Assembly (NCBI GenBank): GCA_038496445.1
Contig: JALMLS010000541.1
Span: 62,001-126,000, forward strand
DNA length: 64,000 bases
Source of the DNA: Trichosphaerium sp. ATCC 40318
Lineage: Eukaryota; Protista; Tubulinea
Direction: 5' to 3'
Of the stretch, positions 1 through 64,000 are shown piece by piece. The first letter of the stretch is position 1; every line of letters starts with the position of its first letter. The notes under the pieces were generated by a model, which had not been told where the DNA came from, did no database searches, and was given only the letters and a program-made list of their open reading frames with translations. The position numbers and the translations under genes were made by a program.

Positions 1-1476
1 AAAGTACCTGATTATTGCCAAGTAATAAAGAATCCTATGGATATGCAAAGCATAGAGACACTCATGGCAAGGGTACGTCGTAAAAAGTGTGATTCGGTTT
101 CTGATTGGTTTTTTTTTAAAGAGTCAGTTCAAGACATACATCGATTTTGCTAAGAAAATGATGCTCATTTTCAGGAACGCACAAGTGTATAATGGCCTTA
201 ACAGTACGTTTAGATTTTATTTTTGTATAACCCTCTGTGAAAATAGTGAATTCGTGCTAACTCTTTGTTTTTTTTTTCGAATAGGTCCTATGTATTACAC
301 AGCAGAGCTTCTTTCGCGAACTTTTGTTGATATGCTTGTTGACGCATTAAGAGTTATGCAAGAAATGGATAAGAAAATGACAACTGGTTTACCTGCTTAT
401 ACAATCAAGGACAACAAGGCGTATGTTTCTTTTATACTCATCAAAATAATTTTTTTTTCACTCATTTCTGAAGAACATCACGTGATGTTTTGTTGGTTTG
501 ACTTTTGTTTTTTTAGATATTTTTGGGATCCAGATGCTAAACAGTATTACTATGAGTACTTTGAAGCGTCTAGTCATGTCAATCCTGCCAATCCGAAGCG
601 AACTCGAAAATCTCAACAAACACCTACCAATGCACGACGAAAATCAGCAAACTATCATCCTCCAGTTCAAGAAGTATTAACAGAACGCCGTGCAAAGAAG
701 GTATGTAACTACACCCTCTATTAATATTTATATTAACTATTTAAAAAGCAAGCACTTGGTTTCCTCAGTCAGGTAGAGACTCCAGCTGAAGGTAAATATT
801 TCGGTTAAACGCAGCTTTGTTTTTCCGCTAACACGAACCATAGCCAATAACAAAGAACAAGAGTACATTGAACCAGATGATAGTGATCATTTATTCCTAA
901 GTAAACCAGAACAAGATTACCGACCAGAACAGCACTATATCCAACCAGGTGTAAGACCTGCAGTACGTTTAAATACCATATTTTTTTTTGGTCACAAAAA
1001 ACCCCAAAACATTAACAACATTGACTCTGCCTAACTTTATAAAAGAATTTGCCCTTTCCACCAAAACCTGCATACCAGCCAACATATGCTCCTATGCAAA
1101 CCATGCCAGCACATCAAGGGTATCGTCAACCGAGCCTACCACAACCAACAGCTAGGCCTACAATACAAACGTTAAGTGCTACTCAACATAGTGTTACATA
1201 TAATACAACAGGGTTAAAGCCTATGCCTCAAGGCATGTCTCTAAAGGTCAATGCATCAAGTCATTTGGCTACTCCGCCTACTTCTGGAGTAACATCAGTA
1301 CGTCTTTTTAGTGAATTGAAGATTAGCGCTTTTTTTTCTTTTCTGTTGCTTTGTATTGTTGATGTACTGACGGTTGGGTTTTTTAGGCTATGGTTCAACA
1401 AGGACAGACAAAGGTTGTGCTTAAAGTTAGTAATAGCGAACCTACTGATGACATGGAGATTGATATTGTAAATTAA
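1..1476 (+). CDS. Bromodomain-containing protein, 5'-partial, multi-exon, with Pro/Gln-rich low-complexity C-terminus
   Basis: Spliced translation gives VPDYCQVIKNPMDMQSI...FAKKMMLIFRNAQVYN...PMYYTAELL, matching the bromodomain PDY-x-x-I-x-x-PMD and N-A-x-x-YN motifs. GT-AG introns; the last exon ends at TAA 1474-1476. Confidence 0.8.
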
Positions 1477-1769
1477 AATAAAAGCAAAAAAAAATATGAA
1501 AGCATATATGCAATCTATTTATCACTTCGATAACACACGTGCACAAAACGTATCCTACCATTAAGAAGAATATAACAAAGCAATTCAAAAATGTAAGGCA
1601 AAACATTCAACTGATACTAGATCACCAATACTTCCGTTAGTACGTGATACGATGTTTATTGATTTAAGATCGAAATCCAAAAATGTGCTGTAAAAGTTGG
1701 TAAGTACCGGTTTTAAGTCTTGTAAAATTTATGTATGACATACAACCCTAGTAATAGTTACAAAATAAA

Positions 1770-2868
1770 TCACATGATAGCCCGTATACATAATGATGTA
1801 AAAACTAAAGTGCTTCCAACACCATGCATCCATGAAAAAGGCTTTGGAAAAAGAGTGAATGAAATGAGCAGTGTAAACACTTTTCGAAGTGCACCAGAAC
1901 CAACAGCTGCTGCAACACCAAACTTTTTAATTATACCAAGATAAAAGTGTATCCCAATATAAGATAATATTGATTCAAATACAATAGCAAATGCAGTGTA
2001 AGGGTGACTTTGAAGAAAAGTCAAAGCATCAAAAAAAGATTCAGAAGGTTGAGATGTCATTACAACAATGAAGAATATAGATACTATACCGTTTAAGTAA
2101 GCTATCATTTCAACTTGTTTCACTCCTCCAAATACAAGTGCACGTTCTTGTAGATTAGACTGCAAAGCGTCTGCTACTACAGCGCCCATAATCAAGGCAA
2201 CGCCAGTAGTATCAAACACAGGTACAGTCTGAACATCACCAAGAGTAAAAAGAGTCAAACCACAAGTAAGCATCAATGCAGCAATGTATGCTACTGCTTT
2301 ATATGTTCTACCTGTTGTAATATATCCAAGAATCATAACTGGGATGAGTTTTGATGATTTGAAAAGTACTTTTGTTGGAAAGTTAATCTTGGTCATAGCA
2401 GTGTTTCCCAGACCGATATTGATCATCAAACATAGTGCAATACCAAGATAGTTAAATACTGGAATCTTAGGAGGAAAGACATGTGTGTTAGTCCATTTAG
2501 CTTGACACAGTGCTAGAATAGACATTGTGGATGCCTCTACTAAGCTGACAAGAACAGCATAGTTGAAACCTTCTTGAGAAAAGATTTGTTCTGTGAAGTA
2601 TCCCTTGACCGTAAATATTGATATCATGCCTCCAATTAGAATGATTACATGTGAGAGAGTCGAATAACCACTTAATGAAAAGAATCCCATGAGTACAACA
2701 TTGTTTGATTCATCAACAGCTTTGTTTGCTTTGTTTTCGCTTGTTTTATTGGTTAACGTCTTAATTACTCAATGTTAGGCGCATATAATATGTTGAAGCT
2801 TTATAATCACGTTAACATACTTTTTTCTGTCTCCGATGGCGATGGGTGACACCTCCTCCGTCTTTCAT
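1770..2868 (-). CDS. SLC35B/UAA-family nucleotide-sugar or PAPS transporter
   Basis: Multi-TM ORF with the family motif NFPTKVLFKSSKLIPVMILG and C-terminal RKVFTLLISFTLFPKP. A short upstream exon (ATG 2868, intron 2820-2760) joins in frame. Confidence 0.85.
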
Positions 2869-4069
2869 TTTGCAACGTGGTGTAAATGATCAAGAAACAA
2901 CTTAAGTCTCTCGACTTATCCAAAAAAAACGGAAGACCAAACTTAGGACTGTTTCTTTCCACCACTAAGACAAGGTCAAAAATAATAGTCAGGATGAAAG
3001 ACTTGAGGGAAAAGTGGAGCAGTTGTCTCAATGCTAAACGCCTGCAAATCCGTATAGCAAAGCTATGAGCTCAAGTTCAAATGCTACTCAAATATTGCAG
3101 AGAAACTGTGAGTCAACGTAGTTGTGTAGCTCATTCCCAGCTTCCTTGCAACCTCTAGGTTGCCTCAAGTATGCAAAGAACTTTAGAATATGTCGCAAAT
3201 ATACAGGTTTAGTAGACAGCACCACATTGGTCTCTGTGATTAATACAATCAATTTTTTTTACAAAGTGTGAGAAAATTTTATGTTGATGTGTTCACTTCA
3301 TATCGTTCGTAAATAACCTTCACAGGTACGCTCTCAATATCAGCTATCTTTCCAAATACATCTGCTGCAATATCTTTCAGTGTATTATAACGTGCAAAAA
3401 CTTTAGGCTTGGTGAGGATATCTTTTAAAGGCGGAATCCTATAGCGCACATAAAGTAAAAAAATGAACTTCACTGCTTGTTGATTTCCTGAATTACGCAC
3501 GTGGATTCGTCGAATTCTTCTAATTGTTCATCAACCTCACGTATTTGTGCATTAATGGCTTCGATTTCAGGGTCCAATGGCCAATATAACCGTTTTTCTG
3601 TATTGTCTACATGATACACGGCTGATCCTCTTTCAAACGTTATTTCAGATAGCAAAAAGGCGGTTTAGCGTACATTTTACGTTTTTCAAGCAATTCAGGC
3701 ATAGTCGCCGCAAATGTTGGCGACAGCTCTTCTACGGAGAACACTGTGTCCGTTGGAACCTTGGTCATCAGTCTACGTAACCTTAGCAGGACTGTGATAC
3801 GACTTGGTCAACACCGTTCTCCCAATTTTTTTAGATCGAGAAAGTGCCCTCAATATCATACTTCCAGATTTCCTTATTCCCTTGTAAATATTCTACACAT
3901 TATTCCTATGCGTGAATGAATATCTGAGTCCAGTCACCTTTATCTGATACGGGCAATCTCGGATGTTGGGCTCCATTATTGCCGAATTAGGTTCGGATTG
4001 CGGTATAATTTTCCTAAATTTTTGGTGGCTGTTCGATGACTTATCTGGTCATTAATTACAATACTTACA

Positions 4070-4750
4070 ATGGAACCAACAAACGAAACATGCGATTGGA
4101 GACTAAGACAAGGATCGCCTAGTCCAGCTGATGCCTATGCTTTTGCAAGCTTGATCATGATGGCAGGCGGAGAGCCTCCACAAAATAACATTATGGACCA
4201 AATTTTCGGCAGTAAACGTGCCCATCGTTGTCTACAAGACTTGTACATGAAGACAAGGACTACTTATAGCCATGAAGTTGTTACTTTTATCGAGACGAGC
4301 GATGGCACAATAGCAGGAATGATAAACTTTTTCTCTTATGCTCATTTTAAGAGTATAAAGAAGGATAACGAAAAAGCTTATTCAGACGTACTTGGTTTAG
4401 CAGTTTGGAGAGCATTCGCTGTTACAACCTTCCTAAGTGCTATTGGTGTTGGTATTACAGATGGCAGAGAAGGAGATTGTCACGTTCAGGTATGCGATTA
4501 CTGTTTTACAAACTCAATGCTGATGCACATGATTTAGTCAATAGCTCTGTTTCCAGAGTTCCGTGGAAAAGGTCTCGCCAAGATTTTGATGAAATATGCA
4601 GAAGAATCGGGCAGGCAATGGCAATGCAAGCGTCTATCGTTAGAAGTAGATGTCAAGAACAAACGAGCTCTGCGTGCCTACCAAAAGTTTGGATTTGCTA
4701 TTGTTAAAACCACCCGTTATATTCACACCATGGAGAAAGAATACCAATAG
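4070..4750 (+). CDS. GNAT-family N-acetyltransferase (2 exons)
   Basis: Intron 4490-4538 (GTATGC...TTTAG) joins HVQ to SIALFPEFRGKGLAKILM...LSLEVDVKNKRALRAYQKFGF, containing the acetyl-CoA motif A (RGKG) and the N-x-x-A-x-x-x-Y-x-K-x-GF motif. Confidence 0.88.
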
Positions 4751-5017
4751 AAACTACTGTACAAAATAAAGTGAATGCCTGAAAGTGTCTTCAAAGAAAA
4801 CATCTACCATCTTCCATACACGCAACAATCCAAACTCTTCATTCTGCTGAGCTGTAGCGCTTAATTTCTTTGTTGTTCGAGAGCGTAGGGATAATAGTAA
4901 CATCAAAGCATAGCACGTGGAATTTGCCTCAAATTTCTCAACACGGTAAAAGCACTTAACAGCGTTACCTCAAGCAATTAAACAACGCCACTAGTGCTCG
5001 GCACTTTGTAATTACCA

Positions 5018-6594
5018 ATGCGACAGGCGGTTGCTCATTTTGAGCGACTAAACTGGTTTCCCGGCCATAGTACGTGGATACACTGGAAATATGCCACAAT
5101 AACGTAGCATAGTGGTAAAAGCGCAGAGGCGAATTAGTGAAAGCTTAAAACACGTAAACGCCGTTTTAGAAATACGAGACGCCAGGGTACGCCTAACTGA
5201 CGCGTGGTTAGCGATTTTAACACGGTAAAACAGATTCCAGTGTCAAGTGCCAATCGTACATTAGAACCGCTTCTTCGCGTACGCAGCGATACTAACGTGT
5301 AATTAACTCTTCAACAGAACAAACCTCGACTGGTAATTTTAAACAAGGTATACAGCGCTTGAATCACGTAAAACTGTACTAATACGCTCAAAGGCAGATT
5401 TAGCGGTAAGAAACACCCATGATAAATGGCGCGAGACAGTACGCGCAAGTGAAGCCAACGAGGTAGTTGATGTACGTATAAATACATGTAAAAATAACGT
5501 ACCGGGCCATTTTGGCTAATTTGAGGCTATGTGTACCTTTGAAAAGAAAACGGTTTTTTGAGATTGCACAATTCTAGGTTTTACTTACAAAAATGCTTTC
5601 AACAGGTAGTCCATTTGAACGCTGCTACAGCAAAAACAAAGAGTATAAATAAGATACTCACAACAATGGCTACTGTTAGTAAAAAGAATAGCCTTGTATG
5701 GCTTGTTTGTGGTATGCCTAACACTGGTAAATCATGTGCGTATTTTTTTTTTCATTCCTTTTTTTTTTTTTTTGGATATTTATTCGGTTAGAACCCCGAC
5801 AAAATCGTTTTGTTCCACGTGTTCTTGTATGTTTTACGTATATCTATTATTAATAGACTTTTTTATAGCTGTGATAAACGCATTGAGTAGAAGAGGCGCT
5901 GCTAGTACCGCAGCCAAACCTGGACACACACGTGGCCAAACTGTATATAATCTGAGAGTCACAGAAGGCCTCGGTAAAAAAGTCATGATACTTGACACTC
6001 CTGGTATAACTTTACCAGAAAAATCAGCAGATATAATGCAAGGATATAACCTGGCACTATGTGGGTGCCTACCGTCAAATACGTGCGTATAGAAAAAGAT
6101 GAAGTTCTGTAGTAATACACTTTCTTATTTTGTAAAACAGAATTGAACCAGGACCTGTGCGAATAGCGGAGTATATGTTGAAGATATTAAACCATACAAA
6201 TCAACAACACGTCTATATGGACTTTTCTCGTATGAAAGAGCCTGTGGATGACATAGATGAGCTCCTGAGTGTAGTACAGAAAAGATTTGGCAAAGTACAC
6301 AAAAAAGTTTTTCCGAGCTCTTTTTTTTTTTGTCTTTTCGGAGTCCATATGTTTGGTTATTTTTCGTTTAATTTATGTATGTAGCAACAACCAAATCAAG
6401 CAGCTTCTTTTCTTCTTCAAAAGTTATCTGCTGGTGAAATGGGCGGAGTAATCCTCGACGAATATCCACAGCCGAGAGAAAAAAAAACGAAAAAGAAAAA
6501 AAACAAAGAAACCTTGAAAACTGATTCAGGGTACGACCTTGAACATATAAAAGAAGAAGAAGATGTAGATTTAGGAGAAATAAAACTTCAGTAG
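5018..6594 (+). CDS. MTG1: YlqF/RbgA-family circularly permuted GTPase (MTG1-like mitoribosome assembly factor), multi-exon
   Basis: Spliced motifs NWFPGH, VLEIRDARIPVSS, ILNKADL (G4), GMPNTGKS (G1), PGHTRG (G2) and LDTPGI (G3) occur in the permuted order. Confidence 0.88.
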
Positions 6595-7034
6595 TAGTCG
6601 TACGGTTTTTTTCTCGTCTTTTGACGAAATTGCAACCAAGATAAGTGTATTCTTGCTATTACCTCAATCGACGCATAGTAAATGCTTGTAAAATAAAATC
6701 TGTGTGATTTGTATCAACGCGTTCTTTTTTTGTCAACTGTCCCCGACAACTGCATGTAGATGATGTCGTCATCTTTGGAAACATTTCTCTTCGTTGTGCC
6801 GTGGTATACACTGCAACGAAGAGTAAGGAGATGGGAGATAGACATAAATAGCTCATGTCTATTTATTGTTTTTGGTATAACCCAAAAAAAACGTGCTAAA
6901 GCACGTGTCACGTGTACCCATTGAAAACACCTACGTGTATAATATTAGTTTATCATGATACGCCTTTTTGTGTGTTGAAACTCCGTTTCATTCACACCGT
7001 CGGCTTACCTCATAATACATCAAACAATACAGCA

Positions 7035-7812
7035 ATGGCATCGCAACAAATACAACCTGGCTATTTATACAAACCTCAAGACATGTCTATGGACATTTAT
7101 GGCAGCGAGAGTTTTCTTGTTGAGCAACAATACACCATACAAAATCCGCTAGTGGCACTCTACATTAAACTTATCGACTGGTTAGCATACCTAGCAAAGT
7201 ACGTCATTCCTAGCTGTTCTGTCGATCTATTTAAACTAACATACTCTCCAGACAGGCCCAAGCTAGTAATAAAGAGCTTCAAGATCATGCGCTTGTGCCT
7301 GAGAACTACGGTAACTACACTCACATTAAAAAGTACTGGGTAGGTTTAAAAATCTCTTCTTTTGTTGTTTTGACGCTAATACTTTGTCTACTAGTCTACA
7401 GAAGAAATTCAACTACTTCGTGATGCTGTAATCGCAATAAGATATGTAGAGAGACACCCAGGACAGTCACAACAAGTAAAAAATAGTCTGTACGTTGTTA
7501 TGTACTGATAAAGAAAAAAAAGAAAAAATAATTCCTTCTGAAAGGACATTTCTATTTTTGGCATAATTATCACGTGATAGATAATTTGGATTTCTTCTAA
7601 CCCGTTTTTTTTCTAGAAATTTCTACTACGACTACTTTGTCAAAGACTTACGCGATGTACGTTAATTTGTTCTTTGAAGATGTGTATTTTTTTTTTAATT
7701 TTTTGTCGAACAATAGATCATGGTTGATCAAAGCAGAGATGATATGGATAAACTGGCTTCAGTATTAACAAAATGTACTGTTTACTTCAAGCGCACATCA
7801 AGATGTGTATAA
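7035..7812 (+). CDS. Hypothetical multi-exon protein
   Basis: ATG 7035 followed by several GT-AG-bounded exons that can be joined into an open frame ending at TAA 7810-7812. No family recognised. Confidence 0.45.
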
Positions 7813-8114
7813 GCATACGTTCAAAAATATACCAGTAATAATAATAAATGTCTATTTATCTCTCAGCTCTTTGACTCAACTCTACAGTCTGTAGCAATTG
7901 CGTACATACATTCCCTGATTAGGTATTTAGAAAGTTGCCTTTGCGTGATACATCTCCAACTCCTACATCTCACACAGTCGACTGTAAACTTCACACAAAA
8001 GGACATTTTGACCTTTCTTGAACGCAATGTCTAAACACATAAACAACAAGCTATTAATAAGTCAAGGAAAGAAACATTTATGGCGTTTAGTAATCAAAAT
8101 ACCGTTTCCAAACA

Positions 8115-9050
8115 ATGCTTCCACCAGTCGTACGCCATAGTATTGTACAGCGTATTATTTATACGTTATTAAGGCCAATACACTTACTGGACTTGCCTAT
8201 TGAGGTTTTAGCGCATATTCTAACAAATACGACAACAGCACGTTTCTCAGCAGCGCAAAGTTGTCAATACCTTCATTCTATTATTTGCGACATCGTTGGG
8301 TACAGTGAAGTGACAATAAGAACACTCACTCAAGCTTACAAGTTCAACGAGATGTTCCCAGAAACAAGAAAGAACACAAAAATTATTGTAACGTGCCTTC
8401 AAAATATTTTCGGTTTAAAGGAAAGTGGTGATGATATCGTTTCTGTTCTTGCTGGGTTCAAAACATCAGGTATAGAAAGTCTTTTTGGCGATCTACAAGA
8501 TTACGGCCTCTGTGGATTGCATTCAATCGATCTCAGCAAAGCTTCAGTAACTGATGCTAGTATTACAACACTTGGTGGTATTCATACAATAAACTTAAGC
8601 TACTCAGCTGTGACTGACCAAGGGCTTAAAGCTCTCGCTGGTGTTCACAGTATTAACTTGAACAAATGCGGCAAAGTAACTGATGAAGGTGTCAAGGCGT
8701 TAGCTGGTGTACACACAATCAACTTGAACAGGTTGTTTAGAATAACCGATGAAAGTATTAAAGCTTTGGCTGGTGTACATGAGATAAGTCTTGTAGCAAC
8801 TAGAATTACAAATGAGGGGATTAAGGCTTTAGTTGGCGTGCACACTCTAAATGTTAGTAATACTATAGTTAGTGATGATGGGATAAAAGTATTGATAGGT
8901 ATTCATACACTGATAGCTTCTGATACACGTGTGACTGGGAATGTGGTTGTGCCTGGTGTACAAGTATTTGAGCACAAAAATTCTGAGTATGAATCTGACT
9001 CCTCTGGATTCCACTTTTTTAGTTCTTCCACCAACAGTGATAGCCTGTAG
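8115..9050 (+). CDS. F-box plus leucine-rich-repeat protein, intronless
   Basis: F-box-like LLDLPIEVLAHIL followed by about 7 repeats of a 21-22 aa unit GVHTINL-x(3-4)-VTDEGIKALA. Confidence 0.85.
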   Translation: MLPPVVRHSIVQRIIYTLLRPIHLLDLPIEVLAHILTNTTTARFSAAQSCQYLHSIICDIVGYSEVTIRTLTQAYKFNEMFPETRKNTKIIVTCLQNIFGLKESGDDIVSVLAGFKTSGIESLFGDLQDYGLCGLHSIDLSKASVTDASITTLGGIHTINLSYSAVTDQGLKALAGVHSINLNKCGKVTDEGVKALAGVHTINLNRLFRITDESIKALAGVHEISLVATRITNEGIKALVGVHTLNVSNTIVSDDGIKVLIGIHTLIASDTRVTGNVVVPGVQVFEHKNSEYESDSSGFHFFSSSTNSDSL

Positions 9051-9188
9051 ATGAATAAAACCTTTTTTATCAGTCATGTGGTTAGCCATGAACTTGTTGA
9101 CTTACGAGCAATTTGGTTAGGAATCACTTCAAAAAGGAATACATACTACTTATTTTGGTGATATGTGCAATGTTCAAACTCTGTTTGT

Positions 9189-10302
9189 TTATTTTACATA
9201 TTTTTTTATAAAGTTTAGAAACTCTTTCTTTATCCAATCACGTGGTGCTCCATTATAACTTGGAAAATGATTAATATCTACAATAACCCACTTCTTAGTG
9301 CTATTATCATATAAAAGATCCATCTCTAAGAGAGTAACACCAAGTAACTTCTTTGAAGTTAAAGCTATTTCTTGTAATAAACTATCAGGCACCTTAACTA
9401 CTTTTTCTATCTCTTCATGACTTAACATTTTTTTACAAAAATCTCTTGTAACAAAGTTAAACCGTTCTCTATCACATGAACCGACTTTAAATAAAGGTAT
9501 TGATGTACGATAAGAAGAAACAGCATTACCATCAATACCAAAAAGTTTTACAATGTAGCTATCATGAGGTACGTATCCTTGAACAATAACTGTTTTTTTT
9601 TCATTCTCTGAAAGATATCTTTCCATATCGGTCCTATTGAATATAATAGATATTGTATGATTATCAGCTGATAGTGGCTTTGCTAGAAGAGGATATTTTG
9701 TGTTTTCTGGGATTGATGACAAGTCTCCATTGATTACTGAAAAAGAAATCGGATTTTGAAGTTTTTTGTTGGTGTTTGCCTTGTTAACTGACTCTGTAAC
9801 GTCGTTGATGCATTTCAACATTGTAGTGCGTAGTGACGTATACTTTTGACGGTCAATTGGGTCGATTAGCCAAGGTAAAGCAGCGTTTAGTGTAGTGGAT
9901 GCTTCAAGTTGTTTAACGCACTCCAATAGCTTTATGGCGCTAGTGCGTTGCTAGAGCGCTGTTAAAGAAGACGTTCCTACCAAATTTGTATGTAAAACTT
10001 ACCTCCGTAGAGATATGAGAATCAATAGTTTCGTTAGCGATAGCAACCTCCTTGCGCAAGTGGAGGAACATCAAATCGTAGTTTTTATTAGCGCTTATGC
10101 GGAGTAACGACGGTTCTAATCCAGCATCCTCTTTAGTTATACGCTGAATAGAAAATCCATGGGTGCTAGGAACGCATTCGTCAATAATTTACTATCAGCG
10201 CGTATACGACGTGTAGTACCTTCCTTGGGCGTCTAGATAGTCTAATACGTCACTCAGTACACTCAAGCGCGCTTTTGGAGCGAGAAAGGCTACGTTAATC
10301 AT
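9189..10302 (-). CDS. ITPK1: Inositol-tetrakisphosphate 1-kinase (ATP-grasp fold), multi-exon
   Basis: YPLLAKP...NHTISIIFN, VQGYVPHDSYIVKLF and VDINHFPSY match ITPK1 family motifs. Short 5' exons start at ATG 10302. Confidence 0.8.
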
Positions 10303-11033
10303 GATTTGCGTTTGTATTTCTTAAAAGTTGACCCAGCAGTGTTACCGTCGCTTCTTTTTGTAGCCTCGCTTAACATAGAATGTAAATTGGATAACCATGA
10401 TAAAAAAGATTAGTGCTCCCAACGTCGCTTCAATATCGTAGTCCAAAGTTTCACATTGTGTACTTTGTCACGTTGTGAGCATAATGCGGTATAATGACCT
10501 GATTGAAATAAAAAACTTAAACTCTTTGCTTTGTAACTTCCGTAAGCTGAGGAAGAGTTTTATTACTTGTTCAAGTAACAGTACCCAGCGTTGTTTTAAA
10601 CAAAATAAGCCGCAAACACGCTAAACCACAATTTTTTTGATGTTGTAGTTTACTAGTATACATTCATTTTGGTTTGCTTTGAAGGTACATCGAGTAAGCA
10701 TCATTCAGTATGCATGAGGCCTCTCGAGGTATCTCTGACTTTGTACTCGTTACCAACCTCGGGGTCAGTCAATGTAATTGTGCGCTTCACAGCAAACATC
10801 CAGCCAACGCGCTGGCTCCTTCAAGAAATTGTTTCGGGGATAGGACATGGCTATAAACGCCTGACTGCGCAATGCCCGCCACGTAAATGTATTCATGCAT
10901 GTGTTCGATAAGCTCTTTTGTTGCAATTTTAAGTTTTTAGCGTGAAACTTGCCTTGTTCAGTGAAATAGTTTAAACGTTTTTTTGGTATTTATTTGGAAT
11001 ACTCTGTACCACAACACCAAAGACATAGCTTTA

Positions 11034-11106
11034 AGCCCACTGCGAGTTTCGATCTCGCTACCATCTGGTCAAAAGCCAAACGCTCTTCCGATTGAGCTAA
11101 GTGGGC
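11034..11106 (-). tRNA. tRNA-Lys(UUU), intronless, with atypical residues (G37, A54, U73)
   Basis: GCCCACT TA GCTC AATCGGAA GAGC G TTTGG CTTTTGA CCAGA TGGTA GCGAG ATCGAAA CTCGC AGTGGGC T folds into a full cloverleaf (7/4/5/5-bp stems) with anticodon TTT. Confidence 0.85.
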
Positions 11107-11493
11107 TACTTGTTGTATACAGGTAGTAAAGTATTGAAAGAGTTTGTTTCCTTTTTACATAACATTGGCAAAATGACAAAAGCACATAATAATAGAAGGG
11201 CACATGTTGTATCGAAAAGCCACTTTGCCAAAATCATACTAACACACTCGCTGCCGGAGGTGGAACCTTTATACAACTGACCTTTTATTTTAGAAAAACT
11301 TGGAAGTTGTTGGTGTTATCGAACTAACAAGGTACTATGATTAGTTTACCGCTGTTTATGTCAATGAGAGGATAAAAGTACACTGTAATATCTGTATGGC
11401 GTTGTTAAAACATATACCAGTTGTACTTAAAACTCACAACAATCAGACAGTTGGTATATTGGCGAAACTTTTTTTTATTTTATTAAGCGAAGA

Positions 11494-14400
11494 TTAAGCT
11501 TTTTTTGAAAAGGTGTAGCGAACAGTAGGTCCATTAACATCTTCTCCTCCATCCAAGTTTTCATACGTAACCACAAGGTCAACATACTCCATTTTATTAG
11601 AACCTCTGATCAAGGCACTAATTCTAAAACGAAGAAATAAGAAAAAAACCTTTAACTCAAGCGAAAAAAAAAACCAAGAAAACTACGAACTTCTTTGGCA
11701 ATCTCTTCTTGTGTCCAGGCATAAAGGCAGCGTAAACCATCTTGACACCTTGTATAACACCTAATAATAAAAAAACATTAAATTAACTTATGCATACAAT
11801 TCAAAGAAACTTTTTTTTTGGAAATGAAGAAATGGTCACCTGTGACTTTAAGGTTATAACGACCCTTGAAGTAATTACAAAATTCTTCAAGAGTAGGATA
11901 TTCATCCTCACTAAATTGCCATTGATCCCATACAGTATAGTAAGAGTCTCCAGTAATCTTTGTCTATAAAACATGTCAACGTAAAATCAAGGTACACAAA
12001 AAACCTATTATCAAGTGAATGCCGTACCTTCTTTGGTGGCGCAGGCTCAGAAAGAGTCATTAAAGGAAGACCAAGGTTAACAAAAGCATTCTTGAAAGCT
12101 TCAAGTTTCAATCCAATAACCAATTTCATCAACTCAGTAGACACCTAAGCACGTGTTAACAAGATAGAAAATCCAAAAAAAAGAAAAAAAAAAGTACATA
12201 CAAGTCCAGCAACTGACGTTGTAGTTGTAGCTATAGCAGGAATAATACGTCCAGATATTCTCTTACACTCCATACGATCAGAAGGTTCAATACCGTAACA
12301 ACTTGCACGCAAGTTTGCAGCAGCAGTGATGAAATCAATATGGTGATTACTATCATCATCCTACATCAACAATAAGATTCTTGCATTGCGTTGTAGATAG
12401 ATTGCTTGGTACCTTTTCAAAGTCTTCTACTTGTGGTGTAAATGGCGCTAATCCCATGATATACTCCTTAAGAGAATTTAATGTTGTCTTGTATGCATCA
12501 TCATCTACAGGCTCTGCAACAGCTTCTTCCTTTCCTTTTGTTTCATCTGTTTCAATTTTCTTATTCTTTGGTTTCCATTCAGGCAATACAACGCTTTCGC
12601 AAGCCTAGCAAGGACTAGATAAATACATACGAACACACATCATCAATTTGACAAAATGATTGTTATGTCATTGGTGCTTATTGATGAGATGGAGACAAAG
12701 TTTGATGACTTACTTGTTTAATCAAGTTCAAATCAGTGCTTGTTTCAACATTAAAGATATGAGCATAGATTGAAGCAGTGCTTGTTACGAAATCCAAATG
12801 ATGTTTGTTATTGATATCAAAAACAAGTGGCGTAGGAGGACGCTTTGGTAATGTCCAGAACTTACCTATTCAAAAATGACGTTAGTACAATAAAAGAAAT
12901 CATTAAAGAACTACGTACTGCCGTCTTTTACACGCATATCTAGAGGAAATACATGAAGCAGATTCTTCATTGTTCTGAAGAAATATCCTTCAAACTTATG
13001 ACGCGCAAGTTGAACACAATCAGCGAAATTAGCTGGTCGTTTTTCGACATTTTTCAATACGAACTTGAGCGACTTAAAGAGCGGACGACTTTGACCAGAT
13101 TCGATGCCCTAAACAGTCACGTCACATCAATACTGCCTGGTTATAAAATGATGATGTGTACCTGTACATATTCTTCTGGATTACCGTAAAAAGAGGCAAG
13201 CTCAGAAGGCTTTCCAGCAAACAAAGACTCGAACTTATCACGTGCCCATTGGATACAATGATCAATTTTAGCTGGGAAAGATTTTATAGTACAGAAAGGT
13301 ACACCAACCTCTGGTGGATCACGTTGATCTTGGTACTAAACCGAAAGAGTCAGAATATAGTTTCATATTGCAATTGAAAATAATGGCATTTGTCAATGGA
13401 AAGGAGACCTTTCTCAAATTGGAGGGTGCGTACTGTTTCAGTGAGGTGCGGCATGATTACTTGTACATGAGCCTTAGTACCAAGAGTACCAGACTCGAGT
13501 AGAGGCTTGAGGTTCGTAATACAACGTTGATCTACATACATACGAGCCTACAATAAACAATAACATAAGTATTTGCTATCGAGTGTTTATACAAGTATAA
13601 ATTACCTGAACATTATCTAATGCATTTATAATAATATCTGTTGATTTGAAGAACGCATTATCATATTTACTCTCGGTCTTTGGTTCTATTCTGTCAAGAT
13701 TTGCATTGACCTTTAGACTTGGATTCATTGCCTTAGCAGCAGCCGCAGCAGTGCTCGATTTTGGAGACTATAATGAGTATTAGAATGGTATGTAATTAAC
13801 GTATAAATAAGGCGTACTTGGATATCTTTTTCGCGGAATAGAAATTGTCTATTAAGATTTGAAGTTTCAATAAGATCATTGTCTGTTAATGTAACTAGAC
13901 CGTTCTCTCCAGCGCCAATACCCATCATAGCATAATTCTTCATCATTTCACAACCAATAGCGCCAGCACCAATCTATAAATTGGTTACAAAGTCAAAAAA
14001 TATAAGAAGAAATTTGGAAAAAAGAGTTCTTTAGTACCATAAACACTTTTTGGTTCAACAATTTCTGGTTGACCTTATTACCAATACAAATTATTTGTGC
14101 ATCATATCTCGATTTAACAGGTGCATAATCGCTCATATCTTCTGGTATTTCAGCAGGTAAAAGTTCAGTACAGTCCAAATACAACTAACAAATAAGAAAG
14201 TAAGAAAAAAATAAGTAACAAACAGAAGAAAAACACTGCTGCACAAACACCAACGTACCCATTGCTTCAATGGAGTGAATTTACCGCTGCACGCTTTAAG
14301 AACTTCTTGACCAACAAATCCACCAAGGAAAGCAGTATTACCAATAATATTACCACGTGCAGTAAAAGAAAGATACTTAATTAATTTTTCATCTAATTTT

Positions 14401-15909
14401 TCAACCTTTGCTGCAGTGCGTGCATTGATCTCAGTGGCCTTGCTTAAAACAGTAGCTGCGTCTGTTTCATTCCACGGTTGAGGTAGTTCACCCTATTCAC
14501 ATGTTAGTTTCAGATTGAGCTGTAAAACAAACATACATTGTTTGATTGAGTGAAAGCATCTAAAGCCTGGAATGCTATATGTAGTTGTCCTGGAGCTTCC
14601 ATCTTTGCCCAATCTGTAGGATCCATCTCTGGTTTTTCAACTGACTCAGATAATGGCAACTTAAAAGGTACTTAGGTTTTTTTGGGACATTACAGGTTCT
14701 ACTTACGTGATCAACCTTCAATGTATCTTTTACTTGGTTACATAGACCACCTGATTCGTATTTACCAAACTTTGATACATCAGCATCAATAGCAAATGTA
14801 GTAGGTGTGAGAGACTTAATTCTATAAAAAAGAATTAATAGGTACACCAACCAATGGCGCAGAAAGATAAAAAACAAGTACAAACCTGAATAAATTATTC
14901 TTCGTCTCATCAAAGTTTAGCCCATCCATACCAACAATCTCAGTTAATTTCACCAAATCCCCATCTTCTAGGCCATGCATATGGTTTTCTAGACAAGTAA
15001 CAACAGAATTCTCACCATCCCTAGTCAGTCATTAGCTTCAATAATCAAAAAAAAAAAAAGACAAAGTTTTATTTTCAAAGTTCGCACTTTTTTATGTCAC
15101 TCAAATAGAACGATTTCAACTCCTCACCATCCTTATCATGCACTTCAAATCCTTGACGAGTTCTGTCAAATTACCGTAACGATCATGGAGTGCTTACCTT
15201 TGCCGAAATCGCTAAATGCCATAACGAATACACCACGCGTTTCTGCGCGTATGAATACAATGTTATTTTTGTGACAATACGCATCAATCTTTTCTGCGAC
15301 TTCATGCGTAGTATCTGTTACAACAACGCACTAATGAAAGCGTTAAATAGTGATGACATTTTCGTTTTTCGTTTAAAATCGTTCTTCAGTTAGAACGTAC
15401 TTGGTAGCCAGAGAGAACGTCCAAATTGGAAGCTAGGTCAACGTCTGAGGTATCAACTTTGCAGTATGGATTTAATTCAGCTATTTTAGCGTGGCTGATA
15501 GCAGCGCGATTTTTTCCAATGTCTACAGTGCGTTATAAATTAGCTGAGAGTCTTAATGTGCTATTCAGCTAATTACCTTGCTCGGTGATGAAATATTGCG
15601 TGGAGAGGTCCAGAAGGCTAGCTGGTTTCGTATCATGAATTGTCAGTTGTTTAACACCAGCGAGAGCAACATTTTTTGCTAGAGTGCTGTAAGAATACCA
15701 AACACTATAGGAATAACGCGTGTGCGTATTAAACGCTTTTAGTTTATAACTTTACCTATTTCTACACCTAAACCGCCTAAACCGCTCAGGAACACGCGTG
15801 ACTTCGTCATTTTGTTCATTGCACGTAACCCCACAACGTATAACTGCCTACTGTAGCGATCAAAGAAATCAGCTGGCTTTGTCTCTTCTGCATTGTCGGT
15901 CGATGTCAT
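11494..15909 (-). CDS. UBA6: Ubiquitin-activating enzyme E1, UBA6-type, many exons (start may lie slightly upstream)
   Basis: [46 protein letters not shown], catalytic [17 protein letters not shown]...QWARDKFE, and UFD tail [17 protein letters not shown]...YVDLVV...GPTVRYTF. The last two resemble UBA6 more than UBA1 (comparison from memory). Confidence 0.88.
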
Positions 15910-16125
15910 TGGTTCGTGTGTCAATTTACGTTTTTTAACGGCCCTTCCTTCGTCTGTAAGTGTAGTTTCCACCTTGAAAAATGTTTTTCTGAACAAAACC
16001 CATTTACGCAGTTTGACTTGGTAATCCTGAATCACACGTCAAGCTTGACACCATAACAAACAACTCAAGGTGTTATTACCAAAGTTCGTTTTTTGTAGAC
16101 TTGCACTGGTAATAAAATGTTTTAT

Positions 16126-17661
16126 TTAGTCGTTTTTAGCCTCCTTTGCTGCCTTTTCTTCCTCTGTTTCCTCGTTGTAAGCAAGTAAATTCTTTACATC
16201 ACCCATAACAACAGCTAACAAGAAAGAACCTCCAATACAAGCTGGTACAAGGTACAATAGAGCAGGCTACAAAGAAAATATGTCAGAAATCATTAATTGA
16301 AAGGATAACTAAGTTGTTGTACCTGAGCATGTTTGAAAAAGTGCATGACACCAATAGTAGTAATCAAACCAAGAGCGTATGAGATGAAGGTAACCCAAAA
16401 GTATGTTTTGGAGAAAGAAGCTTTCATTCCTTGGCGGAATCTATCATAACGGAGAAGAAGTGCTACAAAGACACCTATATCATACTTTTTTAGATGCTGT
16501 AGAACAAGGCGAGGTATAATACGCACCTGGAATAACGATATCACCCAAACCAAGCATGGAAAATTGAAATATCTCATCAGGACCAGCAAATATGTTCTTT
16601 GGGAAGAGTAGTTTGATAGGAGCATCAAATTTCTTTGCAACGGTAACCATGACATCAGTACCGAATACCCAGAAGATATCATAAAAGAACAAACCGCCCT
16701 AATGCCGTAACGTCAACAATAAAAAAAAAATAAAAGAAAAGTGTCATATTTAAATTTGAGTTCGTGTTGCGCTGAACAGGCTTCACGCCGACCTGCGGTC
16801 TGTGTGATGCAATTGATCGATAGGAAACGTACCAATAGGATACAACCGACGCTGTACTTTCCAAGAGAGATCAAAGCAATAGCTTGAACGCAAAAGGCGA
16901 GTCCGAGAATGTTGTTTGCAATCCAGTGTTTTGTTACGTAATACCATCCACATAGAGCAAGAGCAATAACAAAAGCCATGAGATCAATAGCATCAATGGT
17001 AATTTCAGTAGGTTCTATAGCGCGTGAGCAAAGTTATGGCGATATAAAAATAAGAAAAAGTCGACAAGGACGGATTTTCTTTTTTTTTCGGAATAAAGCG
17101 GTTTTTATGTACCAGTACATCCTGGGAAGGTCATTTTGGTATTTACGAAACCACTCTTCTTTTGTTGTTCTGTTCTCTCTGATGAACCATAAAATAACTG
17201 CCTGTGACGTGTAAATCAAAAAATCATCAAAAAGCGGTTAAATGTGTCGATTAAGCATGTCATTGACGTTTGGGTAGCGTGTGGAAAGTTTTTGACAAGT
17301 AGGTACCTCAATGCTCCGTCAGCAAGGCCATAAACCATAAAAAGCGCCAATAACACGAAATAGCACGTCAAGAGGAAGTTGATGTACTCCTCTTTGAAGA
17401 GTTTGAACACCATGTACAATCCAAACAAAACGCAGCTTCCAAACACTGGAAACATCCAAGCGTCTTTGGAGCTCATTTTTTCAACGAGCTAGAAGATTTT
17501 AAGTTAATTTCAACCAAAACAAGCCTATATGGTATTACCTTGTTCTGCATTAACGAGACGTGGGATCCAAAGTAAATTGGAATGAGTGCCATACTAATGA
17601 TGGCTCCATAGGCCGCGAGCAAGTCAGGATCATCAAGTAACTCCTTAAACGCTTGTTCCAT
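16126..17661 (-). CDS. SPP: Signal peptide peptidase (presenilin-type aspartyl intramembrane protease), multi-exon
   Basis: Catalytic YD (FYDIFWVFGTDVMVTVAK), GLGD (FSMLGLGDIVIPG) and QPALLYLVP motifs. Confidence 0.93.
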
Positions 17662-18077
17662 GTTAGCGGGCTGCGTTTTAACGCTGTTTAAATTAGTCAA
17701 ATGTGGTCTCCAGTGTTTAATTTGACGTTTCACAGCTAGAACTCATGCAAGTTGTTCTACTAAATTCGTGTGATGTTCGATTACAAAAATTGGCGTCAGC
17801 TAGCGATAAATTTGGTCTATTAGTCGGAAAAGTACTGCAAACGCTTTTATTACGCATTGATTTAGTTTACAGATACGCAGAAAACAAGTTTGGTGTGTAG
17901 ATATTGTACCAACACCAAAAGGTTCGTTAACATCTCAAAATAGCTCTCATTGAGTGTACTAAGGTAAAGGCGGCACTATACAAACCTCGTGGCTCTTGGC
18001 ACATGCCAAACAAGTTCGTTAAAAAACTTTGTGAAACGCAAAGGAAGTTTACTTTTTCTTTCCACTAGGTATCTCAA

Positions 18078-19625
18078 ATGTGTTGTGGAGGGCTATCTGT
18101 TATCGGTATTTGTTTCAGTACTTCTAGTAGTACTGCGAAGAGTGTCGGTGTGTCTATACAAAGCAAATGTGAAAGGCTACATCAGATGTTATCGAAGGTA
18201 GCTACTTTCTTTGAATGTATTCCAACAGTTGATGTTTTGCTATTAGTGTAGATCAAGTGTTTTACCTCCTCTAGACAGACGATGTATATCTTGTTTATGT
18301 CATACGGATAATAGGCAGTATCCTTTTTTTTTCTCATCCTATGCAGCCCACGTGATTTTGTTCTTTAACGAGAGATGGACCTGTTTTTAAATTGCATAGT
18401 TTTGGCTCTGATCGGTCACTGAAAATACAGAAGCCTCAAATATGCACAATACAACGTAAGAATTTCTTACCTAGCTTGAGAATAATAACATCATCATGGC
18501 CTGTATATTTTCAGGTACCTATGGTAAAGTGAGTAACATACGTTATTTGATGTGGTAGCTAATATTTCTGCTAAGATCGAATAGCACTGTGCAACAACAA
18601 ATTGAAGTACGTATTCTGTTTTGGTTGTACGTTTTCCAAACTCAGTCTTTTACATAGAATGCTACCAATGAATATATCAAGGTAATAAGCAATTCTTTGG
18701 CAGTTATTGATGGAACACTACTGAGCGGTAACGAGCTCAAACAACCTCTGGTGAAGTTGAAAAAAATCAACGCAGTTCTGTTTACGTTAAGTTTAGAAAA
18801 AATCTTGGTTTGACAGCGATGGTGTTGCTCATGTACAATTTATTTCATCCTTAAATACATGCTCTAATAGAATAAGCAAAAAATGCAAGGGTACATTTTC
18901 TATAAATACGTTGATAAGCTCTCGAACATATGTTTTCGATAAAACGAATGTAGAAGCTGTTATAAAGGTAGGTGTTTTATTTGTTAGTGTTAACACTCTC
19001 TAAACAGTTTTATTAGTCAGTTCAAAGTGATATCATCACAAGTTTTCTAGCAAGGCTAAGTGTATTTTTTGATGAGCTTGAGAGTATTGAGATAGAAGAA
19101 CCTGAGGATGAAGTTCAAACAGAAAACAAACGAGTGTCAAAACAAAAATTTTACAATCCGTTCAAAAGAAAGGCACCCTCAATGCCAAGTGCATATTGGG
19201 GTCTCCCACGTAGAGTTTATATATCATCTAAAAGTGATGCGGGTCAATTTTATTGTGACTATGCTGGAGTAGAAGACGAAACAGAGGTGAAATAATTTAC
19301 TCAACAAGAATGTGTGCTGATTTTTTTACATAGGATGTTTTGTCTCGATGCAAGTCTATCCTTTCTATTAATCTTAACACTGATGATATCAATCATTTAG
19401 AACCACCAATATCTACTTCTAGTACGCTACTAAGACCAAGTACATCTTTACTGAGTTTCTTTATTAGTACAACTCGCAGATTTAGTTCAAGTTGAGGATA
19501 AGTCGTCTTCAACTAAAGATGTTATTCCACATAAAGTGAAGAGTTCCAGATTCCTTAAAATCGCTTTGGCTATCATTGTTGCTTTCACATCCATATTATT
19601 CTATTATTTGTATAAGTACTTATAA
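18078..19625 (+). CDS. Hypothetical intron-rich protein with C-terminal transmembrane anchor (start uncertain)
   Basis: Several short GT-AG-bounded exons. The terminal exon encodes RFLKIALAIIVAFTSILFYYLYKYL*. Confidence 0.4.
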
Positions 19626-20046
19626 ATAAATAGCCAACAACCTTAGTAAACAAAAATTTGTTTGCCATGGTTTGGTCGTATACTGTATTAATGGTGAACC
19701 TACGATAACCACGTGATTGCTTGATGGTAGTGTTGCATCCAAGTTCTAGCTGCGTGCAACATTTTGTAGTGACAACATGCGTTGGTTTTTATTAATTATA
19801 TTTATATTCCCTTAAAAGTCGTCTTTACTACCGTTTTGTATTTACATCTAACTTAGAACGTTTGAACACATCATGGAAATTACAACAAGGAGACTTGATT
19901 ACTTCTAGTTCTCGCGATGTCGCACAGTAGGGTTGTAGCGGTTTGGTATTCAGCGAATACTTGGCAAAACTTTTGAGTTTTCTGCAGTGACAGTCTAGAA
20001 ATTACTCACGTTTCAAAAGTAGTTCTACTTATTGTATTCGGAAAAC

Positions 20047-20800
20047 ATGGACGTATGCACAGGGAATGATCTTCCAATTGAGCTGTTGTACCTTATATTT
20101 GGTTGTAATGGTCCAATTGACCTAAAAACGTTTTACAATCTATCACTAGTGTGCCAAGAATGGCGTACGCTTGTATCGGATTCATAGTACGTTTAAGCTG
20201 TTACATCTACCTTTATTACGCGTTAAAAAGCACCAATAACCATAACAATTATTGTTATTTACAACTGGCTCCGTTAAAAACCTTCTCAAATAGTTTGTTA
20301 ATTGTCGTATAACTTAGCTAAGGTTATAGGACGAGTTGTTGCAGGTACGAGGTAAGGAGAATTCTGTATTTATTAAATTTATTACATTTAGGAACTTCGT
20401 TATCTGAATAACGAATGACGTATATGAAGTATTCATATACGACAGTATGGCATTTTACACTTCAATTTGGTCTGTTTCTAACGTGTTTAAACAGCTTTCT
20501 AAATCAACATTTACTTTATCAGAAGAATCGGCTGGTTTTGTTATTCAGTTAGCCAAAATTGTTGGTGAGAGTCTAGATAGCTGGATATAACAGATTGCAG
20601 GTAGAAAATCTATACTTTTAGATAAATACAAACCCGTTGGTTTACCGTCACATTTAGATTCTTTTAAGATGCCCAACTGGATACTGTACACGTGTTTTTT
20701 TTTTGGCTTCTGTATTTCTTACTTTTTTACCAGGTTTTCGACGCTTGTCCAAACCTTGTTAGTGTGAATCTGAGTGGATGTCGTCCATAAATTGCTTGAC
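20047..20800 (+). pseudogene. Degraded F-box/LRR gene
   Basis: MDVCTGNDLPIELLYLIF...LSLVCQEWRTLV (F-box) and a later CPNLVSVNLSGC LRR fragment followed by in-frame stops. Confidence 0.55.
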
Positions 20801-21027
20801 TGCATTCACTTCTCTATGTAAACTCTGTACCGCTGTGGAAGTACGTCATAAAGAAATACAATAAATTTAACTCCCAGTGCGTAGAAGTTAACACTATGTG
20901 ACCTCAAGTTCACAAGTATAACATTGAACAAGCTGCTCAAAAACTACACAAATTTAACATATCTAAATAGTTTACTTTGAAGATACATAGATTTACACTC
21001 ATACAATTTACATCGGAGTTTAAAGAT

Positions 21028-21950
21028 TCAAGCTGGAATTAGTCTACAATTGCGGTATATTGTACCCCGGTAAATAAACCAAGGATATTCTTCGCCTTCT
21101 AGGCAATCAGCTTGCTCAATATTTTCGAGTAAGCCTTTCCAGCACGACAGGTTCACGGTGTAAGAAGTGATATTTGTTGGATTTAGAGCGCTGTCAATTT
21201 TAGTGAGGATTCCTCCGTTATTGCTGAGACCCCATATAGCGCCGTTACAAAAACTTAAACCATTAGTTTCGAGATTTGATTTTACTAATGTCCAACTTCC
21301 ATCTGAATCACGAAAATATAAGTCAGTACTTTGGCTAAGAGCAAAGACTTTTCCATCAGGATCAACAGCGGTCTGATACATGTCTATATCTGAATTCTAC
21401 ACAATGGTGAGTATGCTTTTTTGGTAGAAACAGTGTAAGTAGGCTTACATATGTCCATTGGTTGTCCCAGTGATAAAGAAAACTATTGAAACCGACACCC
21501 CATAATGTACCAGCATCTGTTGCGGATAACGTGAGCAGTTGTCCTGATAAGTATACCCAATGGGTACCCTGTGGTAGTTGTGGCTGGTAAAGAAAGTAAG
21601 CACCACTTGTAGTAATTAAAACAAAGTTTGTAATGTACCGTTACACCAGCTCTTCGGTAGACCTTTGTGTCTGTTCCTATTGCAAACACGTGTTGTGATG
21701 ACGCATGAATTGAGTGCATCCTTCCGGGGATTTGCACCCAGCCCACATTGTTTATTAACACGTACACCCAATAGTTGTATGCTACCACATAGGTACCAAG
21801 CGTAGATCTCGACATTTGTCTAGCTCCGATGTGGTGAGGGAACCTGTAAAGTGGATCGCATTGAAGCATTTTCAAATCGCGTGTAGTGTAGCTTGATACA
21901 AGTGCAGCGAAACTGATAAAACATAATAAAGCAAGGAAGAGGTGCTTCAT
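21028..21950 (-). CDS. Secreted tectonin-like (TECPR-type beta-propeller, lectin-like) protein, copy A1, 3 exons
   Basis: Signal peptide MKHLFLALLCFISFAALVSS, then repeats of type W-x-x-IPG-x-M/L-x-x-I...VFAIGTD-x-KVYRR and W-G-V-x-x-N. Paralogous to three other copies in the window. Confidence 0.72.
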
Positions 21951-22329
21951 GGTTGTTGGTATGAATTGAATGGTTGAAATTGTATGTTAACACAAACACT
22001 GTGATTCAATTTGTTTTGTTCTCGTAAAACCACGAGGATGGTAGCATAAACATCAGTCTAGTACAACATGTTTATAACTTGTAATTGAGAAGTAGTTGTG
22101 TTTTTTATTTGGAGTTCTTACTCCTAACACTACGGTAATTGGTAGAATACCAAAGAAATACCATAGTAGTTGATAGATTATGTTTGTTGTTTTGTTTCCC
22201 ATTCAGCAAAAATCCTACATAGTATTTCGTTCCAACACGCAGTTAACAAAACTGCGTATGTTAAATTGGTGTTGAGTTATTTTTGACTTTTTCAAAGCCC
22301 TAGCGAGAAAGTACGTTTGTGTAAATTAA

Positions 22330-24038
22330 GGGCGTTCTCCTGGATTAAGAGAATAGCTTGAAATTTGCCAATTTTTACACTGGTTATTCTACCCATATAG
22401 GGCTTCCTCCTTTGAGCTCGAGAGCAACACAGGTTGCCTTTAAAAAATGCACAAAAAAACCCTGTTTAAACTCACTTTACATTTCCGAAAACACTCTAAA
22501 ACATATTTCACCACACTATAAACGCGTTTTAGACGATTTTACATCATTTCTTAGTATAAAACCAGTATTCAAACTTCAGTTTTGGTTTTTATGCTTTCCA
22601 TAGCGATGGTGATAATATACCAGAGTTCAACGCCAATTCAACTGTGTGTAAAAAAGAAAAATTACTAAATTAAGATTTCACTTTCTAAAATAAGAAATTC
22701 AATCTTTAAACCTTATATTCGAAGCCAAAACCTTTTGAAATCATACCAAATGGGTGTGGATGCTTTATTGGTAAGTTTTTAGAGCAATACAAGGAGGTGT
22801 AACAAAGCCAAAAAAACAACCAAACTTCAGCAAATACATACCCTAAACTGTATATTCGAAGCTGAATTTAGTTTTACTGCTTCTACTTAGTGTGTTTTAT
22901 GTATAGGATGAGTATCATTACTATTGGAGGAGGTGTAAAATAGTCAATATGAATCCTAGAGAACATAAATAGTTAGAGGGCTCAATAGACAACTGACAAA
23001 GACTTTATTTAAAAAAGTATACAATTAGGTAATTCAATATCTTTAAAGCTATGGCCAACACATACACCTGTTTGATAACATTGGTTTCTGCTCAAGTTAA
23101 CAACAGCAGGTTCAAAAGTAATGTGGTCACAATTAAAGCACACTTTGTTATGGCATAGGTGACTACCATCAAGCTTACTTCTATTGTAGCCAGACCAAAC
23201 AATGTACTTGTCATCTCCAATAAACCCTTTTGCCTCAGTATAAATGGTTATCCCGGCTTTACAGTACATTGCCAAGTGATGTAATTTATACATTTTGCCA
23301 TTAAGCCTAGCCCTAGAGTAGCCATTATCATCCAGTTTTTTGTTTGCAGTAAGTTCAAAGCAACCATTGTCTAACATGAAACATTAATATTGAATTATAA
23401 AAAGTTAGAGGTCTCATAAGAAAACCACCGAGGACTCATAAAATAAATAAAAAAAAATTTCTTTATACCTGTTATCTTGTAGTTTCTCTTGAGTAGTGCA
23501 AGCTTGAGCCTAGCAATTTCAAGAGGAACAAGCCTCAAGTCTTTGGCTAAAAACCTTTGTTGTTCATGGAATTCATACATTGGCCGCTGGAAAAACTTGC
23601 TCCTTTGGTACATAATGTCATCTAAACTTTGTCGAGAACCTTGATAAGAATAAAGTCTTGGCATTCTCTTAATAGTAGGTAATCTTGCAAGTAGTTCTCC
23701 TGGTTTATCCATTTGATGTTGATTAGGTGGTTCTGTAGGTGTTATGGATTAAGTTACGCACCTGTTACCATATTCCGTGAGCTGGCGTTATTTCCGCTCT
23801 TTATTCCGCTTAATTACATACTTAGAGGGCTCATAAGGAAACTACAGTAGACCAAACATAATTAGCGGGTAATAGCTGTAATTATACCGCCAATTACTCC
23901 ACGAACATACGAATTCGCTTATTGGAGAAATAGGCGGTATAATTACACCCGCAAATTGCCCCGCTCTCGACCATGTGCACGTGCGTTATGATTTAACGCT
24001 GCCAATGGTCATACGAAGTAAAAACTTAGAGGACGCCC
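22330..24038 (-). mobile_element. 1,709-bp TIR element with TTAA target-site duplication (Kolobok-like ends, non-autonomous) carrying a His-Cys box endonuclease gene
   Basis: TTAA at 22326-22329 and 24039-24042. Termini GGGCGTTCTC and (reverse complement) GGGCGTCCTC match 9/10. The paralogous locus has the flanks joined over a single TTAA at 54867-54870. Confidence 0.85.
23009..23712 (-). CDS. His-Cys box (I-PpoI-like, His-Me finger) endonuclease, about 201 aa, 2 exons
   Basis: Exon 1 23712-23469, intron 23468-23371 (GTATAA...TTAG), exon 2 23370-23009 join in frame (KIT-D-NGCFEL). Motifs GC, NGY, LHHL and SHLCHNKVCFNCDHITFEPAVVNLSRNQC...CVGH...CI. Confidence 0.88.
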
Positions 24039-24042
24039 TTAA

Positions 24043-24322
24043 GTGAAACTCGGGTTTCACGACGCATCTCTAAAAATACCATCGTTTAATATATCACGTG
24101 TCATCTCTAAAGAAAGTGTAAATCCGTGATTCATTGTATCTACAAAGCCAGGAGTTCTAGCTTTGCAAAAAATACTTGGCGGTGTGAACAAATCCACGTT
24201 CACAAGCAATTGAACTTATCGCTGGTTCTACAAGGAGGTTCTGGTTACAAAAAATGATACTGTCAGTTGAATATTTGAACAAGCGGAACTTTTAGAGATG
24301 CCTCGTGAAACCCGAGTTTCAC
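24043..24322. mobile_element. MITE-like inverted-repeat element (locus A copy) abutting the endonuclease element
   Basis: 33-bp inverted repeats at 24043-24075 and 24290-24322 (32/33 identical), each containing the palindrome GTGAAAC-N4-GTTTCAC. Non-coding interior; homologous to 54579-54875. Confidence 0.65.
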
Positions 24323-24663
24323 TTTTTGCTAGTGGACCCCTCCAGTCAAATAACAGATATATGACCTTCAATCCATAGTATTGTCATGTAAACTATCGAG
24401 GTTACAAAATACTACTTTTACAGATTACAAACTACAAATGCTTTAAAAAGCCAGCTTCGTTTGGAGTACAGTCTTGTAAAAACTACAAAGTTCACGTAAA
24501 ACGTAGAAAAAGATTAGGGAACGCTCCGATGAATAAAACACGTGGCACTAGACTGATGTTTATGCTTTTAATGTCCGCGTGGTTTTAGGAGAAACAATAC
24601 AACAAAATGAATCACAGTGGTTGTGAACATACAACTTCAACCATTCAATTCATACCATCAACC

Positions 24664-25632
24664 ATGAAGCACCTCTTCGTTGCTTTATTATGCTTCATCA
24701 GTTTCGCTGTACTTGCATCAAGCTACATTACACGCGATATAAAAATGTTAACTTGTACTCGACACCCTTTCCCTTATGCTTCCATTGCCGGAGTTAAACA
24801 TGTGGCATCCTCTCCGACTCACACATGGGTGGTAGCAACCGACCACACAATACATATGTTACAGGATGATGGAACTTGGCTTAAAGTGTTTGGAGGGCTA
24901 GACACAATTGCTGTATCACCTCCTGGTACTAGCATGCACGTTTTTGGAATAGGCACTGACGACAAGGTCTACTCTAGACTTGGTATAACGGTAAGTCAAG
25001 CTTTATATTTATTACTACCGTGTTGTTCTTACTTTCTTCACCAGCCACAACTACCACAGGGTAATCTTTGGCACTATACTTTAGGACAACTTCGTATGCT
25101 ATCTGCGACCAATGATGGTAAATTATGGGGTGTTGGTACAAATGATATTGTTTATCACTGGGACAACCAATGGACATATGTAAGTGTAATACTGCTACAA
25201 GGAATATACTGATATTGTCTTTTTCAGAATTTAGAGCTCGCCATGCTTGAGGTTGCTGTTGACACTGGCAATACAGTTTATGGTCTTACGCATAGTGGAG
25301 ACTTGTATGTTATGAAGAATGATAAGTGGTTGCTTGTAAAATCAAAGCTAGAAGCGAAAGGTATAACGGTTTGCAATGATATTATTTGGGGTGTAGGAGA
25401 TAATGGAGCTCTCACAAAAATTGACAACGCTTACAACCCAAACTACTTAACTTCATATGTAATAGAGGAAACAGCATGCTTGCGCAGGATAACTGTTTCT
25501 CAAGTTAGTTGTAACCACGATGAGGCATTCCCGTGGTTTGTATCAAATGGCGTACTATATCATCAATGTACATTGCCACCCGTAACAAGTGCACCACTCG
25601 CACCTACAGACCCACCAACAGCAGTGCCATAG
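24664..25632 (+). CDS. Secreted tectonin-like protein, copy A2 (exons 24664-24990, 25045-25179, 25228-25632), short Pro/Thr tail
   Basis: Signal peptide, tectonin-type repeats, two phase-0 GT-AG introns joining the track ORFs in frame. Confidence 0.75.
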
Positions 25633-26757
25633 AGAAATAAACGTTGTTTAATGTAAATTTTGATTCAGTCTTTCTGTGCTTAGGTTTTTGATTTGAGGTT
25701 GCTGGTTTTAGTACAAAATTGGCTTAGCAATTGTAACACGTGGTATACTCAACGTAGTGAATAAGCTTAAAATTGTAGTTTATACCCTTGTATTAGTTTA
25801 GTCTCATAATCAGCCGATTTAATACCTGTAACAGCCAATATTGACTATTGTATTGACGAAAATTGTGCTGACTTACAAAAACAGTTTCACGTGCTCAAAC
25901 AAATTATAGTTGAACAGCTCTTATGATTCATTACTAGCTACTAGTTAAGTTATTAGATTGAGTGTTGGTCTTCTAATTTTGAAGGAGCTTGTGCACTATT
26001 TTTCGCCTGTCAGTTGGTAGTTTTTTTTCACTGATTTTTTTTACAACTCTTTTTGACGTTTGTAGTTTTACCTTAGTAAATGTCTCTTGTAGTTTCCTAC
26101 TAGCTGTTATGGCGTGATTGCACGTTTTTGAAGGTATTTAAACTTGCCCTTTCGTAGAGTGAAAGAGGTATGTTGTAGCGTCCTACGAACAGTGTAGATA
26201 CCAGAATTCATCGCTGCTGAGTTTTGGTTCGAGTGTACTACGTGGCCACAAGCAAGGGATCAAAAGCGCTTGAGTGTGTTAACCAGTTGAAAGGGAGCTC
26301 ATTGGTAGCAATGTAGATTAAAAAAAGTTCTATGTTCACCGTCTTTTTAGTATTGAATATATTTATTGTTATTTTAAAAAGTTGTGTACTAAGGGTTTAT
26401 AACCTCTTGTAGAGGTATATCTTTGAGTAAAAGAGTGATAGTGTTCGGTTTTTTAACCTTCGCTGTTTCTATTGGTTACCACTCGAGCGTATTTTAATAT
26501 CTCAATTGGCTATTGTCGTTGTGCTACAAGCCTTGCACATAGAATCACTGGCCCTTTTGAATGTATATCCTGGGCTTTTGCTACACGTTTAGTAGGTGGC
26601 TACTAAGTTGAGGATTAGACCTACCATACAATACTTTTTTTCTTACCTGTACACAGGAACTGTGTTCTTTGGTATCGCTTTCGGTATCTTGCACTTGTCG
26701 TTTAGTGTGGTAGCTGTTCATTAGGTTTATGGATTATCTAGTGTGAGCACATAAGAA

Positions 26758-27323
26758 TTATTTATAAATAGGCACGAAGAAGTACCAGTATATCTCTGTA
26801 AGAGAGTTGCAAAAGGTTGAAAAGCCTCCTTGTGACCATTCCATACTATCTTCAATCAATGCCATAACGCTCAAGTTCTCTTCAGGTTCTAGAGACATAT
26901 CGCAAGTATATGAGCAGTTTATATCAATGTCCATGTCCGTTGACATTTCAAGTGACGACTGAAGGTCATCTACGTCAATCTTTTTGGTGTGATTCTTTTC
27001 TTGTATTTGTGTTTTAGGCTTAGGTTCGTGCTTGTTGTTGAGCTTTCTCTTCTTTTTAGGCGGTTCACTTGATTTATTTTGTAAAGAAGCGAATGGTTCT
27101 AGAACGTATAAGATACGGTGGACAGAAGAGAGCGTTGTTGGGCGTTGTATGTTTAAACTATTAAGTTGTAGCCTTTGATCACTTTTTTTTCGAATCAGCT
27201 CAGAAAAAGAATGGCAACAGCTCTTTGTATCGCTCATAAACATACCTCCCGGTAGCGCTCGTTTTTTAGCTTCAGCTAGTTTGTTCAGAGTAAGGTACAT
27301 CGGAAACAACTCAAAGGCCATGT
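26758..27323 (-). CDS. Hypothetical protein with SV40-type NLS (PPKKKRK); may have an upstream exon at 27390-27565
   Basis: Long uninterrupted ORF with a basic NLS and an acidic C-terminal half. No family recognised. Confidence 0.5.
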
Positions 27324-28554
27324 TGTTGATGCTGTAGTAGAGCGTAAGGGCGCGCTTATTCTTTGTTTTGATTTTTATATTCAAAAGATTTACCTGCTAT
27401 CCAAACATGGCATCATAGGGTTCGTGAAGCACGGGTGGTCCATAATCTCGCTCTTACAAAGGTTGAAGGTACGCTCCATAAAATTGTTGTAAGAATAGAG
27501 CTCTCTCTTAGCTGTATTGTAAGCATCTATCTTTGACGTCTTTGTTTCGTTGCTGCAGTACATGAAGATGGTAATTTTTGATGTGACTAAGTGTGTTGAT
27601 GGTCGCTTGTGCACGTGCTTTTAGATAGTTCTCGATTGACGCAATGGTCGGATTGGTTTACCAAAGGTGTGTCAAACAAGAATTAAGGCTTACAAGAACG
27701 ATTATTTTAACTTACACAACCAAGACACATTTATTAGGTTTTTGCCTTTTAGACACACATTCAATAAATACTTTTGTATTTTCTATCCCTTCACAAAACC
27801 CGCTGCGTTACCCTGTAAAAAGGCATGATATAAGCTAGTTATGTTACGTGTACACAAAGTTAGACGACAGAAAGACCTAGGAAGTACCTAAATCGCGTCA
27901 CAATACCCGAAGGCCATAAAATTAGCACGAACGAAATTCAACTTATTTACGACATAAACACCGTGGGGATACTAAAAAAAACAATGTAGGGAAAGATAGT
28001 TGTGTTAAAAGAAAATATGGCCCGGAGAAAACTGATTCGGTTTTAAGATAAATTTAATAAAAATTCTAAGACTAACAATCTCATAATACGGCAACGCAAA
28101 ATGGAACGCTCTGAATAGATGTAAGAGAGTTTATCTAGACCATTTTAAAGCAATAGTCTTAAATTGTTAACGTAATTAAGGTTTTCGCCAAAATAAGTTC
28201 CAAAAAACCAGTCACGTGATTTATTAAAGTGTTTACAAGATAGCGAGTGCGTAAATTTATCCCTGATAGTAATCTTAATTTCTTGGGAGCTTTTGGTTCC
28301 CTAGATTATCCGTATATTGCAATAAACTGACCTCCACTGCGGCTGACGGCGTAACATGAAAACACTAAGGTCGTTTAGCCGTTTTCTACAACTGTTGTGG
28401 AACACAAAAACTGGCCAAACCTTACAGTACTACACTGCGATACTGGAAGAGTGTTTGAGCTTATACAACTATTTACGGCGCTGAATACAACACAAAAACA
28501 CTATTCAATAATCGTCACGTCGCCATACTTGAACTCTGCCTGTTTTCTTTCTTA

Positions 28555-29085
28555 TTATATCTCCTTCAACATAGAAACAATGTTCTTGCAGCGTGCCATC
28601 CTGGAGTCATTTCTTGTATTCTCCTTCCTTATTGCCTTTGATGTAATAACACTGTTCACATACTTGACCATTGGCATACCAGCTCTCAAATTCTTCTTCT
28701 TTTGCACCTGATTCGAAGTAGCATTGCACACTTGACCGTTTTCAAACCATCTTTTATACTCCCCGTCCTTCACACCACATTCACAAAAGCACTCCTTCTC
28801 CATTTTCAAACCACGTTATGTATTTACCTTCCTTCACACCTTCTATATAAAAACTCTTTCCGCAGGTGACCGTTTTGGTACCACGCTTTGTATTCCCCTT
28901 CATTCTTGCCTTTTATAGAAGTGGCCCTCTTCTCGCAGATTACCATTACGATGCCACCTCTTAAACTCTCCTTCTAGTGGCCCTGCAACATAGCTGCAAT
29001 GTTTCAATAGTTGCTCACAATACCCCGTCTTATATTCTCCTTCCTTTTCGTCATTTACATAACAGCATTCTATCCGTAGTTTCAA
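28555..29085 (-). pseudogene. Frameshifted MORN-variant (MORN_2/YwqK-like) repeat gene remnant
   Basis: Fragments EGEYK, EGEFKRWHRNGNL and DGEYKRWFENGQ lie in different frames with stops; related to 29338-29880. Confidence 0.7.
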
Positions 29086-29337
29086 CCAATATCATACCAT
29101 GATACTCCACTGGACGATAGTGTCTATTTTATGAGAAGTATTTATGTACTCTAAGTACTATCCAACTGCCTAATAACCAACAAAAACTAGTAGGAATACT
29201 TTGCAGGTTTAGAGGCGTGAATGGCATTGTAGAAATTGTACAAGCTTTGAAATTATGTAAGGGAAAAAATAATAATTACATTTACTGGCACTTTTTCTCA
29301 TCACCAGATCAACCATTTTATTGTTTACTGGTGAGAA

Positions 29338-29880
29338 TTAATCTACAGTATACTGAGGGTTACCTTGCTCTACACCATTTTCATATACACGTAGAACAGA
29401 TTGTTTACCATCTTTATGCCACTCTTTATATTCGCCATGATAATCACCACTTTTGTAGATGTAATGAGCCTGCTTTTGGCCGTTTTCATAGCAATGTATA
29501 AAGTCTCCATCAAGGCTACCATCACTGTACTTACAGTGGGTCATTAAATTACCATTATTGTAGAAACACTTATGCTCAACCAGAGAGCCATTATCGTACT
29601 TTCTTAATCGACAAAGTTGACCGTTTTTAAACCATATCTTCCACGTGCGATGCTTATCAAGGTTTTCGTTATATCTTGATGTTGTAGCAGTATATTTACA
29701 AAGCCTAGGCCATTTGTGGTACACACCAACGTCTTCATCTGTAATTTTAAGATGGATTTCGACAGGAAGCTCCAAGAGATTCTTCACGCCTTTTTCAAGT
29801 ACCTCTATTGCTCTAAAATGGCTATAAGCTTATTTCTTTGGTTTCTTGTATTAGACATACCGTTTAGGCTTAGAATGCAT
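29338..29880 (-). CDS. F-box-like plus MORN-variant repeat protein (2 exons)
   Basis: ATG 29880; intron 29860-29813 joins in frame to RAIEVLEKGVKNLLELPVEIHLKI (F-box-like), then Y/W-x-x-NG repeats (HGEYKEWHKDGK). Confidence 0.75.
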
Positions 29881-31298
29881 TTCTTTTGTTTCCATAGGTA
29901 ACTTGAAGCTATTACAATTATCAGTTACGTTTCAAAAGTCGTTAGAGACTAGGGTGTCGACTATTTAGTTTCTCCGCACTGATAAATCGCAGATTACGAC
30001 CTTTGACTTGCCGCTAGCAATGCCGAGTCTTCACATTCTTGTGGGCAATCTTGATATGGGGTCTATCACCTGTGCTTTAGGCGGAGATGTTCACGTAGTC
30101 TCTCAAATTGGAAAAAAAATTTGTGCCCACACGCTGTTGAGCTTCAAACCCTCTCCAGATACATTTATTTCGCCAATGAGGACCGCTCCTTCAAGGAAGT
30201 ATACGGGGTCGGCACTGTGCGACGAGAAAATTTTGCTATTTTTTCGTGTCATACATAACAAGCGTTTTAAAGCTTCTTTTACGCAATAGACCACATAATA
30301 AACGCTTTTCAAGCTGTAATTGCGTGTCAATAAAATAGTGACACGGTAAAAAAGGCAAACATGTGCTTAATCGCAATAAACGCGTTGTTTCTACCGTTTC
30401 CGAGCATTCTCGTTCCCTCTAATCGACCTTAAAGTTCGTCAAAACTGGTTAAGTGAGCGTTTTGTCAAAATGACTTAATTAATTACGCAACACCCTTAAC
30501 ACACTTCCCACCCTATAGCAAAACGTGTGGTACATTAAACGCCAAACCTTGCTACCAGAGCAAGGTTGTGTCTAGCTAACTCAGGGGTAGTGGCTCGCTT
30601 GGGCTTCGCTGGTATTGGTTATCTTGTATGCTGTTTGATTGAATAGTGTAGAAATTTACTAAAATACAATGATTGATAAATGTAATACTGTCTAAATACA
30701 CTTAAGCAAGTGCACTTACACAGTTCCCCACCCTATTAAGTTGGTACGCTTAATACAGTTTACCCTAGTTAGAGACTTAAAGTACATGTTAAGTTAATCA
30801 GAATAGCTGGTCGTTTTTTTGTCAACAATTCGGATACAAATTGTCAGCTGTCATATCTCAGGTGCGAACAGTATTTTTTTAAAACTAGCGCTTGTGTATA
30901 TACACTGTATAGGTACGTTTGGGTAAGATATTTTTGTACAACACACCGTAAAGTGTTTGTTTTGTGAATGTCTGTTCGCTGCACGTTTTGCTAACTGTAA
31001 CGCGAATATGTCATATTTTGGCTATCGAGAAACTTGGCAGTAGTGATAGATACCTTTTTGTAGCGCCACATGACTGCTGTTAAATATGGTAGAGCTCGTT
31101 CCATATCTACGCCTCAGATGAATTGTATCTACTGACTGCTGCTCGAAATACTAATATTTATGTAAAGTAGCTCTAAAACGATATCTAGAATACAAACAAT
31201 GAATAAGTTATTTATGGTTTAGCAATTGTATGGATTGAGATTGGAGTTATCAGAGGTCTTTGAATACGCAAGTGAGTGACGTATTTATTTGTTTTTCT

Positions 31299-32127
31299 TT
31301 ACATGATGCTAAGGCTCTTTGCTATGCTCCTTATTGATGGACGCTTTGTTGTGAGAACAAAGTAGTTCTCAACATCAGTACGTGTACTATTCCCAGTGAT
31401 GGCTACAAGCGCTGATATCAAGTGTATTCCGTCTTCTTCACAGTTTACTTTTGCAATCGGAATATACAAGGAATCATCAATACAGATCAAAATAATGCGG
31501 TATTCCTTTGAATAAGTATGATGTTGTAAAATGAACATATTGTCGACTTGTTTGGTGACTTCAATCCATTTATAGAAGGCATAGATATTCCTTGTTCGCT
31601 TACGTGTACCACCTAAAGCTGTTTTAGGTGTAAAGTCATACCAAGCTGATACAAAGGCATCCAGACGTGGTATGAGAACCCCTAAAAAAAGCAATCTCAA
31701 TTAGTACAAAATAAATAGAGCAAAAGCTTTTCGAATGAATACCTTGGTTAGTTGATTCACTCAGCGTTTTCAACTCTTCTTCAGTAATATTCTCATCACT
31801 GAGATCAATTGTTACTGTATTTTTATCCTTATCGAATAATAATCTTCCAACTACTTCTTTTCCTTTGATAATAACGCTAATACACGCCCTAGTTGCTAAA
31901 GTCGGTATATACATCCCGCCAACAACAGCTCCAAGAGCAGCGCCACCTGCAGCGCCTGTAACAGTCGCAGTTGAAACAACTAATACCTTCGTGAGAGTAC
32001 TTGCTTCGTGTAAGGTTTCTACAGCCATGGCAGCTGGAACTAGACATAAACCTCCACCAGCTACGAGCCCCATAAAACCACCGACTGCTGAAGGTATTCC
32101 TATCAAAGCTGCACCCGCCACAAGCAT
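31299..32127 (-). CDS. Hypothetical protein with Gly/Ala-rich hydrophobic (glycine-zipper-like) N-terminus, copy 1 (2 exons)
   Basis: Intron 31742-31682 links the two track ORFs. A second copy with conserved frame and intron position lies at 35665-36448. Confidence 0.7.
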
Positions 32128-32265
32128 ATTTGTATAACGCGAGCTTGAAAACACGTGTAGTTCCTACGTTAGAAGTTCCTGTACTTAAGCCAAAGTTTAG
32201 TACTTAAGCGAGGTTGCGTATCATTCAAAATCGACAAAGCATTGCCATCGAGCAGCAACGAAAGT

Positions 32266-34764
32266 ATGAGCAAAATAAAAGGGCGTAGAGTCATAAAGAT
32301 AAGACGTACTCTCAAGCGTAGAGCAACAACCAACAATACAACGAAACGTAGAAAAACTGAGGCTGGTACTCATGATTTCGTTGCAAACTATGTACCAGAC
32401 GAAATAGTTCTACATATACAAAGTTTGATACCGTTTAAGACTCGAAGTACCTGTGCAATTGTTAACGTACGTTAAATCTATCACTCAAAGCAAATTTTCC
32501 ATTTATTTGTTCCTCGAAAATCAATCAAGTCCCGCTCAGAGACGTCTTTTCCGAACTTTGATAACTACTTATTTTTTTTATTGTGTTTACTCTGACAAAT
32601 ATCTTCTTCAGAGACAATGGCACAGAGTATCTCGGACTAAGTCTTTGGGATGGATTGAAATAGTCTCTTTGCAGGACCTTGGTGAAGTCAGTCCACCGAC
32701 AGACTTTCATTCATTTGCATACAGATTGATATACTCTGGACCATGGGAAAAAAAGACACAGCACTTGGACATAGAACCAGCGTACTTTGAAGTTAGTATC
32801 AGGACACTTCAGGTACTGTTTTATACATAACAACTGCCAACTCTTGGAACAAGGTTTGCTTCAAGTACCTTACATTGGAACACTCCTTCTTGACTTGTAC
32901 CATATACTTAATGCTTAAAGTAACATACAGCCTAGTTCTTTGACAAGAATGATATTCCTCTTCGTCAGTATGACATTTCTTCAGCAAATGTCAATTGGAG
33001 TATTGACTGGAAAAGGTTGCTACAAACGAACAAAAACTTATGGCGGTTTGATTTTGGATCTAAAGGAAAAGACAAATTGGAAGTGCATCTAAACTGGACA
33101 ATGTAGGTTACTAGTTGTTCATAGCAACTAAGATCAAGAAATTCGTATTCCTCTTGCAGTTTCAAGATTGATCCTTTTTAGTTTAGAAGACATGGTCAAT
33201 GCCGGCTTGCAGCCTCCTTATGTACAGGGTTTACTACACTTAGCTAAAGATCATCATCTACGAAATAGAGACTGGATGGAAAAGATACAATACAAGTTCG
33301 AACTGGTAAGAGTTGATCTTAAAACAATTGAATCTAACTGTATAAAAGGGACAGTATATTAGTTGGATAAAACCAAGTCTATTCTTTGACTTCAAAGGAC
33401 AAATGGTTGTACCAAACGAGATGGTGCGATTTTAGAATGAGATTTCTCATACTAATGACGGCTCTAGGCAATGCTTCTGAGAAACACAGCATCAATACCA
33501 ATAAGACCATATTGTTGTGGAGGAAAGCTAGAAGGATGCGAGCCCATAAAAATATTTTATACAAACACAGAAGGAGCCAGTTCATGTGTTAGTTTCCCTA
33601 GTAGATGTGAGGATATACAACATATGGCTGAAGCTTGCTCAGGTACAAGGGTTTCTTTTGTTTTAGCTAAAAGTAAGGTTCTAGATGGATTCGACAATGG
33701 TGTTATCTCTCTGAAATCTGATAAAATAGCTACAAACTTTCATCCTGCCAATCGTGGTATTTTAGATCAAGTACAACATTACTACAAACTTTATATACTA
33801 CAGAAAATTAATGTTATCTAGGTTAACCGCACTTTGGCACAACACTACACTATATCTGCCAAGCTAAATACGATCAGCGTATATCCAACTGGGACTCAGA
33901 TTACGTTACCTAAAACTGATGAAGATGGTATATTCGGACATCTTATTGTTTGCCTTCCAGTTTCGTTCTCAGGAGGTGCACTTCACATCAAAAAAGAAGA
34001 AACTGAGAATACTTTCGAATGGGCGAATAAAAACTCGAAGTCAATACAATGGGCTGCTTTCAAAGATGACTCCGAGATTCGTTCTGAATATGTTAAAACC
34101 GGGTGGCTGGTAACGCTTGCCTACAAATTATACAATACACTGGTGGGAGTACAGCCTGGTCAACCAGTCTATGACAGATTCGCAAAGTTTCTCAAATGTA
34201 GAACCTGCTTACCTAAAGTACGTCAACTCTTGGTTCCAAACCCATTCTTTCTTGATTCTAACCTAGTGTATAGGGAGGATACCTTGGCATACTTTTAACT
34301 CATGAGTACTCTGTTAAAAGAGCTCAAATGAACTGGGTTACTATGCTCAAAGGGGAAGATGCATACTTATATGCATCTACAAAGGAGCATGGACTTACAG
34401 CTTTCTTTACTGCGGTTGCTATTACAGATGCAGGTATTTTTGTAATGATACCTAGAAGAATCTACACAAAAGGGCATGATTACTGGCTACAAAATAAGAG
34501 TCATACCAAACAATTTATGGAGGCACGATGTTTAGTTTATGTTAAGTTGTAGACTGTTATCTTAACAATCAGTAGGAGAAATTCAGTGCAGTTAACTCAG
34601 AAAATTGTATAGTATGGGGCTCTACAGAGTCTTCTCCTTCGCAATTATTGGGTGTAACTGTTACTTATGAAGACTACAAGCCAGGCACTAATAGCATTCA
34701 TATGAGATTTGCTATCGTTGTTAGTATACCAGATATCGAAAAAAGAAATGAACTAATGCCGTAA
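32266..34764 (+). CDS. F-box protein fused to a degenerate 2OG-Fe(II) oxygenase-like domain, multi-exon
   Basis: N-terminal VPDEIVLHIQSLIP...CAIVNRQW (F-box). C-terminal AKLNTISVY...IFGHLIVCLPVSFSGGALHI...IQWAAF...TGWLVTLAYKLY follows the P4H-like 2OG oxygenase pattern. Confidence 0.7.
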
Positions 34765-35664
34765 TTCAACGTAACATCATAAGTGTATGTTTGTATTGTC
34801 CTTACTTCTCAAGTTGTGCATGTTATTAAGGTCCCGTTATTAACTCAGAATTCATTGAACAAAAGTATATTTCTTCTAACTCTTACACGAATAGTACAGA
34901 CCTTACTTTTTGCGTGAGTTTTAAACCCGCAAGGTAGAATAACAGAACTTTTACAAGTTTTTTGAGGTTTTGAGTCGTTTTTCCCCCAGAAGCTGTTTTA
35001 AAGCTTACAACACTGTTGCCATGATATCATTGCATTCTTCATTCGCACAGGACATCTAATGGATTTTTTGGTTTCTATACAGAGTTAATTCAGTCACGTG
35101 ATAGAAGTATGAGTTGAACAACTAATGAGCATACCCTGTTGGTGTTGTGGGAGATCTGAACAAAGCCATTTTTCTAGGTAAGTCAAAAGGACTTGTCGAA
35201 CTAGTTCAGAGTTTTTGTGTCAATGTTTTATTGTTGTAACTTTGTATTTGACTGCAGCTGAGGAAATTAAATATTTCAAAAAAAAATTCCAGCAGATTTA
35301 TTTTGTAGCAAGGCCACGCAAAACCCTGTCCGTCGTGGGTATTCAGCTTTTTTGAACCAAGTAAACAAGGTTTCCAAGTGGTAAACTTGTAAACTGCACA
35401 GCCAAACAAAACCGCTTTATCAAAGGTGACTAGTTTGTTCTTTGTCTTATAGACCATCAAGTACAAAATAATAAAACACTCAGTTACGGACATTACACCA
35501 GAAACCCTCGCCTCTAGGAAACAAAGCTGTATTCAAATAATACGCTCAAACTTTCCTTTTATAAATTTAAGGATCCACAATTTGAGAAGTAAGGACAATA
35601 GTAAAAACAATACCATCATTGTAATCAAAGCTCAATAAATAAAAAAGTGAGTAGATTATTGTTT

Positions 35665-36448
35665 TTATATGATGTTAAGGCTCTTTGCTATGCTCCTTAT
35701 TGATGGATTCTTTGTTGTAGTTCTCAATGTCAACACGTGTACATTCCCAGTGATGGCTACAAGCGCTGATATCAAGTGTATTCCATCTTCTTCACAGTTT
35801 ACTTTTGCAATCGGAATATACAAGGAATCATCAATACAGATCAAAATAATGCGGTATTCCTTTGAATAAGTATGCTGTTGTAAAATGAACATATTGTCGA
35901 CTTGTTTGGCGATGTCTACCCATTTATAGAACGCGTAGACATTCCTTTTCCGTTTACGAGAAATTCTAGGTGTAAAGTCATACCAAGCTGATACAAAGGC
36001 ATCCAGACGTGGTATGAGAACCCCTAAAAAACGCAATCGTTTTTAGTATGGTACAATGTTAACTTATTTTACCTTCGTTTGTTGCTTCACTCAACGTTTT
36101 CAACTCTTCTTCACTAATATTCTCATCACTTAGATCAATAGTTACTGTATTTCCATCCTCGCTGAAAAGTAATCTCCCAACGAACTCTTTACCTTTGACA
36201 ATCACTCGAACACACATCGCTGTTGCTAGAGCAGGTACATACAACCCTCCAAAAACAGCTCCGAGAGCAGCACTACCTGTAGCGCCCACAGCAGTCGCGG
36301 ATGAAATAGCCAATACCTTTGCTAGAGAACTCGCTTCTTTAGTAGCTCTAATAGTTGGACGTAGTAATATCATTCCACCAGCAACAAGGCCCACTAACCC
36401 ACCAGCTGCTGAATGTATTCCTATCAACACTGCTCCTGCTGTAATCAT
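35665..36448 (-). CDS. Hypothetical Gly/Ala-rich membrane-type protein, copy 2 (2 exons)
   Basis: Clear paralog of 31299-32127 with a near-identical second exon (GVLIPRLDAFVSAWYDFTP...HLISALVAITGN). Confidence 0.7.
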
Positions 36449-36786
36449 GGTTGTATTCAAGTGAGATAAAAATGTTTCGATTCCTGTTGCTTAACCTCAG
36501 TTCCTCGTTTACTTAACCTCTTTGAGCTTAGTATCAAATTCAAAAACAACAAATATTATCGCTTATAGAGCAACCAACGTATGTGCCAGAGAAAAGATTG
36601 TGTATTCATTGAAACAAGGTCTTAAAACGTAAAAAGCCACAACAACAAAACGTCTAATAGTATGGGATTTGCTGTTGAAAAAACTGAACGACAGCTGTAG
36701 GGTGATTTGCGTAATATTTACCAAGGTGTAGTTTTATTTAATTGGCTATTTTTTTTGTGTACATGTATTTGGCACAAAATTGCAGG

Positions 36787-37620
36787 TTAAAAATCAGGCC
36801 ACAAGCAATTCATTCTCCTTGTTTTGCATACTAAGCCATCAACCATTTTCTGTGTTATATTTGAATCACGAAAGCCAATGTAATCAAGGCCAGTTAAATT
36901 ACCAACTCCATCATCTGTTATTTGCTTGCAGCCTTCTAGATCAAGTTTCCTAACACCATTAAGACTCTTTACTCCTTTGTCAGTTATAAGCTCACAATGG
37001 CAATGACTTATGTATTTAACACCAACCAAGTAGGCTAAACCTTCGTCTGTCACTGATGTCTCACTGAGAAAAATGGTATGTACTCCAGCGAGTGCCTGTA
37101 AAGTACTGTCAACGCAATCAAGACGAGATATCAATGACTTTTACACCTGCCAATTGTTTTATCCCATCATTTGTAACAGATGTACAACTTACACCAACTA
37201 AACATGATAGAGTATCGTCTTTTAGTTGAGTACAATTATAGAGCTCAACACAAGGTATACCTGCCAAAAGTTTTAACACATCATTTGATATTTGGATGCA
37301 GTCGTCAAGTATTATTTTGGTAATCTTCTTTGTTGTTTGATTTTGTGTCAATAAATACTTAACTCCTTCATCAGTAATTTGCTTGCAGTCACTAAAAGAT
37401 ACAATACTTGCATTTGTTAGTGCTTTTACAGCTGAATCTTGTGTACATTACCTTAAATAGCAATCACACCTTTGTCACTGATGTTTTTACAGAGGTCTAG
37501 ATCAATTTTATGGACTCCAGATAGTGCTGCGAGCCCTTTATCTGTTATGCCTGAGTATGAAATCTTAATGGTGTGAATACCACTAAGTTCTTGAAGCCAC
37601 TCATCTTTAAAAAAACAACA
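36787..37620 (-). pseudogene. Frameshifted LRR gene of the same family as 8115-9050
   Basis: GVHTIFLSETSVTDEGL and ITDKGVKSLNGV repeats broken across frames and by stops. Confidence 0.75.
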
Positions 37621-37967
37621 TGACGAGAATAGTGTGTGGCGGATGATGTATTAAGCATTGTCACAATGAACCTTAGGGTGTGCCGCCTGTAGCTCTGGTA
37701 GTTGTTTGCTTTTAAGTTGCGTACCTTAGCGGCTACACGCTCCAAACATCAAACTTTGAAAGCACGACAGTGTTCATTTTGTTAGGTATTCACTTGCAAT
37801 AACACATTAAATTTTTTCTTCTTTTTTTTATTCATTTTTTTTAGAGTTGTTATCTTACACCAGTTTGTTTTACAATTAAATAATTTACAATTGAGCAGTA
37901 TCGTCTTTTTGTTTTTTTTCGTTCGTTTTTTTTTCTTTTTATTGGTAAAATCAGGGTAGAAGCGTCA

Positions 37968-40900
37968 CTAAGTATTTGCGAAATCTGGTCCAGTAGTTAA
38001 CCCTACCAAAATCTCGCCTTCACTATAAAAAAAAATCACGTGAATATCGCGTGACATGGCAAAAAAATAACACGTGTAAAAACTGGTTGTTATTGTAAAA
38101 ATCACTTTGTTAACAATTGCACACAATGACGTACCCTCCAGAGCCATTATCTCTAACACCACTCGAAAGTGGATACCAACTTGTTGTTTCAACATACTCA
38201 TATAAACCATTTAAATCTGCAGTTGTCTTACCGACAATTATATCAGCATTAGCATCCTTGACAGTTATGATGAGGGTTTCACGGAATGGGTCGTCCACAT
38301 CCATTATAAACACCTCACCCCATTCTAAAGTTCACATAAGATTATGAAAAAAAAAAGGTAGATGGCCAGAATTTTACATTGTCATAGCCTCCGCACGTAC
38401 CTGGATCAAAGCGACACTTAATAACTGATGAACTCTTTATCAAGCTTGTACTTCGTGTACCATTTTGGAGAGCAAATTCAACGTACAAGTTCGAGAGAGC
38501 TTAACATAATAAGAAGATAATAGTGACGGGAAAAAATAACAAAGAGCGGACGTACAGTAAATACAAGGTACTAGGCGCTTGCCAGCGATTAAACGAATCT
38601 TTAATTTAGTTTTTCGCTTTTGTTCACCAACGACTTGCTCTTCAGTCCTACAATCCACATATTAATACAATTACAAAGAAACTACAAGGTCAAAAAAATT
38701 CTGGGTTTTTTTTGTTCGTACGGTTGGATAGTTTCTTCTAAATCATCAAGACAAATAATAATATCACGACACCAGTCATTCTTGGTTGCAAGATCAGGAG
38801 CAATGAAGGTATGTACAAGGTTCTTTTTATTTTCCATAATGCGAAAAGTCGGTCTTTCTAAAATACGAGGTTTAATATTTATAACTAAAAATCACAAACA
38901 ATACTGTTGTAGGTAACCCAACACGTACCCTTTGTGCCAACACTGTCATTAAGCTTACTACCTCTTAGCTCTATATGAGTTTCCATAGTAAGACATTTTT
39001 TTCCTCGACTGAAGAAACATAAGAACAGTACACCAAAAACGAAAAAAAAAGAAAAGAAACATGGTACGTACAAATTCTTCGTTTTTTTACAAACAAGCAG
39101 ACAGTCGTTAAATAAAAACACTAGCTTCTTTCTATTTTCCATCTCAAAGGTTGCTTCACGGACATAGTATCTCCATCGCTGCATTAACTCCTACAAACAG
39201 TAAGTATCCAAAAAAAAAAAAAACAAAACGACGCGAAACTAAAGACGAAAAAATCACGCACAAAGCCTGGTGGAAATCCTGATGTAATCTTTTCTCTTAT
39301 CTCTACTAATTTTCTACGCTTTTTGGCAGCATCATACTGGCTATCGAAACGATCTTGTAATCGCTATGCGAAAGAAACAATTACTTCCAACAAAAAAAAA
39401 ATAATGATCGTACTCTAATGTTGTCCACAGCTTCAACTAACGTTTGATAGTCTGGAGCGTTGTGATCAAGTACCTCTAGAAGGTTTTCTAATTGCTCACA
39501 ATACGTTGGTAATCGTTTCAAAGGTAGCATAAGCAGTTGTTCTAAATCTAACATTGTTCCCGACCTCTCTCTGCACCCCTTAACGAAATCACTTTAGCAA
39601 CTTAGCAAAGAAAAGAAAAAAAATCTGATTATTTTCGGTCCGGTTCGTTAACTTTCGCAGCTGACCAAAAAAACTTGTAATAAATTTGGCTGAACCAAGT
39701 ACTGCTCTTATTTTAACCACAAAAAGAAAGAAAAAATGGCAATAAAACCAGTACCTGGAGGAAACTGAGTACAGATCGCTTTTGCCAACTCCTAAGCGCT
39801 TGGTCGCTTTCATCTCGCCTTGAGAAATAAGACGCATAAAGCGTTATTTCCTTTTTGAGCTTTTTGAAAAAAATTAATAATTCTAAAACCGCGTTATTCT
39901 AACAACTTACCAAACCGAGGAAAATAAGCCCAATATTATAATTCTGGCATCCTAAAGCAGCCTCTAATTGTGTTTTAATTCTCTCCGCTAATGGTAGAAC
40001 AACCTAAATCATTATTAATCTTCAAGACCTTAAATTATTTCTTGAAGAATGTCAAAAAATTTAATCAAACTAAGTACCTCAAAAGAATCGAATACTTTAC
40101 TTATATCATCTTTACTAAGTCCTATCTTCTTTGCATTCTCTTTTAGAGGGTTTATGTAATGCTAAGGACAATATTTAACAAGAGAACAAAAAGATAACGC
40201 CAACAACAACAAAAAATTCTTCAAAAAAAAAGAAAAGAACTCGCTGTCACAACGTACTGTAAGAACGATTTCTAGATTACGTGTGTATTCACGCTCGGTA
40301 AGTAAAATGTCCATTAAAGTACGCATCCTAGCATCGCTACCAACAGGTTGGGTGGCCTAAAAAAACAAATTAAAACATGGCCTACTCACAATTAAACGTT
40401 TGTGATTCTATCGGGTCAGAAAAAAATATCTCGCAAGGCGACAACGCCAAAGAGAGCACAAAAAAAGAAGTTAAATCCGCTGTCTGATTTTTCTTTTGTC
40501 TGTGTTCGAAGGCGAGAGGGGCAAAAAAACGCCAACGAATTGAAATGTGGGTTGAATCTAACTTGATTAAACCAATAAAGCATACCTGCTGAGCACGTTG
40601 AGGTAAAGGGTGGTAAAAGCCCGCTTGATCAGTTCCGGTATGATCATTCTGTGCCCCCATAGCGTCTAGTTCGTGTAGCTGTTGTGTGTCAGTTAAAACA
40701 ATTAATACTAAAATAAAATTTCCCTTCTATGCGTGTAGTTTCGCGTGAGAGCGTCGTACGGCATAAAAACAAACATGCAGGTCGATCTGAGTGTGATCGT
40801 TTAAAAGCGCACCTTCTCAACCAACAGAGTGACGTATTGCCGTATTTCTTGTACTTGATGGTGTAGGTAGTCAATAATCTTTTGGTGGGGCTGGTTCATG

Positions 40901-41181
40901 GCGTGTACTACCTTTTGAAGGTAGTTGTAGAACTCTTCTACCCATCGAATTAACGTCTCCGCTTCCTCTTTGAATTGATGGTCACTGTTAATTGTTTGCT
41001 TTATTACATCAAGGCCAGCAGAAACCACCTTGTACGCTTCCAGAAATCCATTCAAAGTAACTTGATCGCTGTTAATTAGACTATCGTATTCATCACAAAT
41101 AATCCCAACGAGTTTTGCGAGGCTAACGCATATTTGCTGGCAAGCTTTGTCAATTAGATGCCAAGTGTTGTTTTCAGCCAT
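37968..41181 (-). CDS. RhoGEF with DH-PH-C2 architecture, many exons
   Basis: DH: LMDILLTEREYTRNLEIV and LLMLPLKRLPTYCEQL. PH: VFLFNDCLLVCK and TKNDWCRDI. C2: KIRLIAGKRL, WGEVF...LIITVKD...VGKTTADL...WYPL. Attachment of the first exon (40801-41181) is inferred. Confidence 0.8.
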
Positions 41182-41309
41182 TGGTAACGCGAGGAACGGC
41201 GTCTCTCGGTTCCTTGCTTACCACCGTTGAGTTTAATGTTAAATGTTGACCAAAATACTAAATTTGTTTGAAGCCCTTTTTTTCTGCCCGTTATATTTTT
41301 CGTATCGCA

Positions 41310-43923
41310 ATGAAAGTGGTAATACGTAACTCGGGTGGTGTAAAGACAATCGTAGGGTAAGTTTGCTTATAGTTTTGTGTTGCAGACCTCATTTTTAAAT
41401 CTAGACAAGGTGCTACAGTTCTAGGGAGGGGTAGCCTGTACCAGCATAAACTAATTCAAACAAAACATATTAAATTTGATGTTGACGGTGATTCCGTCCA
41501 ACTAACAGTGGTACCGCATCAAAAATACTCGTAATACGCTCACCCTCGAACGTAGCTTTGTTCCAAAAACGTTAAAATCAAATTCAGGTCAGTTACATCA
41601 TAAACACCTCTAAGTAGTATTGACATTTGCTAGGAACCCTATGCGTTCAGCTCAGCTTGTGAAACTGACAAAAGGCAAACCAGTTGACATTCACCATGGA
41701 GACACGATTTACTTGGCGAATAATTTATTCCCAATTACTATCTCTATTGTCGATGAAGATGAGTCAGACAGCGATGACGAATCGGGTGAGCCTGTAGCAA
41801 GCGACTCAAATGATTCAAGTGAAGCAAGCGACTCTGGTATGTACTTTATAGCGCCTTTAAAACTTAAAGGTTGCACGTGTTGTATTAAAATTTCTTCTCG
41901 TTTCTGACTGCCTTTAGAAAACACTGAGGAGGTTAAAATTGCTCGCAATAAAGTAAGTAAGAAGCGTAAAGCTTCGAATACTATTGAAAAGCCTGGTGCG
42001 AAGCGTTTGAGAGGAAGTAATGGCACGTGTAAAATTATCCATTGATTTACTTCTAGATTGCTTACTCTCCATTCTAGGACGTGTTAGACAAACAAGGAGT
42101 CAGACACAGGCAGATGGATATAACTGGAAGTTTTACTCAGGTATTTCTTGATGGCAGTTCTCAAAAGGGCTGGAGTTTTTGTTTTTTTTACCAATGTTGG
42201 TTTAAGGCAAATTCGAGTCGATACCCAAAGGTGAGTTTATAGACGAGATTCATAAAAATTGGTGGTGGGATATGGATAAACTTGAAGTACATCATGGATA
42301 TATACAAGTGCGATTATAGATTACGAGAACTGCACAGTTTTGCTTACATCCAAAACGTACTAGTGGTTATTTCCAGTATTTGAAAATCATGGTCTTAATG
42401 GTGCTGCTAGTAAGCTAGGAAAGGTAAACACTTAGTTCTAGACCTCGTTTATAAATGTGTCTTATAGGGTGAAGCGAAGCTCATACGCGAAAACTTTAGT
42501 GCAGCATGCCGTGTTGTTCGTTCTTACAGGTTAGGAAAAAAGATGTTATTTTTTGTTTTTTTGTTCATCTTAATTAGGATGATGCTTAATTTCTGGGGTA
42601 TTAATCTCGTAGATGAAAAAACAGGAGAGCTTGAGAGAAGTGATTTATACCAACCACGTTATTTACATTTGGATTTTAGTACACATAATTACTTGAGAAT
42701 AAGTACGTTATTATGCCATTCCTTTTTTTTTATTGGCTTTTTTTTCTTTCTGTTAAGTTTTGCGGCTTGATCGGTATTGATGTTGATTTGTTTATTATTA
42801 ATAGATCGTGTACTAACGTCTCTTGGTCATATGGGATTTACCAGATACAAAGAACCCATGGTGAAGTTCTTTGCGAATGAAATTAAGAACAACAAAGAAC
42901 TTTTAAATTGTGGATTTTCTTTGTCTCGTTATTGGAAGCAGACTCTGAACTATGAATCTAAAAAGTAATTATATTATTTTATTCACTATTGTTATTATTA
43001 GTACTAATTTCTTTGATAAAGATACACAAGAAAAACTCAAGAGACAGAGGAAGACAGAGAAGATTCAATTTTTTTTTATCATGCAGATCTTGATGATGAG
43101 GACTTCAAGAGCTATAAAAAAGAGAATAAAGATCTATATGACTATCACGAAGAATCCAAGGAGGCTTGTGTAGAAAAGGAAATGGCTGTATGGGCTAGAT
43201 ACGTAGCTACCGGGAGGTAAACGACAGCAAACGGTTTTACTGTTTTTTTCTTTCAAAGTCTTTTTTTTGTGATTTTAACACGTGATAGTGGTAAGGGAAG
43301 AGCCTCACGTTCTAAAGGTAGAAACCCAATGTTTATGCGTGATCAAAGGTATTGTCTCATCTACTATAAAGCTAAGTACTGTAGACGTAAAAAAGGCAAG
43401 AAAAGTCAACGAAAACTTGCGGATTACGGCGAAGGATGGACTGTTAAAAAAGGAAATGAAGAAGAGGAAGATAAAGAAGATGAGGAAAGTGACAGTAATG
43501 AAGATAAAGAAGAGAGTAAAGACAAAGATGGTGACGTTGATATGAGTGATGCTGAACAAAGTGAAGACGAAGAGGAGAGTAATGAAGAAGAAGAGGGAGA
43601 CGACGAAGATGAAGGCGAAGATGGTGATGAAAGCAGTGAAGACAAAGAAAGTAGTAGTGATGAACAAGAAGAAAGCGAGTCTTCTGAAGAAGATGAACCT
43701 CTTAACCCGGCCAAGATGCTGGTAAGCCGAACAAAGCCTCCTCTATTTCTTTTTTTTGTTCATCTGTTAACCGTCTTCTTAGGTTAAAGATTTGAGGGCT
43801 GCATTGAAAAAACGTGGGCTTAAGGTTTCTGGTAGGAAACCTGAACTTGTAAAACGTCTTAAAATGGCTCTGTCAAAGAAGCAGCTTACCCTTACAACCA
43901 CAAAAAAATCAAAAAAGTCTTAG
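41310..43923 (+). CDS. FHA-like, OGFr_N, acidic and SAP domain protein, multi-exon
   Basis: N-terminal TVLGRG...IQTKHI...RNPM...IHHGDTIYL (aprataxin/PNK-type FHA pattern). OGFr_N: KLEVHHGYIQWLFP, SYRMMLNFWGI, HNYLRI. Long D/E tract, then SAP: MLVKDLRAALKKRGLKVSGRKPELVKRL. Confidence 0.82.
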
Positions 43924-46018
43924 AAATAAAAACTGGTTTCAACTTGTTAAGCACTGTGTTCTTATATTTGCTACCGTACCAACCATTTCTTGCTTCGCCA
44001 TACTACAGTTACTTTATCTTAGAGCTGATATTCTCACTTGGCTACCTTGGTTTGCTTTTGGGTAATTCATTGAATAGCAATTTGTGCTCCACATTTATTT
44101 TCTTTGTTGTTTAACCCATCTTGATTATGGGCCTCAAGAAGGCTGTTTTTGATGCCAACTGAGTAGCGTAGTTTTAAGCCCAGGCGTAACTCGGTGTCCT
44201 CGGGGCATTGCTTGCAAACAAAGTTCGCTAAATAAGTGCAATGGTTGCGACTCGCTGTCGGGCTGATTGAGGTTTTTAACTACCAGTGTCGCATATTTCG
44301 AGCACCAGATAGCCTTTTGAAACGATCGATGGTTGATTTGTCCACAACAATATTAGCCATTAATCACGCCAAGTAAAAAGTTGTGGTATTAAATAGATAA
44401 AACAAATAATAAAAAATGGTTAGTTTTCACAAATGCCGAAAAAACAACGAATGTGAACGCTTTCAAATTGAACGGTTGATATTTACCATAGTGACACCGT
44501 TCTAATTTGTTCAGTCATAGTGTGGACACGATAAAGGTACACAACCTTTTGAATAACAAAACCGACTTTAAATAGCGTACACCATGTGGTGTAAGTACAA
44601 CACAAGAATAGTCTGTATTTGTGCCCTTTTACTATTGTGATTGTTACTTTTAATATGATATTGCCGTGTATTATACAACACGCAAAAGATATGCGACAGA
44701 AAAAGCACAACTCACTTTAATTGTTCCCAACAAAAAATAAGACTAGTACAGTACATGAAAACAGTTTCACCAATTTGACCTGCTCAGGAAGAGAATTAGG
44801 TTAGGACTGTATTGCAAACAACATCAAAAAAAGATCCATAGAGCCGAAACTCCAAATTCTTCAAATGATATTGTAAATTACTAATGGATCTGGTAGAAAT
44901 AGCTGTCATACAGTTTTTATTTACGAGCAAACCAAAAAAAAAAAAAAAGTGGTTTCTATTTTTTGTACCTGTTACTCTTCACAACCGTCTAATACATATT
45001 GCATGCATAAGCACCAAACATTCTGGCTTCTAAGATACAGCAACTGCACTGATTTTTCCAAGACCATTCATTAAACGAGAAATCTCACATTTTTTCAACT
45101 CCAGTTACAAGAAGTCACAGGTCTTTTCAAAAATGTTGCAAGCTACTTAATATTATTAAACATGGAACTTTGAATCAAATAGTTCTAACAAGACAATCAT
45201 AAAGGAACTATATTTTCTTGTGTCATAGTTTACGTTGTTTAATTGCATCAGCTGCAATGACTAAAACCATTCAATGTAAGTACGTTATAATGTAATTGCC
45301 ATAAGACATGTAATCAAGGTAACCTTTAATCTGTGTTACTCGACTTACAGCACCTCTTACGTCAACAATAAAGATTACTAATTTCGCCTCAAGTATGATT
45401 CACTTGCTTATTACCAGTTTCGCTTGAGTCTTCCCAAAGGGGCCGAGTGTAAAGTTCCTCGCACTGATTCTACACTTTACGTCTTCTTTGTGTTGAGTCA
45501 ACGAAGAATGATCTAACATCTTTAATAACAGGTAACACTACTTAAAATCTCAGTCTATACCTGCAGGTTATATTGAATTCGGATGTGATGTAGTAAGATT
45601 CAACAGCTTTCGAAAAAAGATGCACTGAAGGTCGATAAAACAACGAAGATGTTGTGAGGTTATGTTGCTTTCAGTGCATCTCTTTCCATAAGATGTGCGT
45701 CATTTCCGACTATAACGAATGTAATACAACACTAACAGTTGTTAGCGAAATAACCGAAAAATAAGAGTTATTAAAAAGGTAATTCTTAAAACGTTTAATA
45801 ACACGTGCAAGTTACACTTGAGATGGTTTATAGGCGTAATTGCCTCAAAAAGCGTATTTACAACTGAAACAAAGTTATATCTTATCACCCGAACACTTGG
45901 TGTTGTTAAACGCGTAGGTGCCGGGTGTAAAGATACTGGTGGTCTTTTCTTTTGAGTAAAAAAACGCCACACAATAGCATGTGAGAATTACTGTATAAAT
46001 CGTAAACGCTCAACTGAG

Positions 46019-46609
46019 ATGGATACAGGAGATACAATAACAGTGGGAGGACAAGCTGATGATAGTTTTAAAGTGAGGCAACAAACAGAAGCTGATTATG
46101 ATGCAGTATGCGCTCTAGTGGAAAAGGGCTTCAAAAACGCCGAGTACAGCGATGGTACAGAACATCTATTGGTTAAAAATCTTCGTGAAGACCCTACAGC
46201 GTTTATTCCTGAACTGGCTCTTGTTGTGGAGAAAAATAGCTTGGTTGTTGGCTTTATAATGCTTACAAAGATCAAAATCAAGAACGAGGAGAAAAATCAA
46301 TGTTTTGATTCTCTTGCTCTTGCTCCTGTTGTAGTTGACCCATCACTTCATAAACAGGGTATCGGTAAGAAGTTAGTTAATGTCTCGCTTTCACTTGCTA
46401 GAAGCAAAGGTTTCAAGTCGGTTATTGTGCTTGGAAGTAGCAGTTATTATCCCAAATTTGGATTTAAAAAGGCAAGCAGTTACGGCATTTCCCTGCCCTT
46501 TAGTGTTCCCGACGAGTTTTGTATGGCTATTGAGCTTGTTTCAGGTGCTTTTGATAACGTCTCTGGCATGGTTGAGTACAGTAAATCGTTTGGTGTTACT
46601 AAGAACTAA
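46019..46609 (+). CDS. GNAT acetyltransferase, YhbS-like, intronless
   Basis: EHLLVKNLR...FIPELALV, LALAPVVVDPSLHKQGIGKKLV and VIVLG-x-x-x-YYPKFGF match the bacterial YhbS-type GNAT pattern. Confidence 0.9.
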   Translation: MDTGDTITVGGQADDSFKVRQQTEADYDAVCALVEKGFKNAEYSDGTEHLLVKNLREDPTAFIPELALVVEKNSLVVGFIMLTKIKIKNEEKNQCFDSLALAPVVVDPSLHKQGIGKKLVNVSLSLARSKGFKSVIVLGSSSYYPKFGFKKASSYGISLPFSVPDEFCMAIELVSGAFDNVSGMVEYSKSFGVTKN

Positions 46610-46961
46610 AAATAAAACCTTAAAACTTTGCCAAAGTGTGCTGATGACACGTATCAAACAGCATTGTTCTCTTCATGTCTGGGACCTCAACTGTTATTAT
46701 TAACAAACGAAGTTGTTTGCTAGCGTCTTGGAATCAAACTTGTGCTTTTTTACTGCTTTTTTAGAAGGGAGTTTTGTTGCATGTCGTCTAAATCAATCAT
46801 GGCTACAGCTGTCCTTGTTAGAGACAACATACGCTCAAGTGATGAAGGCAACTAACATTTATTATAGCACAGACACAGCAAGCAGAGTCAAGCATACATA
46901 GCGACAAGGTACATCTAATCAACAAATTTGACGATGTCTTTTTTACTGAACAAAACAATCT

Positions 46962-48502
46962 TTATTTGTTTTTATGTTTTTTCTTCTTAGGCTTTTTGTT
47001 TTTTGATTTAGGCGCTTGTTTACTGCACTTCTTTACCCAATATTCTCTTGTCAAGCATATCATAGTCTCTTCAACATTTTCAGTTGTTTTGGATGATGCT
47101 TCAAAAAAGGGAATGCCATATACGTCAGCCAATGCTGTTACAAAAAAGAATTTGGTTAGCAAAAAAAAAAAAGCTTGGCTGTAATCAATCGTTTACATTG
47201 ATTCGATTAGTGCTTTCAAAATAAGTTGCTTCTACAGCTAGTGTCCAAAAAATAGCGAGGAGAAAAACCCAAATGATTTTAAGAACAACAAGAAAATATT
47301 TGCTACGCTGCTTGCAGGTGTTTGACATAAGTATTAAGCTGTTTTTAGATTGTACCTTTTCCTTCATCAAAAGAAACTTGACGTTCTTTCTGATCATCCT
47401 TATATCCTACAAGCACTGCTGGTATCTATGATGGTAAAATATTATCAGCCATAGATACTTTAACAGCTAGTTTGGTGCGCGTACTGAGGTATAATCGTCT
47501 TGATCTTTTACTTTGAGAATAATTGGAAAAAAAGTACTTTTGAGGTCTTCTAAAGAACTTTGTGAAGTGACAGAGTATCCAATAACAAAGCTTTCATTCT
47601 CTTTGATATAGGTATCTCGCATAGCACTATACTAAAACAAAAATCAGTTGTTCACCAATCTAAGAGCTCAGGATTTTTCTTCTGACATAACAAGTTGCTG
47701 TGAAAAGTACTTTTGGTTATCAACAGCCTAAGAATAATTACCTGTCCAGTTCCTCCAGTGTCTGTAAGGTTGTAAGTCACATCAGCACCGTCAACTGTTG
47801 ACTTCACTCTTTTTGGTGTATAAGAGCAGTAAAAAGAGATACATTCTAAACCCCTCACCTGCATATCTAAAACAAATAATGAGCTGATAGCAGACGTCTA
47901 AGGAAACAAAGAAGTGAACGTACATTTTCTTTCGTAGGATCGTATTCCTCGCCCTGAAAAAAAATTAACTAAAGCCTCTATGACACAATATCATCGCAAA
48001 TCAAACCATATTTATCACAGGTAGCATACAGAATGGTTTGTGGTAAATTGTATAATGAACGTTGACTTGTTTTCTGCAGCTACTCATTCCAAAAAAAAAA
48101 GTAAGTAAAAACTAAGATAATTCACGAAAATCAGAAAGACGTTAATTGTGTTTTGGTACCTTGTACTTCGCTTCCTAAAAAATAAACCGACAGAGTTGAT
48201 TTCTTTGGAGAATAAAATATAAGGTTCTACAAAGGCAGTAAGTACTCATATTGCGTGATAAGCCAATTTTGAACGTGCTAAACCGTTTTTATTTCTATTA
48301 TTAATTATATGCTTGTAATACGTACCCTCCGCTCTGCAGTGATGGATACCAAATCTCTAAAGCGTCTGCTGATAAGTAATACTGTACTAAGCTGATTCGG
48401 CTGACATTGACCTAAAATACACGCCAATACCTCGTTGGGCATGTTCAATAATGCGGAGTCTGTTGGAGCCTGTTGTGATGGCTTTGGCTGTTTGTTGCCC
48501 AT
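46962..48502 (-). CDS. F-box fused to a degenerate Ras-like GTPase domain, multi-exon
   Basis: MGNKQ (possible myristoylation) and LLNMPNEVLACIL...ISRRFRDL (F-box), then EEYDPT, LTDTGG, YSAMRDTYIKE...FVIGYSVTS, VLVGYK, IPFFEASSKT and a polybasic tail. Confidence 0.78.
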
Positions 48503-49673
48503 TGCATATCGTTGTGTTAGCTAATACAGTTGATACAAACGTTCATGTGTCAGTGTGGCTTAAGGGCAGCATCCCTGTTGAGGCAGTTTTCCAAAATTGC
48601 TTTGGCTGTCGGTACTTTTCCTCGACACATCAAAAACTAATCGCTAAATGGCCTTACTACATATAAGTATACCAATTGAAGTTTAAGCTGGTTCTGAGGT
48701 GAGTAAAAACGTCTCAAAGATCCTCAAAATCCTAATATCAAAAATCAAAAAAACTTGTAATTTTCGGAACTGTATCAAAAGCGATATAGTGTCTCCTCCC
48801 TGCTGCCCTAAGACTGACATAAAAAGCTGCATGTTAACAAGGATGTTTATTGTAAAAGTGCTGCTTAGTTTTCTATACCAGTTATTGAACTATAATTGCA
48901 AATCTCATTGCAAACATGTCAGTGCCGCTTGGATTAGTGATTCTAACCAAATACATACGGAAGTATTAAAGCTCAGGGTTCATGCTTGGTACTTTAAATT
49001 GTAGACGAAATCTAAAGTTGGCATTTTGTGAATTGATTTCTTTCCTCCTGACCCGCAAGTTGTACCACTGTTTCATTGACTAACCTCACCAAAATGTTGT
49101 AGCACTGAAGTGGAAGTACATTTTATCAACACGGTCCTTTGCTTTTGTGTAGCAACAAAGAGTCTTGTTCCTGATAGGTATAGTTAAACTAGTTTGGCGT
49201 AGTAAGCCTGATTCGCCATTTACAACAAATGTCGGCATGTACATAACCACTTTGCGGGCAAAAAAGCCGAAAACTTAGCTGCATTGTGGTGTAGGTGCCT
49301 TTGCAAAGGGGCTAAGGTTTGAGATATTGGTTTACAGCAATCCTGTCCTACATTTTTTTTTTTTCTTTTGAGTTGTTAAGTAAGATTACACACTCAAATA
49401 AACCATTATTTGTTGTTAAAACGAACTACGTGCTCACAGTGATGAGAATAAAAACGAGGCATCTTGGATTTACGCAATCTTCTTTTATTGATAATCCAGT
49501 CACCTCATGAAAAGTAGACTTATAATAACCATAGTTTTATCTCCTCAAACAACCGTTACAACTACTCTCCTCAACTACCTATTCAAGTCATTAATCTTAG
49601 AGTGCCTCTCTTACAGCTACACCTAACAATTGAGAAGGAGAAGAATTCAGGGTAGATCGAGCGCAACTACCAG

Positions 49674-51474
49674 CTACATATTACCAATATGCATTATTAT
49701 TGTGTTCTTTGAATTGGTAGAACGCATATGATTGTTAAGTAATCTAAGATCTTGATTTGTCAGTTGACTACAGTAAGAGACATCTATGAAATAAGCACCA
49801 GCAAGTGCTTTAATACCTTCAACACTAATATGTGTACATTCTATAAGCTCGATGGTATGAACTCCAGCCAGCGCCCTTATGCCTTCATCTGTGACTGAAG
49901 TGCTTTTAAGGTTAATTTCATGTACACCTCTCAATGCTATAATGCCTTTGTCCGTTACTGAAGTGCCACAAAGGTTAATGGTATGAACACCAGCAAGGAA
50001 TTTAATCCCGTTATCTGTTATTAGCTTACAATGAGATAGATTGATGGTATGAACTCCAGATAATGCTATGATGCCTTCATCTGTGACTGAAGTGCCCCTA
50101 AGGTTAATTTTATGTACACCTCTCAATGCTATAATGCCTTCGTCTGTTACTGAAGTACGAAATAGGTAAATGGTATGAACACCAGCAAGATATTTAATCC
50201 CGTTATCCGTTATTAGCGTACAAAGAGATAGATCGATGGTATGAACGCCAGCCAACGCTGTAATGCCTTCATCTGTAACTGGAGTGCCCCTAAGGTCAAT
50301 TTCATGTACACCTCTCAATGCTATAATGCCTTCGTCTGTTACTGAAGTACCACAAAGGTTAATGTTATACACACCTCTCAATGCTGAGATGCCTTTATCT
50401 GTCACTGAACTGAGACAAATGTTAATGGTATGAACGCCGGCAAGCAATTTGATCCCTTCATCTGTCACTGCAGTTTCAAACAGGTCAATTGTATGAACAC
50501 CAGCAAGTGGTTTAATCCCTTTGTCTGTTATTTTTCTACATCCACTGAGGTCAATTGAATGAACGCCAGCAAGCATTTTAATCCCCTCGTCTGTTACTCG
50601 CTTACAACGAGATAGATTGATGGTATGAACGCCAGACAATGCTCTGATGCTTTCATCCGCAACTGAAGTGCAGCTAAGGTTAATTTCATATACACCTCTC
50701 AATGCTGCTACATTTGCTATCTCAGTGTTGCTAAGGTCAATGGTATGAACACCAGCAAGGGATTCTATCCCTTCATCTGTTATTTCTTTACATTTATGAA
50801 GATCTATGGAGTGAACACCTGCAAGTTCAGACACAATCTCATCTGTATAAGAAAGTGTGCTTTGTTTAAATTTGCGACAACCATGTAAAAGTGAAAATAT
50901 ACTCTCATCACAAAGTGTGCTACACAAACCAATGACACTATTTTTCTTTATGCCCTCGTATTTTGATCTTTAACATATCTGAAATACTGGAAATATAAAC
51001 AGTTTCATATCCAACAACATGATGAATGATATCAGCCATTGAATTGCAAGACTGAGCAACAGAAAATTTTCTGTCTTGTCCTCTTGTATAACAAAGAATA
51101 TGTGAAAGAACCTCTGGAGGGAACTCAACAATATTAGGCGGTTTGTATGATGTAATTTGCATCCTATAATACTACTATCAGTCCAAGTCAAGAGGGTAAT
51201 TTTTTTTCTTTGTATCCAAGTACCGTTTCTGCTTATCTTTTGGAGAATGTTCGTGACCTTCCTCACGGCGCATGACAATGGTATTATCTTCTGGTTGGTT
51301 TAACAGAATATCATCAAGTTGTTGTAAAAGGGATCTGTTCGCAATAGTTAACAAGCTTTCAAGTTGTTTTACTAGTATGTTGCGTTTTACTCCTGTGATC
51401 TTAAGAAACGCTTCTCCGCGGTAATTAGCATAGTATGTGAGTGCTTGTTGTACAGAAACGCCAGGAAAACTCAT
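49674..51474 (-). pseudogene. F-box plus long LRR array gene with an apparent frameshift near 50940 (pseudogene or sequence error)
   Basis: Exon 1 51474-51223 and intron 51222-51164 join to F-box IVEFPPEVLSHIL...FSVAQSC (paralog of 8115). Stop at 50938-50940; about 17 LRRs continue in another frame (49674-50927). Confidence 0.7.
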
Positions 51475-52222
51475 GTTTGTTGAGATGAGATCAGAAACAC
51501 GTGCGAATATTTGAGATTAACCGATCTGGTACGATTGTAAGCAAAGCGCAGATAAGTCACTTCGGACATTAAGTAAACTGATAGTAACTTGTGAATTGTT
51601 GCATAATCCCACACGCTCGCTCTGCGCTCGAGCTATCTGTCAGGGACAGATGTGCCCTTTCCTCCCAAAAGATCGTTTCGCTGTCTTAGGTTGGTTGTTG
51701 GTAGGACATAGTCTAACAACAAGAAGTATTGTCGGGTTATTGAAAAACCAAGATTAATCTCCAGCACTATTGATCAACTATTAGAAGAACACATGGCACC
51801 AATGAATCGGTTTCCTTTACGAACAAACTGTCAATGAAGCACTTAACAAAAGTAGAGTAAGCTTGCAACCAACTAATACTGCTTTTTAGGTATGACTGTA
51901 CATCGCTTTCTGAGATGTATCTTTTCTGTTTATGTCGGTAGTATTGTTCTTGCAACAAAGAATCCGTCAACAAGAAGCATAGCAAGCCTTAACATGTACA
52001 AAACAAATAAATATAATCACATGTCTCCCTACGACCTCTAACTTTTATGGTCTTGGTGAGTAATAGTCGAGATGACATTGAATCAAAGTGATTTGTTAAG
52101 AGCAGTTGTGCTGGAGCACAGTCACAGATTCCCATCTCTTCTTTTTTTCCCACGTGATTTTAACCATGGTCGCGCCAGTTCTTTCGTCGGTTTTACTAAA
52201 ATAAGCTCTGCAACACGATTGA

Positions 52223-52816
52223 ATGAGTAATTCTTCTTGTTGTCTCATTCTACGCCTTCCACTGGAGCTACAGCTTGTAATAATCGACTGTGACCGTGAA
52301 GTTTATGTAAAGTGGCCTTGTTTATCAAAAAACACGGCTGTTACAACAAGGTTTGATTGCGACTTTAATAAACACGGGAAATGGATAAAACACGTCAAAA
52401 GAAAAAAAAACAGTACAGAACAGATGTACTGGAGGCATGGATTACGTCATGGGGAGTTTAAGAGGTGGTGTAGTAATGGTAAAATAGTGGCACATTGCCA
52501 TTACGTCAATGATAAGCCTGATGGAGAGCACAAATACTATTTTGGCAGCGGTCACTTGTTTAGGGTTTATCACTTTGTCAATGGTGTACGTGAAGGAGAA
52601 TACAAGAGATGGTATTCAAATGGAACACTATCAGAGCAGGGAAGTTATATTGAAGGTAAACTAGAAGGAGACTACAAGATTTGGTATGAGAATGGTCAAT
52701 TGTGGGAGTGCTTTACTTATGTGAACAATTCAAGAGAAGGAGAGTATAGTGAGTGGAATAAGAATGGTGTTTTGGTCAATCAATGTATCTATTCTAACAA
52801 TGTACGAACATCTTGA
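52223..52816 (+). CDS. F-box-like plus MORN-variant repeat protein, intronless
   Basis: ILRLPLELQLVII...KWPCLSK, then about 5 repeats of G-E-Y-K-x-W-Y-x-NG. Paralog of 29338-29880. Confidence 0.85.
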   Translation: MSNSSCCLILRLPLELQLVIIDCDREVYVKWPCLSKNTAVTTRFDCDFNKHGKWIKHVKRKKNSTEQMYWRHGLRHGEFKRWCSNGKIVAHCHYVNDKPDGEHKYYFGSGHLFRVYHFVNGVREGEYKRWYSNGTLSEQGSYIEGKLEGDYKIWYENGQLWECFTYVNNSREGEYSEWNKNGVLVNQCIYSNNVRTS

Positions 52817-53213
52817 GGGTAATAATGAAGAAGTTGTTGGCTTTCTGGAATTATTGTTAAATCATAAATAAGGTCTGTAATGGTTTAGTCTTGGATTCAC
52901 CTAACTACAAATATTCTTTTCCATTATGTACTGTGACAAAGGCCTTTTACTCTCATACACTACTTAGTGTTAACACCACATTGCTATCAAATGTCAAATC
53001 ATTAAAACAGTTATGCACAAGTGGCCGCTTCTCTTTACTTTACTCGAGCTTCTTACAACTCTTGAACCCTTTTGAGAAACGTAAGCGAAAACAACTGGAA
53101 GATGTCATGTATGGTTCCACGTTTGAAACTAACAAAGCAATTTTTGACAATAACTGCTAAAGCACATGCAAAGATTGTATCAAACTATACATAATGTTTA
53201 ACAAACAGTTTAT

Positions 53214-54109
53214 TCACAATGGTGACGGTGAAGAATAAGGTCCCATATCAGTTGGTGGCCATGAAGGTGGTGGCTGTGTAGGTGGAGACGTTGTTGGCGT
53301 TACTGTAGTCGGCAACGTTGTTGGTATTTGTGTAGGTGCTGTAGGTGCTGTAGGTGGTGCACTCGTTGTACATTGATTATATAGTACGCCATTTGATACA
53401 AACCAAGGGAATTCCTCACCTTGGTTACAACTAACTTGAGAAACTGAGACAGATAACATACATGTGTTTCTTTCCTCAATTGCATACGAAGTTATGTGAC
53501 TCGGGTTTTGAGTGCTGTTAATTCTTGTGAGAGCTCCACTATCTCCTACGCCCCAAATAACATCATTGCAAACCGTTATACCTTTCGCTTCTAGCTTTGA
53601 TTTTACAAGCAACCACTTATCATTCTTCATAACATACAAGTCTCCACTATGCGTAAGACCATAAACTGTATTGCCAGTGTCAACAGCAACCTCAAGCATA
53701 GCTCGCTCTAAATTCTGAAAAAAGACAATGTCAGTATATTCCTAGAAGCACTATGTAGTAATAAATATAAAGCTTGACTTACCGTTATACCAAGTCTAGA
53801 GTAGACCTTGTCGTCAGTGCCTGTTCCAAAAACGTGCATGTTAGTACCAGGAGGTGATACAGCAATTGTGTCTAGCCCTCCAAACACTTTAAGCCAAGTT
53901 CCATCATCCTGTAACATATGTATTGTATGGTCGGTTGCTACCACCCATGTGTGAGTCGGAGAGGATGCCACATGTTTAACTCCGGCAATGGAAGCATAAG
54001 GGAAAGGGTGTCGAGTACAAGTTAACATTTTTATATCACGCGTAATGTAGCTTGATGCAAGTACAGCGAAACTGATGAAGCACAATAAAGCAAGGAAGAG
54101 GTGCTTCAT
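53214..54109 (-). CDS. Secreted tectonin-like protein, copy B2, lacking exon 2, with extended Pro/Thr tail
   Basis: Near-identical to 24664-25632, but the 5' half of intron 1 is fused to the 3' half of intron 2; splicing exon 1 to exon 3 stays in frame. Confidence 0.7.
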
Positions 54110-54327
54110 GGTTGATAGTATGAAATGAATGATTGAAGTTGTATGTTCACAACCACTGTGATTCATTTTGTTGTATTGTTTCTCCTAAAACCACGTGGAC
54201 ATTAAAAGCATAAACAAGTCTAGCACCGCGTGTTTTATTCACCGGAGCGTTCCCTAATCTTTTTCTACGTTTTATGTGAAGTTTGTAGTTTTTACAAGAC
54301 TGTACTCCCAAACGAAGCTGGCTACTA

Positions 54328-54520
54328 TTTCAAGCGTTTGTAGTTTGTAATCTGCAAAAGTAGTATTTTGAAACCTCGGTAGTTTACATGATAATACTAT
54401 GGATTTGTTATACTTCTATCCATCTCCATACAAAGTTGTGTCTTTCAAGCATTTGTTGCAAGCTGCAAAAGTAGTATTTTGAAACCTCGGTAGTTTACAT
54501 GATAATACTATGGACTTGTT
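54328..54520. repeat. Local direct duplication of about 80 bp (54328-54409 and 54443-54520)
   Basis: CTGCAAAAGTAGTATTTTGAAACCTCGGTAGTTTACATGATAATACTATGGA occurs twice; the paralogous region near 24370-24440 has one copy. Confidence 0.9.
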
Positions 54521-54578
54521 TGAAGGCTATAATTCTGTTTCTCCAATCTAGAGAGCGAGCTTGCGAGCGTTCGTTTCC

Positions 54579-54875
54579 GTAAATTAAGTGAAACTATGTT
54601 CCCGAGGATCCCTAAAAATTCCGGTTTATCCAAAATGATGCTAAAAGCACAATTAATCATGTAGTTTTAACTCCTAAATATTGAAGCTTGTGAAAGTGAG
54701 GTTAACTTCGGCTGCACTAAAAATCAAGATCACAAAACACTTGATAATTCTTGTATGTTTAGAACTCCCTATTAAGTACATACAATGCCACGGATGTATA
54801 TTTGGTTAGAGATGACACGTGAAACAATAGTATTTTTAGAGACTGATCGTGAAAACCATATTTCACTTAATTTAC
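54579..54875. mobile_element. MITE-like inverted-repeat element (locus B copy) containing the empty TTAA site
   Basis: Perfect 15-bp inverted repeat GTAAATTAAGTGAAA (54579-54593) / TTTCACTTAATTTAC (54861-54875). Both ends align in inverted orientation to the ends of 24043-24322. Confidence 0.65.
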
Positions 54876-55135
54876 CTAAACGTAATTTCTCGCCAATGAG
54901 CTTCTAAAATGAAACACTCATGATATTAAAACCTACAGTTTCCATCTGTCTGATGTCTAAAAATACCCTGTAGGATTTTTTATGAACACGAAAATACTAC
55001 AAACCCAATCGTCAATTACGTAGTATAACTTTTGGTAGTGCTGCCGTAATCACCGTGGCATTAGGAGTAAGAACTCCAAAAAAATGAATCACAACTTACT
55101 TCTCAACCAACAACATTTAATACATACCATCAACC

Positions 55136-56061
55136 ATGAAGCACCTCTTCCTCACTTTATTATGCTGCATCAGTTTCGCTGTACTCATATCAAGCTACAC
55201 CACACGTGATATGGAAATGCTTGCTTGTTCTAGAGTAAATTTCCCTAATCAGTCTGGAGTACGACACATTGCAAGATCTATACTTGGTACATATGTGGTA
55301 GCAAACGACTATTCAATACACCTGCTAAAAAACGATGGAACCTGGGTGATCATTCCCGGAGGTCTAAAAACAATTGCTGCATCATCTCTACATGTATTTG
55401 GAACAGGCACTGACAACAAAGTCTACCGAAGAGTTGGTGTAACGGTACATTGCACACTTTATGTTTTGTTACTCCATTCTTACTTTCTTCACCAGCCACA
55501 ACTACCAGAGGGTACTACTTGGGAATTGTTACCCGGAAAACTTCGCATGTTATCTGGAACTAATACTGGTGAAATATGGGGTGTCGGTACAAATTATGCT
55601 GTGTATCACTGGACCAGCCAATGGGCTCATGTAAGTCTACAAACAACGATAGAATATACTAACATTATTTTTAGATGGCAGGAGGCATGCTTGAGACCGC
55701 TGTTGACCCTGTAGGAAACGTCTTTGCTCTAAGCCAAAACAATGATTTGTACTATCGTCACATTGATGCTACAGGAGCTGGAACTTGGGTTGTTATAAAA
55801 TCAAAGCTTGAAGCACATGGGTTAAGTCTTTGTAATGGCGCTATTTGGGGAGTCGGAAATACTGGAGCCCTCACAAAAATTGACAGCGCTCTAAATCCAA
55901 CAAAGATAACTTCTTATGTAGTCAATGAAGGATGGTTGTGCTCACAGGTTAAACTCAATATCTCTCATGTTGCTTGTTTACAAGGTGAATCATTTCCTTG
56001 GATTGTTAACCAAGGCGTGATATACAATCGTTGTAGAATCAATCCAACAACATCACCGTGA
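55136..56061 (+). CDS. Secreted tectonin-like protein, copy B1, 3 exons
   Basis: Signal peptide; WVIIPGGLKTIAAS, HVFGTGTDNKVYRR, WELLPGKLRMLSG and IWGVG repeats; same intron positions as its paralogs. Confidence 0.75.
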
Positions 56062-56291
56062 ATCTTCTCACCTCTGTACAATTGTTTAACTATGTAATAA
56101 AACTGCATCCAGAGAAGACAGCCTTCACCTGTTTTGACTTTTTCTGAAGCCAAACTAGGCGAGGTACAATCTCCACGTAAAGTAAGGCTATGGTATCAAC
56201 CGTTTATTGAAGCTGCTATTTTGTACCAATAGGGACCAGAAAAATTTCACGAACTCAAATATCAGGATTTTCAGTATTTGTAACAACAACA

Positions 56292-56678
56292 ATGGAGAAC
56301 GCAATGAATGGAAGACTGAGAGACATAACGATCATTGGCATTATTCAAGGGCGGCTGGTAGTAGATTATAGAGGTATGTGTAGATTGTACGCATATGAGG
56401 GGAGCAACAGTAACGGTAGAATCCTCAACCAGTATCAAGACAGCAATTGGTCGATTTTGAACGGAAAATATGGAGACAGAGGATGTCAATGGGCCGAGTT
56501 CACAGTTCCTCTAAACCTACCTTGTACAATATTTGTAACAGGTGATACAATTCCACACAGTGGTAGAATTAATACAAGGAAACCAACAGTAGAAGCTTGG
56601 GCAAGAAAAAACTTAAACGCAAACGGACAAGTTCACATATTTTTTGTAATTATGCTGTTGAAATTAAAAAGGCTGTGA
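56292..56678 (+). CDS. Hypothetical protein, 128 aa
   Basis: ATG-initiated ORF with globular-like composition, followed by AATAAA. No family recognised. Confidence 0.45.
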   Translation: MENAMNGRLRDITIIGIIQGRLVVDYRGMCRLYAYEGSNSNGRILNQYQDSNWSILNGKYGDRGCQWAEFTVPLNLPCTIFVTGDTIPHSGRINTRKPTVEAWARKNLNANGQVHIFFVIMLLKLKRL

Positions 56679-56966
56679 AACGAATAAAAGTGGCTACCAC
56701 ATTTAGGCAAGTTGTATTTTTTCTTGTTTTGATCTACTATTAGTAACCAAGTTAGATCAAGAGTCAACGCAAATTTGGTAAAGGGAAAACTAGAAGTTTA
56801 CATGATTGATTTTATTTAGTAGTACATTTACACCATTGTACTCCAATTACGTAGTACAAGAACCCAAAACTTTTCAGGCGTCGGAATATAGGTGAAACAT
56901 TCCAATTGCTTGACATGTGAGTCTTTGATTATGGAGAATACCTTCACCTTTATTTTGTACAATGAC

Positions 56967-58626
56967 CTAAACATTGTTTGGGCCAATTTCTGTTGAAACC
57001 ACCTGAAATTTATAAGACTCAACGTGATCAATGTAAAACATACCACTTGATTTGGCTGTTTAGATTTCTTCCTACGAAGTTGAGGAAATGTTGATATCAA
57101 TTGATGCTTGGGTGGCGTAAACACCGCCCAATAGAAAAACGCAACTAGAATCATCCCACCCAAAAGGTTACCAATAGAGGATGGAACTAAAGTTCGAAGT
57201 ATTAGTATAAATAAAGTTCGAAAAAAGAAGAACAAAAGAAGAACGTACTAATGTTCCAAACAAGAACTTTTCCCAGATTTGTTTGTCCCTTGTTTTCCAT
57301 TAAAGCAAGGAATAAATACCCTTATACAGTGTAAGAATATTATCAAATCCGTCATTATGCTGTAATGAAAGCACACGCACCCATATTTGCAGGAGAGTGA
57401 TTTGACCCCAAAGAAACAAACATTGTAATAGGTCCAAATACTGCAATAACTTTTGAAGTAAGGCTTCGTGCTGTTTGAGCCAGCAAGGCTGCGATACCCA
57501 CAAACCAATTTGCAACTATACCCGAAATCACCATTAGGAACCATCCTCCTACACCCTAAGTACAAACCACATAAGTACAAACAACAACGAACAATGGTTT
57601 TTGTGTACGTCTTTCTCATATTCCAATTTTTTAAAGGTAATGTCTTCCAATCGGTCTAATGAGTCCTTTGAAAAGGCCTTCATAGTCCACAGAATAAAGG
57701 CTACAAATAGAGCTCCTAGAACATTGCAAACATAAACCAAGCCCCAGAACCTCAAACACTTTAAAGAAAACCGTCTGTACTCTCTCCATCTGAAGAGCAT
57801 CACCACTGGCAGTACAATGTTTATCTGAAAATCTTGAGTTAGTCTCCGTCCTGTCAACAACATTGCATGTGCCGCAAAAAATATGAAAATCTTACCTCTG
57901 TAAATAAGGCTGATCCCGATAGTATAATCAAAGAGAACCCAAAAACGAAACCAAGGGACGTCAAGAGCCGTTTTGGTCCAGGTTCGTCTAGCATATATTT
58001 AGCAAAAAAAACAAAGTCAATCGTTTTTTGTACCTACGCCAGCTGATAATACAACTGATAACGCAGCACCAAAGGCAACATAGGCTCCACCAGCCAACGC
58101 TAATAAAATTTGCCTCCAAATCGGAGCATGCAAGAACTCCGATCCATGTAAAAGAAATTTGACAATAGCTTGACGTGGTGCACGTTTAATATCAGGTAAC
58201 AGAGCATAAGGCTCTGTTGTATTATTCTTAGTACCTTAAAAGCACGTGTTATTTATGAACATTGAAAATAAACGAGTTTTCGGGAATGGTACGAACGGGT
58301 TTTTAATGTTCCGTACTTGTTTTACCTCTGTCTAACTTTTTATTGATTAATTCTGTTAGAGTGTGTCTGTCGCCAACATTTTTTATACCAATGTCCTTTA
58401 AATCGCTTATACTCAACGCAAAGAGGTGTTTGCCACTAATTTTATGCTTTTTAAACTTGTTTGCGATGCCTTGGTTGAGTTCAGTTGAAATCCATCGTTC
58501 TACATCATCTACGCTCCACTTTTCGATATTCAAGGCTTCTTAGGTTAGTTTGGCAGTGTATGAAAGTCTTAAAGTACCATGCTTTGTATTTGTATTTAAA
58601 GGAAGCATTTCAACCTTGTTTTCCAT
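56967..58626 (-). CDS. SAM domain fused to a formate/nitrite transporter (FNT) channel, multi-exon
   Basis: SAM: WSVDDVERWI...FKKHKISGKHLFALSISDLKDIGIKNVGDR. FNT: AGGAYVAFG, GSALFTE, VYVCNVLGALFVA, GIVANWFVG, NHSPANM and GNLLGG. Confidence 0.82.
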
Positions 58627-59007
58627 AACCTACGCTCAGGTACTGTATCAAAGTTACGGAATTCACCTGTATCACTGCCTTAAGCACGAGAATTGACGTA
58701 TTCCTTGTCTTATTCAGTGAAGTCGCTCATTAAGCTCTATCATACCAATTTTGTGAGTCCTAGTACACCAAAAGATTAAAGAATGGTTCATTATACCCAC
58801 CAGTGGGAAATGCTACAGACGCAACATATTGGCATGGTCGGTTACAGTAAAAAGATAGGCTCTTGTTACTGCACACTGCGATGGCTATAGTACGGCATAC
58901 AAAACAGCTTCCCATACGCTCCTGTAGCTATAAAATGAACGCCTTGCTTAATGCCTGAAACAGGTTTTGTAGTTGTATATTATGTAAATGACAACAGAAA
59001 TTTCGTG

Positions 59008-60367
59008 TTATTTTGGTGGTTTTCTTCCATTGATTTCATGTTCCAACCCTGACGCTAGTTTGATAAGGGTATGCTCTTGAAATCGTTTTGCCATGATGTT
59101 GAGGCCAACAGGTAGATCTTTGTTTGTGTTACCAATAGGCAACGTAATCGTTGGAAACCCTGCAAAAGGAGCAATTTAAGAAAACTGCCTGTAACCTGAA
59201 TTAAAATGTAAGCATTTAGGCAGTGTACTTGATGCTTGTGCTATACCAGGAGGTGTGTCAGATCCAGGAGGGCTATAAGGAGGTTGGTTAACCACTGGAA
59301 ACACAATTGCATCCAAGTTATTCTTGTCAAAGATATAATTGAGAAAGTCAGCAGCTTCTGCTTTTACTGACAGCAAGTTTCTGCAATATTAGCTGATCTG
59401 ACCAATGCTTCAACCTAATGAGGTAAGAATCTCCAAAAACAAAAATTATAAATGCTGTTATCAATACCTCTCTGTCTGGTATTCCACGCTCTAGAGATTC
59501 AACATCAAAACCAATTCTAGTATTCTTAAGTCCATTTATATTCACATAATCCCGATAGTCAATTCCAGAGTCAGAATGGTCATCTACCATAACCTACACA
59601 AGTTAGAACAAAAATAAAGAGGTGCAAAAGAGTTACTTCAAAGAGGGCAGCAACATCTTCTACTGTACGGCACATAGGTCCAATTACATCGGCATAAACT
59701 ATAGCTGGTGACACTCCTTCTGTTGAAATAAGTCCTTGCGTTGGTCGAATACCCACAATTGCAATATTCTACTACTGACCTTTGTTTATCATGACTTCAA
59801 GCACAAGTGCGGTTTTGTATGGCATAACATCACGCATTGCTTCAACACCAGATGTAGTAGCCATTCCTTATGTTCCTATGAGCTACGTATACAGCGAAAA
59901 ATAAGAATTTTAATGGAAACTTGCCTTCAAAGTTAATGTTATCCTTTACGACTGTTGGAACACAAAATAGTGGCATTTCTACTAAAACATTCTGAAGTCT
60001 TCCCTTCGAAGTTATCAAAGCATCTAATTCTGCAGCTCTCCTATCCGAAACATCAGCACTTCATCATTTAAGTAGCAATCCTACTTAAGTGCGTCAGGGT
60101 TGATGGCAGTCATGGCATTGTATGCTTTCTGATGCTCATCGTTCGCTTCAATAAGCGCCAAATGTTTTGCTACAATGCCTTTCTGTTGGTTAAAAAATGT
60201 CTAGCAGACGCACGCGTCTTCTTACTTGTACAGCTCTCGCCATTATGTATTGCTTCATGTACTCGTTTTATTGTCGCTTCGAAAACGTTGTATGAACCGT
60301 TTGCGATCGTTACGGTACAAAAATACAGTGCAAATATTAGCAAAAGGGCACAGGTGTTGTTTCCCAT
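59008..60367 (-). pseudogene. Amidase-signature family gene with internal deletion of the catalytic core
   Basis: Signal peptide, PTVVKDNI, TTSG, VGIRPTQGLIS...GPMCRTVEDVA and PTITLP...LPVGL are present, but the GGSS/GTDTGGS segment is absent and stops occur near 59770. Confidence 0.72.
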
Positions 60368-60942
60368 GTTGTAAGTGCACTATTATTTCATAAAACAGCC
60401 AAGATATCGGTCAAATTCCTTCTCATTCTTATTTCTCTACGTTTCTGTGATGTACCTTGACTGCGTATTGACTACGTCTACGCTAACTAAATAAACAGTT
60501 CTTTTAACCTATATCTACTACGTACCTTACAGTTTCCTCTATTATGGCATGCGCTGAAACTGTAGCTAATGAAACATAGACTCATACTGGCGTTGATAAA
60601 GTATGTATTAAATAGGTGCAGGAAATATGTTGTTAGCTTTGTAGATAAAACCACAAATACCTGCATAAGAAAATACAAGTTGTCTACTGACGACCAAGGC
60701 AAATCAATTATACCACGTGACCAAATATGAAATAAAATCAATAAACTTGTATTTATACAAAAAACATTAGAATACATACATTCTACAATTATTCACAGTT
60801 TTATAAGTTGAGCATGATAAGATGTCTATCAAAAAAATTTTCGAGCTTCACATTTTTCCTCCTGGTTTTTTTGTGCTTTCGAAATGTAATCTCAACTCAC
60901 TTGGCATTTACTTTAAAGTAAGGCTCTTTTTGGGGTTTTCTC

Positions 60943-63732
60943 CTAGCTTGGCTGCCGAGGCTCTACCTTCAGCGAGTAATTATAGCATACTTTCTCGTCC
61001 TTGGTTTGCTTACACAAATGCTCAACATACTTTTGAATCTCTACAATAAAGTAGTCAAAAAACTAGGAAACCTCAAAGGAGTCTTCCATAAAATATTTGA
61101 AAACGTGACTAATCAGTTGATCTTAAGCGAATAAAATACGTACCTGGTACAGGTCTTAAACCGTATCGATCTTGTTGATAAAACTTAATCTCATTAATGA
61201 CCTCAGCCATCATCTTCATACGTTGGTAATTAATAATTTTTTCGTCCTCAACTGGATCCAAATACTCCGAATTACCGTCTTCAATAAACGTCAAATCTGC
61301 CAAATAAACACCTAAGGTCCCATCAATGAGAATAGATACTTTACAGCCGTTATTAGAACGTAATAAGTACATACCAACCCAAGGTACAGAAGGAGGATCT
61401 TCAGCCTTTAGGATACCTCTAAAAGCGCGATAACTTCCTTCAGAACTCATTAACTGTTGCATATTCTCCAAAAGGCTTTGATGGTTAGATGCAACACCTT
61501 CCCTATTAAAACAGTAAGGCAAAAATAAAACAATCAATAAAAAAATCATTACCAAGTTTTCTTCAGCCGAGACACAGCTGCATTTGATAAAGCGGCCAGA
61601 ATAGCCATAAGAGAATGAAAATCATGCAACTCTCGTAATTTCTAAAGGAAGATTAAGAAGAAAAAACAAATGCAAGAAAAGCAAAACAAAATCCTGACAC
61701 CGTCTTGATGTCTCGTACCTGCGCTAATTTAATAAATTTAACTAAGAGTAACTTGCGTTTTCGCAAGTTATTTTCACTAACAATTACAGTACGAACCATT
61801 GCGCTTACCTAGAAGACAAGTATTAGAGAACAAAAGAACGAGCGAAAAAGCAACAAAAAAAAAAAAAGAAACAAGTGATGTGAGTTTTGTACCGTGTTGA
61901 ATCTGTCTATCATCTTCATTAAATTTGGCGCTTGTGGTTGTCTCTCGGCTTTACTCCAAGCTTGATTCATACACTCACGTGGTTTTATTTCTCTGTATAT
62001 AACTTGATCCATTAAAGCTAACTGACGTGCCAGTTCAAGAGTATCTATATCATTCAAATCCGTGATAGGTGAAGGAGGTAGACGAGATGCAGGAGGAGTC
62101 ATAAACACTTCACGAACTTTAACAGCTTCAGACATCTGCATATTAAGTAAGAAAAGGAAGGAGGCAAGTACAAAAAAATCTAGAACAGAACAAAAAATAA
62201 AAGGAAAAACGGAGAATTGTTTTAAAGTCTCGATAAGTACCTTGTTAGCAATGAGCTGTTGTAATGTCGAAGCCGCTAGTGGTAACGCAAGCGATAACGT
62301 AGAATTAATAAATTCCTTGACATTTTCTACACCGGAGGCATTGTCAGAAAAATCGTACCAATGCCTTTCCATCCAAATCTTTAAAAATTGAGAAAACCTC
62401 ATCTTCATCACTTCAACATCTTTTTCAGGGTACTTGTCAGCAGTAAGCTTAGCCCAAAGATCAACAAGCTTCTCAACAAGCTCTGGTGGATTACAATAAC
62501 TCCTGTACGTCAATAGGAATATACGTTGGAATAAAGGCTCATAATCATCTTTTCGGGTCAAACGAATAATAAGTCTATCAAGTGATGCTCCTTTGAGGCT
62601 ATTGTCCTTTTGATCAAAGATAACATACTTATCATTAAATTCTGGAATATGTGATAACGGTGTTTCCATGACCAGTGGTGGTTCACCAGTACCTCGCTCT
62701 AGAACCGTATTAATAAGCTGAGTGTCAAGAAATTCGAAGGCTTTTTTTTTAAGGGGACTAAGGGAGGCTCGGCAGTTGGCGTACTTTGCGGGCTATCACC
62801 CGCCGTTGCAGACGCCACTGGCCGTCTCCAAGACCCGGGCGCCGCTTGCGTGCCCTTTTGGGAGTCCTTCGTTCTATTTGCGATTGTACCAGGAGGCGAA
62901 GCTCTATTAGCGTATGCGTGCTCTTTTTTCTGTTAACAAGAAGTTAATTACAAACATTTAGGTTATTCACAACTTGCGCAACGGATTTTTTTTAAAATGC
63001 TTTGTTGCGGATTTAATAAATACTTCAACCTTCGTTCATAAAGTAGATTGTTTGATAAAGCAAGAAAAAAAAAGGCACGTGATTTGGCAACATTCAATCG
63101 AGACAAGTTTTTTTTTTTTGTTTTGGCTTTTTAGAAGATTGGTGTACTTGAAATATTGAAATATACTAGGCACGTACAGAATGTTTTGTGTGTCCTTTGT
63201 TATACGATTTTTTAATTTTTGTAAACTTTGCCTTGAGGTTTGTCTTTGAAGCGAATTTTTTACCCTTAACCAAGTCGTGGGGATGCTGGTGTTCCCTTAA
63301 TTGATCTAGTTCGCGGCGTTGTTGCTCAATAACTTCCTTGTGCTTTTTAAGTGTCTCCTTTAGCACAACAGCCTCGTCTTCTGCTGAATTAGAGTGTCCA
63401 GATGAATCGCCACTTTGAGAAGCAGGCCGAGCGCTTGCGTTTAGTTTTAACTGTGCAATTTCTTCATCTCTGGCGGCCAGAAGTTCCTAAACGCCAATTC
63501 GTTAAAACAATGGTTTAATAAAGCCCAAAACCCAGTGGAGCTATTACAAACCTTTAACGATGCTACCTCTTTCCTTAGCCCGTTTCGCTCTTTGATTACT
63601 TCCGTGAGGATTAACTAGCGCCAATGTTACAAAAAACTAGTTTCCGTGCGTATGGAACTAATTTTCAATATGTACCTTGGCTTTCTTGCGCAGTACGTCT
63701 ATTTTGCGCTCAAGCTCGGGGACTGTACTCAT
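60943..63732 (-). CDS. RasGEF (N-terminal coiled coil, REM and CDC25 domains), multi-exon
   Basis: REM: LKGASLDRLIIRLT...FLLTYRSYC. CDC25: ELARQLALMD, APNLMKMIDRFN, PPSVPWVGVYLADLTFIEDGN and INYQRM. Confidence 0.92.
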
Positions 63733-64000
63733 TGCGAATAAATGTTACAGCACAATAACGCCAAAATTACACTAACCAGAATAGCAGGTATTTGACAGTT
63801 TCTGGACAGTTTTTTGTGAAGTGTGTTGACGTCTGTTTTTTACGGGCAATGTAGTTACTGCGATTCTACACCGAAAACGTGCCATCACGATAACAGTATT
63901 TGACACGAAGTAATTTGTTGGCGTAACTGACATTGTTTGCCTTTTTCTATGCAACGCCCGGATATCACCTCTGGGTTAGCCGGAGGGAACTTAGAGACTA

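Follow-up and report, generated by a model that had tools for sequence, protein, structure and literature searches.

How does a DNA transposon come to carry a homing-type nuclease as its only gene, and what moves such an element? Among eukaryotic transposons, the only lineage that we found described with a protein-only homing-type nuclease is KolobokP, a group of Kolobok transposons that encode an I-PpoI-like nuclease, always together with a transposase, and that have been reported only from animals, in seven phyla (Kojima & Bao 2022, PMC9587614). We examined a 64,000-nucleotide stretch of contig JALMLS010000541.1 from Trichosphaerium sp. ATCC 40318 (hereafter the window), in which an initial annotation, made from the sequence alone, had described a short inserted element whose single gene encodes such a nuclease.

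The insert occupies 1,709 bp (22330-24038) between two tectonin-like genes and, as annotated, has TTAA on both sides (22326-22329 on the left and 24039-24042 on the right). The filled locus reads TTAA, GGGCGTTCTC ... GAGGACGCCC, TTAA, and the 10-bp terminal inverted repeats (TIRs) reported earlier are present, pairing at 9 of 10 positions. The window also contains the empty site that had been claimed for it. If the insert and one TTAA are taken out of the filled locus, the reverse complement of 54.1-55.1 kb aligns with it colinearly, and this inverted paralog has just one TTAA (54867-54870) at the exact position of the insert, with the junction sequence ...GTAAA-TTAA-GTGAAA... In the 100 alignment columns on the left, the paralog and the filled locus are 68% identical, and in the 100 on the right 82%; the earlier count of 21 matches in 25 positions of the left flank was exact.

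One explanation is that nothing moved, and that the insert is an ordinary indel relative to the paralog, with TTAA and a 10-bp inverted repeat at its edges by chance. Taken alone, a TTAA next to a 10-bp inverted repeat with no more than one mismatch provides weak evidence, and such pairs occur five times in the window, compared to about 0.75 expected naively. The strength of the insertion call comes instead from two other observations: the ends of the element match exactly the indel boundaries given by the paralog, which is independent of them, and the same terminus followed by TTAA recurs at an unrelated locus, in contigs from four other sequencing runs. Moreover, there is one TTAA in the empty copy and two in the filled copy. 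The paralog junction and the contigs of other runs thus already contradict the non-mobile reading, which we regard as extremely improbable. A duplication of TA or of TAA/TTA, with element ends one base longer, would leave an identical empty site; this is unlikely because the full TTAA is present at all three observed junctions. The TTAA of the insertion is itself a target duplication, left by an older TTAA-type MITE; the initial annotation had missed this.

That annotation had also missed that the element is bipartite. Its left 639 bp form a unit that also occurs independently and has inverted repeats of its own, which match better. In contigs of runs X1-X4, sequence 98% identical to positions 22696-22964 (269 bp compared) passes straight into GCCC-TTAA-TCAAACC and unrelated flanking DNA, revealing a short relative without the nuclease at a second TTAA site. 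Within our element, this left module (22330-22964, plus strand) is a TIR-bounded unit of about 639 bp that resembles a MITE or a solo long terminal direct repeat (LTDR). It begins with the left TIR (22330-22346, plus strand), whose 17 bases match the inner right end at 15 positions if that end is given the terminal GCCC that it has in the contigs. In this copy, the inner right end persists as a remnant (22952-22964, minus strand) in which the last four bases, GCCC, have become ATAA. The left module contains no convincing open reading frame (ORF); an 81-aa ORF at 22358-22603 has no family match. Parts of the element turned up in only five sequencing runs, none of which contained more than 11% of the sampled words. 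Their coverage is limited to 22696-22964 and a 39-nt patch, with zero reads on the nuclease gene.

The second part of the element is a 1.07-kb module that contains the single nuclease gene and is closed by a second right end. This outer right TIR (24022-24038, minus strand) matches the right end of the short relative at 14 of 17 positions and the first 10 bases of the left end at nine. Three copies of a terminus-like 40-nt repeat are distributed around the gene: one (..TTAGAGGGCTCA.., 22965-23004, plus strand; pairwise E 0.002) lies just downstream of the stop codon, another (23397-23436) inside the predicted intron, and the third (23814-23853, plus strand) upstream of the gene. A possible inner motif resembling the left end (23694-23707, plus strand), identical to 22334-22347 at 13 of 14 positions and of marginal significance, overlaps the first codons of the gene. 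An imperfect palindrome of about 88 bp with the centre CGAATTCG (23865-23952) is located 150-240 bp upstream of the start codon. Self-BLAST detected no long terminal direct repeats in the element. As the best local alignment of the left module to the rest of the element scored no better than shuffled sequence, we rejected the idea that the element is bounded by LTDRs; LTDR-like properties are confined to the left unit. A metagenome scan with the terminus pattern returned 10 chance-level matches, with no second end and no nuclease.

The nuclease gene lies on the minus strand and fills about 40% of the element. Exon 1 (23712-23469; 81 codons plus one base) is followed by a predicted GT..AG spliceosomal intron of 98 nt (23468-23371) and by exon 2 (23370-23009), which includes the stop codon at 23009-23011. 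Together the exons form an intact frame of 201 aa. An AATAAA at 23009-23004 overlaps the stop codon. If the gene were not spliced, an in-frame ATG at 23377 would yield a 122-aa product (exon 2 alone). The whole His-Me finger/His-Cys box domain, with its SHLCHN...C.N..H...N..R..C block, falls within exon 2, for which we have both an open frame and a Pfam match. Exon 1 has no detectable homologs, and its codon usage is weakly coding-like. In the contigs of one RNA-like run, which can show presence only and not absence, we detected no nuclease transcript. A single nuclease-bearing copy of the element is known.

By profile, residues, and predicted fold, the product of this sole gene is a His-Cys-box/His-Me finger nuclease. 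Exon 2 matches Pfam PF05551 with 42.1 bits against a curated cut-off of 27 (E 1.2e-10), in agreement with the initial description of one intact gene with an I-PpoI-like motif. Among proteins of solved structure, sequence comparison identifies I-PpoI as the sole relative, and the active-site block aligns with it. Alignment to I-PpoI and 50 relatives showed that the catalytic His and Asn and the eight Cys/His zinc ligands are present. The residues that are invariant across the 50 relatives are all retained (S69, H70, C72, C77, H82, E86, N91, and R94 in exon-2 numbering; S151, H152, C154, C159, H164, E168, N173, and R176 in the full-length protein), as are those that are near-invariant (C3, C97, C103, H106, and C116; C85, C179, C185, H188, and C198 in the full-length protein). 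The predicted model of the nuclease has a pLDDT of 93, and its top fold match is I-PpoI (Foldseek probability 0.93; VIA-align Z 6.4 over 91 residues). The window contains neither rRNA nor a group I intron.

Exon 2 had no match in a word-indexed protein search, an exhaustive search recovered distant relatives only (best 44% identity), and a metagenome scan with the nuclease protein as query returned no confirmed relative. The closest relatives (41-44% identity) are free-standing genes, and we found no TIR and TTAA signatures around the nearest of them (L001-L006). A 511-aa neighbor of one database match (P0001) was considered as a transposase and rejected as a proline-rich protein. These free-standing relatives count against the reading we favor below, since they fit simple gene capture equally well.

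To place the nuclease, we built a quick tree from 126 sequences and 125 columns and recognised KolobokP-type nucleases among the database matches by their genomic context. Three served as positive controls (P0040, P0049, and P0012), each convergent with a gene for a 613-648-aa protein; this neighbor is PF20700 by hmmscan for P0049 and P0012 and by precomputed annotation for P0040. The element nuclease fell in a 20-member clade with a long linker (SH-aLRT 90), apart from the clade of the three context-verified KolobokP-type nucleases. The initial annotation had allowed that the protein might nest within known KolobokP nucleases; in our tree it groups separately from those next to PF20700 and thus lies outside the KolobokP-type clade.

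What, then, moves the element? As first annotated, there is no recognisable transposase. We found none in the element, where the nuclease is the only convincing ORF, or elsewhere in the window, and a tblastn search of the window with two PF20700 transposases as queries gave no match. Kolobok elements have a TTAA target and RR/YY termini, and in this they are distinct from piggyBac (PMC9587614, PMC6004289). The ends of our element, GGGCG...CGCCC, are of the form 5'-RR ... YY-3', and TTAA occurs on both sides, once in the empty site, and again after the right junction of the second member. The DDE transposase that also characterises Kolobok is absent from the element. We considered piggyBac and rejected it: TTAA fits, but the termini are GGG...CCC rather than 5'-CC...GG-3', and there is no piggyBac transposase. 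We thus share the earlier preference for a Kolobok-like element over piggyBac, a putative assignment that draws solely on the target-site duplication and two terminal bases.

The reading to which we give about an even chance is that of a non-autonomous, TTAA-specific cut-and-paste transposon with Kolobok-type 5'-GG...CC-3' ends that is mobilised in trans and whose nuclease serves an accessory selfish function. The DDE transposase would be encoded elsewhere in the genome, and the nuclease would act beside it rather than as the transposase. It counts against this reading that an autonomous partner sharing these ends has yet to be seen. Our best guess is that the nuclease cleaves a sequence linked to this family of elements, after which repair of the break raises copy number, as proposed for KolobokP. 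The 24-bp palindrome GAGRACGCCC-TTAA-GGGCGTYCTC, which two abutting ends would form in a circle or a tandem pair, is a candidate for this sequence. A similar idea has been put forward for KolobokP, whose abutted TIRs could form the symmetric target of the nuclease (PMC9587614, Discussion). In KolobokP, too, the role of the nuclease is conjecture, with break repair that raises copy number proposed and not shown (PMC9587614).

The nuclease may instead be a passenger. A TTAA-type MITE could have picked up a host or free-standing His-Cys-box gene, by Pack-type capture or by read-out to a second right end, and the gene would then have no part in the spread of the element. We consider this possible, though doubtful. 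It would account for the bipartite build, which looks like an add-on (a complete MITE-like unit with a crippled inner right end, then a gene, then a second right end), for the free-standing nearest relatives and the position of the nuclease outside the KolobokP-type clade, and for an exon 1 without homologs and with a weak coding signal. However, the reading frame is undamaged, none of the catalytic and zinc residues has been lost, and KolobokP is an independent precedent for the pairing of transposon and nuclease. In addition, the terminus-like repeats that bracket the gene and sit in its intron suggest a long shared history of gene and element.

Two further readings give the nuclease a more direct role. 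In one, which we judge improbable, it is the mobilising enzyme. A dimer would recognise the terminal GAGRACGCCC next to TTAA and cut the TTAA beside each end to leave TTAA 3' overhangs, and host ligase would reseal the donor and paste the element elsewhere; since the overhangs are self-complementary, the TTAA "duplication" would arise without a DDE transposase. I-PpoI does leave TTAA 3' overhangs, at the center of a semi-palindromic site (PMC9587614, Discussion), the nuclease is the sole gene of an element with no transposase in the window, two abutted ends form a perfect palindrome centered on CTTAAG, and the paralogous site is a clean single TTAA. Against this, the enzyme would need to cut its target at TTAA alone, without a half-site, which is unexpected of a nuclease with a long site, and Kolobok transposases fully explain TTAA together with RR/YY ends. 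To our knowledge, no such mechanism exists for any eukaryotic transposon. The short relative without the nuclease indicates mobilisation in trans, which fits either model and removes the need for an enzyme in cis.

The other reading is the one offered by the initial annotation, in which the nuclease, by analogy with TnpB/Fanzor, would cut the empty TTAA allele after excision so that a filled copy restores the element. The nuclease is intact, and the concept has been discussed for transposon-borne nucleases (PMC13565253, section 6.3). According to the same source, however, protein-only homing nucleases suit this role only where a transposon inserts at a single specific sequence. The two known insertion sites have only TTAA in common (TTAA-GTGAAA and TTAA-TCAAACC). 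As the flanks differ beyond TTAA, a protein-only nuclease with a long site could not recognise empty sites in general, and a specificity of 4 bp would shred the genome. Restorative homing at empty TTAA sites by a protein-only nuclease is therefore unlikely, and we give this reading very little credence.

Whichever role applies, the element joins a TTAA-type transposon to an I-PpoI-like nuclease of a different lineage, in a different and poorly sampled eukaryote, and lacks both a transposase and LTDRs. The conserved UAA transporter of this host is no more than 31-34% identical to any database protein, which marks the lineage as unsampled. The occurrence of the pairing outside KolobokP, with another nuclease lineage, suggests either that it originated repeatedly or that it goes back much further than assumed. 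Having a single gene, two short termini, and a naturally occurring empty site, the element is a small, clean test object for what a nuclease may do for a transposon: cut abutted ends, trigger repair-mediated copying, or contribute nothing as a passenger. If the nuclease did drive mobility itself, this would be a new transposition mechanism, with a homing-type nuclease and no DDE transposase.

Strict His-Cys box homing endonucleases reside in a group I intron of nuclear rDNA, home to the intron-less allele, and make site-specific double-strand breaks with 4-nt 3' overhangs. The product of our element shares with I-PpoI and its kin the PF05551 domain, the predicted fold, the catalytic His/Asn, and the zinc ligands. 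Its gene differs in lying inside a TIR transposon rather than in a group I intron or rDNA, in a Pol II-type appearance (a predicted spliceosomal intron and an AATAAA signal), and in the extra 81-aa N-terminal exon. Pack-type TIR elements (Pack-MULE-like) are likewise non-autonomous TIR elements with host-like gene content. Their captured genes are usually fragments or decaying copies, whereas the gene here is complete and bracketed by terminus-like repeats.

The element has a TTAA target, purine-purine termini, the lack of a transposase, and presumed mobilisation in trans in common with non-autonomous Kolobok elements and T2-MITEs, which are geneless, whereas ours has an intact nuclease gene (PMC6004289). 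As with TnpB and Fanzor, the nuclease is an accessory on a transposon and not the transposase, and nuclease-only elements exist there as well (e.g., the IS1341-type); those nucleases are RNA-guided RuvC enzymes, whereas ours is a protein-only His-Me finger enzyme, which lacks a guide RNA through which it could keep up with altered flanks (PMC13565253).

The closest comparison is with KolobokP, in which an internal region encoding a DDE transposase and a convergent His-Me nuclease is flanked by LTDRs of about 450 or 660 bp, each with its own TIRs (PMC9587614). One family listed there, KolobokP-H1_MyEd, is 2,664 bp long, too short for a transposase, and may be a nuclease-only derivative (PMC9587614, Table S1). 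The initial annotation had set our element apart from KolobokP, and this stands: it has neither a transposase nor LTDRs, both of its observed insertions are at TTAA whereas KolobokP has no target preference, and its nuclease linker is 39 aa long, compared to about 19-24 aa in KolobokP. Nevertheless, both contain a sub-unit that is bounded by short inverted repeats of its own and is also found by itself. At 639 bp, the left module is near the LTDR class of about 650-690 bp, and its 17-bp TIR is within the 11-18 bp given in the text for KolobokP (up to 25 bp in Table S1; PMC9587614).

At 22326-22329, a TTAA is followed inward by GGGCGTTCTC; a second TTAA at 24039-24042 is preceded, ~1.7 kb beyond GGGCGTTCTC, by GAGGACGCCC. 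The 10-bp ends of the 1,709-bp insert between them are inverse complements at nine of 10 positions. Once the insert and a single TTAA copy are taken out, the spacer is colinear with a reverse-complemented paralogous spacer, placing the empty site on one TTAA (54867-54870). The filled and paralogous spacers are 68% identical over the 100 columns left of this junction and 82% identical over the 100 columns to its right. Realignment confirmed the TTAA-flanked insert and empty paralog described in the initial annotation, with insert ends that are indel boundaries set by the paralog, and reproduced exactly its 21/25 match on the left flank. A TTAA with a 10-bp inverted repeat is, taken alone, weak evidence of insertion; the window contains five pairs of this kind carrying no more than one mismatch, compared to ~0.75 expected naively. 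Further stretches bounded by TTAA and by 10-bp inverted repeats with 9/10 matches lie at 16293-19371, 9359-11034, 10971-11655, and 24086-28227, and most are probably due to chance; one terminates at a tRNA-Lys(UUU) gene (11033-11107). For the element, the case for insertion is strong because its ends match the paralog-given indel boundaries exactly and the same terminus occurs elsewhere in other sequencing runs.

The element is flanked by a head-to-head pair of secreted tectonin-like genes (21028-21950, minus strand; 24607-25632, plus strand), and this pair (21028-25632) is duplicated in inverted orientation at 53214-56061. One gene is 88-95% identical between the duplicates and the other ~70-73%, an unevenness suggestive of gene conversion or of a difference in age. 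In each gene the coding sequence falls into two ORFs, presumably owing to an intron or a frameshift. A contig of run X4, a probable RNA library, carries a tectonin-like gene (24662-24800) at 97% identity. Both spacers also contain an older 280-bp MITE with 35-bp inverted repeats (GTGAAACTCGGGTTTCACGA...), located at 24043-24322 and, in the paralog, at 54588-54866. The paralog copy has a TTAA at each side, while the right TTAA of the copy at 24043-24322 has decayed to TTTT. It is the left target duplication of this MITE, a second TTAA-targeting family whose ends begin GT rather than RR, that the nuclease element struck. The host, a eukaryote, has few introns and a G+C content of ~37%, and genes in the window code for proteins with tectonin, RasGEF, F-box/LRR, MORN, and GNAT domains. 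A conserved transporter of the host is at most 34% identical to proteins in the database.

Contigs from four public runs, which represent two organisms and include one apparent RNA library, match the element only at 22696-22964, with 98% identity, and continue past 22964 as GCCC-TTAA-TCAAACC.... Since these contigs leave the element at GCCC-TTAA, its left part ends elsewhere with GAGAACGCCC, followed by TTAA and unrelated flank. Completed from the contigs, the left module is ~639 bp, and its own ends pair at 15/17 positions, better than the outer ends of the 1,709-bp element. In the window, the inner right end of this module has other bases at its final four positions; next comes the nuclease module, which finishes in a second right end matching the right end of the short relative at 14/17 positions. 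The family occupies at least two insertion sites and is 98% identical over the 269 bp compared. The X4 contig containing the short relative (22696-22964) places that copy in a transcribed region, X4 being a probable RNA library.

A 40-nt repeat that resembles the right terminus (pairwise E 0.002) is present just after the nuclease gene (22965-23004), in its intron (23397-23436), and upstream of it (23814-23853). A possible copy of the left-end motif, of marginal significance only, covers the first codons of the gene (23694-23707). By local alignment and self-comparison, the left module shares no long direct repeat with the remainder of the element, which is therefore not arranged as LTDR-INT-LTDR (LTDR, long terminal direct repeat). 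Upstream of the gene, an imperfect palindrome of ~88 bp centred on a perfect CGAATTCG (23865-23952) may serve as a regulatory hairpin or as a symmetric nuclease site, or may itself be a tiny nested element.

The nuclease gene lies on the minus strand and probably has two exons. Exon 1 (23712-23469, 244 nt) and exon 2 (23370-23009, 362 nt, ending in TAA) flank a predicted 98-nt GT..AG intron (23468-23371) and join in phase to encode 201 amino acids; an AATAAA overlaps the stop codon. Without splicing, translation from an in-frame ATG at 23377 could yield a 122-aa product. Pfam and sequence searches detected no homologs of exon 1, and its codon-usage score is the highest of its six frames, yet only at about the 95th percentile of random window pieces. 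By itself, exon 2 scores 42.1 bits against Pfam PF05551 (zf-His_Me_endon; cut-off 27), and the only solved structure it matches by sequence is I-PpoI, whose active-site block aligns residue for residue. All residues invariant across 50 relatives (S69, H70, C72, C77, H82, E86, N91, and R94; add 82 for full-length numbering) are kept, as are the near-invariant C3, C97, C103, H106, and C116. An AlphaFold model built with the alignment of these relatives has a pLDDT of 93. Its best fold match is I-PpoI (Foldseek probability 0.93; VIA-align Z 6.4 over 91 residues), followed by I-HmuI (Z 5.3) and then Smad MH1 and NFI domains (Z ≤3.4). On these grounds, the enzyme looks intact.

The element contains no meaningful ORF besides the nuclease. 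None of the Pfam-scanned ORFs in the window is a transposase, and tblastn with two PF20700 transposases from KolobokP-type contigs found no match there. While insertion at TTAA, the two-site family, and the intact-looking nuclease are observations, we infer movement and nuclease role entirely. Most economically, a transposase encoded elsewhere would move the element in trans, with the nuclease serving an accessory function. Two abutted element ends would form a 24-bp palindrome centred on CTTAAG, the hexamer at the middle of the I-PpoI site as well. As Kojima and Bao point out (PMC9587614), cleavage of a semi-palindromic site by I-PpoI produces TTAA 3′ overhangs, and TIRs brought end to end could provide a symmetric target. 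Our preferred guess is that the nuclease cuts abutted-end junctions in circles or tandem pairs or, alternatively, cuts within family members to provoke repair-mediated copying.

The main rival to such an accessory function is that the nuclease is a pure passenger gene, taken up through either capture or read-out as far as a second right end. The boldest reading makes the nuclease itself responsible for both excision and pasting through TTAA overhangs, and strikes us as very improbable. The initial annotation had suggested that the nuclease might restore the element by homing at empty TTAA alleles. This is unlikely, because the two known insertion sites have only TTAA in common and, as a recent review points out, protein-only homing nucleases suit such a role only where the transposon has a single fixed target (PMC13565253).

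Kolobok transposons are distinguished from piggyBac by TTAA duplications and 5′-RR...YY-3′ ends (PMC9587614, PMC6004289), and the element has both. KolobokP, reported from seven animal phyla and without target preference, additionally has LTDRs of ~450 or 660 bp that each carry their own TIRs, together with a DDE transposase and, in convergent orientation, an I-PpoI-like nuclease (Kojima and Bao 2022, PMC9587614). The initial annotation had considered that the protein might nest within KolobokP nucleases. In a quick tree of 126 nuclease cores from an exhaustive search (125 columns), it instead falls in a 20-member clade (SH-aLRT 90), whose inspected members have a linker of ~28-44 aa before SHLCHN. 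In most of the other 106 sequences the linker is short, usually 17-28 aa, and is accompanied by the C.[IL]W.G motif that Data S4 of PMC9587614 gives for KolobokP nucleases. Among them, the database proteins P0040, P0049, and P0012 are convergent with a 613-648-aa "Mutator-like transposase" (PF20700), which is the KolobokP architecture; contigs carrying P0049 assemble as 4,232-bp wrap-around units. Contigs bearing members of the 20-member clade showed no transposase nearby. Because this clade is separate from the KolobokP-type sequences and its contigs lack a nearby transposase, we place the window nuclease outside KolobokP nucleases with moderate confidence.

The marine metagenome contigs L020-L023, plus L024, carry KolobokP-type units in which a 130-142-aa His-Me nuclease and a PF20700 transposase of 613-648 aa are convergently arranged. 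P0049 is on record from 13 contigs; its unit has the appearance of an abundant element that was recently active in an unsampled marine animal or protist. The nearest relatives of the window nuclease (L004, 1173-2640; L017; L018) occur as tandem pairs, on a TARA scaffold, or among dense, co-oriented small genes beside PDDEXK and SET-domain genes, a virus-like context.

The element thus resembles KolobokP in its nuclease type and in having an LTDR-like left unit of the ~650-bp size class with a 17-bp TIR, but differs in having neither a second LTDR nor a transposase, and both of its observed insertions are at TTAA. What is new is a TTAA-type transposon that has no transposase and carries an I-PpoI-like nuclease of what appears, from sequence comparison, to be a lineage other than that of KolobokP.
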